Source of the DNA: Sulfurospirillum sp.
GTDB taxonomy: Bacteria; Campylobacterota; Campylobacteria; Campylobacterales; Sulfurospirillaceae
Length of the DNA: 64,000 nucleotides
Direction of reading: 5' to 3'
NCBI GenBank assembly: GCA_045047115.1
Contig: JASFYR010000009.1
Location: forward strand, 103,599 to 167,598
The notes under the pieces were generated by a model. It had not been told where the DNA came from and made no database searches. It saw only the letters and a list, made by a program, of their open reading frames with translations. This document shows positions 1-64,000 of this stretch, in pieces. The first letter of the stretch is position 1; the number at the start of each line of letters is the position of its first letter. Made by a program: the position numbers and the translations under genes.

Positions 1-186
1 TACGAGATTGATGAAAATGAGGGTTTGTTAAAGATTTCTTTTGGTGCAAGTGCAAAAAATGAGAGAGTATATGTAGAGTTTTTAAAAGATAGAATTTCGT
101 ATTTTCCGGATAATATATTAGCAACAAAAGCAAACCAACTGGCACATAGTTTACTGGATGAGTGGCTAGAGGAAATTAGCGGATGA
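1..186 (+). CDS. trmB: 3' end of a gene truncated by the window edge, probably tRNA (guanine-N7)-methyltransferase
   Basis: Open frame YEIDENEG...LEEISG*, with TGA overlapping the ftsE ATG (ATGA). Identity is inferred from the Campylobacterota trmB-ftsE-ftsX order, not from a motif. Confidence 0.55.
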   Translation, partial: YEIDENEGLLKISFGASAKNERVYVEFLKDRISYFPDNILATKANQLAHSLLDEWLEEISG

Positions 187-854
187 ATTATGTTGTAAGT
201 GCCCAAAAACTCTCTTTGGGTTATGGTGGTGATGAGCCTGTAATTTCCGAGACGGACATAAGTATCAATTCCGGTGATTTTGTATTTATAACAGGAAAGA
301 GTGGTAGTGGCAAATCAACGATTATAAAGTCTTTTTATGGCGAGTTATTACCGCAAAAAGGAAATCTAAATATCTGTGGTGTTGATGTTAAAAAGCTAAA
401 TAGAACAAAGTTAAACAAACTAAGGAGATATCTAGGCATAGTATTTCAAGACTATAAACTCATAGAGAGTTGGACTATTGAAAAAAATATCATGTTGCCC
501 TTGATGATAGGCGGTTTTTCCAAATCAGTTTGTGAGGCACAGGCATTGAAGCTCTTAAGACATGTAAAATTAACTCATAAAATAGGAAAATACCCATTGG
601 AGCTTAGTGGCGGCGAGCAACAAAGAGTTGCGATTGCAAGAGCATTGGCACACAATCCCGTGTTAATTTTAGCAGATGAACCTACAGGAAATCTGGATGA
701 TTACTCTAGTGAGGTTATTTGGAATCTTTTAAAAAATGCAAGAGAACATTTGGGTACAACTGTGGTTATCGTGACTCATCACATACCATCTACTATAGGG
801 GTAAATTATAAACACTTTTTTATCGACAAAGGAGTGTTGTATGAAGTCTCTTAA
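183..854 (+). CDS. ftsE: Cell division ATP-binding protein FtsE
   Basis: Walker [43 protein letters not shown]; directly followed by ftsX. Confidence 0.93.
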
Positions 855-1647
855 AAATCATATTTCAGTTATTTTGACTCTGTTTGTTTTGCTTTTTAGT
901 GTCCAGTTCAGTATAGAGATGTATAAAGTTATAGAGGAACAAAATCAAAAATTGATAGAAAATTATTCTATAGTGGTTGTTTCTCAAAAGAGATTGAAAA
1001 TAGAAAATATACATGATGCTATAAAGGATATAGATTCAATTTTTCCCATAAGCACAAAAAAAATTATCGATAAATTAAAGAACAGCATGACACCTGAAAA
1101 TTTATCGATGTTGAAAATCGCACTTCCTTACTTTTATACTCTAAAGCTAAACACTCTCCCCGATAAAAATAGATTGGAGAAGATAAAACATACTCTAATG
1201 TCTGTCAAAAGCATCTCTAGAGTAGAGATATTTACCAAAACATATGAGGGTATATATAGGATTTTACAGATATTGCAGTTTTTTACATATATTTTTAATG
1301 CAATTATATTTTTTATGTCTATACTTTTACTCTTTAAGCATATTAAAATTTGGATACTGGAACATGAAGAAAAGATAAAAATCATGGGTTATTTTGGTGC
1401 GAGCTATTGGATAAAGAGTGCATTTTTATACAGATTGGTATTTATCGATTCTTTGGTTAGTACAATGTTTGTAGGGCTTCTGTTTTTTTATTTTTCAAAC
1501 AGTCTGTATATTGAAAATAAACTTTCTATACTCAATATAAGTCTTCCAAAATTTAGTATAGTTTATGATGCTGGCGTATTGTTTGCTATTGCTCTGTCGT
1601 TATCGTTGGTGATTGTTACAATTGTTTCTAGAAAAATGAGTAGATAG
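841..1647 (+). CDS. ftsX: Cell division permease FtsX
   Basis: One N-terminal TM, periplasmic domain, three C-terminal TMs with IMGYFGAS; coupled to ftsE. Confidence 0.85.
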   Translation: MKSLKNHISVILTLFVLLFSVQFSIEMYKVIEEQNQKLIENYSIVVVSQKRLKIENIHDAIKDIDSIFPISTKKIIDKLKNSMTPENLSMLKIALPYFYTLKLNTLPDKNRLEKIKHTLMSVKSISRVEIFTKTYEGIYRILQILQFFTYIFNAIIFFMSILLLFKHIKIWILEHEEKIKIMGYFGASYWIKSAFLYRLVFIDSLVSTMFVGLLFFYFSNSLYIENKLSILNISLPKFSIVYDAGVLFAIALSLSLVIVTIVSRKMSR

Positions 1648-1651
1648 CGCA

Positions 1652-2872
1652 ATGACGAAAGCTGTTTTTTTACTCTTATGCGTCTCTGTCCTCTTTTTAC
1701 ATCTGGATGCGAGTGTCGGAAATAAGATAAAACAACAAGCAAATTATTTAAAATCCAAAGGGAGAATGGAAAAAAGAATCACCAGGAAACTGAATGATTT
1801 GGCAAATGAGATTTTGGGGCAAATTAAAAATCTAAATCGACTAAAGCAACAAATTGATAATCTGAATAAAAACATCAAATCCAATGAGGTTGATATAGAA
1901 AGAAAGTACAAAATACTCGATAAACTACTAAGCAGCAACAAAGAGTTATCTTCTCAAAAGAAAGATTTAGAAAAAAAGATAATAAAAATTATAGCAAAAG
2001 ATTTTTCCTACTATCTTATCAATAATAAAAATTTTATTGAAACAAAAGACTCTATCGTAGCTGGTGAAGTTGTCGAGAAGATGGATACAATTTTAAGAAG
2101 AGAATTTAGAAAACTCTCTATAAGCTATGAAAATATAAACGGTAAAATTTCTACACGAAAAAAAGAGATAAAATCCATAAAAATATATATAGATAACTCT
2201 AAAAAACAAAAAGAGAGATTGTTGAGATTAAAAAAACGCAGAGTATCAGCAATCAAAAAACTAAATAATGAAAAATCAAACTATAAAAACAGACTGTACC
2301 GAATAAAAAAAGAGAAGCTGAGCATAAGAGAGACTTTGGAAAAACTAAAAATATTGAAAAAAGCACAAAATTTAAAAGCTCAAAGAAAAAAAGAGTTAAG
2401 AAGAAGAGTTAAACGACAGGGAAATTCAAAACTAAGTGTTCGTCAAATTGGATCATCTTATCAAGTCAGCAAGGTAAAAAGATATAGAGGCGCAAAGACA
2501 ATAGCACCACTGACGAGTTTTGTTGTGAAGAGAAAATTTGGCAACTATATTGATCCGATTTATAATATAAAAATATTTAATGAGTCAGTAACACTTGCAT
2601 CGAAAATTAAAAATGCAAAGGTTAAAAATATACTAAATGGCAAAGTTGTTTTTGCAAAGGATACAGCAGTTCTGGATAAAGTCATAATTATCGAGAACTA
2701 CAATGGAATTCATACAATATATGCGCATTTGAGCAAGATCGCACCAACCATCAAAGTAGGGAAAAAAATCAAAAAAGGGTATATTATAGGAAGGGTGGAC
2801 AGAGATTTGACCTTTGAAGTGACTCAAAAAAATTATCATATAAATCCTCTGCAATTGATAAAATTAAATTAG
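1652..2872 (+). CDS. envC: EnvC-like murein hydrolase activator (signal peptide, coiled coil, degenerate M23 domain)
   Basis: Long coiled coil, then M23-like HTIYAHLS...VKVG-type region lacking the Zn ligands (NESVTL, DLTFEV); follows ftsEX. Confidence 0.75.
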   Translation: MTKAVFLLLCVSVLFLHLDASVGNKIKQQANYLKSKGRMEKRITRKLNDLANEILGQIKNLNRLKQQIDNLNKNIKSNEVDIERKYKILDKLLSSNKELSSQKKDLEKKIIKIIAKDFSYYLINNKNFIETKDSIVAGEVVEKMDTILRREFRKLSISYENINGKISTRKKEIKSIKIYIDNSKKQKERLLRLKKRRVSAIKKLNNEKSNYKNRLYRIKKEKLSIRETLEKLKILKKAQNLKAQRKKELRRRVKRQGNSKLSVRQIGSSYQVSKVKRYRGAKTIAPLTSFVVKRKFGNYIDPIYNIKIFNESVTLASKIKNAKVKNILNGKVVFAKDTAVLDKVIIIENYNGIHTIYAHLSKIAPTIKVGKKIKKGYIIGRVDRDLTFEVTQKNYHINPLQLIKLN

Positions 2873-2894
2873 TTTTTTAGTTATATTTGGATAA

Positions 2895-3656
<762 letters not shown>

Positions 3657-3703
3657 AACAGAGGTTTGCATAACTGCAAGGTTGTGCTTTAGTAGCGCGT
3701 GAA

Positions 3704-3730
3704 TTTATCAGGAATTCACTTCCTGATAAA
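3704..3730. other. Perfect 11-bp stem hairpin between pyrH and rpoZ
   Basis: TTTATCAGGAA-TTCAC-TTCCTGATAAA. Confidence 0.6.
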
Positions 3731-3752
3731 GATGACAATAAAGGAAAAAAAT

Positions 3753-3965
3753 ATGAGAACAGAACAAATAACAGCCAAAGCACTTAAAAAAATGGATGAT
3801 GATAAATATTTACTCTCGATAGTAGTTGCAAAAAGAGCTGAACAATTAGCAAATGGAGCTACACCATTTGTAAAAGCTGACAACAGAGAAAAGTTTACTG
3901 ACATTGCCCTTAAAGAGATAGCTGAGGGAAAAGTGGGATTAGAGTCTATAACTGATATAAAATGA
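3753..3965 (+). CDS. rpoZ: RNA polymerase omega subunit
   Basis: [11 protein letters not shown]...[16 protein letters not shown]...[18 protein letters not shown] before ATG 3753; upstream of spoT. Confidence 0.92.
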
Positions 3966-6124
3966 TATTAGAAGATCTAACCAAGAGAATAAAACAATCA
4001 AAAGATGTAGAGACATCCATCTCTATTTTGAAAAGTTTCACAGAGATTACTCCACTTATACAAAAAGGAATTGATTTTTCTATCAAGCAACACCACGGGC
4101 AATTTAGAAAAAGTGGTGAAAAGTATGTCAATCATCCTATACTTGTGGCTTCGTTGGTAGCCTTTTATGGCGGTGATGAAGCTATGATAGTAGCTGGTCT
4201 TCTTCATGATGTTGTTGAAGACACAAATTGTGAAATTGAAACAATAGATAAAAATTTCACAAAAGAGATAGGTGCCCTTGTGGAGGGCTTGACTAAAATC
4301 ATGGAGATTCGTGATATTGAGTTGATACCTTCTTATTCAAACGAAAGGATTATATCCTCTGCTTTGACATTTAGAAAAATGCTACTCGCCTCCATAAGTG
4401 ATGTAAGGGTTTTGGTTATAAAACTTTGTGACAGACTGCACAACATGATGACACTGCATGGTCTCTCCCCTGCAAAACAGAGAAGAATCAGCGAAGAGAC
4501 AGTGGTTGTATATGCTCCTATTGCCCATAGGCTTGGTATATCTTCAATTAAGAAGTACCTTGAAGACAAAAGTTTTTTTTATGTTATGCCCCTGGAGTAT
4601 AAAAAGATAGATGATTATATCAATGAACATAAACAACAGCTTCAGCTAAGGCTAAACCATTTTGCATCAAAAATAAGAACTTTAATGCTTAAAGATGGTT
4701 TTAATGAGAGTGATTTTACACTTATAAAAAGAATCAAACACCACTATTCAATATATCTTAAAATGCAAAGAAAAGGAATAACTATAGAAGAAGTTTTAGA
4801 TCTTCTTGCTATAAGAGTGATAGTGGAAAAGAGTATAGATTGCTATAAAGTGCTAGGATTGATACATCTGCAGTTCAACCCTTTGATTTCAAGATTTAAA
4901 GACTACATTGCAATTCCAAAAGAGAATGGTTATCAAACTATACACACTACAGTTTTTGATAACAAATCCATAATAGAGTCCCAAATCAGAACATATGACA
5001 TGGATAAAACTGCTGAATTTGGCTTGGCGGCTCATTGGAAATACAAAAGTGGAGGACTAAATCCAAAGCTTGATTGGCTTGATGAACTTAAAAACCAAAA
5101 TGATGAGATTGAAAATATTGAGGAGTTCTATCAGATAGCCAAAGACAATCTGTATAGTGAAGACATCGCTGTTTTTTCGCCAAAAGGAGATATTTTCTCT
5201 CTTCCTCGTGGCGCTACTGTGCTTGACTTTGCTTATGAAGTTCATACGGAAGTAGGAATATTTGCAAAAGAGGCTTATGTTAATAAACAAAGAGCCCCTC
5301 TTTTAAGCGAATTGAAAAACGGTGATATAGTTAGAATTGTTACTTCGAAAGAGCCAAAATTCAGATGCAGTTGGATTAAGAGTGTAAAGACTGGCAAAGC
5401 AATCAACTCTATAAGGACAAGCTGTAGACAGAAGATCAAAGACATTAACCAAAAGATAGCTATAAATTTGTTGAAAAATACATTTAATACAAAAGAAAAA
5501 AAGATCGAAGATTGGTTGGAAAAAGAAAATTTGACAAAAAAAGTATTTAAGATTACTTCTGATTCGGTATATTTTAAAGATGTAGTAAATGCACTTAAAA
5601 AATATTCAAAAGCTGAAAGTTTGATATTTCCACTATTGAAATTTGATAAATTTAAGATAAAAAAACAAAAATTTGAAAATATAGTAGTTTATTCTAATCA
5701 AAATATATCAAATGTCTTTTTTGATTTTTGCTGTCATCCTAAAAGAGGTGATGACATAATGGGCTTCAAAAAAGGAAATCAGGTTTTTGTTCATCATAAA
5801 TTGTGTGATAGGGCATATGAACTGTTGAAAAAAGATGCCAACATGGTATTTGTTAAGTGGACAAGAGATGCTCCGGAGAGATATAAGCTAATTGTAAGCT
5901 TGGAAAATAAAAGGGGCGCTTTAGCATCTTTTTTGGCATATTTAGCTAAAATGCAGATAAATTTAGTAACAATTGAGTTGGGAAAATCTGAAGAAGGTCA
6001 TGTTGATTTTTTTGAAATGATACTTGAACTTCCTGATAAATCCATAAACTCTATTAGAAATAACTTAAAATCAAGATATAGTGTGATAGAGTTTGTTTCT
6101 ATAAACGATGCCTATAAGAATTAG
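3962..6124 (+). CDS. spoT: Bifunctional (p)ppGpp synthetase/hydrolase
   Basis: HD motif [16 protein letters not shown], synthetase [20 protein letters not shown] (DFAYEVHT) and ACT domains. Confidence 0.96.
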
Positions 6125-6134
6125 AAGGAAAAAA

Positions 6135-7334
6135 ATGATAGAAAATGCTTTAAGAGAGATAAAGCGCGGAGTCAGCGAGATAATTGATGAAAAAAGAGTA
6201 ATAGAGCTTCTTAAAAACTACTTTGAAAAAGGTGAGGGTTATTTTGTGAAAGCTGGTTTTGATCCTACTGCACCGGATCTTCATTTAGGCCATACGGTCC
6301 TCCTTCAGAAGATGGCGTTATTTCAAAAATATGGAGCAACAGTGCAGTTTATCATAGGTGATTTTACCGGTATGATAGGAGATCCTACAGGTAAAAGCGA
6401 GACTAGAAAAAAGCTTGACAAAGAGACAGTCTTAAAAAATGCTAAAAGCTATGAAGAGCAGGTCTTCAAGATACTTGACCCTAAAAAAACACAGATTTTA
6501 TTTAACTCATCTTGGATAAATGAGTTAGGCTCTACTGGTATGTTAGAGTTAACAACTACTTTCAATGTTGCAAGAATGTTGGAGAGAGAAGACTTTGAAA
6601 AAAGATATAAATCAAACGCTCCTATCTCTATAAGTGAGTTTCTCTATCCTCTTTTGCAGGGATATGACAGTGTTGCTATAAAATCTGATATTGAGATGGG
6701 AGGAACTGATCAAAAATTTAACCTTTTGATGGGAAGACACTTGCAAAGAGCTTATAGTACTGGAAAAGAGCAAGCTGTAGTTATGATGCCACTTTTGGAG
6801 GGATTAGACGGGGTTAACAAGATGAGTAAATCTATAGGTAACTATATTGGAGTAACTGATGACCCGAATGATATGTTTGGAAAGATGCTTAGCATCAGTG
6901 ATGACTTGATGTGGAGATATTATGAATTGCTTAGTTCTCTTTCGATAGAGCAGATAGACTCTTTAAAACAAAAAGTAAAAGATGGTTTGCTTCATCCAAA
7001 AAATGTAAAAGAAAATTTAGCGTTGGAGATAGTGCAAAGATATCATGGTGATGAAGCGGCCAAAAATGCAAAAGAAGAATTTGAAAAAGTACATTCAAAA
7101 AACCAACTACCCAGTGATTTGAAAGAATTTGTAACAAAAGAGTCGATCTGGATAGCTCAGGCACTGGTTGATTGTGAGTTGGAGCCTTCAACTTCTCAGG
7201 CGAGAAGAGACATAAAACAAAACGCTGTCAGTGTAAATCAAAATAAGATAAGTGATATGCAAATGCAACTTGGTATTGGTGAATATATACTTCAAGTGGG
7301 AAAAAGAAAGTTTGCAAAATTAAAGGTGATATGA
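6135..7334 (+). CDS. tyrS: Tyrosine--tRNA ligase
   Basis: GFDPTAPDLHLGH, KMSKS, C-terminal S4 domain; start at ATG 6135 after AAGGA. Confidence 0.97.
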   Translation: MIENALREIKRGVSEIIDEKRVIELLKNYFEKGEGYFVKAGFDPTAPDLHLGHTVLLQKMALFQKYGATVQFIIGDFTGMIGDPTGKSETRKKLDKETVLKNAKSYEEQVFKILDPKKTQILFNSSWINELGSTGMLELTTTFNVARMLEREDFEKRYKSNAPISISEFLYPLLQGYDSVAIKSDIEMGGTDQKFNLLMGRHLQRAYSTGKEQAVVMMPLLEGLDGVNKMSKSIGNYIGVTDDPNDMFGKMLSISDDLMWRYYELLSSLSIEQIDSLKQKVKDGLLHPKNVKENLALEIVQRYHGDEAAKNAKEEFEKVHSKNQLPSDLKEFVTKESIWIAQALVDCELEPSTSQARRDIKQNAVSVNQNKISDMQMQLGIGEYILQVGKRKFAKLKVI

Positions 7335-8431
7335 TGGTATTTAAACCCCTAAAAATTGGAAAATATACTATAAAACATCCTATAGTGCAGGGTGGAATGG
7401 GATTAGGAATCAGTTGGGACAATCTAGCAGGGTCGGTAAGCCTAAACGGAGGTTTGGGTGTTGTTAGCTCTGTCGGAACAGGATATTATAAAAATCAAAA
7501 ATATAGCAAAAAAGAGATTAGTGACAGACCTTTTGAGGCTGAAAATTTCTATTCGAGAGATGGCTTAAAAGCTATAATAAACGGTGCAAAAAAGATAGCA
7601 AACGGCAAGCCGATAGCTGTAAATGTTCTTTATGCTATAAATGAATATGGCAGGGTTGCAAGAGATGCATGCGAACTTGGAGCCGATATCATTATAACAG
7701 GAGCCGGACTTCCTACAAATATGCCTGAATTTACCGAGGGTTATCCCGATGTTGCTTTGGTGCCTATTGTTTCGAGTGCAAAGGCGCTTAAAATTATATG
7801 TAAAAGATGGAAACAGAGATATGACAGACTTCCTGATGCTATAGTGGTTGAGGGACCAAAGAGCGGAGGGCATCAGGGATTTACTTATGAGCAGTGCTTC
7901 AAGGATGAATACCAGCTTGAAAATTTGATTAAACCTATAAAAGAAGAGATAAAAAAATGGGGAGATTTTCCACTTATTGCTGCCGGAGGTATTTGGGACC
8001 ATAATGATATAATTAAAGTCATGGAGCTAGGAGCAGATGGTGTTCAAATGGGTACAAGATTTATTGGCACTCATGAGTGTGATGCAAGCGATAATTTTAA
8101 ACAAGTGATTATTGACTCAAAAGAGGAAGATATCAAGCTCTTGAAGTCCCCTGTCGGATATCCGGCTCGTGGAGTAAGAACCAATCTTATAAAAATAGTT
8201 GACAAAAGAGAAGGTCCGAAGATAAAGTGTATCAGTAACTGCGTGAGTCCTTGCCATAGAGGTCAAGAGGCAAAAGAGGTTGGATACTGTATAGCAGATA
8301 GACTTTCCGATGCTTATTTGGGCAGAGTGGATACCGGCCTGTTTTTTACCGGCTCAAACGGATATAAACTAAATGAGATAATTAGCGTTAAAGAGCTTAT
8401 GTATAAGTTGGTAAATGGAGAAAATGCTTAA
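7331..8431 (+). CDS. fabX: Nitronate monooxygenase-family flavoprotein, probable FabX (acyl-ACP dehydrogenase/isomerase of unsaturated fatty acid synthesis)
   Basis: PIVQGGMG, EGPKSGGHQG, AAGGI, QMGTRF and Cys cluster CISNCVSPC...YCIAD; same tyrS-X-amiA position as Helicobacter FabX. Confidence 0.75.
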   Translation: MMVFKPLKIGKYTIKHPIVQGGMGLGISWDNLAGSVSLNGGLGVVSSVGTGYYKNQKYSKKEISDRPFEAENFYSRDGLKAIINGAKKIANGKPIAVNVLYAINEYGRVARDACELGADIIITGAGLPTNMPEFTEGYPDVALVPIVSSAKALKIICKRWKQRYDRLPDAIVVEGPKSGGHQGFTYEQCFKDEYQLENLIKPIKEEIKKWGDFPLIAAGGIWDHNDIIKVMELGADGVQMGTRFIGTHECDASDNFKQVIIDSKEEDIKLLKSPVGYPARGVRTNLIKIVDKREGPKIKCISNCVSPCHRGQEAKEVGYCIADRLSDAYLGRVDTGLFFTGSNGYKLNEIISVKELMYKLVNGENA

Positions 8432-9803
8432 AAAGATATTTTTTCTTATTTTTATCGCATTTTCACTTCTTGCTAGTTCTGCGTATCTTGATAGAGTCTA
8501 CTCATATGACAAGCAGATGAGTTTAGCAAATAGTAGCACTATGCTCAAAATCTTTCACTCCTTGCAAAATATATACATAAAATCCATCATTCAAAACGAT
8601 AGGCTTTTGAAAATTGAGACACTTAAAAGATTAATCAAATGTTCAAAAATTTTAAAAATTAATGAAAAAAATTATAAAAAAGAGCTTTCAACTCTGCTTA
8701 GGCACTCAAATAAAATCAAAAAGAAAAAAGAGGAGACCAAAAGCCGCAGAGTAAGTAAAACTACACCAAAACTCTTGTCGGTTACGACAGATAATAAAAG
8801 TATAAAATTTAAATTTAATCATTATATTAAGGATAAAAATATAAAATCCTTTGCTCTGAAAAGTAGTAAATTTTATAGAAAGATTTATGACATAAATGCT
8901 GTTTTGCCGATAAATATCAAAATTAAAAAACCATATTTACTAAGAAAATTAAGAGTTGCCCAATACAATAAACAGACCATAAGAGTAGTTTTGGAGACAA
9001 GAAAAAGCAGGAATTATTTTCTTAGTATTGATAAAAACAGAGTTATTATCAATTTTTTTAAAAAAACGAAACAGATAAAAAAGACTCTGCCAAATATTAA
9101 ATTTCAACAAAGTTATTTTACTCCCGCAAATAAGGTTATAGTTTTGGATCCCGGGCATGGGGGTAAAGATTCTGGAGCGATAGGCTATCAAAGAAGATAC
9201 GAGAAGAGAGCAGTATTACAAATTGCATTGAAGTGCGCAAGAGAGCTTAAAAAAAGGGGATATAGAGTATATTTAACAAGAAATAGAGACTATTTTGTGA
9301 GCTTAAGAAACAGAACCAAATTTGCAAATAGAAAAAATGCAGATCTATTTATATCCATACATGCAAATGCGGCTCCAAGAAGAAGCAAATATCTCTCGTC
9401 AAAAGGATTGGAGACATTTTTTCTATCTCCCGATAGAAGCAACAGAAGCAAGCATGTCGCAGCACTTGAAAACAGATCTGCTATGGCAGATATGGATTAT
9501 TACACTAAAAATACATTTTTAAGTGTGATGAATCGTGCAAAAATTATTCAGGCAAATAAAATGGCATTAGATACTCAGCAGGCTATACTGAAATCTCTTA
9601 GGAAAAAATACAATGTCGTTGATGGTGGTGTGAGAGAGGCACCATTTTGGGTATTGGTAGGTGCTCAAATGCCAGCAATTTTGATTGAAACAGGATATAT
9701 CACAAATCCCACAGAAGGCGTTAGACTGTTTAATCCCCAATATCAAAATCTATTGGCGAAAGGTGTTGCAAATGGAGTTGATAACTACTTTTTAAAAAAC
9801 TAA
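8424..9803 (+). CDS. amiA: N-acetylmuramoyl-L-alanine amidase (AMIN + Amidase_3)
   Basis: Signal peptide; LDPGHGGKDSGA, SIHAN, ILIETGY motifs. Confidence 0.93.
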   Translation: MLKKIFFLIFIAFSLLASSAYLDRVYSYDKQMSLANSSTMLKIFHSLQNIYIKSIIQNDRLLKIETLKRLIKCSKILKINEKNYKKELSTLLRHSNKIKKKKEETKSRRVSKTTPKLLSVTTDNKSIKFKFNHYIKDKNIKSFALKSSKFYRKIYDINAVLPINIKIKKPYLLRKLRVAQYNKQTIRVVLETRKSRNYFLSIDKNRVIINFFKKTKQIKKTLPNIKFQQSYFTPANKVIVLDPGHGGKDSGAIGYQRRYEKRAVLQIALKCARELKKRGYRVYLTRNRDYFVSLRNRTKFANRKNADLFISIHANAAPRRSKYLSSKGLETFFLSPDRSNRSKHVAALENRSAMADMDYYTKNTFLSVMNRAKIIQANKMALDTQQAILKSLRKKYNVVDGGVREAPFWVLVGAQMPAILIETGYITNPTEGVRLFNPQYQNLLAKGVANGVDNYFLKN

Positions 9804-10543
9804 TACTCATTTGAGTATTTTTTGTCAACTTCATCCATCTTTTTTTTGAAAAAACTACACCATTGCTCTAGAATTTGTCTGTCTTTGTGGGCTAGATATA
9901 TATCAACAGTTTTTTTATCTCCTTCTATCTTTGGCAGTGATGAGAGCTCTAAATCCTCTGGAAGTTCTTCCATAATGTCTATAAGGTCATTTTCGGAACA
10001 GTCTGCTTTGAAACCACAAGAGAATTTATCTGCTTTTTTTTCAAAAAGATTATCAAGTGCCCAAAGTACCATATGGTGAGCCATAGATGGGAAGCCCGGA
10101 GTAAAGAAAAATCTATCTTCAAGATAAAAGCCAGGGACTCTGTTTACTATGTTTTCTAAGAGTTTTGCGCCTTGAGGTATATTTGCCATCTTGACTCTGT
10201 GAGGATATGCTTCATCTTCAAACTCATCTTTTATGAGTTTTAGTGCCTCTTGATTTGTCTTGAGAACTCCACATGTGAAGGCAAGTGCTGCCACTTTTCT
10301 TGTGTAATCATCAGGAGTTGAGCCGATTCCTCCAAAGCAAAACATCACGCTTTTCGGATCTTTGGCTATCATTTCAAATACTCTTTTCATCAAAGCAGGA
10401 TTATCGTTTATGACAAAATTTGCCTCATGTCTCAATCCTCTTTCCCTTAGTAACTTGTTGAAAAAGGAAAAATGCTTATCTTCTCTTCTGCCGTTTAAGA
10501 GTTCAGTACCGATTATGACGCTGTAAAAGTTGTGGCTATCCAT
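9800..10543 (-). CDS. CinA-like / molybdopterin-binding domain protein
   Basis: IIGTELLNGRRED, GGIGSTPDDYT, PGFP motifs. Confidence 0.8.
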   Translation of the reverse strand: MDSHNFYSVIIGTELLNGRREDKHFSFFNKLLRERGLRHEANFVINDNPALMKRVFEMIAKDPKSVMFCFGGIGSTPDDYTRKVAALAFTCGVLKTNQEALKLIKDEFEDEAYPHRVKMANIPQGAKLLENIVNRVPGFYLEDRFFFTPGFPSMAHHMVLWALDNLFEKKADKFSCGFKADCSENDLIDIMEELPEDLELSSLPKIEGDKKTVDIYLAHKDRQILEQWCSFFKKKMDEVDKKYSNEY

Positions 10544-11105
10544 ATATCAACTCCATCATTTCTTCTACTATCTCTTCAATTTCTCTCTCTCCGTCAACTT
10601 TAACAAGAAGATTTTTAGAGCCATAAAAGTCTCTTATTTCATTTAGAGGTTCATTATAAACCTCCATCCTTTTATTGAAAATTTCCTCTTTGTCATCGGC
10701 ACCTCTGGCTCTTCCTAAAACTCTATTTTTAGCAGTCTCTTTAGAAACTTCTACTTCTATCACTCTTTTAAGCTTGATATTTTTACTATTTTTCAGCTCT
10801 TTTTCAAGTTCCGTCATTTGCTCTACAGATCTTGGGAAGCCATCAATGATCACAGTTTTTTTATCTGTGCTGTTTATGGCTTTGACGATAGTTTCTACTG
10901 CAATTTTTACCGGTACTAGGTTACCAGCGCTTATCTTTTTATTTATAATCTTTCCCAAGTTGCTTCCGGATTTTACCTCTTGCCTTAAAAGTTCTCCTGT
11001 TGAAAAGTGTGCAGTTGTATCAGCGTTTTTATCTGCTATTATCTGCGCATCAGTTGTTTTGCCACTTCCGGGAGCTCCTATTATCAAAAAGAGAAATTTT
11101 GCCAT
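10536..11105 (-). CDS. adk: Adenylate kinase, short-lid type
   Basis: GAPGSGKTT, STGELLR, IDGFPRS, RARGADD short lid; follows aspS as in Campylobacter/Helicobacter. Confidence 0.9.
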   Translation of the reverse strand: MAKFLFLIIGAPGSGKTTDAQIIADKNADTTAHFSTGELLRQEVKSGSNLGKIINKKISAGNLVPVKIAVETIVKAINSTDKKTVIIDGFPRSVEQMTELEKELKNSKNIKLKRVIEVEVSKETAKNRVLGRARGADDKEEIFNKRMEVYNEPLNEIRDFYGSKNLLVKVDGEREIEEIVEEMMELIYG

Positions 11106-11107
11106 AA

Positions 11108-12856
11108 CTAAGCTTTTTTTATCTCTCTTAATCTGATACCAAGCTCTCTTAGCTGTGCATTGTCAACCATGCCAGGTGCACTTGTGAGGAGGCATTGTGC
11201 TCTTTGAGTCTTTGGAAAAGCTATAACATCTCTTATACTACTGGAGTTTGTCAATAGCATGATAAGTCTATCTAGCCCTATAGCTAAACCGCCGTGGGGA
11301 GGCGCACCAAATTTTAGTGCATCTAGTAAAAATTCAAACTTTTCATTTGCCTCTTCTTCACTGATGCCTAGTAGCTTAAATACCTCTTGTTGAATTTCCG
11401 GCTTGTGTATTCTCATGCTTCCACCACCTAGTTCAACCCCATTTAGAACTATATCGTAAGCTATTGATTCCATCTCGTCTATCGGAGCATTTAAATCTTT
11501 TGGCATAGTAAATGGATGGTGCAAAGCTTTTATATCTCCGTTATCAACTTCAAACATATCAAAATCCACTACCCATAAAAATTCAAATCTATCTTTAGGA
11601 ATTATATCCATAAGTTCTGCTAAATATATTCTGAATCTTCCCATATAATCAAGTACAATTTTTTTATCACCAGCACCAAAGAAGATGACATCGCCTGTTT
11701 TTAGGTCTGAAACTTTTATGATTTCATCCAAATCTTCCTGGCTGAAAAATTTTGTTAAAGGACCTTTTAGACCGTCTTCTTTCATCTGAAAGTATCCAAG
11801 TCCGGCAGCTCCGAATTTTCTCACATAGTCTTCAAAACCCTTCATTTGTCTTTTTGAGAAGATATTGTCACCATTTGGTACTTTTAAGGCTTTTATGCGG
11901 TTATTTTTCTTATCTTTTGCTATTTGACTGAAGATCTCATTTGTTGATTTGGCAAAAATATCTATGACATCTATAAGAGGTAGATCATATCTGAGATCTG
12001 GTTTATCACTACCGTAGGTTTCCATGGCGTCTTTGTACTTTAATCTTGCGAATGGAGTTTTTATATCATGCCCGCAAGCTTTAAATATATCTTTTATTAA
12101 TGCTTCAGTTACCTCGATGACATCATCTTGTGTACAAAAACTCATCTCTAAATCTATCTGAGTAAACTCAGGTTGCCTATCAGCTCTTAAATCTTCATCA
12201 CGAAAGCATTTTGCTATCTGAAAATACCTGTCAAATCCTGAGCACATCAAAAGTTGTTTAAAGAGTTGTGGAGATTGAGGAAGTGCAAAAAATTCTCCAT
12301 TATGAACTCTGCTTGGTACCAAATAGTCTCTTGCTCCCTCAGGAGTTGATTTTGTCAAAATTGGTGTTTCAACCTCAAGAAAATCTCTGGCATCAAGAAG
12401 GTTTCTTGCGGCTATTGAAGCTTTACTTCTTAACTTAAATATTTCATAAGCTTTTTTATTTCTTAAGTCCAGGTATCTGTATTTTAGCCTTACATCTTCA
12501 CCCACACTGTTGTCGCCTATGACAAATGGTACAGGTTCACTGGCGTTTTCTATGATGAGTTTATCCACTACTATTTCTATTTTTCCTGTTTTTAGGTTTG
12601 GATTTTCAAGTCCTTCGCCTCTGGCTCTAACTTTTCCTTTGGCTTTTAAAACAAACTCGTCTCTTACTTTGTTGGCGATAGAGTGAGCCTCTTTGCTGTC
12701 AGCCGGATCACAAACCAGTTGCACCAAGCCACTCTTGTCTCGTAAATCTATAAATATAACTCCGCCATGGTCTCTGCTGTTGTTGCACCAACCACAAACT
12801 TCTACTATTTCACCTATGTTTTTTTCGCTAACTTCTGTACAATAATGACTTCTCAA
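11108..12856 (-). CDS. aspS: Aspartate--tRNA ligase, likely non-discriminating
   Basis: [45 protein letters not shown] start. Confidence 0.97.
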
Positions 12857-12978
12857 TTTTTATCCCTCATATCCAATTTTAAGCTTGCTATTTTATCTAA
12901 AAAGAGCTTCATTTCACTTTATATTAATATATTTAGTGTTAAAATAGAAGCTTATGTGATTCAAAAGGATAAGTTTTT

Positions 12979-13794
12979 ATGTTTAAAACCTCGCTAATTT
13001 CAAGGCTGTTTGGTAAGTTTGCCTCTACAAAATTTCCGTCTTTTATACAGATTGTGATCAATAGAAGCTATGTAAATCTTATGAAAGTGGATATGAGTGA
13101 ATTTCATAAGCCATCATTTTACAAAAGTCTAAATGCACTTTTTACAAGAAAATTAATAAAAAAAAGAGAGATTAATTTGGATAAAAAGAGCTTTATCTCT
13201 CCTAGCGACAGTTTCATAACAGAGTGCGGAGTGATAGAAGAGGATAGAGCCTTGCAGATAAAGGGATTTTCTTATGAAGTGTCCTCTCTTCTTGGCGATA
13301 AAATAGAAAAAGAACAAAAAGAAAAATTAGAGGATGGATATTATATAAATTTTTATCTCTCTCCAAAAGATTATCATCGCTACCATACACCGATAGATAT
13401 GCAAGTGATAAAAGCGGTGCATATACCCGGTAAATTATATCCTGTAAATTTAACTTGGCTTCAAAAAATACCTTCTCTTTTTGTGGAAAATGAAAGAGTT
13501 GTTTTGGAGTGTAAAAGTGAGAGTGATGGACTCTTTTTCATGGTATTTGTAGGCGCATTAAATGTGGGAAAGATGAGTTTTGTTTTTGATAAACGAATTC
13601 AGACAAATTGTGATAAAAACTATGTTACATACTATGAGTATAGTGATAAATTTTTGAAAAAAGCGCAAGAATTGGGAAAATTTGAGATGGGATCCACTAT
13701 AGTCATGTTTTTTGAAAAAGATTTTGTCAAACTTGTTGCCAAAGAGGACAAAGATATAAGATTTGGAGAGAATATAGCTACATGTCAGCCATAA
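12979..13794 (+). CDS. psd: Phosphatidylserine decarboxylase proenzyme
   Basis: FTRKL, YLSPKDYHRYH, NERV, GALNVG, FEMGST self-cleavage site. Confidence 0.93.
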   Translation: MFKTSLISRLFGKFASTKFPSFIQIVINRSYVNLMKVDMSEFHKPSFYKSLNALFTRKLIKKREINLDKKSFISPSDSFITECGVIEEDRALQIKGFSYEVSSLLGDKIEKEQKEKLEDGYYINFYLSPKDYHRYHTPIDMQVIKAVHIPGKLYPVNLTWLQKIPSLFVENERVVLECKSESDGLFFMVFVGALNVGKMSFVFDKRIQTNCDKNYVTYYEYSDKFLKKAQELGKFEMGSTIVMFFEKDFVKLVAKEDKDIRFGENIATCQP

Positions 13795-14417
13795 AATCTA
13801 TAATTTTTGATATGGATGGGACTTTGCTTGATTCTAGTTATGCTCTTACATGCAGTGTAAATTTCGTAAGAGAGAGTTTGGGATTGGAGCCTTTGAGAAA
13901 AGAGACACTAGAGTATTATATAAATAAACCGGACCAGGATATGCCGATGATTTTCTATGGTACGAGAGAATATCAGGATCAGCACAGAGAGATGTTTAAA
14001 GAGCATTATCTAAAAAATGCAAATCTATATGTAGAACCATATGACGGTGTATATGAACTTCTAAATTTTTTAAAATCTTATGGTATTAAACTAAGTATTG
14101 CTACAAATGCAGCTGAGTATTTTGCTAAAAATATGCTTGATTTTACAAAAATGTTAGACTATTTTTCTCATATAGTGGGTTCAAACAGTGTAGAAAAATC
14201 AAAACCAAATCCGGATATGATAAATTTTATCTGCGAAAAAACAGATATACCAAAAAAACAAACCATTCTCATAGGGGATAGCATAAAAGATGAGTTGGCG
14301 GCAAAAAATGCAAGTATGGACTTTTTATTTGCAAATTGGGGTTATGGAGAGAGTAGAAGTGAAAAAAAATTTGATACGATTTCTCAAATGACGGAGTATC
14401 TAAAAAGGGTGATATAA
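13782..14417 (+). CDS. HAD-family phosphatase (phosphoglycolate phosphatase-like)
   Basis: FDMDGTLLDS, ATN, KPNP, IGDSIKD. Confidence 0.88.
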   Translation: MSAIKSIIFDMDGTLLDSSYALTCSVNFVRESLGLEPLRKETLEYYINKPDQDMPMIFYGTREYQDQHREMFKEHYLKNANLYVEPYDGVYELLNFLKSYGIKLSIATNAAEYFAKNMLDFTKMLDYFSHIVGSNSVEKSKPNPDMINFICEKTDIPKKQTILIGDSIKDELAAKNASMDFLFANWGYGESRSEKKFDTISQMTEYLKRVI

Positions 14418-14428
14418 AACACCCCTTT

Positions 14429-14459
14429 ATGAGACCACTCCATTGTGCAGTGGTCTCAT
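14429..14459. terminator. Hairpin between convergent genes; probable bidirectional terminator or small repeat
   Basis: ATGAGACCACT-9 nt-AGTGGTCTCAT, perfect 11-bp stem. Confidence 0.6.
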
Positions 14460-14476
14460 TATGGATAGGTACTTAG

Positions 14477-14992
14477 TTAAAACAGTGCTTTTATATCTTT
14501 TGTAAGTCTCTTTTCACTTTGCATGCCTAGGTATGTTTTTGATGCTTCACCATTTTTGTCAAGTAAGATTGAGTATGGTATCTGCCCTCTCCAGCCTGTT
14601 TTTGATGATACAAAATTTGCAAGATCAAAAGCCTCTTTTGTTGCAGGAATAACAGGATAGTTGATATTATGAGAAGCTATAAAGTTTTCTATTTCCGGTT
14701 GGGCCATTTTTTGCTGTACATGTACTGCTATAATTTGAAACTTTTTTTGGAGTTCATTTTGAAGTTTTACAAAACCTGGAATCTCTGCACGACAAGGTGG
14801 ACAGTTTTTTCCAAAAAAAGCCAATAAAACAACTTTCCCTTTGTATGTAGGCGAGTATATACCGCTATCCATGGTTTGAAGTTCTATACTCTTGCCTGTC
14901 GAATCTTTGAAATTATAGGTTTTGAGTATGTTTTTTGCCTGTAGATTAATGCCCAAAAAGGCAACAAACATTAAAACTATGATTTTTTTCAT
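14477..14992 (-). CDS. TlpA-family periplasmic thiol-disulfide oxidoreductase
   Basis: Signal peptide, GKVVLLAFFGKNCPPCRAEIP, IPYSILLDKNG. Confidence 0.85.
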   Translation of the reverse strand: MKKIIVLMFVAFLGINLQAKNILKTYNFKDSTGKSIELQTMDSGIYSPTYKGKVVLLAFFGKNCPPCRAEIPGFVKLQNELQKKFQIIAVHVQQKMAQPEIENFIASHNINYPVIPATKEAFDLANFVSSKTGWRGQIPYSILLDKNGEASKTYLGMQSEKRLTKDIKALF

Positions 14993-15063
14993 CTTTTCCC
15001 TTTTTTATGAATGTTATAGTAAAATTATAAATATTTTCTAAATAACTTATATTTGTACATTAA

Positions 15064-15180
15064 CTGACCTTACGCACTACAATGAGCAAAGCCCATTGTA
15101 GTGGCAGGGACGGGGAGTCCCTACAACCCCCTAAAGCTACAAAAAGTGGGACTTTTCGAGAAAAAAGTGCCTAAGGTCAG
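15064..15180. repeat. 117-bp non-coding element with terminal inverted repeats (MITE-like)
   Basis: CTGACCTTACGCACT ... AGTGCCTAAGGTCAG (14/15 IR); internal hairpin CACTACAATGAGC-AAA-GCCCATTGTAGTG; GC-richer than flanks. Confidence 0.65.
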
Positions 15181-16277
15181 ACATTAAATCTAAAGTGCAT
15201 GACATCTCCGTCTTGTACTTCATAATCCTTACCCTCTAATCTCATCTTTCCAGCCTCTTTTGCTCCATGCTCTCCATTGTTTGCTATAAAGTCGTCATAG
15301 CCTATGACTTCTGCCCGTATAAAACCTTTTTCAAAGTCATTATGTATTACAGAGGCTGCTTTTGGGGCACTCCAGCCCTTTCTTATGGTCCAGGCCCTTA
15401 CCTCTTTGACACCTGCAGTAAAGTAGCTTATCAGGTTGAGTTTTGCGAATGCTGTATGAATTATCTTGTTTAGGCCAGACTCCTTGACTCCCAGTTCTTC
15501 CAAGAACTCCTGCGCTTCATCTTCTTCAAGACCAACAAGCTCCTCTTCTATCTTTGCGCAAAGCGTTATAACTTCTGCTCCAACTTCTTTGGCATGTTCT
15601 TTTACTGATTTTACATACCCGTTTTCTTCCAAAAGTGAATCTTCATCTACATTTGCACCGTATATGATAGTTTTTGAGGATAAAAATCTAAGCTCTTTAT
15701 TTAGATCCAAAAAGAGTTCATTCTCTTTTTTGGCAAAACTGCTGACAGGTTTTAGCTCATCCAAGTGCTCTTTTAATTCAAGTGCAATCTCAAGTATCGG
15801 TCGCGCTGATTTATCTGCTTTTGATTGTCTGTTTAGCTTCTGTATTTTTTTATCAAGCTGTTCTACATCTGCCAGTATTAACTCTGTTTCTATAATTTCT
15901 ATATCTCTTAGTGGGTCTATTCCACCCTCTACATGTACAACATTTTCATCTTCAAAGCATCTGACCATATGGAGTATTACTTCAACTTCTCTTATGTTTG
16001 ATAAAAATTGATTTCCCAGTCCTTCTCCCTTGCTGGCACCCTTTACGAGTCCTGCAATATCTACAAAATCAACAGTTGAATATTGTAATCTTTCCGGATT
16101 TACTATTTTTGCCAACTCAGCCAATCTGCTATCGGGAACCGGTACTATTGCTTTGTTCGGCTCTATTGTACAAAATAGATAATTCTCACTTTGTGCATTT
16201 TGAGCCTTTGTCAAAGCATTGAACGTTGTTGATTTGCCTATATTTGGAAGTCCTACTATTCCTACACCTAGTCCCAT
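15177..16277 (-). CDS. ychF: Redox-regulated ATPase YchF
   Basis: GIVGLPNIGKST, FCTIEPN, DIAGLVKGASKGEGLGNQFL, C-terminal DGDVMHFRFNV. Confidence 0.96.
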   Translation of the reverse strand: MGLGVGIVGLPNIGKSTTFNALTKAQNAQSENYLFCTIEPNKAIVPVPDSRLAELAKIVNPERLQYSTVDFVDIAGLVKGASKGEGLGNQFLSNIREVEVILHMVRCFEDENVVHVEGGIDPLRDIEIIETELILADVEQLDKKIQKLNRQSKADKSARPILEIALELKEHLDELKPVSSFAKKENELFLDLNKELRFLSSKTIIYGANVDEDSLLEENGYVKSVKEHAKEVGAEVITLCAKIEEELVGLEEDEAQEFLEELGVKESGLNKIIHTAFAKLNLISYFTAGVKEVRAWTIRKGWSAPKAASVIHNDFEKGFIRAEVIGYDDFIANNGEHGAKEAGKMRLEGKDYEVQDGDVMHFRFNV

Positions 16278-17758
16278 TATTTCTCATCCTTGTGTACTCG
16301 GTTTTCTTTATAATAAAAATCTTTCATCCAATAAACACACATTCTCACTCCTGCTCCACTGGCTCCGTATTGGTTATAACCCCACTCTTTTTCTGTATAT
16401 GCGGGTCCTGCGATATCAAGGTGTAGCCATTTGTGTTTGTACTCATCTTTTATAAAGTTATCTAAAAACAGTCCAGCGGTTATAGCTCCGCCATATCTTG
16501 AACTTGAGATATTTGATATATCGGCAACTGAGCTTTTTAGAAGTTTTTTTAAGTATCTGTTGAATTGAAGTGTGCTCGCTAATTCACCACTTTTTTTAGC
16601 TGATGTTAAGAAAGAGTGCTTAAGCGAAGAGTCGTGACCCATCACACCACTTGTGTATTCGCCAACTGCAACCACACAAGCACCTGTTAAAGTTGCCAAA
16701 TCCACTAAATAATCCGGTTTTAAATCTTGTGCAAAATCTAAACAATCAGCCAGGACAAGTCTTCCTTCGGCATCGGTATTTCTTACTTCTATACTTTTGC
16801 CATTCCTTGCTATCAGTACATCATCAGGTTTATATGCATCTGCTCCTATCATATTTTCTGCAGCCCCTATGATAGAGTGAACTTCAAAAGGGAGCTTTAA
16901 AAGAGCGGCTGCTTTAATGATATTTATAGCTGCGGCTGCTCCGCTTTTATCTGATTTCATAGTGACCATATGTTCACTTGGTTTTAGACTGAGTCCACCA
17001 CTGTCATAAGTCAAGCCCTTGCCAACAAAAACAAATCTTTTTGTACTATTTTCCGGCTTATAGCTAAGATGAATGAGTCTTGGTTTTTGACTACTTGCTC
17101 TGGCGACTGCCAAAAATGCACCCATCTTCTCTTTTTCTAAAAATTTTTCATCGCCTATGAAACACTCCAAGCTATCAATCTCATTGCTCAAATTTTGTGC
17201 ATAGTCTGCCAGATTTTTTGGATCCATCTCTTTTGGAGCTGTATTTACGATATCTTTTGTACTGTTTGTTGCTTTGGCTATGATGATGGCTTCATCAACA
17301 GCTTTTTTGGTAGAGTCAGCATTGTAGGATTTGCCGTTGTAATCCTCGGTAGAAATTTTAACAGTTTTTATGGGAAAAGAGTGTTTTTTGCTTTTATATT
17401 TATCAAAACTGTATGTGCCAAGGAGTATTCCCTCTGCTAAAGCTCTAGCGTTTATAGGAGGACAATTATTAGTATATAATCCAACTTTGATACTTTCATA
17501 ATTACTCTTTTTGATAACTTGCAGGGCATTTGAGACAGCTATTCTTATATCGTCACTCTCTAGTGAATCAGCTACAGCATAGACCTTGTCAACGTCCGCT
17601 AAAAAGCCTACCTCTTCACTCTCGCCTTTAAAACCAAGTTTGGTCAATGTCTCAGCGTTATCGATCCATCTGTGTTTTAAGTTTTTGTCTAAAATAAGTA
17701 CAATTTCACAATCAGCTTTTATATCTTTTAATTTTTCATCTAAAATTTCAAAATTCAT
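16277..17758 (-). CDS. pepA: Leucyl aminopeptidase (M17)
   Basis: VGKGLTYDSGGLSLK, MKSDKSG, NTDAEGRLVLAD, ATLTGA. Confidence 0.95.
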   Translation of the reverse strand: MNFEILDEKLKDIKADCEIVLILDKNLKHRWIDNAETLTKLGFKGESEEVGFLADVDKVYAVADSLESDDIRIAVSNALQVIKKSNYESIKVGLYTNNCPPINARALAEGILLGTYSFDKYKSKKHSFPIKTVKISTEDYNGKSYNADSTKKAVDEAIIIAKATNSTKDIVNTAPKEMDPKNLADYAQNLSNEIDSLECFIGDEKFLEKEKMGAFLAVARASSQKPRLIHLSYKPENSTKRFVFVGKGLTYDSGGLSLKPSEHMVTMKSDKSGAAAAINIIKAAALLKLPFEVHSIIGAAENMIGADAYKPDDVLIARNGKSIEVRNTDAEGRLVLADCLDFAQDLKPDYLVDLATLTGACVVAVGEYTSGVMGHDSSLKHSFLTSAKKSGELASTLQFNRYLKKLLKSSVADISNISSSRYGGAITAGLFLDNFIKDEYKHKWLHLDIAGPAYTEKEWGYNQYGASGAGVRMCVYWMKDFYYKENRVHKDEK

Positions 17759-18345
17759 ATTTTTTTCCTTACCTTTTCTTTAATTTTTTTCTCAGTAGTT
17801 ACATGAAAATAGTAGTATATGCCACCACCCATCGCTAATCCTAATGGAGCAGCTAGGTACCAATGGGATTTTGCCCATTTGATGACCACCAATATCTCCT
17901 CCCCGAAGTACCAGGCAGGCATAATTGTAACAGTTGCCCATACCCATGCACTAAGCAGATTTATGAAGGCAAACTTTTTGGCACTATAACCTGTCAGTCC
18001 TATGGACATCGGTATAATCGTCCTTAAGCCGTACATGTAGCGTTGTAAAAATATGATGGGCCACCCATTGTTTTTTATAAGAACATGTGCTAGGGCAAAT
18101 TTTCTTCTTTGGCTTCTAAATTTTCTGTACACAAATTTTTTGTTGTATCTGCCTATATGAAAATAGATCTGATCTCCACTGAAACCTCCAAGTCCTGCCA
18201 CAAATATGGCGATATAGAGATTCATGTTTCCTGTATGTGACATAATGCCGGCCATAATCAATCCCATTTCACCCTCAAAAATACTCCAAAAGTAGAGGAT
18301 TATATAGCCATAATGTTGTAGTAATTCTATAAGATATGCTTCCAA
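17755..18345 (-). CDS. DedA-family membrane protein
   Basis: FEGE, GDQIYFHIGR, QRYMYGLRT motifs; hydrophobic. Confidence 0.88.
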   Translation of the reverse strand: MEAYLIELLQHYGYIILYFWSIFEGEMGLIMAGIMSHTGNMNLYIAIFVAGLGGFSGDQIYFHIGRYNKKFVYRKFRSQRRKFALAHVLIKNNGWPIIFLQRYMYGLRTIIPMSIGLTGYSAKKFAFINLLSAWVWATVTIMPAWYFGEEILVVIKWAKSHWYLAAPLGLAMGGGIYYYFHVTTEKKIKEKVRKKI

Positions 18346-18357
18346 AATATTACTTTG

Positions 18358-19563
18358 CTAGGGTATATCTATAAGAGTTTGGGCTTGCACCATATCTTTG
18401 TCGCCCCGTCCTGAAAGGTTGACTATAATCAATCTGTTTTCAAGCTCTTCTTTTTTCATTTTTTTGAGGTAAGCTATGGCATGTGAACTCTCAAATGCAG
18501 GGATAATCCCCTCTTTTTGGCTCAACCAGACAAAAGCATCGAGTGCTTCTTTGTCTGTGATATTTTCATATCTGGCTTTTTCCAAGTCTTTCAAATAGGC
18601 ATGTTCGGGTCCGATTCCGGGATAATCAAGTCCGGCAGAGATAGAGTAAGCCTCTTTTATCTGTCCGTCATTATCTTGAAGCAAGTAGCTCATTTGTCCG
18701 TGAAGAACTCCAGGAGAGCCTTTGGCAAGTGAACATCCATGTAACTCGGTATCTACCCCTTTTCCACCCGCTTCTATACCTATACATGTAACACCGTCTT
18801 CATCCAGAAAGTGGCTAAATATCCCTATGGCATTACTTCCGCCACCTATGCATGCTATGATAGTATCAGGCAGTTTCCCTTCTTTTTTCAAAATTTGTGC
18901 TTTTGCCTCGTATCCGATGATAGCTTGAAAATCCCTAACCATCATGGGGTAGGGGTGAGGTCCTGCTACAGTACCTATGATGTAAAAAGTATCTCTGGCA
19001 TTTGTAACCCAATATCTTATGGCTTCATTCATGGCATCTTTTAGAGTTTTACTGCCACTTTTGACAGAGTGGACTTTAGCACCTAGAAGTTTCATTCTAA
19101 AAACATTTAACTCTTGTCTTTTGACATCAATTTCACCCATAAAAACATCACATTCAAGCCCTAAAAGAGCAGCTACTGTAGCAGTTGCCACTCCGTGTTG
19201 TCCTGCTCCTGTTTCTGCTATAACTTTTTTCTTACCCAGTCTTTTGGCGAGTAATCCCTGAGCTATAGTGTTGTTCACCTTGTGAGCACCTGTATGATTT
19301 AAATCTTCCCTTTTGAGATAGATTTTTGCACCCAACTCATCAGAGATATTTTTTGCATAGTACAGGGGTGAGGGGCGACCGACATATTCGTTTAGATAGT
19401 AGTTTACCTCTTCCCAAAAATCCTTGTCAAATCTTAGCTTTTCATACTCTTTATTTAACTCAAGCAGGGTTGGCATAAGGGTCTCAGGAACATATCTTCC
19501 GCCGTAAATTCCAAAATGCCCATTGTCATCCGGGTCGAATTTGGATTTTTTAGGTATATACAT
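18358..19563 (-). CDS. trpB: Tryptophan synthase beta chain
   Basis: [57 protein letters not shown] overlaps the apt stop. Confidence 0.97.
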
Positions 19564-20117
19564 CAATCAATCTCCAAAACAGAATAGACAGGAGTTATTT
19601 TTTTTATCCCCTCGTCCCCGTTTAAAAATTTTAGATTTATGATAAAACATGCTTCGATGCAGTTTGCTCCTGCTTTGTTTATGAGAGTTACCGCTGCTTT
19701 TGCCGTACCTCCTGTCGCTATCAAGTCATCTATCAATAACACATTTGGCTTGGCTTTTTCACACTTAAAAGCATCTATATGAACCTCAACTTCATCCACA
19801 CCATACTCCAGTGAGTATTTTTCACTGATGGTAGTGTATGGGAGTTTCCCCGGTTTTCTAATAGGAACAAATTTTACACCAAGCATTGTTGCAAGCGATG
19901 CTCCAAATATAAAACCTCTACTTTCAATTCCTGCTATATAATCAATATTCCGGTCTTTATATCTGCCGCTTAAGTGGTTCATCAAAAGTGTATATGCTTT
20001 TGCATTACCCAAAAGTGTAGTGATATCTTTAAAGCCAATTCCCGGCTTTGGAAAATCTTCAACTGTTCTTATGGAATTGAGTAAAAAATCTTTATCATTG
20101 TTTGTTAATGTTTTCAT
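19563..20117 (-). CDS. apt: Adenine phosphoribosyltransferase
   Basis: [35 protein letters not shown]. Confidence 0.96.
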
Positions 20118-20198
20118 TTTAATCCTTAAAAATTTTCATTTTTAAATAAACAAAAAAGCCTGTTACAAAAAGTACAGTTCCATATGCTATTAAATCTG

Positions 20199-20528
20199 TC
20201 ATAGCAGTGCCTCTATCTTTCCTTCTAGCTCTTTTATGTGTTGTCTGAGTTTTTCATTTTCCATTCTGTATTGAGAATTTCTAGTCCTGAGAGATTTCAG
20301 ATCATTTTTAATTTTGTTTAACTCATCACTCAGTATATCTATGTTTCCAAGTGATCTTTGTAACTGAACCTGATACTTTCTTATGACGATTTCTGCATCA
20401 CCCAAAGTCTCTTTTATTATGATACTGCCACTTTTTTCTTTGCGGAGTAGAGTACGATAGTAAAAAACCATCACGAGCAGATATATGCTAAGAGAGAGAA
20501 GAATTGTAGTTAATAGCCAATCGGTCAT
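20199..20528 (-). CDS. Conserved hypothetical membrane-anchored coiled-coil protein
   Basis: N-terminal TM followed by heptad repeats; sits between rpiB and apt. Confidence 0.7.
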   Translation of the reverse strand: MTDWLLTTILLSLSIYLLVMVFYYRTLLRKEKSGSIIIKETLGDAEIVIRKYQVQLQRSLGNIDILSDELNKIKNDLKSLRTRNSQYRMENEKLRQHIKELEGKIEALL

Positions 20529-20530
20529 AT

Positions 20531-20959
20531 CTAAATCTCTATTTTAGCAACTCTTTGTGCATGTCGTCCGCCCTCAAATTTGGTTTGGCACCATCCGTCC
20601 AAGATAGACTTGGCAACTCCTAAGCCTACAACTCTCTCACCAAAACACAAAACATTTGCATCGTTGTGTGCTCTTGCCATTTGTGCGGTGTAAGCATCAT
20701 GGCAAAGTGCGGCTCTTATACCTTTATGCTTGTTTGCACTTAGGCTCATTCCTATGCCGGTTCCGCAGATCAAAATACCCTGACTCCCGTTATTTGCTAA
20801 AACCTTAAGACAGAGTTTGTGTGCAAAATCGGGATAGTCAACCCTAGAGTTGTTCTCTGGTCCCAAATCCACTACTTCATGCCCCATTTCTTTTAACATC
20901 TCTATGATATTTGGTTTGATATTGATACCTGCATGGTCTGTTGCAATAAAAAATTTCAA
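20531..20959 (-). CDS. rpiB: Ribose-5-phosphate isomerase B
   Basis: ATDHAG, VDYPD, ICGTGIG, AHNDANVL, FEGGRH; TTG start. Confidence 0.95.
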   Translation of the reverse strand: MKFFIATDHAGINIKPNIIEMLKEMGHEVVDLGPENNSRVDYPDFAHKLCLKVLANNGSQGILICGTGIGMSLSANKHKGIRAALCHDAYTAQMARAHNDANVLCFGERVVGLGVAKSILDGWCQTKFEGGRHAQRVAKIEI

Positions 20960-21068
20960 AAACTTTCCTTCGGTGTAATTTATAGGGGATTATATCATAA
21001 GGAAGTTTAGAAAAGCTGTAATTAAAATAAAATAGTATATCATAACAAAAAATTTAGGAGTAATTTAT

Positions 21069-21719
21069 ATGAATTTGATGGTATTTGGTGCACCTGGAGC
21101 AGGCAAAGGTACTCAGGCAAAATTTTTAGTAGAAAAGTACAATATCCCCCAAATCTCGACAGGAGATATGCTAAGAGCCGCTATAGCACAAAAGAGTGTT
21201 ATGGGAATGGAAGCTAAAAAATACATGGATAACGGTGAATTGGTTCCGGATTCCACAATCATAGGAATTATAAAAGAGAGATTGGAAAAAGATGATTGCC
21301 AAAATGGCTTTATTTTAGATGGTTTTCCAAGAACTTTAGCCCAAGCTCAAGCACTTGATGTATTGATGGAAGAGAGTGGCAAAGAGTTGGATTTTGTTCT
21401 TTCGTTTGATGTACCTGATGAATTGATTATAGAAAGAATCGCAGGTAGAAGAGTATGTCCAAAGTGTGGAGCCTCATATCATATAGAGTTTAATCCTCCA
21501 AAAACTAAGGGAACATGTGATGCCTGCGGAGCAGAGTTGATAACTAGAGAAGACGATAATGCAGATACTGTTAAAAACAGACTTGCAAACTATCACAAGC
21601 AAACCGCTCCTTTGATAGACTTTTATAAAAAAATGGGAGTTTTTGCTCAGATAGATGGTTCACAAGAACTCAGTAAAGTAACAGAGGATATGTTTAAAGT
21701 TTTGAAAAAAAAGTACTAA
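21069..21719 (+). CDS. adk: Second adenylate kinase, long zinc-binding lid type
   Basis: GAPGAGKGTQA, STGDMLR, LDGFPRT, lid CPKC...CDAC. Confidence 0.93.
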   Translation: MNLMVFGAPGAGKGTQAKFLVEKYNIPQISTGDMLRAAIAQKSVMGMEAKKYMDNGELVPDSTIIGIIKERLEKDDCQNGFILDGFPRTLAQAQALDVLMEESGKELDFVLSFDVPDELIIERIAGRRVCPKCGASYHIEFNPPKTKGTCDACGAELITREDDNADTVKNRLANYHKQTAPLIDFYKKMGVFAQIDGSQELSKVTEDMFKVLKKKY

Positions 21720-21725
21720 GTCTTA

Positions 21726-21761
21726 TATAGCCTTACAAATTATTAGTTTTGTGAGGCTATA
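21726..21761 (+). terminator. Hairpin terminator after the second adk
   Basis: TATAGCCTTACAAA / TTTGTGAGGCTATA, 14-bp stem with one G-U pair. Confidence 0.65.
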
Positions 21762-21781
21762 ACTCTGAGCATTTGGACAGT

Positions 21782-21814
21782 TGACACCTCTATGACACAG
21801 TTTGTAGATATTAT
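21782..21814 (+). promoter_or_regulatory. Putative native promoter of the REC-GGDEF-EAL operon: tandem TGACAC boxes plus -10
   Basis: TGACAC-N5-TGACAC-N10-TATTAT; same geometry at 27832-27864; followed by TAAGGAG at the IS junction. Confidence 0.6.
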
Positions 21815-21874
21815 GTTGTGTATGTAAGGAGTCAACTATAAAGAAACCTAACTAAAAAAGATTGATTTAAAGTT

Positions 21875-23071
21875 TCATTTAGAAACACTATAAGCTAAAT
21901 TTTCATCAAATTTAGTTTTGTTCTTTAAAAGTATAAATATTGTTTTTAAAAGTTTATTGGCAACGGCTATAACAGCTTGTTTGAATTTTTTACCTTCTTC
22001 TCTTTTTTTAGTGAAGTAAGCATTGAATTTTTCACAGGAACGGATCGTTCCAATTGCCATTTGCCAAATAGTACGACGAAGGTTGGCATTACCTCTTTTT
22101 GAGATTTTGCCTCTATAGTTAACTGAAGTACCACTCTGTCTAACAGATGGGTCAATTCCAATAAAAGCACAAAGTTGCTTTACAGATTTGAACTTATCAA
22201 CAGAGGATACTTCAACCATAAAGTTTTTAGAAGTTACTGCACCAATGCCAGGTATTGATTGTAAAAGTTCAATATCATCATTAATATCAGTATCTTCTAA
22301 AGAGTTTCGCAGCTCTTCATCAAGTATAGATAGTTCATTTTGAATGGTGATTAATCTTCTTATTTTAGAAGTTAATACCTTTTCAAGATACTTATCAGAT
22401 ACAGCAATAGAGTTCTTTGCAAGTGAGAGTATCTCATCTGCAGTGATTTTAACTTTATTGCCACTGGTACTATCTAGTAGTTTTTGAATTTTCTGCTTCT
22501 TCAAGTTCCTAACAGCCTTACGGCTAGGAGCTTGAAGAAGCAGATTTAAAATGCTTTTTGTAAATATGTTTGTGAACTTTGCCAATTCTGGAAACAGTTG
22601 AACTAAGTTAGCTTTTATTTCAGTTTTAAGTCTGGCTATCTCTTTAGAAAGTGATTCTCGCTCTCTAATAAGAGGTCTGATGCTTTCAATTGCATCAGGT
22701 GTAGCTAGATGCAATGACTGATATGATTTTAAACTAAATAGAGCAATTGAAGTAGCATCTTTTTTATCATTTTTAGTCTTTCTAAGAGTGGTTGAACCAA
22801 TAAAACTCTTTATGAGTATTGGATTTATAACCACACTTTTAAAACTATTTTCTAATAAAAAAGAGAGTAATGGTAAATGATATATACCAGTAGCTTCCAT
22901 TGACACTAAGAGCTTATCTTTGGAATAAGATGATAGATATTCTAATAGAGTATCAAATCCTTTTCTATCCATTGTAAGTTTCTCTTGTAGTTTAATTTCT
23001 CCACTACCCTCAAGTAGTGTAATATCAAAGCTATCTTGACTAATATCTATTCCACAGAATTGTTTATACAT
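21875..23071 (-). CDS. IS110-family DEDD recombinase/transposase
   Basis: RuvC-like GIDIS, MEATG, KTKNDKKDA; Tnp domain SIPGIG, GIDPSVRQSG (catalytic Ser), ISKRGN, AVANKL; ATG at 23071 after AAGG. Confidence 0.95.
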   Translation of the reverse strand: MYKQFCGIDISQDSFDITLLEGSGEIKLQEKLTMDRKGFDTLLEYLSSYSKDKLLVSMEATGIYHLPLLSFLLENSFKSVVINPILIKSFIGSTTLRKTKNDKKDATSIALFSLKSYQSLHLATPDAIESIRPLIRERESLSKEIARLKTEIKANLVQLFPELAKFTNIFTKSILNLLLQAPSRKAVRNLKKQKIQKLLDSTSGNKVKITADEILSLAKNSIAVSDKYLEKVLTSKIRRLITIQNELSILDEELRNSLEDTDINDDIELLQSIPGIGAVTSKNFMVEVSSVDKFKSVKQLCAFIGIDPSVRQSGTSVNYRGKISKRGNANLRRTIWQMAIGTIRSCEKFNAYFTKKREEGKKFKQAVIAVANKLLKTIFILLKNKTKFDENLAYSVSK

Positions 23072-23096
23072 CACAAACACCTTTACAAGTTATTTT

Positions 23097-23277
23097 TACA
23101 TGTAAACAGATAAGCAATCTTGCTTTTATCCTATCTCCATAATGACAGAGGCTCGAAGCCTAATCAACCTATTGGGATTACGAGCAAGTGATAGACTCCT
23201 TGGAGATTTAATAAAACTTCATTAAAAGTTCTATCATTGATCTAAAAAAAATGTGATCATCTTGCTTATCTCTTTAC
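23097..23277 (-). ncRNA. Candidate IS110 bridge RNA (~180 nt)
   Basis: Starts just after a minus-strand TATAAT (23283-23288); two internal-loop/apical-hairpin modules whose segments match the reconstructed target and donor; ends approximate. Confidence 0.7.
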
Positions 23278-23312
23278 ATGTAATTATACAAAATTTATTA
23301 GTAGGAGTTCAA

Positions 23313-25004
23313 ATGTCAATAGATATAAAAGATCTTGCAAAAAATAGTAAGAATTTGAAACTTCTTTATGTTGAAGATGATAAAAATGCTCGTGAAACCA
23401 CTCTAAAACTACTTGATAATTTCTTTAACAATATAACAATAGCTATTGATGGAAAAGATGGTATAGAAAAATTCAAAAACAAAAAGTATGATTTGATTTT
23501 GAGTGATATTAATATGCCAAATATCAATGGTTTGGAAATGTTAAAAAATATTAGAAAATTGGATACAGAGGTATCTGTTTTGCTGCTTTCGGCACATAAT
23601 GACAGCGATTATTTTTTAGAAGCAATTGAACTGGATGTAGATGGCTATATTTTAAAGCCCTTGGTTTTCAAGCAATTTATAAAAGTTCTATTTAAAATAG
23701 TTCAAAAAATTAATCTTTTAGCTTTGAACGAAAACTATCAAAAACATCTCGAAAGTGAGGTAAAAAAAAGAAGTGCAGAATTAGAACACAAGTTGTATTT
23801 TGATTCTCTTACAGATCTTTTGAGTCGATATTCATTTTTTAAAGATATCGAAAAATTGGATTTACCAGTGATTCTTTTGCTTAATATTGATAAATTCAAA
23901 GTGATAAATGAGGTTTACGGCATAGATGTCGGTTCAAAAGTTTTACAAAAGTTTGCAGATTTTTTAAAGTTGATTATTAAAGATAATTCGTGTAAGTTAT
24001 ATCGCTTATCTGCAGATGAATTTGCAATTGTAGATACAACAAGACATATTGATACAGAAAAATACGAAGAGTTGATAAGAGATATCTTCAAAAAACTTCA
24101 CTATTTTAAAATGTCAATAGATAAAAATATTATTTCCATAGATATAACCATAGGTCTTTCAACGGTTGAAAAAAATGGCTATGAAAGTGCAAAAATAGCA
24201 TTGGACTATGCTAAAAAACATAAAAAATCTTTTATGATGTACTCCAGTGCTATAGATTATCGTAAAGAAAACAGTGCAGCTTTAAAATATAGAGATAAAA
24301 TTTCTCTTGCTATTGATGAAAACAGGATAGTTGCAGTATATCAGCCTATAGTTGATAAAAATATGCTGATTGTAAAATATGAAACATTGATGAGATTGAA
24401 AGAAGAAAATTCTCAAAAGTTGATTTCCCCTTTCTATTTTTTGGATGTGGCTATAAAAACAAGGCTTTATAGTCAATTGTCACATATAATCATCTTTAAA
24501 GCATTGGAAATGGTGAATTCAACCAATAAACAATTAAGTATAAATTTTACATATAGTGATATTAAAAATGCTAATCTTATAGAAGATATAGAAAGTTTTT
24601 TATATTTGCATAGTGAGGTTGGAAATAAGAGTGTTTTTGAAATTACTGAGAGTGAAAATATTGAAAATTACGATGTGGTAAAAAATTTTATAACACGCTT
24701 TAAAAAATATGGAGTAAAGATAGCAATTGATGATTTTGGAAGCGGTTTTTCAAATTTTAATTATATACTGGAAATTGAGCCTGATTATCTCAAGATAGAC
24801 GGAACGCTGATAAAAAATATAGATACCGATGCAAATTCTCATGCATTGGTTGAAGCCATAGTGAAATTTTCTCATAAATTGGGTATAAAAGTTATAGCTG
24901 AGTATGTGCACTCTAAAAAAGTATTTGATATACTAAAGGAGTTAGATGTAGATGAGTATCAGGGTTACTATTTTTATGAACCTTTGCAAGAGATACAGGA
25001 GTGA
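23313..25004 (+). CDS. Response regulator receiver + degenerate GGDEF + EAL domain protein (probable c-di-GMP phosphodiesterase)
   Basis: YVEDD, SDINMP, KPL; SADEF in place of GGDEF; YETLMR, FEITE, DDFGSG, KIDG, AEYV, QGY. Confidence 0.9.
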   Translation: MSIDIKDLAKNSKNLKLLYVEDDKNARETTLKLLDNFFNNITIAIDGKDGIEKFKNKKYDLILSDINMPNINGLEMLKNIRKLDTEVSVLLLSAHNDSDYFLEAIELDVDGYILKPLVFKQFIKVLFKIVQKINLLALNENYQKHLESEVKKRSAELEHKLYFDSLTDLLSRYSFFKDIEKLDLPVILLLNIDKFKVINEVYGIDVGSKVLQKFADFLKLIIKDNSCKLYRLSADEFAIVDTTRHIDTEKYEELIRDIFKKLHYFKMSIDKNIISIDITIGLSTVEKNGYESAKIALDYAKKHKKSFMMYSSAIDYRKENSAALKYRDKISLAIDENRIVAVYQPIVDKNMLIVKYETLMRLKEENSQKLISPFYFLDVAIKTRLYSQLSHIIIFKALEMVNSTNKQLSINFTYSDIKNANLIEDIESFLYLHSEVGNKSVFEITESENIENYDVVKNFITRFKKYGVKIAIDDFGSGFSNFNYILEIEPDYLKIDGTLIKNIDTDANSHALVEAIVKFSHKLGIKVIAEYVHSKKVFDILKELDVDEYQGYYFYEPLQEIQE

Positions 25005-25006
25005 TT

Positions 25007-27049
25007 ATGTTTGCATATCTTAAAAATATATTAAAAAAACCACATATGGATTCTTTGGTATTTAGATTGATTTTTTGGTTTATGTTTTTATCGTTAACAC
25101 CACTTGTTATTCTCTCTTTTTATCTGTATGAAAACAATACGCTTGTTATTAAAAAAAATATTATAAAGGAGCTTGCAAAATCTTCGGAGTTGAAACAAAA
25201 ATATATAGAAAATTGGTTTAATTTTAGGTTTGCAGATATAACCAGTTGGTCCCAATCAATATATACGGTAGATTTTTTTAAGAGTTTGAGTGAGCATTTT
25301 AAACAAAACCGACAAGAAGTCAAAGTGTTTGTAAAATCTAAACAGTACAATCAAACAGTCAGAAAATATGAGAGTGATTTAATGAAATTGTTAAAAAATT
25401 ACCATTATGTTTTAGATATTTTTCTCATAAATAAACAAGGAGACATTCTTTATGCCATGGCAGGAGGTAAAGAATTGGGAACAAATATACTGAAAAAATC
25501 ATTTGCTAAAACAAAATTTTCCATAGTTTATAAGAAAACAGTAAGCGACAAGCTGGTTCATTTCTCAGATTTCGAATATTTAAAGGTCTCTGACAATAAA
25601 GAAACAGGTTTTTTAACTGCACCCCTAAATGATAAAAATGGAAAATTTATAGGTGTGATTGGGGTGCAGATTAATTTGAACAATATCTTTTCAATATTTT
25701 TATCTCAAAAAGGCTATAGAAGTTATCTGGTTGGATTTGACGGTGTTTTGAGGGTTGATATCTCTGATGATAAAAAAGTATTAAAAAGCAAGATAGATTT
25801 ATCACCTTTTGTGCACAAAGGGAAGGGGCATATACCAGTATATAAAAACAGCTTTGACGAAGAGGTTATCGGGATGTATAAAACTATCGTTTTTGGTGAT
25901 ACAGAATGGATACTGATAGATGAGGTCAAGCTAAGTATGATAAGAGAAGATGAAAAAAAGTATGCTGTTTCAGTGCTGTTGTATCTGCTTATTATTTCCA
26001 GTATAGTTTTTTTGGTTGCAAATTATATCGCTATTCAAATCACCAAACCCATAAATCTATTGGCAAAAGCAAGTGTTAAGGTCTCAAAGGGAGATAGAAA
26101 TCTTATCGCCAACACTAAGAGAGATGATGAGATAGAAGTATTGGTAAGAGCTTTTAACAAGATGATTATCTCACTTATTAAGAAGGAAGAATTGTTGGCT
26201 GAAAAATCTTATGAGTTGTATGAGTCAAAAAAGAACCTTCAAGTATATAATGATGAGCTTGAAGATAAGATTTCTCAAGAGATTCAAAAAAATACTCTGC
26301 AGCAACAAATGCTTTTCAACCAAACTCGTTTGGCACAAATGGGAGAAATGATAAGTATGATTGCTCATCAGTGGAGACAGCCATTGGGAGCAATAGCCTC
26401 AACATCTATAGATTTGAAAATGAAAATTGAGCTAGAATCATTTGATTTGGATGATAAAAATCAGAGGATTGAATGTCAGGATTATTTCTTGGACGGACTT
26501 GACAATATAGAAAGCTTTACCCAGGATTTAACCACTACCATAGATGATTTTAGAAATTTTTACAAACCAAATAAAACTCTAAAAGAAATTTGTATAGATG
26601 AGCCGATTCAAAAAGCACTTAAAATTATAGAGTACTCTTTAATTACAAGCAATATTGATTTGATTAAGAATTTTACAAGTAAAGAAAAAATCAAAATTTT
26701 TGATGGAGAGTTAATGCAAGTTATTTTAAATATATTTAAAAATGCACAGGATAATTTTAAACTCAAAGAGATATCGCAGGCAAAAATATGGATACAAACA
26801 CGCGATGTCAAAAATGGAATCGTTGTAAACATATGTGATAATGGCGGTGGAATTGATGATAAAATCATAGAGAAAATTTTTGATCCGTATTTTTCAACCA
26901 AAAGTCAAAAAAATGGAACAGGTTTGGGGCTTTATATGTCAAAAATCATAGTAGAAGACAATCACAATGGAAAACTATCGGCAGTAAATAGCGATAAGGG
27001 GGTATGCTTCATCATTGAGCTGCCATCAAAAGTTAGCACGATATCCTAG
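25007..27049 (+). CDS. Membrane sensor histidine kinase (Cache-like, HAMP, HisKA, HATPase)
   Basis: Two TMs around a periplasmic domain, HAMP DEIEVL, IAHQWRQPL H-box, DNGGGI, FDPYFSTK, GTGLGL. Confidence 0.92.
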   Translation: MFAYLKNILKKPHMDSLVFRLIFWFMFLSLTPLVILSFYLYENNTLVIKKNIIKELAKSSELKQKYIENWFNFRFADITSWSQSIYTVDFFKSLSEHFKQNRQEVKVFVKSKQYNQTVRKYESDLMKLLKNYHYVLDIFLINKQGDILYAMAGGKELGTNILKKSFAKTKFSIVYKKTVSDKLVHFSDFEYLKVSDNKETGFLTAPLNDKNGKFIGVIGVQINLNNIFSIFLSQKGYRSYLVGFDGVLRVDISDDKKVLKSKIDLSPFVHKGKGHIPVYKNSFDEEVIGMYKTIVFGDTEWILIDEVKLSMIREDEKKYAVSVLLYLLIISSIVFLVANYIAIQITKPINLLAKASVKVSKGDRNLIANTKRDDEIEVLVRAFNKMIISLIKKEELLAEKSYELYESKKNLQVYNDELEDKISQEIQKNTLQQQMLFNQTRLAQMGEMISMIAHQWRQPLGAIASTSIDLKMKIELESFDLDDKNQRIECQDYFLDGLDNIESFTQDLTTTIDDFRNFYKPNKTLKEICIDEPIQKALKIIEYSLITSNIDLIKNFTSKEKIKIFDGELMQVILNIFKNAQDNFKLKEISQAKIWIQTRDVKNGIVVNICDNGGGIDDKIIEKIFDPYFSTKSQKNGTGLGLYMSKIIVEDNHNGKLSAVNSDKGVCFIIELPSKVSTIS

Positions 27050-27745
27050 TTTTGGAGTATTTGAGATAAAATTTTTAGGTAATTTCTTTCTTAATCGCTT
27101 AACTAAACTTTTTATTGAGTCTGCAGAAAACTCTTTATCCGGTTCATCAAAATATATATGGTTAAATATTGATATTGCACCAAAAGACTGATTTTTGTTT
27201 TTTAGAAGAAGGTGAAGAAGTTTGATTTCATTTGTACTTAATTCAACCTTTTTTTCATTTTGATACAGTGTGGCAGTTGTGATATCATACTCAAATCCAT
27301 CATAAAGCGAGACTCTGTCGGAGTTTTTGAGTAAGTTGCAAGTATCAAAAAGAATTTTTAGCAGGTTGCTGGAAGTAAAGGGTTTTTTCATAAAACCATG
27401 AGCGCCTAGATTGATTAGTTCTACTAAATGCTCTTTGTCATCATGAGCAGATACTATTATGATCACTTGTTTTTTGTTTATCTCAAATATTTTTTTGGTT
27501 AATTCAACACCGTTTAGCCTTGGCATTTTGATGTCGCTTATGACAATATCATAGTATTTTGAAGTTGATTTATAGTAGCTATTGTACATATCCAATCCAT
27601 CTATGCCGTCTTTTGCTATATCAACTATCTTAAAAAGCTCTTTAAAGATTGCAGCAGTTTTGTTTCGGATAATTTCATAATCTTCTATATAAAGAAGAGA
27701 GTAATTTTGTGATAATTGCTTTAAAGTCTTAAAATCCATCTGCAT
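27026..27745 (-). CDS. OmpR/PhoB-family response regulator
   Basis: Receiver IED, SDIKMP, KKPF; winged helix SIKSLVKRLRKKL, GYR. Confidence 0.9.
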   Translation of the reverse strand: MQMDFKTLKQLSQNYSLLYIEDYEIIRNKTAAIFKELFKIVDIAKDGIDGLDMYNSYYKSTSKYYDIVISDIKMPRLNGVELTKKIFEINKKQVIIIVSAHDDKEHLVELINLGAHGFMKKPFTSSNLLKILFDTCNLLKNSDRVSLYDGFEYDITTATLYQNEKKVELSTNEIKLLHLLLKNKNQSFGAISIFNHIYFDEPDKEFSADSIKSLVKRLRKKLPKNFISNTPKLGYRANF

Positions 27746-27831
27746 CCCAAGTTTTGACTAATTGTGCGTACAAATTATTTTACAATAATAATCTTAAATT
27801 GTTCTTTACTAATATTATAGACTAACTAAAT

Positions 27832-27864
27832 TGACACTTTTGTGACACAATCTATAGTTATACT
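27832..27864 (+). promoter_or_regulatory. Tandem TGACAC boxes plus -10 upstream of the PAS/MCP operon
   Basis: TGACAC-TTTTG-TGACAC-N10-TATACT. Confidence 0.6.
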
Positions 27865-27900
27865 CTAGGAATATAAAAATTATTTATGAGGAGTTTACAT

Positions 27901-28413
27901 ATGCAAAAACCCAGTCCGAATAGTCATGAAAGTATTCTCAATATCAGTGATTTTATAGTCTCCAAAACTGATTTGCATGGGAAGATTATATATGGCAATA
28001 AAATATTTATTAAAATATCCGGTTATGAAGAGAGTGAGCTTTTGGAAAAACCCCACTCTTTATTGCGTCATCCCGATATGCCAAAAGTGATTTTTTCTCT
28101 GTTATGGAAACGAATAAAAAACAAAGATGAGATTTTCGCATATGTAAAAAATCTATGCAAAGACGGTTCGTATTACTGGGTTTTTGCAAATATTACGGCT
28201 ACATTGGATGAGAACGGAAATATTCGTGATTTTCATTCGGTAAGAAGGAAGCCAAGCAGGGCGGCTATGAAAATTATCCCATCTCTTTATGCGCAGTTGC
28301 TTTTAGCTGAAAAAAGAGATGGTGAAGAGTCCTCAAGAAGAGTTTTAGATAAAATATTGGATGAAAAAGGAGTTGATTATGATGAGTTTGTCCTCAAGCT
28401 TCAGCAGCAATAA
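27901..28413 (+). CDS. Stand-alone Aer-type PAS protein (CetB-like)
   Basis: [57 protein letters not shown] before ATG 27901. Confidence 0.88.
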
Positions 28414-29833
28414 AACAGTGCTGAATTTTATATTAATTGTATCTGTTGTAATTTTTTTATTGATTTATAGTTTGTATACAGCCGCAATAGTTGTTGCATG
28501 TTTGGCTATAATTATACTTTTTATACCAGAGTCTTTAAATAAAAAGAGTTACGATAGTGATATCATTGCTCGAGTAGAAAAGATTTTAATATCAGCAGGA
28601 GATGGTAATTTGTCCTGTAGAATTACAGATATTACCGCTGGGGATAAGTTGGAAAATATAGCTTGGGGAATCAACGATCTGCTTGATCAGACTGAACAGA
28701 TGATGCGTGATATCGTTGCTTCAATAAAAGAAGCAAGCAGAGGCATTAAGCTAAGGACGGTTTTTGCAGATGGATATAAAGGCGATTTTCAAGCCTCCTG
28801 CGATGAGCTAAACAGTGCTATTGTGACTATAGCAAACTCATATAAAGGCAGGATGCGTTCAGAACTTTCAAGAGAGTTTGAGAAAATTAGCGGTGGTATT
28901 TCAAAAGGACTTATGGATATTCAAAATGATATTATAAAAAACAGTAAATATTCTGAGATAATTAATGATGTAACTTCACGAACAACAAAAGATGTTTCCA
29001 GGAGTCAAGATAGTGTAAATGCAATCACAACTAATTTGCAAGGACTTATAGAGACGATACATAGCTCAAATGATGCAATTGGCTCGTTAAATAGTAAAAC
29101 AAATGACATTGGTATGGTTGCTAATTTGATTAAGGATATAGCGGAGCAGACAAATCTTTTGGCATTAAATGCTGCTATAGAAGCTGCAAGAGCCGGTGAA
29201 CATGGGCGTGGATTTGCTGTGGTTGCTGAAGAAGTCAGAAAGCTTGCCGAAAGAACTCAAAAAGCAACAACAGAGATATCAATAACACTTCAAACGCTCC
29301 AGCAGGAAGCCGGAGATATCTTGACCAGTTCTGATAATATGTTAGATACTGCTTCAAAAGCACAAGAAGAGATAAATAATTTTGAGACTGTGCTGGGAGA
29401 TTTTGTAAATACTGTTTCAAATAGTGCAGATACTTCAAAATACATCAACAGTTCTTTGTATGCAACTCTAGTGAAGGTAGACCACATCATATTTAAACAC
29501 AATGCCTACTCTTCTATTGTCAGTGAAGACAAGGAGAGAGCAGGTAAATTTACAGATCACCATGGGTGCAGAATGGGGAAGTGGTATTATGAAGGAGAAG
29601 GATTGAAACTGTTTTCAGGTACAAATGCCTATAAAAATATGGAATTACCACATAAAACAGTCCATACGACAACATTGTCTGCACTTGATTATGTGCTTAG
29701 AGGAACCAGTCTTATGCTTGAAAATAAAGAAGATATAGTATATAATATTGGATTGATGGAAAAGGCATCAAAAGAGTTATTTGTTTTGCTTGATAATATG
29801 GTTATAGAGGCAAATCCAAATGTAAAACTTTAG
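28379..29833 (+). CDS. Methyl-accepting chemotaxis protein with C-terminal CZB zinc-binding domain
   Basis: Two adjacent TMs, [27 protein letters not shown], then [26 protein letters not shown]. Confidence 0.88.
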
Positions 29834-29871
29834 AAAATTTATCTGCGTAAAATCATTTAAGAAGAGAAAAA

Positions 29872-31809
29872 ATGAAAAAATCTATTAAGAATTTAATTAT
29901 ACGAGAGATTGAAAGTAAAAAGATATTGATATCTGACAAATGGATGCAAAATAGAGATGTATTGGAGATTTTTACATCTTTTGGTATTAATTCAAAATAT
30001 TTTAAGACACATTTTGCGATACAGATTATAGAGTATTTTATATCGGTCATGAAAAAAGAGAAAGAGGCAGGTGATTGTCCTGTTATGAGTAAATTTGTAA
30101 GATTTATGGTTACAAAAGGGATATCACCAAAGGAGGTATTTATAATATGCATGAGCTTTAGAAAGATTCTTATCGATGATATTTTAGGAATTAAGGGTGT
30201 TGTAAATGATATAAAAATAGTTTTTTATGAAATTGGTGATATGTTTGATACCAATCTTGCAGGGGTATTGGAAATTTTTGAAAATATGCAAAAAAAAGAG
30301 ATTGAAAATATGCAAAAAATAAAAGATTACGGAGTTAAAATAAAACTTATTGAAGCTGTTTTTGAGACGATAGACACAAATATTTTACTTTTGGAAGGCA
30401 ACAGAGTTTCTTTGGTGAGTAAAAGATTTTTACAATTATTGGGATTGGATGATTTAAAAAGTTACCATCTGAAATATAAAAACAGTACAGGTTTTATAAA
30501 TGATAAAAATATTTTAGAAGTAAAAGATATTTTAAATAAAGATAAAAATATAGAAAAAGTTATGATTTATAACTATAGAAAAGGACTGTTTCAATATTTT
30601 CGTATTGAAACAACACTTATTCCTGATGCTGATCCGGCAAAATATATCGTAAAATTTGTATTTATTAGAGATTGTGAACCGCAAGAGCAAATTAGCAAAT
30701 TAGCTTTGCTTGTAATTGATACAAAAAACAATATATATCAAGAGCTGTATCTGGAAGATAATTTGAATCTGTTTTTGCAAAAAGCACAGGAGCAAAACAG
30801 TACGCTGGTTTATACCCTGATTAGTCCTTATAATGTTGATATAAAAAAAGATAATTTTTATAAAAAACAAATGCAAAAGATATACAGTCTCATAAAAAAA
30901 TCTGTAAAACAGGATGATTATTTATTTGAAAATAAAGATGGTGGGTTTGGTGTATTGCAGTTTGCTAAAAATATACAAGAAAATAATAAGAAAATACTTG
31001 AATTACAACAAAAAATTGCTAAAATTGCTAAAATTCATATGGTTAGCAGCGTAGTCCAATCAAAAGACAGTGGAAAAAAACTACTTGCAAGGATTGCTAA
31101 GCTTTTAAAGCTTTTAAAACTCAATGAGTCTTCACTAATGATACCGGATAATAAAAAGAGACACAAAATAATAAATGAAGATGAATATGCTAAAACACTA
31201 TTGATTCAAAATAAAACAATCGAATCTATACTTTTTTATAAAGAGATACCTGTATATTCAGATTCTCAAATAACATACTCAAAAGAGACTTCAGATGTGA
31301 TAGTTTCACTAAATAAAAAAGCATTTGGTGTGGTTACGATAAACAGTTTTGTATATTTTAAAATTTCATCAAGCTTGCATATAAAAACAAAAATAGAAAA
31401 AATTGACTATGAAAAAAAATGTGTTGTTTTGGGAAATATTTTATTTGATGATAATTCTCCGCTAAATAGAAAATCAGTATTTGTAGAAGTAGATTTTGAG
31501 CTGCATATTATTTTTTCGGATGAAAGTGAAGCAAAAGCAAAAGCAAATTTTTTGTCAAAAGATAAAATAGGATTTGAGATAGAAAACCAATACAGTTTGG
31601 ATGAGATCTTAGATGCTTATCTTTCATTTGGTCTAGATGGCACGGAATCAGACGAAACAATTTATGTTCGAGCCCATATGGAAAAAGATAATAACAGAAA
31701 GTATATAGCTACTTTAAATTATGATACTCAACAATCCAAAACGATAAACGAATATATTTCTAGAAGGCAAATGGATATCGTTAGAGAGATTAGTAATAAA
31801 ATACTTTAA
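29872..31809 (+). CDS. Multidomain cytoplasmic protein: helical sensor, PAS-like, degenerate GGDEF-like and PilZ-like regions
   Basis: 645-aa ORF; GDCPVM N-terminal domain, KQDDYLF..DGGFGV, and C-terminal INEYISRRQMDIVREI as in PilZ-type tails; domain calls by eye. Confidence 0.55.
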   Translation: MKKSIKNLIIREIESKKILISDKWMQNRDVLEIFTSFGINSKYFKTHFAIQIIEYFISVMKKEKEAGDCPVMSKFVRFMVTKGISPKEVFIICMSFRKILIDDILGIKGVVNDIKIVFYEIGDMFDTNLAGVLEIFENMQKKEIENMQKIKDYGVKIKLIEAVFETIDTNILLLEGNRVSLVSKRFLQLLGLDDLKSYHLKYKNSTGFINDKNILEVKDILNKDKNIEKVMIYNYRKGLFQYFRIETTLIPDADPAKYIVKFVFIRDCEPQEQISKLALLVIDTKNNIYQELYLEDNLNLFLQKAQEQNSTLVYTLISPYNVDIKKDNFYKKQMQKIYSLIKKSVKQDDYLFENKDGGFGVLQFAKNIQENNKKILELQQKIAKIAKIHMVSSVVQSKDSGKKLLARIAKLLKLLKLNESSLMIPDNKKRHKIINEDEYAKTLLIQNKTIESILFYKEIPVYSDSQITYSKETSDVIVSLNKKAFGVVTINSFVYFKISSSLHIKTKIEKIDYEKKCVVLGNILFDDNSPLNRKSVFVEVDFELHIIFSDESEAKAKANFLSKDKIGFEIENQYSLDEILDAYLSFGLDGTESDETIYVRAHMEKDNNRKYIATLNYDTQQSKTINEYISRRQMDIVREISNKIL

Positions 31810-31819
31810 CTATTAGAAA

Positions 31820-31862
31820 CTGACCTTGTGCACTGTGGGAGTGGTACAGGGTGCAAGGCCAG
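31820..31862. repeat. Short second member of the CTGACCTT inverted-repeat family
   Basis: CTGACCTTGTGCACT ... GTGCAAGGCCAG; ends resemble those of 15064-15180. Confidence 0.55.
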
Positions 31863-31908
31863 CTAGAAAGATGATAATTGCAACCGAAGTTTTTAGGTGC
31901 TTTGAGCA

Positions 31909-32559
31909 TTATTTTATAAGATAATCGATTATATATCCAATAGGCGCAAAAAAGTACCTTGATAGTGGGGTGGCTATAAAAAGTAGAAGTATCAGCATAC
32001 CATATCTCTGTATGGAGTCGAAAAAGTTCATTATGCCGTACCAGCCTCTTGATGCTGCAAGATATGCTAAGGCATGTGAGCCATCGAGTGGTGGGATTGG
32101 GTAGAGGTTGAAAACTCCCAACACTACATTGTATATGAGCGATTGCAAGACAAGATATACAAAAAATAAGCCCATATAGCTTGTTGGTTCGTTTAGAAAA
32201 CTAAAGATTATGGTACAGATAATTGCCAGAGAAAAATTGTAGCCAATGCCTGCTAGAGAGACAGATATAGCCGCCTTGTATCCCCCGTTATTTATCACTT
32301 CTCTCATGTTGATTGGAACAGGTTTTGCCCAGCCAAAGAGAAATGGTGCGTGAGAGAAAAATAGAAGAGCAGGTAAAATTATAGTTCCGACTAAATCAAC
32401 ATGTTTTATAGGATTTATACTTAGTCGACCCGCATTTTTAGCAGTATAGTCACCATATTTATAAGAGACATATCCATGCATAATCTCATGTCCTATTATG
32501 GCTATCATTAAAGCCAAAATTTGAGCAACTATTTTTATAATTTCGGCACTATTTTCCAT
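31909..32559 (-). CDS. Site-2 protease (M50) family protein
   Basis: HEIMH, FGWAKPVP, FNLYPIPPLDG. Confidence 0.92.
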   Translation of the reverse strand: MENSAEIIKIVAQILALMIAIIGHEIMHGYVSYKYGDYTAKNAGRLSINPIKHVDLVGTIILPALLFFSHAPFLFGWAKPVPINMREVINNGGYKAAISVSLAGIGYNFSLAIICTIIFSFLNEPTSYMGLFFVYLVLQSLIYNVVLGVFNLYPIPPLDGSHALAYLAASRGWYGIMNFFDSIQRYGMLILLLFIATPLSRYFFAPIGYIIDYLIK

Positions 32560-33382
32560 TTAAGTAACTCTTGTTTGTTTGTAGATCATCTATTATTCTG
32601 CCGATTCTGTTCCACCTTATTTTGTAGTTTTTATCCCATGAAAAGTATATAAACCAAGGTTTGCCAACGATGAGAGAGTAGGGTACACTTCCCCAAAATC
32701 TACTATCGTTTGAGTGGTCACGATTGTCACCCATCATAAAGTACTCATTTTTTGGTACTTTTTTATAGAAGGCATTGAACATTAAGCCCCGTTTTCTTGG
32801 AAGTCCTTTTACAATGATAGGTTGCATAGCTAATTGATCTGCTTGCATATATAGATTCATTTGCTCAAAAATATCTACATTTTTATCATAATGGATGCCG
32901 GGGTATTTGTATTTATAAGGATTTTTTACCCAAAGTTTTCCGCCTAATACGATTAATTGTCCGGGTAGAAAGTGATTTTTCATGTATGCATCCCCCTCAC
33001 GAAACTTCAAATACAGAGTTTCATTTGCATAAAGTATCTCATCTCCGCCAAGCGCTACGCATCTTTTTACATAATGAATTTTTACATTGTTTGGATATCT
33101 AAAGACTACTATATCTCCTCTTTTGGGACCTTGGGCATCTATGAGATGTCCATCTCCTCTAAAATCAGGTAGTACAGGTACTTCAATCCATGGGATATGA
33201 GGGATAGGAACACCATAAGAGAATTTTTTGACAAATAGATGGTCTCCAATGAGCAGAGTATTTTTCATACTGCCACTAGGAATCACAAAAGCTTGAGCCA
33301 CAAAAAATATAACAAGCAGTACGATTATAACAGTACCGGTCCAACTGTTTGAAAAATTATATAACTTTCTAATCTTGCTCAT
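32549..33382 (-). CDS. lepB: Signal peptidase I
   Basis: IPSGSMKNTL, YVKRC, MGDNRDHSNDSRFWG. Confidence 0.96.
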   Translation of the reverse strand: MSKIRKLYNFSNSWTGTVIIVLLVIFFVAQAFVIPSGSMKNTLLIGDHLFVKKFSYGVPIPHIPWIEVPVLPDFRGDGHLIDAQGPKRGDIVVFRYPNNVKIHYVKRCVALGGDEILYANETLYLKFREGDAYMKNHFLPGQLIVLGGKLWVKNPYKYKYPGIHYDKNVDIFEQMNLYMQADQLAMQPIIVKGLPRKRGLMFNAFYKKVPKNEYFMMGDNRDHSNDSRFWGSVPYSLIVGKPWFIYFSWDKNYKIRWNRIGRIIDDLQTNKSYLNGK

Positions 33383-34238
33383 TTTTTTCCTTTTTTTTGT
33401 TTCTGTTTTTTGCAGCTTTGAGAGTGTTTGACAGAAGCATAGCGATTGTCATAGGACCCACACCGCCTGGAACCGGAGTGATAAAAGAGCATTTTGGAGC
33501 AACTTTATCAAAGTCAACATCTCCGACAAGTTTTCCGCTTTCAAGTCTGTTGATGCCGATATCGATAACGATAGCACCATTTTTTACCATGTCTTCAGTG
33601 ATTAGTCCGGCTTTGCCCACCCCGACTATGACTATATCAGCTTTTTGTGTATGGGCTTTCAAATCTTTGGTGAAAATGTGGCAAATATCGACTGTAGCTC
33701 CTGCATTTAGCAGAAGATTCAACATGGGCTTTCCTACTATATTACTGGCCCCTACTATGCATACATCTTTACTTTTTGGATCTATGCCGTACTCCTTTAA
33801 CATCTCCATAACACCAAGAGGCGTACAGGGTACAAAACTGTCTAATCCTGAAACCAATCTTCCTACATTGAAGGGGTGGAAACCGTCAACATCTTTGTCG
33901 TGGTCTATGGCTTCTATTATTTTGTTAGTATCTATATGCTTTGGTAGCGGAAGTTGCACTAAGATGCCGTCTATGTAGTCATTTTTATTTATCATATCGA
34001 GTATCTCTAATATTTTCTCTTGCGATATGGATATTGGCATTTTATGCACTATGGAGTAAATACCCGCCTCTTCACAGGCTTTTTCTTTCATGCTTACATA
34101 AGTTTTACTGGCGGGATCATCTCCTACAAGAATTACAGCAAGTCCCGGAGTGACTCCAACTGACTCTAGTATCTCTATCTCTTTTTTTACATTTTTTCTT
34201 ATCTTTTGTGATAAATTCTTTCCATCTATGAGTTTCAT
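33369..34238 (-). CDS. folD: Methylenetetrahydrofolate dehydrogenase/cyclohydrolase
   Basis: LVQLPLP, KDVDGFHP, PCTPLG, VPGGVGPMT; start at MKLIDGK. Confidence 0.96.
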   Translation of the reverse strand: MKLIDGKNLSQKIRKNVKKEIEILESVGVTPGLAVILVGDDPASKTYVSMKEKACEEAGIYSIVHKMPISISQEKILEILDMINKNDYIDGILVQLPLPKHIDTNKIIEAIDHDKDVDGFHPFNVGRLVSGLDSFVPCTPLGVMEMLKEYGIDPKSKDVCIVGASNIVGKPMLNLLLNAGATVDICHIFTKDLKAHTQKADIVIVGVGKAGLITEDMVKNGAIVIDIGINRLESGKLVGDVDFDKVAPKCSFITPVPGGVGPMTIAMLLSNTLKAAKNRNKKKEKNEQD

Positions 34239-34313
34239 CTGTTTTACTATGCCTTTATTCAAAATGTTGTATCATATCAAATATCTATTAAAGAGTTGAT
34301 AAAGTGAGTTTGA

Positions 34314-34646
34314 ATGAGAGTCCTTTTTGTTGTTTTTTTATTGGTTGTTTCAGTTTTTGCAGAGGATTTTATAACAAAGATGGAGTATGCGAAGATGTTG
34401 TACTATAATCCAAGAGGCATAGGATGCAATCTCTGTCATGGAAAAAGTGGACAAGGCTCAATCATAGCGAGATATAAAAACAAAGGAAAGAGAAAGGTTT
34501 TAAGGGCTCCGAAGATAAGCAGGCTTGGATTTGTCTCTTTTTCAAAAGCATTAAAAAAGAGACATAAAGTGATGCCTACCTATTTTTTGACAGATAAAGA
34601 GATAGCTATACTCTACTTCTATGTGACTAGCAAGGCTGAGAAGTGA
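34314..34646 (+). CDS. Small periplasmic c-type cytochrome
   Basis: Signal peptide, CNLCH heme motif, distal VMP. Confidence 0.85.
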   Translation: MRVLFVVFLLVVSVFAEDFITKMEYAKMLYYNPRGIGCNLCHGKSGQGSIIARYKNKGKRKVLRAPKISRLGFVSFSKALKKRHKVMPTYFLTDKEIAILYFYVTSKAEK

Positions 34647-35778
34647 TAGAATTTATCGCTTCTTGCATTCTTTTTAAAATTTCTTCTAAATTTTTTTTGC
34701 TTGTAGCAAAATTTAGTCTTATAAAATTTTTATCTCCAAAATTTTCGCCTTCGCTTAGTCCGACTCCAAATTTTAGAAAAAATTCATAAGGATTTTTCTG
34801 TTTTAAATTGTTGCAGTCTATCCATGCCAAATATGTTGCATCACAACTGAGCATTTTCAGACTTTTATTCTTCTTGATAAATTTTTTTACGAGCCCAAGG
34901 TTTTCTTTTAGGTAAATTTTTAGTTCTTCGAGCCACTTGTCGCCTTCGCTGTATGCAGCCTTTGTTGCAGTGATTGCCAATAGATTTATCTCGCCACCCA
35001 AACCTCTGAGCTGTTTTTGAAAACCGAGGCGAAGTTTTTTATCCGGTATGATTGCAAAAGAGCTTTGAAGTCCTGCAATATTAAAAGTTTTACTAGGAGC
35101 CATCAATGTTATAGTTCGATTTTTCAGATCTTCGTTTAATGAGGCTATTGGTATGTGCTTGGCTTGTGGATTTATAACCAGGTCCGCATGTATTTCATCT
35201 GAACATATAAAAATATCGTGTTTTTTGCAAATGCTACCGAGTTTTTCCAATTCGTTTTTTGTAAAAACAGTTCCACCGGGATTGTAAGGATTGCAGAGTA
35301 AAAAAAGTTTACAAGTAGAGCTGATTTTTTTCTCAAACTCTTCAAAATTTATACTCCACCTATCTCCGATCTCTCTCATTGGAACTTTTATAGTATCTAG
35401 ATTTGAGTTTTTTGGAGCCTTTGTAAAGTGTGGATATATAGGTGTGGTGGTTATAACACTAGAGCTGGACGGAAGCATTTTGCAAACTAAATTCATACTG
35501 CTTACTACTCCGTTTACCCAGACCACCCACTCTTTTTGTATCTCCCAGTTGTGATGTCTTTTTGTGAAGTCTATCACAGCCTGTACCGTCGCATCATCCA
35601 TGGCGGTATATCCAAATATACCGTGCTCTACCCGCTTTTTTAGAGCCTCTATAACCGGCAAGGGAGCACTAAAGTCAGCATCTGCAACCCATGCAGGTAT
35701 GACATCTTTTTCTTTATATCTATTCCATTTTTCACAGTTTGTACTTCTTCTGTCTATCTCTTTATCAAAAAACCCCAT
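34627..35778 (-). CDS. MalY/PatB-family PLP-dependent C-S lyase
   Basis: WVADADF, LCNPYNPGG, SDEIHADL, APSKTFNIAG. Confidence 0.9.
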   Translation of the reverse strand: MGFFDKEIDRRSTNCEKWNRYKEKDVIPAWVADADFSAPLPVIEALKKRVEHGIFGYTAMDDATVQAVIDFTKRHHNWEIQKEWVVWVNGVVSSMNLVCKMLPSSSSVITTTPIYPHFTKAPKNSNLDTIKVPMREIGDRWSINFEEFEKKISSTCKLFLLCNPYNPGGTVFTKNELEKLGSICKKHDIFICSDEIHADLVINPQAKHIPIASLNEDLKNRTITLMAPSKTFNIAGLQSSFAIIPDKKLRLGFQKQLRGLGGEINLLAITATKAAYSEGDKWLEELKIYLKENLGLVKKFIKKNKSLKMLSCDATYLAWIDCNNLKQKNPYEFFLKFGVGLSEGENFGDKNFIRLNFATSKKNLEEILKRMQEAINSITSQPC

Positions 35779-35791
35779 AGTTTTATCCTTT

Positions 35792-35827
35792 TTGAAAGTG
35801 TAATATTATATAATATTACACTTTCAA
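35792..35827. promoter_or_regulatory. Perfect 36-bp palindrome with TATAAT on both strands between divergent patB and purH
   Basis: TTGAAAGTGTAATATTAT|ATAATATTACACTTTCAA. Confidence 0.65.
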
Positions 35828-35847
35828 GAAACTAAAGGAACAATAAA

Positions 35848-37380
35848 ATGAGAGCATTAATTAGTGTTAGCGATAAGGCGGGTATCGTAGATTTTGCCAA
35901 AGAATTAGAAAATCTAGGTTACGAGATAGTCTCAACCGGTGGAACTTTTAAACTTTTGCAAAAAGAGGGTATAAAAGCTATAGAGATAAGCGAAGTTACA
36001 AAATTTCCTGAGATGTTTGACGGAAGAGTCAAGACTCTAAATCCTCATATACACGGAGGTATATTGCATAGAAGAGACTTGCCTCTACATGTAGAGGTGG
36101 CAAAAGAGCAGGGCATTGTCGGGATTGATCTGGTTTGTGTAAATCTATATCCTTTTAAAGAGACCATCTCCAAAACGGATGATTTTGATGAAATTATAGA
36201 AAATATCGATATAGGCGGACCTGCTATGGTAAGAAGTGCTGCCAAAAATTTTAATGATGTTTTGATTGTAACTGATGTGCAGGATTATGATCTGGTAATC
36301 TCTACTTTAAAAAATGGAAAAAATTCTTTAGAATTTAGACGCAATTTGATGATAAAGGCATTTGAGCATACGGCATCTTACGACAGTATGATAGCAAACT
36401 ATATGAACAAAAGATTTAGTGGTGGATTTGGACAGAAGCAGTTTATAGTCGGCAGTAAAGCTTTTGATACAAGATATGGAGAAAACCCTCATCAAAGAGG
36501 AGCTTTGTATGAGTTTGACTACTTTTTTTCAAATAACTTTAAAACCCTAAAAGGAGAGGCTAGTTTTAACAATATGACAGATATAAACGGAGCCTTAAAG
36601 ATAGCAGCTTCATTTGGAGATGCGCCAGCAGTTTCTATCATAAAGCATGCAAATCCTTGTGGTTTTGCTATAGGAGATGATCTGTTTGATGCTTATGAAA
36701 AGGCTCTTAAGTGTGATCCTGTTTCAGCTTATGGAGGAGTTGTGGCGATAAATGGAACTTTAGATAAAAAACTGGCCCAAAAGATAAATGAGATTTTTGT
36801 AGAAGTTATCATTGCGGCAAATGTGGATGATGATGCTTTGGCTGTTTTTGAAAAGAAAAAGAGAATCAAGATATTTACCCAAGAAAGCAAATATCTTGTA
36901 CTTAGTGACGATGAGCATGATTTTAAACATATAGATGGCGGTTTCGTATACCAAAACAGTGATAGGGTAAGTGATGATGAGGTTAAAAATGCAAAATGCG
37001 TTAGTAAAAGAGAAGCATACAAAGGGGGCATAAAAGATCTTGAAGTAGCATATAAGATTGCAAGTTTGACAAAATCAAACTGTGTTGTATATGTAAAAGA
37101 ATCTGTGATGGTTGCAATCGGTATGGGAATGACAAGCAGAGTTGATGCTGGAAAATGTGCTTTGGAAAAAGCAAAAGAGATGGGTGTGGAAGTATTTGGA
37201 GCAGCAATGGCAAGTGAGGCATTTTTGCCTTTTAGAGATAGTATAGATGCTGCCGGAAAAGCCGGAATCAGATGTATCATAGAGCCAGGCGGCAGTATAA
37301 GGGATGAAGAGATTATAAAAGCGGCAGATGAGTACGATATGGCTCTGTATTTTAGTGGCGTGAGACATTTTTTACATTAA
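35848..37380 (+). CDS. purH: Bifunctional AICAR transformylase/IMP cyclohydrolase
   Basis: [52 protein letters not shown]. Confidence 0.97.
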
Positions 37381-37390
37381 GGAATTTGTG

Positions 37391-37825
37391 ATGAAAATTT
37401 TAAAAATATCTTTTCTGTTTTTTATTTTGGTATTTGCAGGATGTGCTCAAAGAGGTGTCCAAGAAGTTGATGCAAGTTCAACAAAGTATGTTCTAAATTA
37501 TGAAACAGGCACAATAGAATCGATAAAACCTGTTGTAATTAAAGACAACGGCACAGGTACTTTTATAGGTGGTTTGGTTGGAATGGTTGTCGGCTCAACC
37601 GTTGGAAGAGGCAATGGCTCTGCTTTGGCTGCCTTGGCCGGAGGACTTGGTGGTGCCTATGTCGGCAATCAGATAGGGAAAGCAAATGCACAGGAGCTCA
37701 CTGTGATGTTAGATAGTGGCAACAGAAGTGTTGTTGTTATAGTCAAAGGCAAAAAGCATTATGTCGGAGAGCATGTTCGCATAGTAAAAAGAGGCGGTAG
37801 AGTCAGTAGTGTAGAGGCATACTGA
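37391..37825 (+). CDS. Glycine-zipper outer-membrane lipoprotein (SlyB/Pcp-like)
   Basis: Lipobox FAGC; GGLVGMVVGSTVGRGNG...GGLGGAYVGNQIG. Confidence 0.85.
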   Translation: MKILKISFLFFILVFAGCAQRGVQEVDASSTKYVLNYETGTIESIKPVVIKDNGTGTFIGGLVGMVVGSTVGRGNGSALAALAGGLGGAYVGNQIGKANAQELTVMLDSGNRSVVVIVKGKKHYVGEHVRIVKRGGRVSSVEAY

Positions 37826-37827
37826 TC

Positions 37828-39765
37828 TTAAGAGAAGGCTGTAAGCTCTGCCTTCTCTTCAATCTCCAGGTATCTTTCTATCAGCATGTCGAGTTTGGAT
37901 TCTTTTTTCTCTAAATCTTCACTCAGCTTTGAAAGACCGATTTTTTCATAACATTCCGGATCTTTTAGACAGTTGTTTATCTCTTTGAGTTCATTTTCCA
38001 ATCTATCGATCTCTTTTGGAAGTGTTTTATAGTCTTGCTGTTCTTTATAGGTTAGTTTTATGGTATTGTCTGATTTTTCTTTTTTGCCAGATTCTTTTTT
38101 AGTATCGCTGTTAAACTCTTTTAACTCTTTAATCTCCTTTTCGATCTCGAGATATTCGCTGTATGTCTGATAACTCTCTTCTATGTTTCCATTGCCTTTA
38201 AATATCAAAAGTTTTTTGGCTATTTTATCGACAAAATACCTATCGTGACTTACAAAAATAATAGCACCTTCAAAGTTTTGTATATACTCTTCAAGGATAT
38301 TGATGGTTGGAATATCAAGATCATTGGTTGGCTCATCAAGGATAAGGCAGTCAACCTCTTTTGTGAAAAGTAGCGCCAAAGCCACTCTGTTTCTCTCTCC
38401 ACCACTCAAAACCCCTATCTTTTTATTCAGATGCTCTTTGGGGAAAAGAAAATTTTTAAGATAACCAAATACATGCATATTCTTTCCCTTGACATCAACT
38501 CTGTCTCCTCCGTTCGGGCAAAATGTTTCCATTATATTTTTATCAATATCCAGCATTTCTCTTTGTTGGTCAAAATATCCTATCTTGAAATCACCTTTTT
38601 TAAAAATTCCACTATCGATACTTGCATCCCCAAGCAGTAGCCTTAAAAATGTAGATTTGCCTGAACCGTTTTTTCCGACAACAGCAATTCTCTCTTTTTG
38701 AAGTATTCTTGTTGAGAAGTTGTTTATCAGTAGCTTTCCTCCAAGAGATTTTTTTATATCATACATCTCAAAAAGCATTTTTTGCCTGTTTGTTGATTTT
38801 GTCTGATTGAAATTTTTCTGTTCTCTTTGTAGTTCAAGTTGCATCTTGTTTATAAGAGCAGGATTTGTTTTTGCTTTGTTTCTGAGCTCGAAGACTCTTT
38901 GTTTTCTGCCTTCATTTCTTTTTAGTCTTGCTTTTACACCCCGATTGAGCCACTCTTCTTCTTTTTTTAAAAGTTTTAGCATATTTTCATGCTCTTTATT
39001 CATAGAGTTTAAGAGTATCTCTTTTGCACTTAGATAATCCCCGTAACCGCCCTTGAATGTTCTAATTTTACAGTTGTCAATTTCGACAGTTTTTGTAGCT
39101 ATAGTATCTATAAAATATCTGTCATGCGATACAAAGACTAGAGTAAACTGCTCTTTTAAAAGCATCTCTTCTAAAAATTTTACCATATATACATCAAGAT
39201 GATTTGTCGGCTCATCCAAGAGTAGAATATCAGGTTTTTCTAAAATCAATCCAGCCAAAGTTACTCTTCGTTGTTCTCCACCGCTAAGTAGATTTACAGC
39301 CCTGTTTTCATACTCTTTTAGATCAAATTTTTGCAATACTCTATCTATCTTGTCATCAAGGCTCCAGGCATTATGAGTATCTAAAAAATCAGTCAACTCC
39401 TCTTGTCTGTTTAGTAATTTTTTGTTTTCAAAATCACTTTCAAGTTGCGAGGTTATTTTGTTATACTCCTTTTTTGCAGATTTTAGTTTTTCAAGCTTGT
39501 TTTCTATAGCTTCTTTTACGCTTATGTTATCATCAAATATCGGCGTTTGATCAAGCATATCTACTTTTAAAAATTTTTGCACTACTCTTCTGCCAACATC
39601 CATTTTTAAAGTACCGTTGATGATTTTCATCAGTGTTGATTTTCCACCACCGTTTTTTCCGATGATGCAGATTCGCTCGCCTTTTTCTATAAAAAAATCT
39701 ACATTTGATAATATCTGTTGTGATTCATAAGCTTTGCTGATTCCCAGCAGATCCAATAGTGCCAA
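37828..39765 (-). CDS. ABC-F family ATPase (Uup-like)
   Basis: Two ABC domains (GKNGGGKST, LSGGEQ, LDEPTNHLD; GKNGSGKST, LSGGER), no TMs, C-terminal KLTYKEQ coiled coil. Confidence 0.9.
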   Translation of the reverse strand: MALLDLLGISKAYESQQILSNVDFFIEKGERICIIGKNGGGKSTLMKIINGTLKMDVGRRVVQKFLKVDMLDQTPIFDDNISVKEAIENKLEKLKSAKKEYNKITSQLESDFENKKLLNRQEELTDFLDTHNAWSLDDKIDRVLQKFDLKEYENRAVNLLSGGEQRRVTLAGLILEKPDILLLDEPTNHLDVYMVKFLEEMLLKEQFTLVFVSHDRYFIDTIATKTVEIDNCKIRTFKGGYGDYLSAKEILLNSMNKEHENMLKLLKKEEEWLNRGVKARLKRNEGRKQRVFELRNKAKTNPALINKMQLELQREQKNFNQTKSTNRQKMLFEMYDIKKSLGGKLLINNFSTRILQKERIAVVGKNGSGKSTFLRLLLGDASIDSGIFKKGDFKIGYFDQQREMLDIDKNIMETFCPNGGDRVDVKGKNMHVFGYLKNFLFPKEHLNKKIGVLSGGERNRVALALLFTKEVDCLILDEPTNDLDIPTINILEEYIQNFEGAIIFVSHDRYFVDKIAKKLLIFKGNGNIEESYQTYSEYLEIEKEIKELKEFNSDTKKESGKKEKSDNTIKLTYKEQQDYKTLPKEIDRLENELKEINNCLKDPECYEKIGLSKLSEDLEKKESKLDMLIERYLEIEEKAELTAFS

Positions 39766-39893
39766 TTTTTCTCCAATCTATTTCAGGTATAAAGATTTTA
39801 CCAAGATTTAGCTAGAATATTGGTAAAAATAGCTAAATTTATACCCAATATTAATCTCTTTTGGGTACAATTTCGTAAAAAATAAGGTAAAAA

Positions 39894-41132
39894 ATGTTGA
39901 TGATAGTAAGTGCGTTATATACGCTGTATGCTTTGATAAGATTTTATGCAACTGTGATGGAGATAGGTTTTGTTGTTAAAGCCAAAAAAACAGAAGCTGT
40001 TATTTTGGGACCAGCCAATTTTATCAAAGCTGCGAATTATAAAATAGCAAATTCAAAAATGGAACTGGTAACCATATTGTATGATTTATTGCTTTTTATT
40101 TGGTGGTTGGGATATGGTTTAAATATGCTTGACACTCAGATAAGTACACAAAATGAGATACTTAGATCTGTTATCTATGTAGATGCCTTTATAGTTATAA
40201 ATTATCTTTTTTCACTTCCGTTTGATTTGTATAAAACTTTTTCACTTGATGAAGAGTATGGATTTTCAAATATTGATGTCAAAACATATGTGATAGATCA
40301 GATTAAGGCTGGAGCTTTGTTTTTTGTATTTGGTTCACTTATAATCGCCTTGATAGCATGGATAATGCTCAGTTTTACTGATTGGTGGATATGGGGGTTT
40401 GTTGCAGTCTTTATCATAATCTTGTTTGTAAATATGATATATCCGACTCTTATAGCTCCTATATTCAACAAATTTACTCCACTCCAAAACGAAGATTTAA
40501 GAGCCTCTATAGAAGAATTGTTACAAAAAGCAGGTCTTAAAAGCAGCGGAGTATTTAGCTTGGATGCAAGCAAAAGAGACAATAGATTAAATGCATATTT
40601 TGGTGGACTTGGCAAATCAAAAAGAGTTGTTTTGTTTGATACACTCATAGAAAAACTTGAAAAAAGAGAGCTTCTCGCAGTGCTGGGACACGAATTAGGA
40701 CATTTTAAACATAAAGATATAATCAAAAATATACTCTCAAGTGGCTTGATGCTTTTTATAATGTTTGCGATTTTTGGAAATCTTCCAAAAGATCTTTTCT
40801 TGGAACTTGGAGTTAGTAATAAAATCTATATGAATATTATTATGTTTTTGCTTTTCTCTCCGGTACTTTCATTTTTGTTTATGCCAATATTTGGAATGAT
40901 AAGTAGGAAAAATGAGTATGCGGCTGATGAGTATGGAAGTGAATGTGAAAGCAAAGAGGCTTTGAGCTCTGCACTGATGAAACTGGCAAATGAAAACAAA
41001 AGTTTTCCTCTGTCTCATCCACTGACTATCTTTTTCTATTTTACTCATCCTCCTTTGGTTGAGAGGCTAAGAAAGCTAGGTGTTGATATAAAATCTACGA
41101 TGGATTGTACAAAAGAAAAATGCCAAGCATAA
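39894..41132 (+). CDS. M48 (Ste24-like) membrane metalloprotease
   Basis: NAYFGG, HELGH, EYAAD, THPP; multiple TMs. Confidence 0.92.
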   Translation: MLMIVSALYTLYALIRFYATVMEIGFVVKAKKTEAVILGPANFIKAANYKIANSKMELVTILYDLLLFIWWLGYGLNMLDTQISTQNEILRSVIYVDAFIVINYLFSLPFDLYKTFSLDEEYGFSNIDVKTYVIDQIKAGALFFVFGSLIIALIAWIMLSFTDWWIWGFVAVFIIILFVNMIYPTLIAPIFNKFTPLQNEDLRASIEELLQKAGLKSSGVFSLDASKRDNRLNAYFGGLGKSKRVVLFDTLIEKLEKRELLAVLGHELGHFKHKDIIKNILSSGLMLFIMFAIFGNLPKDLFLELGVSNKIYMNIIMFLLFSPVLSFLFMPIFGMISRKNEYAADEYGSECESKEALSSALMKLANENKSFPLSHPLTIFFYFTHPPLVERLRKLGVDIKSTMDCTKEKCQA

Positions 41133-41935
41133 GGGAATTACTTGAGCATGGCTCCAATAAGCTGAGAGAGGTAACACAAAACCCTCAAAAAGAGGCCTTA
41201 AGGCTTCTTGCTTTCTCTTTGCAAGTTGAATGTTTATGGCTTATAAGTCATGATGATTTTATCGTAGATGAACCAAAAGATTTTTTAGAAAATATAGACA
41301 AGAGAGCAAATTTTTATCCACTAGAGTATATACTCAAAGAGACTTCATTTTACTCAAAAATGTTTTATACGGATGATAGAGTTTTGATACCAAGACCAGA
41401 GACAGAGATACTCATAGATAAAGTATTCTCCATATGTAGAGATATGAAAAAACCTATTATTGCAGAGGTGGGTGCGGGTAGCGGAATCATATCTGTTATG
41501 CTATCTACGCTTTTGCCCGATGTTAATATAATTGCAACAGATATAAGTCAAGATGCCCTTGAAGTGGCAAAGATAAATGCAAATAGACACAGAGTTGAAG
41601 ATAGAATAAGATTTGTACGGACAAATTTGTTAGAAGGCATAAATGAAAAGATAGATATTTTGGTTTCAAATCCGCCATATATCAAAGATGATGAAAAATT
41701 AGATAAAAATCTCTCTTATGAACCCGATTTGGCGCTTTTTGGTGGCAATAAAGGAGATGAGATATTAAGATGTTTAATTGATGAAGCGATCAAAAGAGAT
41801 GTAAAAGTTTTAGCTTGTGAAATGGGATATGACCAAAAAGAGAAGATAAATAATTACCTTAAAAACCATAATTTAAGTGCTGAATTTTACAAAGATTTGG
41901 CTGGAATTGACAGAGGGTTTGTACTAAACCCTTAG
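41120..41935 (+). CDS. prmC: Release factor glutamine methyltransferase
   Basis: VLIPRPETE, EVGAGSG, SNPPY, EMGYDQ. Confidence 0.93.
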   Translation: MPSIRELLEHGSNKLREVTQNPQKEALRLLAFSLQVECLWLISHDDFIVDEPKDFLENIDKRANFYPLEYILKETSFYSKMFYTDDRVLIPRPETEILIDKVFSICRDMKKPIIAEVGAGSGIISVMLSTLLPDVNIIATDISQDALEVAKINANRHRVEDRIRFVRTNLLEGINEKIDILVSNPPYIKDDEKLDKNLSYEPDLALFGGNKGDEILRCLIDEAIKRDVKVLACEMGYDQKEKINNYLKNHNLSAEFYKDLAGIDRGFVLNP

Positions 41936-43050
41936 TCCATCTGGTTTCGCATAAAAGTTGGAATATCAAGATAATCTTCTGCTCCTTCATATCCACCAAC
42001 TACTTTTTTCATTCTGCTTATTCTTTCACGCATATTTATTTGGTTCATATTTTCTTCCATTTTTTCAGGTTCTAGTTTTTTATCAAAGCCTGTTGCAACA
42101 ATTGTTACCTTTACTCTGTTGTCTTCCATTGTTTCATCAGTTGTAGTTCCAAAAATAACATCAGCATCTTCATCAGCACTATCATAAACTATACCCATAG
42201 CATCGCTGATTTCAGTGATAGGACAGTTTGGGTGAATATGAAAGTGAACTAAGACTCCAAGAGCTCCGTCTATGGACATATTGTCCAATAACGGCGATTC
42301 TATAGCGCTTTTTATGGCTTCTGCAGCTGAACCTTCACCACTGCTTTCCCCGACTCCCATAAGAGCCATTCCTCTATGGCTCATAACAGTTCTTACATCC
42401 GCAAAGTCCAGGTTTATATCACTTTGTCCGGATGAGAGTACAACCAAGCTCATTCCGCCGACTGCACGACTGAGAACATCGTCAACTATCTTAAAACTCT
42501 CTTTTATACCAAGATTTTTATCTACTATAGAGAGAAGTTTATCGTTTGGAATAACGACTATAGAGTCACTCTCTTTTTTGAGTTCGTTTAGTCCTATTTC
42601 AGCAAGTTTTGTTCTTTTTCTTCCCTCGAACCCAAATGGCTTTGTTATCACTGATACGGTTAATGCCCCAATCTCTTTTGCCGCTTGAGCAATGATAGGT
42701 GCAGCACCTGTTCCTGTTCCGCCTCCAAAACCTGAGGCTACAAAAACTATGTCCGCATTTTCAAGTGCACTTTTTATCTCTTCATAGCTCTCTAGTGCTG
42801 ATTCTTTGCCGATTTCCGGAAGCATACCGGCACCTAATCCTTTTGTCTTCTTTTCACCAAGTTGTATCTTTGTGGTTGCTTTTGAGTGGTCTAGTGCTTG
42901 AGCATCTGTGTTGGCAACTATGAGATCAATTCCGCTGACACCTTCGCTTATCATGTGGTTTACCATATTTCCACCACCACCACCAACTCCGATAACTTTT
43001 ATTTTTGCACCATATGTATATCTTGTCTCTTCAACGCTAAAGCCACTCAT
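41932..43050 (-). CDS. ftsZ: Cell division protein FtsZ
   Basis: GVGGGGGN, NTDAQAL, GGGTGTG, NLDFAD, C-terminal DIPTFMR. Confidence 0.98.
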   Translation of the reverse strand: MSGFSVEETRYTYGAKIKVIGVGGGGGNMVNHMISEGVSGIDLIVANTDAQALDHSKATTKIQLGEKKTKGLGAGMLPEIGKESALESYEEIKSALENADIVFVASGFGGGTGTGAAPIIAQAAKEIGALTVSVITKPFGFEGRKRTKLAEIGLNELKKESDSIVVIPNDKLLSIVDKNLGIKESFKIVDDVLSRAVGGMSLVVLSSGQSDINLDFADVRTVMSHRGMALMGVGESSGEGSAAEAIKSAIESPLLDNMSIDGALGVLVHFHIHPNCPITEISDAMGIVYDSADEDADVIFGTTTDETMEDNRVKVTIVATGFDKKLEPEKMEENMNQINMRERISRMKKVVGGYEGAEDYLDIPTFMRNQMD

Positions 43051-43063
43051 GCTTTTTCTCCTC

Positions 43064-44428
43064 TTAAAATAGTTGTGTTAAACGGTTCCATAAACTAGTA
43101 AAAAAACCATTTGTTTTACTGTTATCGTCCATAATAGCCAACTCGGCGAATTTATCTTTTGGACTCAATATTTCATCTTTTTTTGAAACCTTCTCTATGC
43201 CTTCTTCTATAAAAGTTTCTTCTAAATTTTTTTGTGCTTCTATGATTTCATTTTTATATCTTAACTTTTTATTAGAATCTATTTCATATGGAGTAAAGTG
43301 TCCTCCTCCATACAAAACGAGTCCTATCGCAGTAGAATAGCTAGGATCTCTTAGGGTCTCAAATAGTCCTTCCATCTCTTTTGGTTTTGCAACTCTGGCA
43401 GGAAGATTGTCAAAAACAGCTGTTGCTAAATCTCTTATTCCACCTATTTTCGTGAGTCCGCCGGTAAGTACAATTCCAGCTCCTATTTGATCTTTAAATC
43501 CGCTGTCTTCTAACATTTTTGCTAGAATCATCAGAGTCTCTTCGACTCTTGCATATATAACATTTGATACTATGTCCAAGGAGACTTCATGAGTAGAGCC
43601 ATCATCTCCTATTATAGGTAGTTCTATAAGTTCGCTTGAGTTATTATTTAATGCTCCGTAATTTATCTTGATTTTTGATGCAGAGCTTAAAGGTGTGTGT
43701 AGGGCCGTTGAGAGATCATTTGTTATATTGTTTGAGCCAATCCCTAAAAAGTCATTGTATCTAAGTGAATTGCCAGCGTGAATGATCATATTGCAAGTTG
43801 CTCCGCCGATATCTATTACAACGACTCCAAGCTCTTTTTCATCATCATTTACAACTGCAATCTCAGATGCATAACCACTCAGGACTATGTTGTCTATGTT
43901 TACACCTGCGAGTTTGACTGCCTTTTCCAGGTTGCTTAAAGAAGTTTTTTGCACAGTAATTATATGTACTTGCACCTCGAGTCTTGAGCCGTTCATCCCT
44001 AGAGGATCTTCTATAAATTCTTGGCCGTCTACTTTAAAATTATATGGAAGTATATGTAGTTTTTCATACTCGTTTGGTATGTTTGCGTTATGATCTGCCA
44101 TTTGCATGGCACGATTTATCTCTCTTATGCCTATATCGTGATTTGGAACATTTACAACGCCTACGCTTTCTACACTTTTGGTATATGCACCGGAAATTGA
44201 TACCACAACATTTTCATATTGAGTTCCAGCGACTCTCTTTGCATCGTTTAGGGCATTTTTAATTGAGCTTGAAGCAAGTTCAATATTTGTAATGATACCT
44301 TTTTTCAAACCTTGGGATTTTGCGATTCCTGCGCCAAGAACCTTGAGATCACCATCACTGTTTTTTTGAGCAATGATGGCACATATTTTAGTAGATCCAA
44401 TATCGATGCCGAGTATTGTTGTGTTCAA
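43064..44428 (-). CDS. ftsA: Cell division protein FtsA
   Basis: GIDIGSTKI, IDIGGAT, VLTGG, amphipathic C-terminus; upstream of ftsZ. Confidence 0.96.
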   Translation of the reverse strand: MNTTILGIDIGSTKICAIIAQKNSDGDLKVLGAGIAKSQGLKKGIITNIELASSSIKNALNDAKRVAGTQYENVVVSISGAYTKSVESVGVVNVPNHDIGIREINRAMQMADHNANIPNEYEKLHILPYNFKVDGQEFIEDPLGMNGSRLEVQVHIITVQKTSLSNLEKAVKLAGVNIDNIVLSGYASEIAVVNDDEKELGVVVIDIGGATCNMIIHAGNSLRYNDFLGIGSNNITNDLSTALHTPLSSASKIKINYGALNNNSSELIELPIIGDDGSTHEVSLDIVSNVIYARVEETLMILAKMLEDSGFKDQIGAGIVLTGGLTKIGGIRDLATAVFDNLPARVAKPKEMEGLFETLRDPSYSTAIGLVLYGGGHFTPYEIDSNKKLRYKNEIIEAQKNLEETFIEEGIEKVSKKDEILSPKDKFAELAIMDDNSKTNGFFTSLWNRLTQLF

Positions 44429-45889
44429 CTACTTTCCTTTATAGTATTGCTCTACGCTATATACTTTTCTAAGTTTTGCTAACAAGTTTCTGTTTAACTC
44501 ATTTTGTTTGTTTGAAACGACACTTTGAGTTATGATACTTTTATATAGGTTAAACTTATCGTTATTAAGCAATTTCTGTTCCAAGATTCTGTACATTGAA
44601 GCCTTGTTCCCAAATATTTTAAAGCCTTTTAGTGTGCTTTGATCAAAAACAAAGTTTATAAATTCAGAACTCTGTGCATCACTCAGTCCATCTATTTTTT
44701 TAACAGAGTCTCTGCTAACAAAACCCAGGTTTTGTCCGCTGAAGATATCTAGTCTTGCTTTTGCCTTTTTCTCGAGTGCTAACACTAACGCATGTTTTTT
44801 ATATTCTTTCAAAACTTTCAGTCTTGCTTCCTCAAAGCTCATAACTTTTGGCAGTACAACATTTGTAAGTTTTACTATCAGATATCCGTTTTCTCTTGGG
44901 ATTGGCTTGAGAACCTGACCTTTGTTTGCTGTTCTTAGCTTTATAACGGGGAAATTTTTATCCCCTTCATATACAGTCAGTTTTTTAGTAGTAGTTATTT
45001 CGCCTTTTTTAAGTTTAAGATATGCTTCCAATGCTCTTTTTTTGCTCTTTTTTAATTTATAATCGAGTACAACACTATTTTTTGCTTCGCTAAAGGGTAA
45101 AATCTTTCCATTTTTATCTTTATAATTATATTTCTTTCCTTCCCAGAATTTTTTCAACTCATTATCTTTTACCCACTCTTTGCCAAGTTCGACTTTTACA
45201 GTCTGTAGTTCGTATTTTTTTCTGGTCTTATAGCTGTTTTTCTTGGCCTCCCAGAATTTTTTCAGCCCATTTTCATCAATCTTTATATCTGCAGGATTGA
45301 GAGAAATAGTCGAGACTGTTAGTTTATCTTGCATAAAGAGTGATGATGTGAAGACTTCTATTTCTCTTTTGCTGGGCGGTAAATTTAATATTTTCTGTAA
45401 TTTGTTCAAAAGAAGCTCTTTTTTCAGCCCATTTTCATAGTCTTTTGCTCTAATGCCTTGGTTTTTCAAGAGTGAAAAATATCTATTTTTATTGAATACG
45501 CCATTAACTTGAAAACTTTTATCATTTATAAGTTTCTTTTCAATATCTGTTTTTAAAACACTAAATCCTAAATCATCAGCCAAATTTAAAAGCAGTGTTT
45601 CGTTTATGATATTTTGCATTACAACTTTTTCAAGACCCATTTTGTCTGCATCTTCTTTTGTCAGTTTTCCGCCCAGTTGCTGATTGTAATAGCTAAAAGT
45701 ATTAGAGTAGGCTTGTTGGAACTCAGAAACGCTTATGGCTCTATGCCCAACTTTAGCAACAGATGTGGCGCGATCACTATTCATATCATATGCTCCCCAT
45801 CCTACAAAACCGGCACCGATAAACGCAATTGTTGCAACCCAAATTGTTATAACCAGATACTTATTGTGTCTTTGCATCCAAGTAATCAT
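44429..45889 (-). CDS. SurA N-terminal domain / PpiD-like periplasmic chaperone
   Basis: MITWMQRHNKYLVITIW...GAGFVGWG membrane anchor, VAKVG; conserved position upstream of ftsA. Confidence 0.8.
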   Translation of the reverse strand: MITWMQRHNKYLVITIWVATIAFIGAGFVGWGAYDMNSDRATSVAKVGHRAISVSEFQQAYSNTFSYYNQQLGGKLTKEDADKMGLEKVVMQNIINETLLLNLADDLGFSVLKTDIEKKLINDKSFQVNGVFNKNRYFSLLKNQGIRAKDYENGLKKELLLNKLQKILNLPPSKREIEVFTSSLFMQDKLTVSTISLNPADIKIDENGLKKFWEAKKNSYKTRKKYELQTVKVELGKEWVKDNELKKFWEGKKYNYKDKNGKILPFSEAKNSVVLDYKLKKSKKRALEAYLKLKKGEITTTKKLTVYEGDKNFPVIKLRTANKGQVLKPIPRENGYLIVKLTNVVLPKVMSFEEARLKVLKEYKKHALVLALEKKAKARLDIFSGQNLGFVSRDSVKKIDGLSDAQSSEFINFVFDQSTLKGFKIFGNKASMYRILEQKLLNNDKFNLYKSIITQSVVSNKQNELNRNLLAKLRKVYSVEQYYKGK

Positions 45890-45980
45890 TCTTTTCCTTC
45901 GAGTGACACTCATGAGAGTGCCTAAAAATTTGATATAATTCTACCTTTAAAGTTATTAAATATCGCTAAGGATAAGAACT

Positions 45981-47267
45981 ATGAACAATAAAAGACTGAT
46001 GGAAGAGGATATAAAGTATATTTTCCATCCATGTACACAGATGAAAGACCATGAGAAGATACCTTTGATACCTATAAAAAAAGGGAAAGGTGCATATATA
46101 TATGATTTTGACGGAAATGTGTATCTTGATTGTATAAGCAGTTGGTGGGTAAATTTGTTTGGGCATAGTCATGAATATATAAACTTAAAAATAAAGGAGC
46201 AGATAGAGCAGCTAGAGCATGTGATTTTTGCCGGCTTTACTCACAAGCCAGCTATTGATTTGGCAAAAAGACTGGTCGCTATCACTCCAAAACCGTTGCA
46301 AAAGATATTTTTTGCTGACAACGGTTCCAGTGCGATAGAGATAGCGCTAAAGATGTCTTTTCAATACTTTAAAAACAGAGGCGAGAGTAGGGCCCTTTTT
46401 GTTTCACTTGAAAACTCATACCATGGTGAGACGATGGGTGCGTTGGCAGTCAGCGATACAGGCCTATATAAGGATATATACAAAGATATACTCCTAAAAA
46501 CGGTTCAGGCAAAATCTCCATCTTTGGTTTGCGAGGATGAAGCTTTGGAAGATATGAGGGCAGTTCTAAAAAAATATCAAGGCAGGGTTGCATCTGTTGT
46601 TATTGAACCGTTAGTTCAATGTGCAGGTAGCATGAAGATGTATAATCCTAGCTATATCACAAAATTAAGAGAGATTTGTGATGAGGCAGGAGTATTTTTG
46701 ATTGCAGACGAGATTGCAGTCGGATTTGGAAGAACAGGAAGTATGTTTGCGTGTGAGCAAGCCAGAATCAGTCCGGATTTTCTCTGTCTTTCAAAGGGGA
46801 TAACGGGAGGATACATGCCACTTTCAGCTGTGCTTTTTACACAAGATATTTATGATGCTTTTTATTGTGACTATTTTGAAGGAAAATCATTTTTGGATTC
46901 ACACTCATATACAGGTAATACTCTTGCATGCGCAGTGGCAAACGCGGTTTTGGATATATTTGAAAAAGAAAATATTATAGAAAAAAACAGAGAAAAGATA
47001 GAGTTGATAAAAACTCTTACAAAGCCTTTGGAAAAACTTCCAAATGTCAAAGAGGTGAGACAAAGAGGGATGATTTGTGCGATAGAGCTTCAAGGATATG
47101 ATTCTAAAGAGAGAATTGGACTTAGATTTTTTCAAGAAGCCTTGAAAGAGGGTATATACATAAGACCATTAGGAAATGTTATATATTTTATGCCCCCTTA
47201 TGTTATCACAAATGAGGAGATTAAAAAGATGGTGAGAGTTGTGGAAAAATTGTTACATATAGTGTAA
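45981..47267 (+). CDS. bioA: Adenosylmethionine--8-amino-7-oxononanoate transaminase
   Basis: FHPCTQMK, SSWWVN, YHGET, IADEIAVGFGRTG, SKGITGG, IRPLGN. Confidence 0.94.
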   Translation: MNNKRLMEEDIKYIFHPCTQMKDHEKIPLIPIKKGKGAYIYDFDGNVYLDCISSWWVNLFGHSHEYINLKIKEQIEQLEHVIFAGFTHKPAIDLAKRLVAITPKPLQKIFFADNGSSAIEIALKMSFQYFKNRGESRALFVSLENSYHGETMGALAVSDTGLYKDIYKDILLKTVQAKSPSLVCEDEALEDMRAVLKKYQGRVASVVIEPLVQCAGSMKMYNPSYITKLREICDEAGVFLIADEIAVGFGRTGSMFACEQARISPDFLCLSKGITGGYMPLSAVLFTQDIYDAFYCDYFEGKSFLDSHSYTGNTLACAVANAVLDIFEKENIIEKNREKIELIKTLTKPLEKLPNVKEVRQRGMICAIELQGYDSKERIGLRFFQEALKEGIYIRPLGNVIYFMPPYVITNEEIKKMVRVVEKLLHIV

Positions 47268-47813
47268 AATTTTACAGCTGTTTTCAAGCAGGGCTATTGT
47301 CTTGGCTATCTGTTGTAAGTCTCTGTCATACATATATATGCCATAGCCTCTGATAAGCATTATGTTTGTTGAATTTTTTTTCATATAGTTATATATCTCT
47401 ATTTCGGCTCTCTCATACCAGTCATCAAACTGTTTTGGGTCATAGACTAAAATCTCTTTGATGATTTTATATCCAAAATAATCAACAGGCTTTATACTTC
47501 GGTGATTCAAGGCATAAGAGGTTGCAAAAGGTGGCATAACATAGGCTATATACTTTGCTTCGCTTATGTTTTTATATATATTTAGATGTATATCTGCATC
47601 CAGGCTGGCTTCATTCCATCTATAATCTTTTTTTGTATAAAGTTTTATGAAATCTCTTTTTTCAAGATTATCAAAAATAGCATCTTTTTTATTTATAATG
47701 AATTGATTTTTTTCAACTCTAGCGGAAATGGAACCGTGAAATATGCCAAAAAAGTTTTTTCTAAACATAGAGAGAGCTATGCTTTTCATCTCATTTTTCA
47801 AATAATCATTCAC
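47253..47813 (-). CDS. Class II aldolase/adducin N-terminal domain protein
   Basis: GIFHGSISAR, ASLDADIH, MLIRGYG. Confidence 0.75.
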   Translation of the reverse strand: MNDYLKNEMKSIALSMFRKNFFGIFHGSISARVEKNQFIINKKDAIFDNLEKRDFIKLYTKKDYRWNEASLDADIHLNIYKNISEAKYIAYVMPPFATSYALNHRSIKPVDYFGYKIIKEILVYDPKQFDDWYERAEIEIYNYMKKNSTNIMLIRGYGIYMYDRDLQQIAKTIALLENSCKILHYM

Positions 47814-47876
47814 AATTTAGCCTTTATTTACCCATTCTTTGATATTATACCCAAAACTACTAAAAGGGTTAATAAA

Positions 47877-48788
47877 GTGAAAATTCCACATATTCCTGTT
47901 TTGTTAGAGGAAGTTAAGCATGCATTTAATGATATAGGAGATGGATATATTGTGGATTGTACTGTTGGATATGGTGGTCATAGTGAAGCGCTTTTAGAAC
48001 AAAATCCGAAAGTTAAACTCATCTGCTGTGATCAAGACAGAGTTGCTATAGATTTTAGTAAAAAAAGACTTCAAAAATATGAAGATAGAGTGATGTTCGA
48101 AAACGATAAGTTTTCAAATATCATAGGTAAATATCCGGATTATCCTATAAGAGGAATTTTGGCTGATATTGGAGTCTCTTCACTGCAATTGGATGATGAG
48201 AGCAGGGGTTTTGGCTTCAATAGTGAAATTCTTGATATGAGGATGGACAAAAACTCTCCTTTGAGTGCTTATGAGGTTGTAAATAATTATTCACAAGAGC
48301 AGTTGGAAAATATACTGAGAGATTATGGCGAAGTAAGAGAATTCAAAAGAGCCACCAGGATAATTTGCAGGGCAAGAGAAGACAAAGAGATTAAGAGTTC
48401 ACGCCAGTTGAGCGGGATTTTCAAAAAATTTCCATCAAAAAAAGGTATAAATCCTGCCACTTTGATATTTCAAGCGATTAGGATAGAGGTAAATGATGAG
48501 TTAGGAGAGTTAGCAGGGCTTTTTAAAGCGATTGAAAGTGCAAATTTAAGTAACTGTCTGATAGCTGTTATATCTTTTCACTCTTTGGAAGACAGAATTG
48601 TAAAAAGAGTTTTTAAAGAATTTGCAAAGAGTTGTATCTGTCCTGTTGGTGCTATGAAGTGTGAATGTGGCAATAACCACTCTTTAGGAAAAATTATAAC
48701 TAGAAAGCCAATCGTACCTGGTGCAGAAGAGATAAAGAAAAACCCAAGAAGCAGAAGTTCCAAAATGAGGTTGTTTAAAATCAAATGA
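47877..48788 (+). CDS. rsmH: 16S rRNA m4C1402 methyltransferase
   Basis: HIPVLL, DCTVGYGGHS, DIGVSS, LDMRMD, FQAIRIEVN, SFHSLED, NPRSRS; GTG start at 47877. Confidence 0.95.
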   Translation: MKIPHIPVLLEEVKHAFNDIGDGYIVDCTVGYGGHSEALLEQNPKVKLICCDQDRVAIDFSKKRLQKYEDRVMFENDKFSNIIGKYPDYPIRGILADIGVSSLQLDDESRGFGFNSEILDMRMDKNSPLSAYEVVNNYSQEQLENILRDYGEVREFKRATRIICRAREDKEIKSSRQLSGIFKKFPSKKGINPATLIFQAIRIEVNDELGELAGLFKAIESANLSNCLIAVISFHSLEDRIVKRVFKEFAKSCICPVGAMKCECGNNHSLGKIITRKPIVPGAEEIKKNPRSRSSKMRLFKIK

Positions 48789-49090
48789 ACAACAAAAGAA
48801 CTACAAAAAAAACCAGCGATAAAAATCAACTCTTAGATAAGATAGATGAAAGTATAAATGAAGAGAAAAATCTTGATTTTAAGCTGTTGGCTATTGTTTA
48901 TCTTAGTATTGTAGTAGGGTTGCTTATAATTTTGCCTAAAATTTATATAAAAAATGAGATTTATTACACAAGCAGACAGATAAGTAAGATTTCAAGCGAA
49001 TACTCTGTTTTAAAAGAAGAAAACAGATTTTTAAAACAAAAAGTAGAGTACATAAAATTTAAAAATCAAGTCTTAGATACGGTATTTTAA
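48785..49090 (+). CDS. FtsL-like small bitopic protein
   Basis: Single TM plus coiled coil, coupled directly after rsmH. Confidence 0.6.
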   Translation: MNNKRTTKKTSDKNQLLDKIDESINEEKNLDFKLLAIVYLSIVVGLLIILPKIYIKNEIYYTSRQISKISSEYSVLKEENRFLKQKVEYIKFKNQVLDTVF

Positions 49091-52000
49091 TGGTAAAACG
49101 ATTTATAACATTTGCAGTTGAAAAGTCTATACTTAATCATATTTTTCTTTTGTTTTTGATAGTTCTTGCATTTTTTTCTTATCAAAAAATTCCAAAAGAG
49201 ATTTTCCCTCCGTCAAATTTAGAAACTATATCCGTGACAGGTTTTTATGCCGGTGCGAGCCCCGATATATTGGATAAAACAGCAGTAAAGCCACTTGAAG
49301 ATGAACTAAGAAATCTAAATGATATGGACAGGATGGAGAGCAGTGTAAAGAACGGCTTTTTTAAAATACTCATATACCTAAGAGAAGGCTCAAATCAATC
49401 TGAAGTTCTTGATGATGTAAAAGATGTGATTTCCAGAGTAAAAAAAGATTTTCCAAGCGATATGAATGAACCTATTGCAAAAATCTTAAAGACATCATAT
49501 CCCTTGGCAACCATCGCTATAGCATCAAATCAGTCCAAAGAGAAGATGCTTAAAGTTGCAGATGAGTTAAAAACAAGGCTATCAAAGATAAAAAATCTAA
49601 GTGATGTAGCGATTAGAGGAGATACCAATAAAGAGTTATTGATTAAAATAGATGAAAACAAGCTAAATGCCTATCATTTGAGTGCAGATGAAGTTGCTTC
49701 AAAATTGAGCTCCATCAGTAGTATCTATCCGATAGGACTCATCAAGCAAAGAGGTGGACATCTTTTTGTCAGTACACTTTCGGGTGAAAAAAACATTCAA
49801 AAATTAAGAGATATGCCTTTGACATTTGGAGCTATAACTCTAAGACTTAAAGATATTGCAACAGCAAATTTTCAACTTGCAGACCCAAATGAAGTATCCC
49901 ATTTTAACGGCAAACCAAATATATCTGTAAATACTAACAAAGCTAAAGACGGAAACGCTATAACTTTAGTAAAAGATATAAAAAAAGTTCTTAAAAAATT
50001 TAAACAAAAATATAAAAATTATGATTTTGAAGTCTATACCGATACCTCTATATGGATAAGAAATCGTCTGAATACTGTCATCTCAAATATAATTTTTGGG
50101 CTTATACTAGTCTCGCTTTCAGTTTATATATTTATCAGTGGAAGAATTGCTTTTATAGTAGGACTTGGGATTCCAGTGAGCTTTTTTATCGGTTTGATAA
50201 CGATGAATTTGATGGGATATAGTTTAAATATGCTCTCTCTTCTGGGGGCTTTGATAGCACTTGGCATGTTAGTAGATGAAGCTATAGTTGTGGCTGAAAA
50301 TATATATAAACACCTTGAGTGCGGAGAGAGTCCGAAAACAGCAGCCATAAATGGAGCCAGTGAAATGTTCCCAGCAGTCCTGACAGCTACTGCTACGACT
50401 ATATTTGCATTTTTGCCTTTGCTTATCATGTCTGGGGATATGGGTGTATTTATGAGGGTTTTGCCTATAGTTATCTCTATATTACTTTTAAGTTCGCTCT
50501 TTGAAGCATTTTTCTTTTTGCCTCTACATGCAAAGGATTTTCTAAAGGCCAAAACAAAAACAAAGAAAAATGAGTCTTGGTGGAATGGCTGGAACAGGGT
50601 GTATAAATCTACACTCACTTTTTTGCTTAAGTATAGAAAGAGTTTTCTTGCTTTTTTTCTGATTTTTACTTTGGTCTCTACTGTGTATCTTTTTAAAAGG
50701 ACAAATTTTCAACTTTTTCCGGACTTTGACAATACACAGATATATATAAGCGGTAAAGTAAATATCAACTACAAACTTCAAGAGACACAAGAATTAGTGA
50801 CCAAAGTAGAGAAAGTATTATTGGCTAAACTGCCAAAAAGTGAAGTTTCTTCTATCACTTCTATATCAGGTTTTATGCTTGATGCCAAGTTTCAACCCCA
50901 TATGGCAGAGAATAACTTTCAGATTTTTATAAATCTTCACGAGCGAAAACCGAAAAATTTTTATAATAAATATATAAATCCATATCTCTCTCCCGCTTAT
51001 GATGACAGCGATATGAAGAGAGTAATGAGTGCGAGAGAGTTATTGGAAAAGATAAAAAAACTAACCCTGCAATTTGAAAAAAGTAAAAATTTTAATGAGT
51101 TCAAAGTGATAGTTCCGGGTGCTGGCATAGTCAAGAGTGATGTTGAGCTTGCATTTAGTGCAAAAGATGACAGCGTTATAGAAAATGCTCTGCATTTAGT
51201 AGAAAATAAAATGAAAAGCATAAAGGGCGTATTTAACATATATGATGATAAAGAAGCAGGAGTTAAAGAGGTGAAACTAAGAGTAAATGAGTATGGTCTG
51301 GTATTGGGTTTTAGCGAGAGATATATCGCTTCACTTCTGAGGCCATACTTCTTTGCTTCATATGTAAATAAAATGACATACGATAAAGAGCTTATAAATA
51401 TAGTCACACAAGATATAAATAAAGACAATAAAGAGGCTTTGGAGAATTTCTATGTCGATATTCCCGGGTCTTTAAAAAAGGTGCGACTCAGTGAAATAGT
51501 TGATTTTGAGTATAAAAACAGTGATGCAAATATATATAAAAATGATGGTGTCAGAGTTAGTACGATATATGCCTCTTTGCGCAAAAAAACGATAACATCA
51601 GCAAAGCTTTTGGAGAGGTTAAAGCCAATATTTGAAAAAATAAGAAACAAGGGTGTAAAGATAACGATAAAGGGTGAAGAAAAAGAGAACAGAAAGATAC
51701 AAAAAGAGATGGCAGAGGCGGGAGTTATTGCGGTTTTTTTAATTTTTATTGCTCTGGTTTGGATGTTTGACTCTATAACTTTGTGTTTTGTTGTTCTTTC
51801 AACCATACCGCTTTCTCTTTTAGGTGTGTTGGTAGGACATCTTATAATGGATATGAATCTTACTATGCCTTCGCTGTTGGGTATAGTTGGGCTTAGTGGA
51901 GTTGTTGTAAATGATGGAATTATTATGATAGATTCACTTAAGAAAGCAAAAAGCATGCAAGATATATTGGATTTTGCCACAAAAAGATTGAGACCTATTT

Positions 52001-52188
52001 TATTGACTTCAATTACAACAGTTTTAGGACTCTCAACCCTGATGTTTTTTGCCGCCGGACAATCTGTTATACTCCAACCTATGGCGATTTCACTTGGTTT
52101 TGGAATTGCCTGGGCAACAGTTTTAAATCTTTTTTATGTGCCTGTACTTTTTGTCTCGATTAGGAGAAAATTTTTAAGCGTGATATAA
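49090..52188 (+). CDS. RND-family (AcrB-like) efflux permease
   Basis: 1032 aa; [33 protein letters not shown]. Confidence 0.92.
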
Positions 52189-52243
52189 TCCAAATCAGTG
52201 TATTATGCCAGAATACAGATTTATTTTCTTACGGGAGTTTTTT

Positions 52244-54187
52244 ATGTCGATCGCAAAAAAAATGTTTATACCTATTTTTATTATTTGGATTTTATTTGTT
52301 AGCTTTTTAGTATCTGACTATTATCTTATATATTCGAGTGAAAAAAATAAAATTTACAAACAAGAGATAGAAAAGTATCTTAACTTTTTTCGGGATGAGT
52401 ATAAAACAAGAAAAGACTTTTCTCTTTTAAACTCTATCATGCTCAGTAAAAATGAATTTGTAGTATCAGGACTTTTGGATGGGGATCGAGGATATACCGA
52501 AAAAGGTTTAAAAAATATACTAAATTTATTTAATAAAAACACAACATATAAAAATTTGAAAATTCATATTCATGATGATTCACTTCATAGTTTTCTCAGA
52601 GTATGGAAACCAAAAAAGTTCGGTGATGACCTTTCTTCTTTTAGAAAAACCATAGCGGAAGTCAAAAAAACAAAAAAACCTCTTGTAGCTATTGAGCTTG
52701 GTAGAGCAGGAGTAGTTTTAAGAGGAATTGCCCCTGTTGTAGAACAAGGTACTTATATTGGTTCTGTTGAAATTATGCAAGGTTTTAATTCGATAGTTGC
52801 AGATGGCAGTAATGACAATCTGGATGTTATTATATTGCTTAAAAAAAATAATCTAAAGATAGCAACTTTACTTAAAAAAGCAAAATCTGTAGGTAAATAT
52901 GTATTGGCTGTAGATAAAAATAAAATAAATATGAAGTTTCTAAATGAACTAAGAGGAGCAAATATAGCTAAAACAAAAACACTGCTTAAAACAAAAACTT
53001 TTCTTTTTACATCTATTGGCTTGAAAGACTTTAGTGGAAATATTGTGGCATATGCACTTGTTGGCCAAAATAAAAAAGAAGTGACAAAAATGTTAGATGC
53101 AAATATGAAAACTGTTTTGAATCAAATTTTGATTTCGCTTTTTGTCTTTTTTATTATGTTTGTCGTTCTGTCATTTATTACAAAGACCGCTATTTTGAAT
53201 CCTCTGAATAATTTGGCAAGTAGAGCCAAAGATTTGGCTAGCGATGATGGAGATTTGACTAAAAGTTTGGAAGTCAAAGGTAATGACGAAATAGCAAAAG
53301 CAAGTTTGGAGATAAATAATTTCATACAAAAAGTAAGGGAGATAACTCAAGAGGCTAAACACATATCAAGTGAAAACTCCTCTATAGCAAACGAACTATC
53401 CTCTACTGCTTTGGAAGTCGGTAAATTAGTAGAAAATTCTACAACTGCAACAAATGAAGCAAATGCCAAATCACAACAGATAAAGACAAACTTAGAGAGT
53501 TCTGTCCAAGAAGCTAAAATAGCAAGAGGTGAGTTAGAGCAAGTTAACACTCATATGGTTGAGGCAAACAGATCTATTTTGACATTAGCTCATGATATAC
53601 AGCAAAGCGCAGCTACCGAGATAGAGTTAGCCGAAAAAATACAACAATTAAGTTCAGATGCAGCCCAGGTAAAAGATGTATTGACAGTTATAAGTGATAT
53701 AGCAGATCAAACGAACCTTTTAGCATTAAATGCTGCTATAGAAGCCGCTAGAGCTGGAGAGCATGGAAGAGGCTTTGCAGTAGTTGCCGATGAGGTAAGA
53801 AAACTGGCTGAAAGAACACAAAAGTCTCTCATAGAGATAAATGCTACTATAAATGTCATAGTTCAATCCATAGTTCAAAGTAGCGAAGAGATGAGTGCAA
53901 ACTCCAAAAAAATCGAAGAATTATCTAAAAGCGCAACAAGTGTGGAAGAGAAGATAAACGATATGGCTGATATCGTAAACAATGCTGCCACCAAGACATC
54001 TGATGCGATTGAAAAAAGCTATAGCGATACTCAAAAAGATGTGGATGAAATAGCAGATCAGGTATCTGTGATAAATCAGATATCTACCAAAAACGCAAGA
54101 AGCACAGAAGAGATAGCAAGTGCGGCTGAGCATCTAAATGAGATGACAGAGGCGCTAAACAATAAACTAAATGAGTTCAGAACTTGA
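52244..54187 (+). CDS. Methyl-accepting chemotaxis protein with periplasmic Cache domain and HAMP
   Basis: TM, Cache-like ([17 protein letters not shown]), TM, HAMP GDLT..DEI, MCP hairpin; GGGAG RBS before ATG 52244. Confidence 0.92.
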
Positions 54188-54209
54188 TAAATAAAAAAGT
54201 ATGGGTTTA

Positions 54210-54266
54210 GGCACCCAACCATAAAGTTCCACAACTGATAATTGGAGAACTTTGTGATCAGGTGTT
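54210..54266. other. Long imperfect hairpin between convergent genes (terminator or small palindromic repeat)
   Basis: GGCACC/GGTGTT outer pairing and CATAAAGTTC/GAACTTTGTG inner stem. Confidence 0.45.
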
Positions 54267-54267
54267 T

Positions 54268-54597
54268 TTAGCAACCCATACTTGCATCACCACTCCCTGT
54301 TTGTGGAGTATTCGGGTTTCCTGAATCACCACTGGATTGGTATTTTTCTTCCATAGCATTTGTGTAACAAACATACCCCTTTTTGCTCTTTGGATCTGCT
54401 TGAATAGCTAATTTTGCATACTTTATAGCACCTTTTATATCTTCATCTTCAAGTGCACTATCAGATAAATTGACATACTTCATAACAAGTGCATCTCTTT
54501 TTGCAAGCATCTTTGTCCCATTATTTGCGGATATATATGAAAGCGCCAAAGCTGCAAGAAGTAAAACTAATCCGGCTAATATAGAAATCTTTTTCAT
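54268..54597 (-). CDS. Exported hypothetical protein with TPR-like helices and a flexible tail ending in MGC
   Basis: Signal peptide, AIKYAKLAIQADP, Ser/Gly/Pro/Asn/Thr-rich linker, terminal Cys; GGAG RBS. Confidence 0.7.
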   Translation of the reverse strand: MKKISILAGLVLLLAALALSYISANNGTKMLAKRDALVMKYVNLSDSALEDEDIKGAIKYAKLAIQADPKSKKGYVCYTNAMEEKYQSSGDSGNPNTPQTGSGDASMGC

Positions 54598-55196
54598 TTA
54601 ATTATCTCCTTGTTTTTCTCTTGTATTTTTCATAATATTCATAAAAATTGCCAGACCAATAGTTACAACTATCGTCACCAGATAAGATGTTGTGTAAATA
54701 TTTCCGCCTATAAGCTTATCTACAGTAAATTTTCCGATGTATCCACTGTTGGCGAAGGTAGCAATTTGATCATATATATCAAAATAAAAATACATACCAC
54801 TTAATAGACCCAATATAAAGATAAAAGCATCTATTTTACCGGAAGCAAATCCAACTATGGCAGTTCCGGGACACCATCCAGATATAACCATATCGCTCCA
54901 CCAAAGAGTAAGCCCCCGACTAAATATGGCCAAACATAGGTATCCGGTATAAATATTTGAGTGTAATCAAGCCACCCATTATATGACGCTATTACTATAA
55001 GTGTTGAACATGTGATGATTGCGGAAACAATCACTTGTGAAACCTTTAAACTTTTAAAATGAAAAATAGCAGCTATAAACTTTGAATTTCCAAAGCCGGC
55101 TCTCTCAAGCACTACTCCGAACAGTATACCGATAATCAGTCCATAAAGCAGATTAGAATTTACATCTATGGAGCCAGTTGTAAAAAGTGGATACAT
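54598..55196 (-). pseudogene. YeeE/YedE-family sulfur transporter, frameshifted
   Basis: GILFGVVLERAG...GGLLFG in one frame continues as MVISGWCPGT in another; shift near 54892-54905. Confidence 0.8.
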
Positions 55197-55205
55197 AAAA
55201 ACTCC

Positions 55206-55726
55206 TTATTTTGCATTTTCCCACTGTTTTTTAAACAGAGGGGCGAGGGCAAATCCTGTGCCAAAAGCAGCTAGCATAAATATCCAGGTACCTGCACTAA
55301 AAGCTGCAGCACCATCTAGTGCCTGCCCACTTGTGCAGCCCCTTGCCAGTCTAGTGGCTCCGGCCATGATAAATCCACCGATAAATGACCATATCAGTCT
55401 ACTGTATGCTGGGGATACGCACTGCCTTTATCAATGCTTTGTTTGATTCGTCCCGCAAGCATTGCACTTATATATCCGCCTAAAAATACTCCAAAAACTT
55501 CGATAACAGTCCAGTTTGCTAAAGCATTTCCATTAAATAAGTATTTTGAAGCATATAAGTTTTGTGCAAATGTAGAGTCATACAGATATACAAGTTGTGC
55601 AGTTGCTCTAGCAAATGCTCCACTTGCTCCTAACCCTTGACCTGCTACCATAAAGCTGATAAACAGAACTATTCCTAAAATTACACCGGCAACCAAAGGG
55701 TGCCAGTATCCATCTTTTTGATTCAT
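55206..55726 (-). pseudogene. YeeE/YedE-family sulfur transporter, frameshifted
   Basis: WHPLVAG..GLGASG..GSAYP continues in another frame as AYSRLIWSFIGG..RLARGCTSGQAL..KKQWENAK*; shift at or near the G4 run 55411-55414. Confidence 0.8.
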
Positions 55727-55762
55727 AAAAATCCCTGTTAATTTAATGTGATAGTGTAGTGG

Positions 55763-55788
55763 TCAGAAGCCTTTTGAAAGGCTTCTGA
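55763..55788 (-). terminator. Hairpin terminator after the SORL gene
   Basis: TCAGAAGCCTTT-TG-AAAGGCTTCTGA. Confidence 0.65.
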
Positions 55789-55797
55789 ATAATGTGG

Positions 55798-56187
55798 TTA
55801 ATCTACTGTTACAGTTACTGGAGTTGATTCCCAAAGACCGTGTTTTGTGCAGTATGCTTGAGCTATGAGATTTAGTTTCTTTGTAGTCGGAACGATTCTA
55901 AATGTGACTTCTACATGCCCTTTTGCACCTTGTCCACCTAGAGTTCCTGCTGTAAAGTCAGCTCTTCCCAGTAGAGTCTCTTTGTTGTAAAGTGCGATAT
56001 TTGCTATGTAATGATCAAAATCATCAGGGTGAGTATATTCATTACCGACTTTTACTGTTACAGAAAATGGCTCTCCACTCTTTGCACTCTCGTCGCAGTG
56101 AACAAATGGTGAGTGTCTGTCTATGTAGTCTTTCTTAGATTCTCTTTCAACTGTGTCTATATCGACATAACGATTAATCTTTGGCAT
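55798..56187 (-). CDS. Desulfoferrodoxin/superoxide reductase-like (class II SORL) protein
   Basis: RHSP, HPDDFDHYI, YCTKHGLW metal ligands. Confidence 0.85.
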   Translation of the reverse strand: MPKINRYVDIDTVERESKKDYIDRHSPFVHCDESAKSGEPFSVTVKVGNEYTHPDDFDHYIANIALYNKETLLGRADFTAGTLGGQGAKGHVEVTFRIVPTTKKLNLIAQAYCTKHGLWESTPVTVTVD

Positions 56188-56251
56188 AATTTCTCCTTGA
56201 AATTGTTTTTATAATGTCATTATAGTCTAAATAAGATTAAATTTGTCTTAT

Positions 56252-57097
56252 TTAGACTATTTTTGTTTTTATCACATGATTATCGAGTCCAATTCTTTTT
56301 TTATCTGTTATTCCAAGCGCCAGTAAAAGTACCTCTGCCAAGCATAAAACAGTTAGTCCTATCTCTCTTCCTACGCTTTTTTCCAACTCTTTTTGGTGTT
56401 CATCAAACATCGCAAAACTTCTAGCATCATTTATAACAACAAAATCTGCAGCATTGTCAAACATATCGAGCATTAAAGCCCCTGCCATTTCACAAGCGAG
56501 CTGTTCGTTTGTATCATAGATGTCATATCCACATACTTGGTTTTTTAAGTTATAATCTATGAGTTTTAATTCGGTAGCTTCAAGCAGTTTGCTATAAGAT
56601 TTTATATCTGAATATCTTTGTATTTGACATTGATAAGAACCAAGATATAGTGCAACAAGAAAATTTTTAAAGTTCTTGCTTATATTTTTTTTGAGTTTTG
56701 CCATGCCGAACTCTTTTATTATAAAATCAGCTAAAGTAAAGATTTTTATATCAAGATTTAACTCTAAATTATTTTTTTCTAACTCTTTAATAGTCAAGTT
56801 AGCGAGTTTTTCATCTTCTTTTAATTTCTCAAGTGTAGTTCTTAAAGATAAAAATGAGCTGTCCTCGACGCAAACTATATCACTCTTTTCTTTTGTGGCC
56901 AAAGCTAAAGTCTTTGCATTTTCCCTAAAGAATGTTTCCTTATCTTCACCGATAGATTCAAGCCCTCTATCTCTAGACACTCCGCCTAAAATAGGGATTT
57001 CCAAATTCAAAACTTTTAATAACTCTTTTGCAGAAGTAGCAAGAGGCAGTGTGTGGTTTATGTCGATAATTGCATCAAAAAGTACATATTTTTTCAT
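56252..57097 (-). CDS. HdrB/SdhE-like protein with degenerate CCG motifs
   Basis: Two-domain layout, VALYLGS, QVCGY, AADFVV, MFDEHQ, EVLLLALG..IGLDNH; no CCG motif retained. Confidence 0.6.
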   Translation of the reverse strand: MKKYVLFDAIIDINHTLPLATSAKELLKVLNLEIPILGGVSRDRGLESIGEDKETFFRENAKTLALATKEKSDIVCVEDSSFLSLRTTLEKLKEDEKLANLTIKELEKNNLELNLDIKIFTLADFIIKEFGMAKLKKNISKNFKNFLVALYLGSYQCQIQRYSDIKSYSKLLEATELKLIDYNLKNQVCGYDIYDTNEQLACEMAGALMLDMFDNAADFVVINDARSFAMFDEHQKELEKSVGREIGLTVLCLAEVLLLALGITDKKRIGLDNHVIKTKIV

Positions 57098-57098
57098 T

Positions 57099-57728
57099 TT
57101 AACTCCTCACTCTTAAAACTTCGTTTTTTAATCTGTTTATTTTATCTTCTACTTTGTAATCCACAGGAAGTACTTTTCCACAGATATTTGTATGTAGCCA
57201 GATGCCACCATCTTCACTATCTAACACATTAAGGATTTTATTTTTTTGAGAGGGGTATTTTTCAATCATCTCGTATGCAAATAAAAAGAGAGCATCTCCA
57301 TAAAATTCATCATTATATCTGTATGTATCAGATGCATAATGATACACAACAAGCTCGTCAAACCTTTTTTTATCGCTAGAATCTACAAAAGGATCAAGTA
57401 AATCAAATTTTTCATAAAAATCACCATTGTTTATTATTAAATCTTTTAAGGCTCTCTTTTCACTCATAGGCATAAGCGTAAATTCATCTCCAAAGTTTTC
57501 AACAAGTTCACCAATTTTGACATCAGTAAAAAGGATTACCCCAGCTATTTTAATAGCTGCATTTTTGCCCGTTGGATAGTCAAATAATCTGTCCTCTTCT
57601 TTTATTACAGCCAGTAAATCATCCAACGTTTTGTCTTCGTTAATTTTAATGATATGCTTTTTGTAAAAAGGAAGATAATCACTTTTTGCATCAAATCTAA
57701 AAACACTCAATTTAAGCTTATATGTCAT
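57099..57728 (-). CDS. SdhB/FrdB-like protein lacking Fe-S cysteines
   Basis: LSVFRFDAKSD N-terminus, KDLII, GIWLH; only one Cys; AGGAG RBS. Confidence 0.55.
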   Translation of the reverse strand: MTYKLKLSVFRFDAKSDYLPFYKKHIIKINEDKTLDDLLAVIKEEDRLFDYPTGKNAAIKIAGVILFTDVKIGELVENFGDEFTLMPMSEKRALKDLIINNGDFYEKFDLLDPFVDSSDKKRFDELVVYHYASDTYRYNDEFYGDALFLFAYEMIEKYPSQKNKILNVLDSEDGGIWLHTNICGKVLPVDYKVEDKINRLKNEVLRVRS

Positions 57729-57819
57729 AACGCTCACTCCTAACATAATTTCTTATTAGTTTACTCTAAAAAAGCTTAAAAAGCATAAAATTGGTATAAT
57801 AGCAGAAAAATATAAGGAA

Positions 57820-58911
57820 TTGAAAATCAAACGATTATTTTATCTAAACCATTCGCCTATAAATGTGCTTTTCACTAAAAACTCAAGTGATTTTGTTGTA
57901 AATGAACTTCCTCTTTATGAGTTTGGTGGCGAGGGAGAGCATCTCATTTTGCATATACGAAAAAAGGACATGACAACTTGGCAGGCAGTACAGGCACTGA
58001 GCGAAGCCTGCGGTGCTAAGAGTAGAGATTTTGGATATGCCGGACTTAAAGACAAAGACGGTATGACAACGCAATATATTTCGGTACATAGAAATTTCGA
58101 AAAAAAACTGGAGAATTTTAAGCATGAGAATATTAAAATTCTCTCAAAAACCTATCATAATAATAAAATAAGAGTAGGACATCTAAAGGGAAACAGGTTT
58201 TTCGTAAGACTTAAAAGAGTAGATAGAGTAGATGCGCAAAAACTACAAAGTGCTCTTAAAACTCTTGACTCTCAGGGCTTTCCTAATTTTTTTGGATACC
58301 AAAGATTTGGAAGAGAGGGTGATAACTATATCTTGGGAAAAGAGATACTTGAGGGCAAAAGAAGAGAGCGAAAGAGAAAAATGAAAAACTTTTATATCAG
58401 TGCATACCAAAGTTATCTCTTTAACACCTGGCTCTCAAATCGACTGAAAATCGGACATATACTAGAGGGTTTTGATGATAAAGAGGCGGCAGAGGCGCTT
58501 GGCTTTTCAAAAGATTTAGTAAAAGAACTTAGAAGGCAGAGAAGATTTTTTAAGGTATTTGTTGGTGATGTGGCTCACCACTATCCTGCTGGAAAAGCTT
58601 TCGTGTGTGAAGATTTACAGAGTGAACTAAAAAGATTTAAAGATGAAGATATAACTATAACCGGTTGGTTGCCCGGAGGTAGAAGTATGCAATGTGAGGG
58701 CTTTGCTAAAGTGCTTGAGGATGAAGTATACGAAGAAGCCAAGCCATACTTGAGCCAAATGAACGGAGCAAGAAGATTTGCATGGGCTTTTTTAGAAGAT
58801 GTAGAGTTCGAGTATAAAGAGGATCAAAATTGGTTTGAGATGCACTTCTCTTTGCCAAAAGGCTCTTACGCTACAGTTATTTTAGAAGAATTAACTCATA
58901 AGCTCAAATAA
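57820..58911 (+). CDS. truD: tRNA pseudouridine(13) synthase
   Basis: DFVVNE, GEGEH, GYAGLKDK, GNRF, PNFFGYQRFG, SAYQSYLFN, LPKGSYAT. Confidence 0.95.
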   Translation: MKIKRLFYLNHSPINVLFTKNSSDFVVNELPLYEFGGEGEHLILHIRKKDMTTWQAVQALSEACGAKSRDFGYAGLKDKDGMTTQYISVHRNFEKKLENFKHENIKILSKTYHNNKIRVGHLKGNRFFVRLKRVDRVDAQKLQSALKTLDSQGFPNFFGYQRFGREGDNYILGKEILEGKRRERKRKMKNFYISAYQSYLFNTWLSNRLKIGHILEGFDDKEAAEALGFSKDLVKELRRQRRFFKVFVGDVAHHYPAGKAFVCEDLQSELKRFKDEDITITGWLPGGRSMQCEGFAKVLEDEVYEEAKPYLSQMNGARRFAWAFLEDVEFEYKEDQNWFEMHFSLPKGSYATVILEELTHKLK

Positions 58912-58912
58912 A

Positions 58913-58921
58913 TGGTATAAT
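58913..58921 (+). promoter_or_regulatory. Extended -10 promoter of rnpB
   Basis: TGGTATAAT, 7 nt before the RNA 5' stem. Confidence 0.65.
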
Positions 58922-58928
58922 TTCATCC

Positions 58929-59326
58929 AAAGGTACGATGAGTGATAGCCTGCTTATATAAGCAGGAGGAAAGTCCGGGCTGCATTGAAGCGTGGTTCCG
59001 CCTAACAGACGGCTGGGGTAACCCAAGGGATAGTGCAACAGAGAGTAGACTACATTTAATGTCATTCTTGCCAAAGGTAAAGCTTTAGTGAGATGAATTT
59101 TATATGGGCTTTGCTCATATAAAAGAAGACATTAAATGAAAAGGTGAAACGGCGGGGTAAGAGCCCACCAGAGTTTAGAGTAATCTAGACTGCTTTGTAA
59201 ACCCAACCTGCAGCAAGAATGGATTGGTTTTGCTTCATATTTTTACCATTCGCTAGATTGTTATCGTAAGACAGCAAGTAGATAAATTATCACTCGCGAC
59301 AGAACCCGGCTTATAGTCGTACCTTT
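58929..59326 (+). ncRNA. rnpB: RNase P RNA
   Basis: GAGGAAAGTCCGGGC, AGTGCAACAGAGAG, GGTGAAACGGCGGGGTAAGAGCCCACC, ACAGAACCCGGCTTA; P1 AAAGGTACGA/TCGTACCTTT. Confidence 0.97.
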
Positions 59327-59329
59327 TGC

Positions 59330-60484
59330 TTACCTGGCGATATCATAATCTTTTTTATAAATTTGAGTGAAAGTAAAAGTAAGAGTTAGAATTGCAAGAG
59401 CTATCAATGAAATGCTGATGGCTCCATTTTCTCCAAAGTGTTTCCAGATAAGTCCTGTAAAAATAGCTCCTAGTGCACCGCTTATGGCAACACCACCATA
59501 AAACAGACCATATACACTTCCTTTGTTTTTTGCGTAAGTTGAGATGTAAGCTCTAAGGGCATTTACGCTAGATACCATAAACAAACCTAAAAATATAAAA
59601 CTAAAAATTATAAGATTAAAATAGAGTGATGCCATAGAAATGATTCCAAATATAAAAGAGATGCAAAGCACATTTATTGCCCCAAATCTATCTACCTTGA
59701 GTCCAAAAAAGTAGCTAACCAGAGTTTGTGTCAAATTTAAAACTATAACTAAAAGAGGGATATGTTTTAGGCTATATCCAGCTTCTTTTGCTTTTATAAG
59801 ATAAAAAGAGTCGTTAAACATAAAAAAGACAAATCCAAAACAGAGCAACAATACCGGAAGCAACGAAATATCATCTTTTAATTTTATCTTTTGAATAGAT
59901 TTTTTAGAACTATAAGGTGTATCTTGGACAAAAAACAGGACTACAATTACAGCAAAAATACCTGGTATCAAAGTAAAAGCAAATATATCTTTAAATATAC
60001 CAGCCTTTTCTCCAAAATAATATAAGGCAATAAAAGCTATGATTGACCCACTTAATTCGCCTGCTATATCCATAGTTTTGTGAAAGCCAAATGTTTTGCC
60101 ACTTTTGCCTTTTTGTGAGTAGGCTGATATGAGAGTATCTTTTGTAGCACTTCTTATAGCTTTTCCAACTCTCTCTATGCCTCTTAGAGTTGCTATGCTT
60201 GTCCATCCAGAACTAAAATAAAGCAGAGGTTTTGTGATAGCTGAAATCAGGTATCCTCCAACTACAAAAGGCTTTACTATTTTGTATCTGTCGCTGAGAT
60301 ATCCAAAAACAAATCTAAAACCATATGATACAAAAGTAGCAATTCCAACGATGAATCCTAGTTTATCAATCCCATCGTGAAGTATGTAAACCACAAAAAT
60401 AGGCAATATGGAAGTAACCATACTACTTGCCATATCGGTAAAAAAACTGACAAAGCCAAGTGCTATTATATTTCTGTTTATCAT
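59330..60484 (-). CDS. MFS transporter
   Basis: About 12 TMs; FTDMASSM, GYLSDRY, ERVGKAIR, FGFHKTMD. Confidence 0.9.
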   Translation of the reverse strand: MINRNIIALGFVSFFTDMASSMVTSILPIFVVYILHDGIDKLGFIVGIATFVSYGFRFVFGYLSDRYKIVKPFVVGGYLISAITKPLLYFSSGWTSIATLRGIERVGKAIRSATKDTLISAYSQKGKSGKTFGFHKTMDIAGELSGSIIAFIALYYFGEKAGIFKDIFAFTLIPGIFAVIVVLFFVQDTPYSSKKSIQKIKLKDDISLLPVLLLCFGFVFFMFNDSFYLIKAKEAGYSLKHIPLLVIVLNLTQTLVSYFFGLKVDRFGAINVLCISFIFGIISMASLYFNLIIFSFIFLGLFMVSSVNALRAYISTYAKNKGSVYGLFYGGVAISGALGAIFTGLIWKHFGENGAISISLIALAILTLTFTFTQIYKKDYDIAR

Positions 60485-60831
60485 TTAAAATATACTATAA
60501 AGCCAAGCCATATAAATATAGAGATAAAGATACTCATAAGCACCCCAAAAGCAGCTATATCTTTTGCATGTTTTGCCAGGATGTGATACTCGGGAACTGT
60601 CATATCTACTATTTTTTCTATGGCAGTGTTGAGTGCTTCTGTTAGAAGAGGGATAAAAAGTGAGGCAAACATAAACAGTTTTGCCCAGATGGGATAAGGC
60701 AGAAACAAAAGCACTATAGTAGCCAGTGCAAATGCAGCGATTTCAATTCTAAATGAACTCTCTTTTAAAAGTTCTTTTGCCCCATCTGTAGCGTATAAAA
60801 AGTTTTTACGGATATTATATTTTGGTTTCAT
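60481..60831 (-). CDS. dgkA: Diacylglycerol/undecaprenol kinase (DgkA family)
   Basis: ESSFRIE, EALNTAIEKIVD, AKHAKD. Confidence 0.9.
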   Translation of the reverse strand: MKPKYNIRKNFLYATDGAKELLKESSFRIEIAAFALATIVLLFLPYPIWAKLFMFASLFIPLLTEALNTAIEKIVDMTVPEYHILAKHAKDIAAFGVLMSIFISIFIWLGFIVYFK

Positions 60832-62077
60832 TTTTTACCCTGATAATTTCAAATGCCAATGCCACTAAACTCACCCAAAATAGAGCCAAACCAATGCCTG
60901 CTACTACATCACTCAGATAGTGAACATTTAGATAAACTCTACTAAAAGAGATAAGGAGCGGGTATATTATACTTAAAATAAGCAAAATCTTTTTATATTT
61001 CATCTTCTCTTTCAGTATAAAATAGAGTGCAAAAGCCAATGCAGTACTGATAGTGGCATGACCTGAGGGGAAAGAGTAGCCGGAAACTTCTATGATATGA
61101 AGCTCTGGTCTTGGTCTTTGGACAAAAATTTTCACAACAAACATCAAGACAACCGATCCAAAAAGAGACGAAAGAAAAAACAGAATATCTCTATACCACT
61201 TTTTATATCCCATATAGAGACAAATTGATAAAATTATGAAACTAATCGGCAAAGGATTATCAACAGAGGTGATTAATATCATTGTTTTGGTAAAAATCGG
61301 TGTGTAAATTTGAGGTATAGTGGAACTTATCCATATGTCCAGCTTTGTAACAAGCTCCAAATCAAGCACATCCTCTGCCATTTTTGAAAATAAGTAAAGT
61401 CCAAAGATATTGATGATAAACAGTTTAAAATCGTCTCTTTGGAGTAATTCATTGTTTTCAAAATGTTTATAAGTTTTATAGATAATGATACTCAAAATTG
61501 TAGCAGCAATGATACCAACACCAAAGTATTTGCCGTAATTTTCAAAAGCACTCCCAAGATAGTAACCTCCCAGTAAAAATGCCGGTGCCCAAAATGCAGC
61601 TGTGAGCATATTTGCAGGTATAAATTTTTTAAGGCTCATGCCATTTGCGCCAGCTAAAAATGGAGCTATCCATCTTGTAAAACCGTTTGAGCGGCCTATA
61701 AACAGGACTTTTATAAGATTGTCATCTAGTCCATCTTTTATCTGCTCATATTTTTTACTGTTGATTTTTAATCTTTTGGCATGTTTTTTTAAAAAATCTT
61801 CACCAACTTTTTCCCCTAAGTAGTATCCAAAAATGTCTCCCGCTAAGATACCTATATACGCAGTGATTATCAGAATTCTAATGTCCACTATGCCTTTAAA
61901 GGCCAAGATTCCAAAAAATATGGTCAAAGTTTCCGATGGAAACATCATACCGACAATTGGAAGTGATTCCAATATGGAAGCTATTAATATAATCAAAATC
62001 AAAATTGTTAAAACCATATTTGATGGATAGGATGAAATCCAGTTGAAAAACTGCTCTAGTATATAGTGAATATTCAT
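60815..62077 (-). CDS. DedA-PAP2 fusion (lipid-carrier flippase/phosphatase)
   Basis: N-terminal DedA (LES..GMMFPSE, GDIFGYYLG); C-terminal PAP2 motifs KIFVQRPRP, SFPSGH, SRVYLNVHYLSDV. Confidence 0.9.
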   Translation of the reverse strand: MNIHYILEQFFNWISSYPSNMVLTILILIILIASILESLPIVGMMFPSETLTIFFGILAFKGIVDIRILIITAYIGILAGDIFGYYLGEKVGEDFLKKHAKRLKINSKKYEQIKDGLDDNLIKVLFIGRSNGFTRWIAPFLAGANGMSLKKFIPANMLTAAFWAPAFLLGGYYLGSAFENYGKYFGVGIIAATILSIIIYKTYKHFENNELLQRDDFKLFIINIFGLYLFSKMAEDVLDLELVTKLDIWISSTIPQIYTPIFTKTMILITSVDNPLPISFIILSICLYMGYKKWYRDILFFLSSLFGSVVLMFVVKIFVQRPRPELHIIEVSGYSFPSGHATISTALAFALYFILKEKMKYKKILLILSIIYPLLISFSRVYLNVHYLSDVVAGIGLALFWVSLVALAFEIIRVKNETKI

Positions 62078-62206
62078 ATTATGAGACCACTACACAAGAA
62101 TAACACCTGCAAAAGCCGGTCTTTGGGTGAGATTTGAAATATAAATTTTCACAAAAATCGGCACGCTGTTGGTTTTGAAGGACTAGTCGGTTAATTTGAA
62201 AAGATT

Positions 62207-62890
62207 TCATTGTCTTAATCCTTGTAATCTTTTTAAATTGAAGTGTGTAAACATTAGAAGCTGCAAAATATAGACAAATATACCAACAACAGGAATCAAA
62301 AACAAAGATGCCGATATGATGGTGATAATCATAATAGTTGGTTTGTTTGTATTTTGCAATGTGTTAAACTCATCTTTTGTGGCGTAAGTAGATATAGAAT
62401 CATAAAATGTTGGCTTTTTTATCAAAATTGACCACAAAATCAGATGAACAAATATATTTAAAACCGGCACAAACATTGCTGGAATAAAGATAATAAAGAG
62501 TACAAAAAATAGAATATTTTGCTTCAAAGAGATAAAAATACTCTCTATAATGCTTCCAAAACCTCTTTTTTCAAGATTGTAATATTTACTATTTATTTCA
62601 TCTACAATTTTATCTGCTATGATTCCTACTATCATGATAGAGGTAGTGATGAGTAATTCATAATATATTAGTATTCCACCAACGGTTTCAACCAAAGAGT
62701 GAACCCAGCTTTGATCACCTATAAAAGGGATATGAAATACTAAATATGAGACAAATTGGCTTATATTTGTGTGAAATACAAAAAATACAACTCCCCAGAA
62801 AATAGCTGCTGTGATGATAGGTATCAGTGAACTAAAAAGTATCTTTTTATTAAACAAATCTTTAAAAGATTTTAAAATTGTATCTATCAT
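62207..62890 (-). CDS. EI24/CysZ-like membrane protein
   Basis: Multi-TM; ADKIVDEINSKYY, IPVVG patterns; family call by eye. Confidence 0.6.
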   Translation of the reverse strand: MIDTILKSFKDLFNKKILFSSLIPIITAAIFWGVVFFVFHTNISQFVSYLVFHIPFIGDQSWVHSLVETVGGILIYYELLITTSIMIVGIIADKIVDEINSKYYNLEKRGFGSIIESIFISLKQNILFFVLFIIFIPAMFVPVLNIFVHLILWSILIKKPTFYDSISTYATKDEFNTLQNTNKPTIMIITIISASLFLIPVVGIFVYILQLLMFTHFNLKRLQGLRQ

Positions 62891-62899
62891 TATATCCTC

Positions 62900-63754
62900 C
62901 TAATTTAAATTTAGCACATCTTTGGCAGATTGAATGCTTTGCTCTATAAATCCCGGTGCTTTAACATCTACTTTGATAACTTTGTACTTTACATGTGAGC
63001 CATCTACTACAATCTTGACATAGTTATAAAAGCCACTGTTTTTATAACTTTTCAGTGGTGCTCCGGCACCTCCTGTGATGACAAACGGAGTCTTTTGCCA
63101 TTTGCCCTTGAAGTAAAAATGAATATGTGAACAAAAGAGCATGGTGACTCTGTATTTATCAAATATATCATTCAATTTTTTGGCTTCTTTTAGGCTTTTA
63201 AAACTGTGTCCTTTTGCATAATCTCCCTCTCTTGGGTCATATAGTGGAACATGTGTAAAGATAAATCTATTTGCATACTGCTGTGAGATTTTGAGTTGTT
63301 TTATTAACCATTTTTTCTGCTTTTTCTTTATGGTTTTATTAGAGCTATCAAGCACTATAAAGTAACTATTTCCATACGAAAAAGCAAAATGCGTTTTACC
63401 AAAAACTTTTTTATAGTTTGTTTCGCCGTCATACCAGGGAATCTCATGATTTCCTATAATAGAGAGCAGTGGTTTATTTGAAGTTTTTACCAGGCTTAAG
63501 TAGTTTGAAAATTCCTTCTTGTATCCATCTGGGACCAAATCTCCATTGTTTATAGAAAATGATATATTTTGATCAGCATTTACCAAAGAGATGATTTTTT
63601 TCAAAACATTGTCTCCATCACGATTGTCTCCCATAACCGCAAAAGAAAAACTCTCTTGGTTATGATTGCTAAGAGCTAAACTTTTAAGCATGTTTTGATT
63701 GTAAGATGATGCAAAAGTATATAGTGCTATACATAGTAAGAGTAATTTTTTCAT
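62900..63754 (-). CDS. Secreted calcineurin-like metallophosphoesterase
   Basis: Signal peptide; MGD, NGDL, GNHE, THVP, SHIH, ITGGAG. Confidence 0.88.
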   Translation of the reverse strand: MKKLLLLCIALYTFASSYNQNMLKSLALSNHNQESFSFAVMGDNRDGDNVLKKIISLVNADQNISFSINNGDLVPDGYKKEFSNYLSLVKTSNKPLLSIIGNHEIPWYDGETNYKKVFGKTHFAFSYGNSYFIVLDSSNKTIKKKQKKWLIKQLKISQQYANRFIFTHVPLYDPREGDYAKGHSFKSLKEAKKLNDIFDKYRVTMLFCSHIHFYFKGKWQKTPFVITGGAGAPLKSYKNSGFYNYVKIVVDGSHVKYKVIKVDVKAPGFIEQSIQSAKDVLNLN

Positions 63755-63782
63755 GATTTTCCTTTTTGATACATCGTTTAAA

Positions 63783-63819
63783 ATTATAGTGCTTAAAAAT
63801 GAAATAAAAATGAAATAAA
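63783..63819 (-). promoter_or_regulatory. 11-bp tandem repeat plus -10, pho-box-like
   Basis: Minus strand TTTCAT-N5-TTTCAT-N10-TATAAT. Confidence 0.5.
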
Positions 63820-63913
63820 CTATGATATTTAAAATTATTTCTTGTTGCCTGATGTTTTTTCACTTTTGTTTCATTTTGTTGTTTTAATATTTTATATACA
63901 AAAGGAGAAAAAC

Positions 63914-64000
63914 ATGACAAAGCCCATAAAAAGAAGAAATGCCCAAAAGTCAAAAAGGCTTATATTGGAAAGTGCAACCAAACTTTTTTCAGAAAAAGGA
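63914..64000 (+). CDS. 5' end of a TetR-family regulator (truncated by window)
   Basis: AAGGAG RBS; MTKPIKRRNAQKSKRLILESATKLFSEKG. Confidence 0.75.
   Translation, partial: MTKPIKRRNAQKSKRLILESATKLFSEKG

What the first reader, a model, noticed from the sequence alone, without database searches (positions are those of the whole stretch)
21827..23308. IS110 bridge recombinase whose RNA appears programmed to target Shine-Dalgarno sequences
Seen: AGGAGT flanks both ends. Removing the element gives ...TATGT-AAGGAG-TTCAA-ATG (ATG 23313), a normal RBS and start codon. In element (minus) orientation the empty target is TTTGAA-CT-CCTTAC and the circle donor is TAGTTGA-CT-CCTACT. The left-end RNA has two modules of the form guide, apical hairpin, guide. 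Module 1 is GAUAGAACU (23227-23235), hairpin UUUAAU/AUUAAA, then AAGGAG (23196-23201); together they spell AAGGAGTTC, a contiguous 9-nt match to the empty site. Module 2 is AGGUUGAUU (23162-23170; 8 contiguous pairs to the donor, two of them wobble), hairpin AGGCU-UCG-AGCCU, then GGAG (23135-23138; 4 pairs). Established: IS621-type IS110 bridge RNAs use target- and donor-binding loops with left guides ending in the core and right guides ending in its complement. Inference: this element's guides encode the SD consensus, so it would insert at translation-initiation sites instead of REP repeats or ORFs. I do not know of this targeting being described, but I could not search the literature.
Basis: partly seen in the sequence, partly recalled or inferred. 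Interest (0 to 1): 0.92.

Follow-up and report, generated by a model that had tools for sequence, protein, structure and literature searches.

The report
IS110 element aimed at ribosome-binding sites
This is an RNA-guided jumping gene of the IS110 family that sits between a gene's ribosome-binding site and its start codon, as do its relatives' copies; its guide RNA spells that site, but the habit is already known from mycobacterial IS900.

Summary
The element is real: a 1,476-bp IS110-family insertion on the minus strand, between the AAGGAG Shine-Dalgarno (SD) sequence and the ATG of a REC-GGDEF-EAL gene. It is a single copy in this genome.

SD targeting holds across relatives. All 22 distinct left-end junctions read CAT-N(2 or 5-9)-CT with an open frame behind the ATG. 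All 16 right-end junctions read CTCCT-T.

The left end encodes a bridge RNA with two internal loops, supported by covariation.
- Supported by two relatives with other right target guides (AAGAAAG, AUACGAG), which sit at matching sites.
It is one arm of an apical hairpin whose sequence varies freely while the target stays the same. The "9-nt match" is 6 real bases plus 3 by chance.
- The true 5' loop strand is CACAUUUUUUUU. It fits SD-to-ATG spacers only loosely and does not explain the restriction to gene starts.

The novelty claim fails. IS900 and IS901 are reported to insert between SD and start codon (motif CATGN6TCTCCTT). I found no paper giving the RNA logic. This scan has noted SD-targeting IS110 elements before on other DNA.

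The parts
21827..23308 (-). IS110-family element, including both copies of the shared AGGAG(T)/CTCCT repeat. One unit is 1,476 bp (21830/21832 to 23305/23307).
   Evidence: The flanks are contiguous in IS-free orthologues.
23306..23307 (-). Core dinucleotide CT at the left-end junction, within the shared CTCCT at 23303-23307.
   Evidence: Relative L049 shares only ACT between its two junctions, and L032 shares only CTT. The intersection is CT, which is the first CT of CTCCT.
21830..21831 (-). Core dinucleotide CT at the right-end junction, within the shared CTCCT at 21827-21831. The host SD AAGGAG is 21826-21831.
21830..21835 (-). TTGACT in the right end. It would be the -35 box of a promoter formed only in the circular RE-LE junction (TTGACT-N17-TATAAT).
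   Evidence: Seen directly in the sequence. TTGACT is invariant in all relatives' right ends. The junction-promoter principle is described for IS621 (PMC11208158, passage).
23283..23288 (-). TATAAT -10 box in the left end. In relatives it is TATAAT, TACAAT or TAAAAT at the same spacing.
23098..23281 (-). Bridge RNA, about 184 nt, from the predicted start just after the -10 box to the end of the long 5'-3' closing helix.
   Evidence: Fold energy -60.7 kcal/mol, z -5.19. On 15 relatives, 96.4% of cells are paired and 21 pairs show changes on both sides, reached by 0 of 500 shuffles. The RNA ends are inferred, not mapped.
23244..23255 (-). 5' strand of the target-binding loop, CACAUUUUUUUU. This is the position of the left target guide.
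   Evidence: It lies between the covarying closing stem and the inner stem. In the retargeted relative L049 the same strand, UUGUGUUACU, matches its left target TTGTTTTACT at 9 of 10 positions. Its guide role here is only loosely supported.
23204..23243 (-). Inner stem AGAU/AUCU (23240-23243 with 23204-23207) and a variable apical hairpin (23209-23236).
   Evidence: The inner stem covaries as AGGU/ACCU in 3 sequences. In the hairpin, 7 of 9 pairs change on both sides. L049 lacks the hairpin altogether.
23196..23201 (-). Right target guide AAGGAG. It pairs with CTCCTT on the top strand of the target, which is the antisense strand of the host SD.
   Evidence: Nearly invariant in the 13 SD-type RNAs of alignment A2. 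All 16 right-end flanks give CTCCT+T. Relatives with AAGAAAG and AUACGAG sit at CT-TTCTT and CT-TGTAT.
23194..23195 (-). UC, at the position of the handshake guide of the target loop. It is complementary to donor positions 7 and 6 (A and G of GTTGA-CT).
   Evidence: Seen directly in the sequence. UC is kept in nearly all of the 15 aligned relatives. The geometry is taken from IS621 (PMC11208158, passages).
23184..23265 (-). Closing stem of the target-binding loop: GCAAG-a-UGAU (23256-23265) with AUCA-CUUGC (23184-23192).
   Evidence: 9 pairs, 6 of them with changes on both sides, 97% paired (helix 2). An alternative pairing of CUUGCU with the 3' AGCAAG also fits.
23128..23178 (-). Donor-binding loop. 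It comprises the closing stem AUCC/GGAU, the left donor guide (A)GGUUGAUU at 23162-23170, the hairpin AGGCU-UCG-AGCCU at 23149-23161, the right donor guide GGAG at 23135-23138, and AU at 23133-23134 in the handshake position.
   Evidence: All 3 counted hairpin pairs and 2 of 4 closing-stem pairs change on both sides. GUUGAUU and GGAGA are invariant or nearly so (one relative reads GUUGGUU), as are the donor ends GTTGACT and CTCCTACT.
21875..23071 (-). Recombinase gene, 398 aa from the ATG at 23071. The ORF is open from the GTG at 23080.
   Evidence: It matches solved structures ISCro4 9t56 (E 1.5e-29) and IS621 8wt6 (E 7.2e-29). GIDxS, MEAT, D-x-x-DA and SGxS are aligned in the printed ISCro4 alignment.
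23313..25004 (+). Host gene behind the insertion, with REC, GGDEF and EAL domains. Its SD is rebuilt as TAGGAG by the element's left terminus, with the same 5-nt spacer.

Best explanation
The feature is an intact IS110-group insertion sequence, that is, a bridge-RNA-guided DEDD/serine recombinase.

Proposed cycle (inferred from IS621):
1. The element excises as a circle.
2. The joined RE-LE junction forms a promoter, TTGACT-N17-TATAAT.
3. That promoter drives a bridge RNA of about 184 nt from the left end.

The RNA has two internal loops.
- Donor loop: (A)GGUUGAUU and GGAG pair with the element's own junction, TAGTTGA-CT-CCTACT.
- Target loop, 3' strand: AAGGAG pairs with CTCCTT. This is the strand antisense to a host Shine-Dalgarno sequence, which fixes both the site and the antisense orientation.
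- The UC that follows AAGGAG is placed to pair with donor positions 7 and 6 after strand exchange.

Recombination at the CT core puts the element between SD and start codon. Target and donor both read CTCCT, so the left terminus rebuilds an SD (TAGGAG) at the original spacing in front of the host ATG.

The 5' strand of the target loop (CACAUUUUUUUU) is U-rich and fits the T-rich spacer plus CAT only loosely. The near-absolute restriction to real gene starts is therefore probably a joint result of three things: the AAGGAG guide, this loose left guide or a preference for AT-rich flanks, and loss of gene-breaking insertions.

Shown here: family membership, site pattern, RNA structure, and guide-DNA complementarity.
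Inferred: circle formation, transcription, catalysis, and continued expression of the host gene.
For: Family:
- Pfam and NCBIfam models are passed.
- The protein is homologous to the solved bridge recombinases IS621 and ISCro4.

Site pattern:
- All 22 distinct left-end junctions from at least 10 genomes and MAGs have CAT 5-9 nt 5' of the CT core. In L005 the nearest CAT is at 2 nt and the one used is at 9 nt.
- Each ATG opens a frame. 19 of the 22 frames are at least 57 codons, and one further frame (22 codons) is cut short by a contig end.
- All 16 right-end flanks follow CTCCT with T.
- Metagenome contigs added 3 more left flanks, with an ATG 5-7 nt after AGGAG in two and an unclear junction in the third. 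They also added 3 right flanks ending A(A)AGGAG.
- Background in this genome: of 1,153 AAGGAG sites, 256 (22%) are SD-like, 775 are intragenic and 122 are other.
- IS-free orthologous loci exist.

RNA:
- The two-loop structure is 96.4% paired, with 21 pairs changed on both sides, reached by 0 of 500 shuffles. Slid controls give 35-43% paired.

Guides:
- L049 has guide AAGAAAG and junction CT-TTCTT. L032 has guide AUACGAG and junction CT-TGTAT, with one G-T wobble. Both keep the donor loop and donor ends.
- The geometry matches IS621. The right guide ends in AG, opposite the core, and is followed by a 2-nt handshake guide. The left guides read the same as the top strand (passages).

Activity:
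- Near-identical ends lie at many contig breaks in congeners: 6 places in G009, 4 in G004 and 4 in G006.
Against: - The left target guide is weak. Over 8 non-core positions the match averages 4.06 for 17 sites, against 3.73 for random SD sites (P 0.24).
- 7 of those 17 insertions score 3 or less. At that score only about 9% of AAGGAG sites are SD sites. Guide pairing in a fixed register therefore does not explain the SD restriction.
- The CAT-to-core spacing of insertions is 8, 7, 4, 2 and 1 sites at 5, 6, 7, 8 and 9 nt (my count). This mirrors natural SD-ATG spacing of 36, 22, 18, 16 and 7%.
- Target and donor are invariant within the SD-type group, so RNA-DNA covariation rests on only two retargeted relatives, each with a single copy.
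- Two global topologies fit the four GCAAG/CUUGC segments about equally well.
- No circle junction or empty-site contig was seen in the 4 runs laid.
- Only one copy is present in this genome.
- No Rfam family matches.
Confidence: 0.85

Rival explanations
1. The target loop is a two-part reader of the translation-initiation region. AAGGAG reads the SD. The 5' strand, with its conserved CAU followed by a slippery U tract, reads the start codon and the A-rich spacer on the other DNA strand. Under this reading the RNA itself distinguishes true gene starts from other AAGGAG sites.
For: - CAU sits at a fixed distance from the inner stem in all 13 SD-type RNAs. It is absent from the non-SD relative L049.
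- In L049 the same strand matches its left target at 9 of 10 positions.
- Insertion sites match the strand better than random AAGGAG sites do: 4.06 against 2.64, P 0.0002.
- Among AAGGAG sites scoring 6 or more, 37 of 51 are SD sites.
- For the window's own site, ACAUUU equals ACATTT, with the CAT in register.
- RTG plus removal of every intragenic insertion would still leave only 256 of 378 sites (68%) SD-like.
Against: - Insertion sites match no better than random SD sites (P 0.24).
- 7 of 17 sites score 3 or less.
- Spacing follows the natural SD-ATG distribution and shows no preferred register.
- L053 has a U tract one base shorter but sits at a 6-nt spacer.
- CAU could equally be a structural linker.
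Confidence: 0.3
2. The RNA selects only CTCCTT. The restriction to SD-ATG intervals is survivorship. Insertions into the roughly two thirds of AAGGAG sites that lie inside genes are lost. Insertions between SD and ATG rebuild the SD and are nearly neutral.
For: - 775 of 1,153 AAGGAG sites are intragenic.
- The left terminus restores AGGAG at the same spacing.
- The left-guide match is not above that of random SD sites.
Against: - Even with every intragenic insertion removed, 122 non-SD sites remain beside 256 SD-like ones. At 68% expected, 22 of 22 has a probability of about 2e-4 (my arithmetic). My SD class is crude, so this figure is rough.
- An insertion of about 1.5 kb between promoter and gene is not obviously neutral.
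Confidence: 0.3
3. Module 1 uses GAUAGAACU as left target guide and UUUAAU/AUUAAA as apical hairpin, so the two guides spell AAGGAGTTC.
For: GAACU equals GAACT in this one target.
Against: - The segment is the 5' arm of a hairpin with 7 of 9 pairs changed on both sides.
- Relatives with the same CTCCTT target carry UUCUAAAG, UCUCAAAC, GUCCUUC or GCCC in its place. L049 lacks the hairpin altogether.
- The bases 5' of the core vary among the 22 sites.
Confidence: 0.03
4. The target is chosen by the protein, or by local DNA structure at translation starts, and not by the RNA. This was the view before 2024.
For: The guide match alone does not explain the SD restriction.
Against: - Two relatives with altered right guides sit at correspondingly altered sites, while their donor ends stay the same.
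- The protein is a homologue of IS621 and ISCro4.
- The RNA has the covarying two-loop architecture.
Confidence: 0.04

Closest known systems
IS900 and IS901 of Mycobacterium avium (IS110 family)
   Same: - Both insert in one orientation between the Shine-Dalgarno sequence and the start codon.
- The published IS900 motif, CATGNNNNNNTCTCCTT (PMC8141618, passages), is the same pattern as CAT-N5-9-CTCCTT found here.
- The habit is cited in PMC2942039 (passage) to Doran 1997 and Inglis 2003. I saw those two only as references and titles.
   Different: - The host is in the Campylobacterota (Arcobacteraceae-type MAG titles), not the Actinobacteria.
- There is no long antisense 'hed'-like ORF. The longest frame antisense to the recombinase inside the element is 51 aa.
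- I could not fetch IS900 DNA, so neither its relatedness nor its RNA was tested.
- No paper in the library links IS900 to a bridge RNA (0 papers in each).
IS621 and ISCro4 bridge recombinases with their bridge RNA (Durrant 2024, PMC11208160; Hiraizumi 2024, PMC11208158; passages read)
   Same: - Same protein family (E about 1e-29 to both).
- The ncRNA is encoded in the left end, behind a junction promoter.
- Both have two internal loops, each ordered stem, left guide, stem-loop, right guide, 2-nt handshake position, stem.
- Both use a CT core.
- The right guide ends in AG.
- The left donor guide is about 8 nt.
   Different: - The target is the SD, not a REP element.
- The right target guide is 6-7 nt here, against 4 in IS621.
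- The left target guide is a degenerate U tract and not a specific 9-mer.
- Target and donor share 5 nt (CTCCT), not just the 2-nt core.
- A long helix pairs the RNA's 5' and 3' ends.
- The target-loop stem-loop carries an extra variable hairpin.
- There is no linker between the left guide and the inner stem, judging from L049.
Other site-specific IS110/IS1111 elements, such as the REP-targeting ISPpu10 and ISPa11 named in PMC11208160 and in the listing
   Same: Both use an abundant short host motif as a landing site, read by the RNA.
   Different: The motif here is a functional translation signal, and the element rebuilds it.

Membership tests
IS110 family (IS110 group, bridge-RNA-guided) | Recombinase with an N-terminal DEDD RuvC-like domain and a C-terminal Tnp domain | tested here: met
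   PF01548 (E 1.5e-32) and PF02371 (E 1.4e-24). NF033542 scores 222 bits against a cut-off of 140. GIDxS, MEAT, D-x-x-DA and SGxS are aligned to ISCro4.
IS110 family (IS110 group, bridge-RNA-guided) | A long non-coding left end upstream of the ORF that encodes the RNA, and a short right end. The IS1111 group has the reverse arrangement. | tested here: met
   The left end is about 230 nt (23072-23305) and the right end about 45 nt (21830-21874).
IS110 family (IS110 group, bridge-RNA-guided) | A short core, typically CT, repeated at both junctions. No long target duplication. | tested here: met
   CTCCT is shared here. Relatives narrow the core to CT: L049 shares ACT and L032 shares CTT.
IS110 family (IS110 group, bridge-RNA-guided) | ncRNA with two internal loops, each flanking a stem-loop | tested here: met
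   Alignment A2 of 15 sequences: 96.4% paired, 21 pairs with changes on both sides, reached by 0 of 500 shuffles.
IS110 family (IS110 group, bridge-RNA-guided) | Right target guide complementary to core plus right target | tested here: met
   AAGGAG pairs with CTCCTT at all 16 right-end junctions. It covaries in L049 and L032.
IS110 family (IS110 group, bridge-RNA-guided) | Left target guide matching left target plus core | tested here: inconclusive
   Met in L049, at 9 of 10 positions. In the SD-type elements the match is no better than for random SD sites (P 0.24).
IS110 family (IS110 group, bridge-RNA-guided) | Donor guides matching the RE-LE junction | tested here: met
   GGUUGAUU pairs with AGTTGACT over 8 contiguous positions, 2 of them wobble. 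GGAG pairs with CTCC. Both sides are invariant or nearly so, so there is no covariation to test.
IS110 family (IS110 group, bridge-RNA-guided) | Handshake guides complementary to the non-cognate DNA at positions 7 and 6 | tested here: inconclusive
   The target-loop UC fits donor positions A7 and G6 in the relatives checked. The donor-loop AU has no constant partner: target position 7 is A in 8 sites, T in 8, C in 5 and G in 1 of 22.
IS110 family (IS110 group, bridge-RNA-guided) | Promoter reconstituted at the circle junction, and existence of a circular intermediate | tested here: inconclusive
   The sequence TTGACT-N17-TATAAT would form on joining and is conserved. No junction contig was seen in the 4 runs laid.
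IS900-type SD-targeting IS110 elements | Orientation-specific insertion between SD and start codon, with consensus CATG-N-CNCCTT | tested here: met
   22 of 22 left junctions and 16 of 16 right junctions fit. The published motif was read.
IS900-type SD-targeting IS110 elements | Sequence relatedness to IS900 itself, and an antisense hed ORF | not testable with these tools
No long antisense ORF is present here.
Rfam RNA families | A match to any curated covariance model | tested here: not met
   The only hit is a chance match to MIR825 at E 0.59.

The most novel reading that the evidence does not exclude
The target loop would be a two-part sensor of the translation-initiation region. The right guide is a copy of the SD. 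A slip-tolerant CAU-plus-U-tract left guide reads the start codon and spacer at variable distance. Together with rebuilding of the SD, this would let the element use a near-universal bacterial signal as a near-neutral landing pad. That could explain why SD-targeting IS110 elements turn up in Campylobacterota, in Bacillota (the Coprobacillaceae element) and in Actinobacteria (IS900).
Probability: 0.3. Interest if true: 0.6.

Novelty: new member of a known kind. Interest (0 to 1): 0.4.

Why it matters
- It gives a readable RNA-level account of a 25-year-old observation, namely that IS900-type elements land between ribosome-binding site and start codon. The right target guide is simply a copy of the SD.
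- It shows that a natural bridge RNA can combine one specific guide with one degenerate guide.
- An insertion that rebuilds the SD may leave the host gene translatable. That makes SD sites an abundant safe harbour.
- For users of bridge recombinases, this is a natural example of targeting that rests mainly on a 6-7 nt right guide plus the core.
- None of this is a new kind of system.

Tried and rejected
- **Rfam** scan of 21000-24000 gave nothing relevant.
- **A pseudoknot UCUAUC/GAUAGG** fits (96.7% paired, 2 pairs changed on both sides), but it overlaps the better-supported closing stems of both loops. I left it open.
- **RDG AUUA pairing with TAAT** was rejected. These RNA bases vary (UUA, CAG, UGA, CGA, AAU) while the donor stays constant.
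- **A fixed-register left guide as the cause of the SD restriction** was rejected.
- **A spacer preference** was not found. The 'observed' line used 9 sites at spacer 5 (n=23). The correct count is 8 (n=22).
- **Supplement 4 of PMC11208160**, searched for AAGGAG and CTCCTT, returned only hits inside RNA alignments and was uninformative. The other supplements were not opened, so I cannot say whether SD-type targets are listed there.
- **Reads laid on the element** showed no circle or empty-site joint. RNA-library contigs of X19 cover 23150-23298 and 21829-22480 only, which the tool says does not show transcription.
- **tblastn against plasmids** found only relatives of 35% identity or less, with generic names.
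- **The scan's index** holds no look-alike of this protein and no notes on this genome.
- **One paper search failed** on term length and was rephrased.
Full report
**What is there**

Window 21827-23308 holds, on the minus strand, a 401-aa ORF (23080..21875; the likely start is the ATG at 23071). It carries DEDD_Tnp_IS110 and Transposase_20. It passes NCBIfam NF033542, 'IS110 family RNA-guided transposase'. It matches the solved bridge recombinases ISCro4 (9t56, E 1.5e-29) and IS621 (8wt6, E 7.2e-29), and the GIDxS, MEAT, D-x-x-DA and SGxS motifs are aligned in the printed ISCro4 alignment.

AGGAGT flanks both ends. The upstream neighbour is adenylate kinase. The downstream gene encodes a REC-GGDEF-EAL protein starting at 23313. 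The element is a single copy in its 2.14-Mb, 41-contig genome.

**The empty site**

Removing the element gives GTATGTAAGGAG-TTCAA-ATG. Orthologues of the downstream gene in two congeners lack the element.
- G005 (83% identity) reads GTATAGAAGGAG-CCAGA-ATGTCAATTGAT behind the same TTGACAC... upstream region.
- G002 reads AAAAGGA-TTTTAG-ATG.

The spacer letters differ between species.

**Other copies**

A search of 61 genomes of the family found near-identical ends at contig breaks in congeners: 6 places in G009, 4 in G004 and 4 in G006. It also found full copies in two other genera. A class-wide sample of 401 genomes added copies at 57-58% protein identity in two complete genomes. A scan of genome contigs added MAG copies at 84-92% identity, titled Arcobacteraceae, Campylobacterales and Sulfurospirillum among others.

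Left junctions, after collapsing identical flanks:
- There are 22 distinct junctions with the CTCCTACTAAT-type left end.
- All 22 have CAT shortly 5' of the CT core.
- Spacers of 5, 6, 7, 8 and 9 nt occur in 8, 7, 4, 2 and 1 sites.
- In L005 the nearest CAT is 2 nt away and the one counted is at 9 nt.

The ATGs are real starts in most cases:
- Every one of the 22 ATGs opens a frame.
- 19 frames are at least 57 codons, and one further frame (22 codons) is cut short by a contig end.
- Two are short, at 34 and 36 codons.
- Many look like signal peptides.

Right junctions and ends:
- All 16 right-end junctions with a flank read ...ATAGTTGACTCCT followed by T.
- The base 5' of CTCCT at the left junction varies, so the recurrent shared repeat is CTCCT.
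- Two left ends of a different type in G006 (L024, L027) were kept out of the count. One of them has no nearby CAT.

Metagenome contigs laid on the element gave three more left flanks and three right flanks ending A(A)AGGAG. Two of the left flanks have an ATG 5-7 nt after AGGAG. In the third (X1) the junction is less clear.

**Is that more than chance?**

In this genome, 1,156 AAGGAG sites exist and 26% have an ATG 4-10 nt downstream. By a crude classification of 1,153 sites, 256 (22%) are SD-like, 775 lie inside long ORFs and 122 are neither. Twenty-two of 22 is far above any of these rates.

**The RNA**

The left end folds well: -60.7 kcal/mol, z -5.19. I aligned 15 distinct left-end RNAs at 72-100% identity and counted pairs for three candidate structures.

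The IS621-like two-loop structure gave:
- 96.4% of cells paired.
- 21 pairs with changes on both sides, and a covariation score of 0.275.
- None of 500 shuffles reaching these values.
- Slid controls pairing only 35-43% of cells.

Per helix, the numbers of pairs changed on both sides are:

| Helix | Pairs changed on both sides |
|---|---|
| Closing stem of the first loop (GCAAG-a-UGAU with AUCA-CUUGC) | 6 of 9 |
| Apical hairpin | 7 of 9 |
| Inner stem AGAU/AUCU (AGGU/ACCU in three sequences) | 1 of 4 |
| Donor-loop closing stem AUCC/GGAU | 2 of 4 |
| Donor hairpin | 3 of 3 |

A long helix also pairs the RNA's 5' and 3' ends. An alternative partner for the middle CUUGCU fits about as well, because four GCAAG/CUUGC segments change together. 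A possible pseudoknot is not excluded.

**Reading the loops**

I used the published geometry. The left guide reads like the top strand and ends in the core. The right guide is complementary to core plus right flank and ends in AG. Two handshake bases follow, complementary to positions 7 and 6 of the other DNA (PMC11208160 and PMC11208158, passages).

- **Donor loop.** (A)GGUUGAUU pairs with AGTTGACT (8 contiguous pairs, two of them wobble), followed by the hairpin and then GGAG against CTCC.
- **Target loop, 3' strand.** It reads CC-AAGGAG-UC. AAGGAG pairs with CTCCTT, and UC fits donor A7 and G6.
- **Target loop, 5' strand.** That segment is the 5' arm of the apical hairpin. Relatives with the same target have UUCUAAAG, UCUCAAAC, GUCCUUC or GCCC there, and L049 has no such hairpin. 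The real 5' strand is CACAUUUUUUUU (23244-23255).

**Natural retargeting**

Two relatives keep the donor loop and the donor ends but differ in the target loop.
- L049 has AAGAAAG. Its right junction reads GA-CT-TTCTT, and its 5' strand UUGUGUUACU matches the left flank TTGTTTTACT at 9 of 10 positions.
- L032 has AUACGAG. Its right junction reads CT-TGTAT, a 7-base pairing with one G-T wobble.
- The repeats shared between their two junctions are ACT and CTT. This fixes the core as CT, the first CT of CTCCT.

They support the right guide and the core.

**What the left strand does**

CAU lies at a fixed distance from the inner stem in all 13 SD-type RNAs and is missing in L049.

Matches over the 8 non-core positions of the left guide:

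| Set | Mean matches | Comparison |
|---|---|---|
| 17 insertion sites | 4.06 | - |
| Random SD sites | 3.73 | P 0.24 |
| Random AAGGAG sites | 2.64 | P 0.0002 |

- Seven of the 17 insertion sites score 3 or less. At that score only about 9% of AAGGAG sites are SD sites.
- Insertion spacers follow the natural SD-ATG spacing.

So the strand looks tuned to the generic T-rich spacer plus CAT. Pairing in one register, however, cannot account for the restriction to gene starts.

Removing all intragenic sites would still leave 68% SD-like. I therefore think selection alone is not enough either. I rate the two partial explanations about equally.

**Consequences**

Target and donor share CTCCT. The gene side therefore reads ...TTAGTAGGAG-TTCAA-ATG after insertion, which is an SD at the old spacing. 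Whether the gene is still transcribed is not known. A promoter-like site faces it at 23208-23237, but such sites are no more frequent here than in shuffles.

Joining RE to LE would create TTGACT-N17-TATAAT. Both boxes and the spacing are kept in the relatives, as described for IS621.

**Literature**

[quoted passage not shown] 1997; Inglis et al. 2003)'.
- The Doran title, seen in reference lists, is 'IS900 targets translation initiation signals...'.
- Conde 2021 (PMC8141618, passages) reports the IS900 motif CATGNNNNNNTCTCCTT.
- The targeting is therefore in print.
- Searches for IS900 + 'bridge RNA' and IS110 + IS900 + 'RNA-guided' found 0 papers each.
- 'bridge RNA' + IS110 + Shine-Dalgarno found one paper, and 'bridge RNA' + 'ribosome binding site' + 'start codon' + IS110 found two. 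For the first, the passages I read use the SD term for a riboswitch; of the second, the one paper listed is on a Cas12f-related system by its title and abstract.
- Within that library, then, the RNA explanation is not described.
- Durrant 2024 does not mention IS900, ribosome or start codon in its main text. Its supplements were only partly searched.

**Earlier notes of this scan**

One search lists several SD-targeting IS110 elements on other DNA, with the same reading, including the IS900 precedent. None is a look-alike of this element.

**Verdict**

This is a sound observation with a partly wrong anatomy. It is a new Campylobacterota member of the known SD-targeting IS110 elements, and its bridge RNA can be read. 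It is of moderate interest.

Noticed in passing
L058-L064 (OY776328.1, Coprobacillaceae MAG chromosome) and L057: A distant IS110 element (27-28% protein identity, 7 copies) also sits at gene starts. Its left flanks read CAT-N6-9 before (T)CCTGG, and its right end reads ...ATAGTTAGCTCCT. By eye, its RNA has UUUUAUUCCU and CUCGAG-GA around a GUAG/CUAC hairpin, so the core would lie inside the SD (CGAGGAAT) in a different register.
   Followed up: partly
L049 (JAITNC010000031.1) and L032/L010 (G046:C50): These are relatives with the same donor ends but other target-loop guides (AAGAAAG; AUACGAG). They are inserted at matching non-SD sites, so they are natural examples of retargeting. L032's ORF carries a TAA stop.
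   Followed up: partly
L014 (G014:C82): Only about 30 nt of a left end (CTCCTGCTATTAAATTTTGTATGATTACATG) lies at a CAT-N6-CT site, followed by unrelated sequence. It looks like a solo left-end remnant.
   Followed up: no
L053 and L050 (CAZUPK01 contigs): The donor-loop hairpin carries an insertion of about 35 nt, which gives a longer hairpin. The guides are otherwise unchanged.
   Followed up: no
window 23244-23251: One contig of an RNA library (X19) lacks 2 of the 8 U's of the left loop strand, and L053 has 7 U's. The tract length is therefore polymorphic.
   Followed up: no
window 23208-23237 (+): A promoter-like site, TTAATA-N18-TATCAT, lies inside the left end and faces the REC-GGDEF-EAL gene. 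The count of such sites in the region equals that in shuffles.
   Followed up: no
L084 (NZ_OY725734.1, Monoglobus pectinilyticus 'plasmid 10'): A 1,563-bp circular record consists only of an IS110 transposase gene (33% identity) and its non-coding ends. It may be a circular IS form assembled as a plasmid.
   Followed up: partly
L044, L051, L052 (titles): Copies at 50-91% identity lie on contigs binned as Thiotrichales, Gracilibacteria and Delongbacteria MAGs. This points either to horizontal spread or to mis-binning of short contigs.
   Followed up: no
window 21780-21826 and L073/L074: The stretch TTGACAC...ATGACAC..GTTTGTAGATATTAT upstream of the SD is conserved in the IS-free orthologues. 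It is likely the promoter or operator of the REC-GGDEF-EAL gene, and the insertion now separates it from the gene by about 1.5 kb.
   Followed up: no
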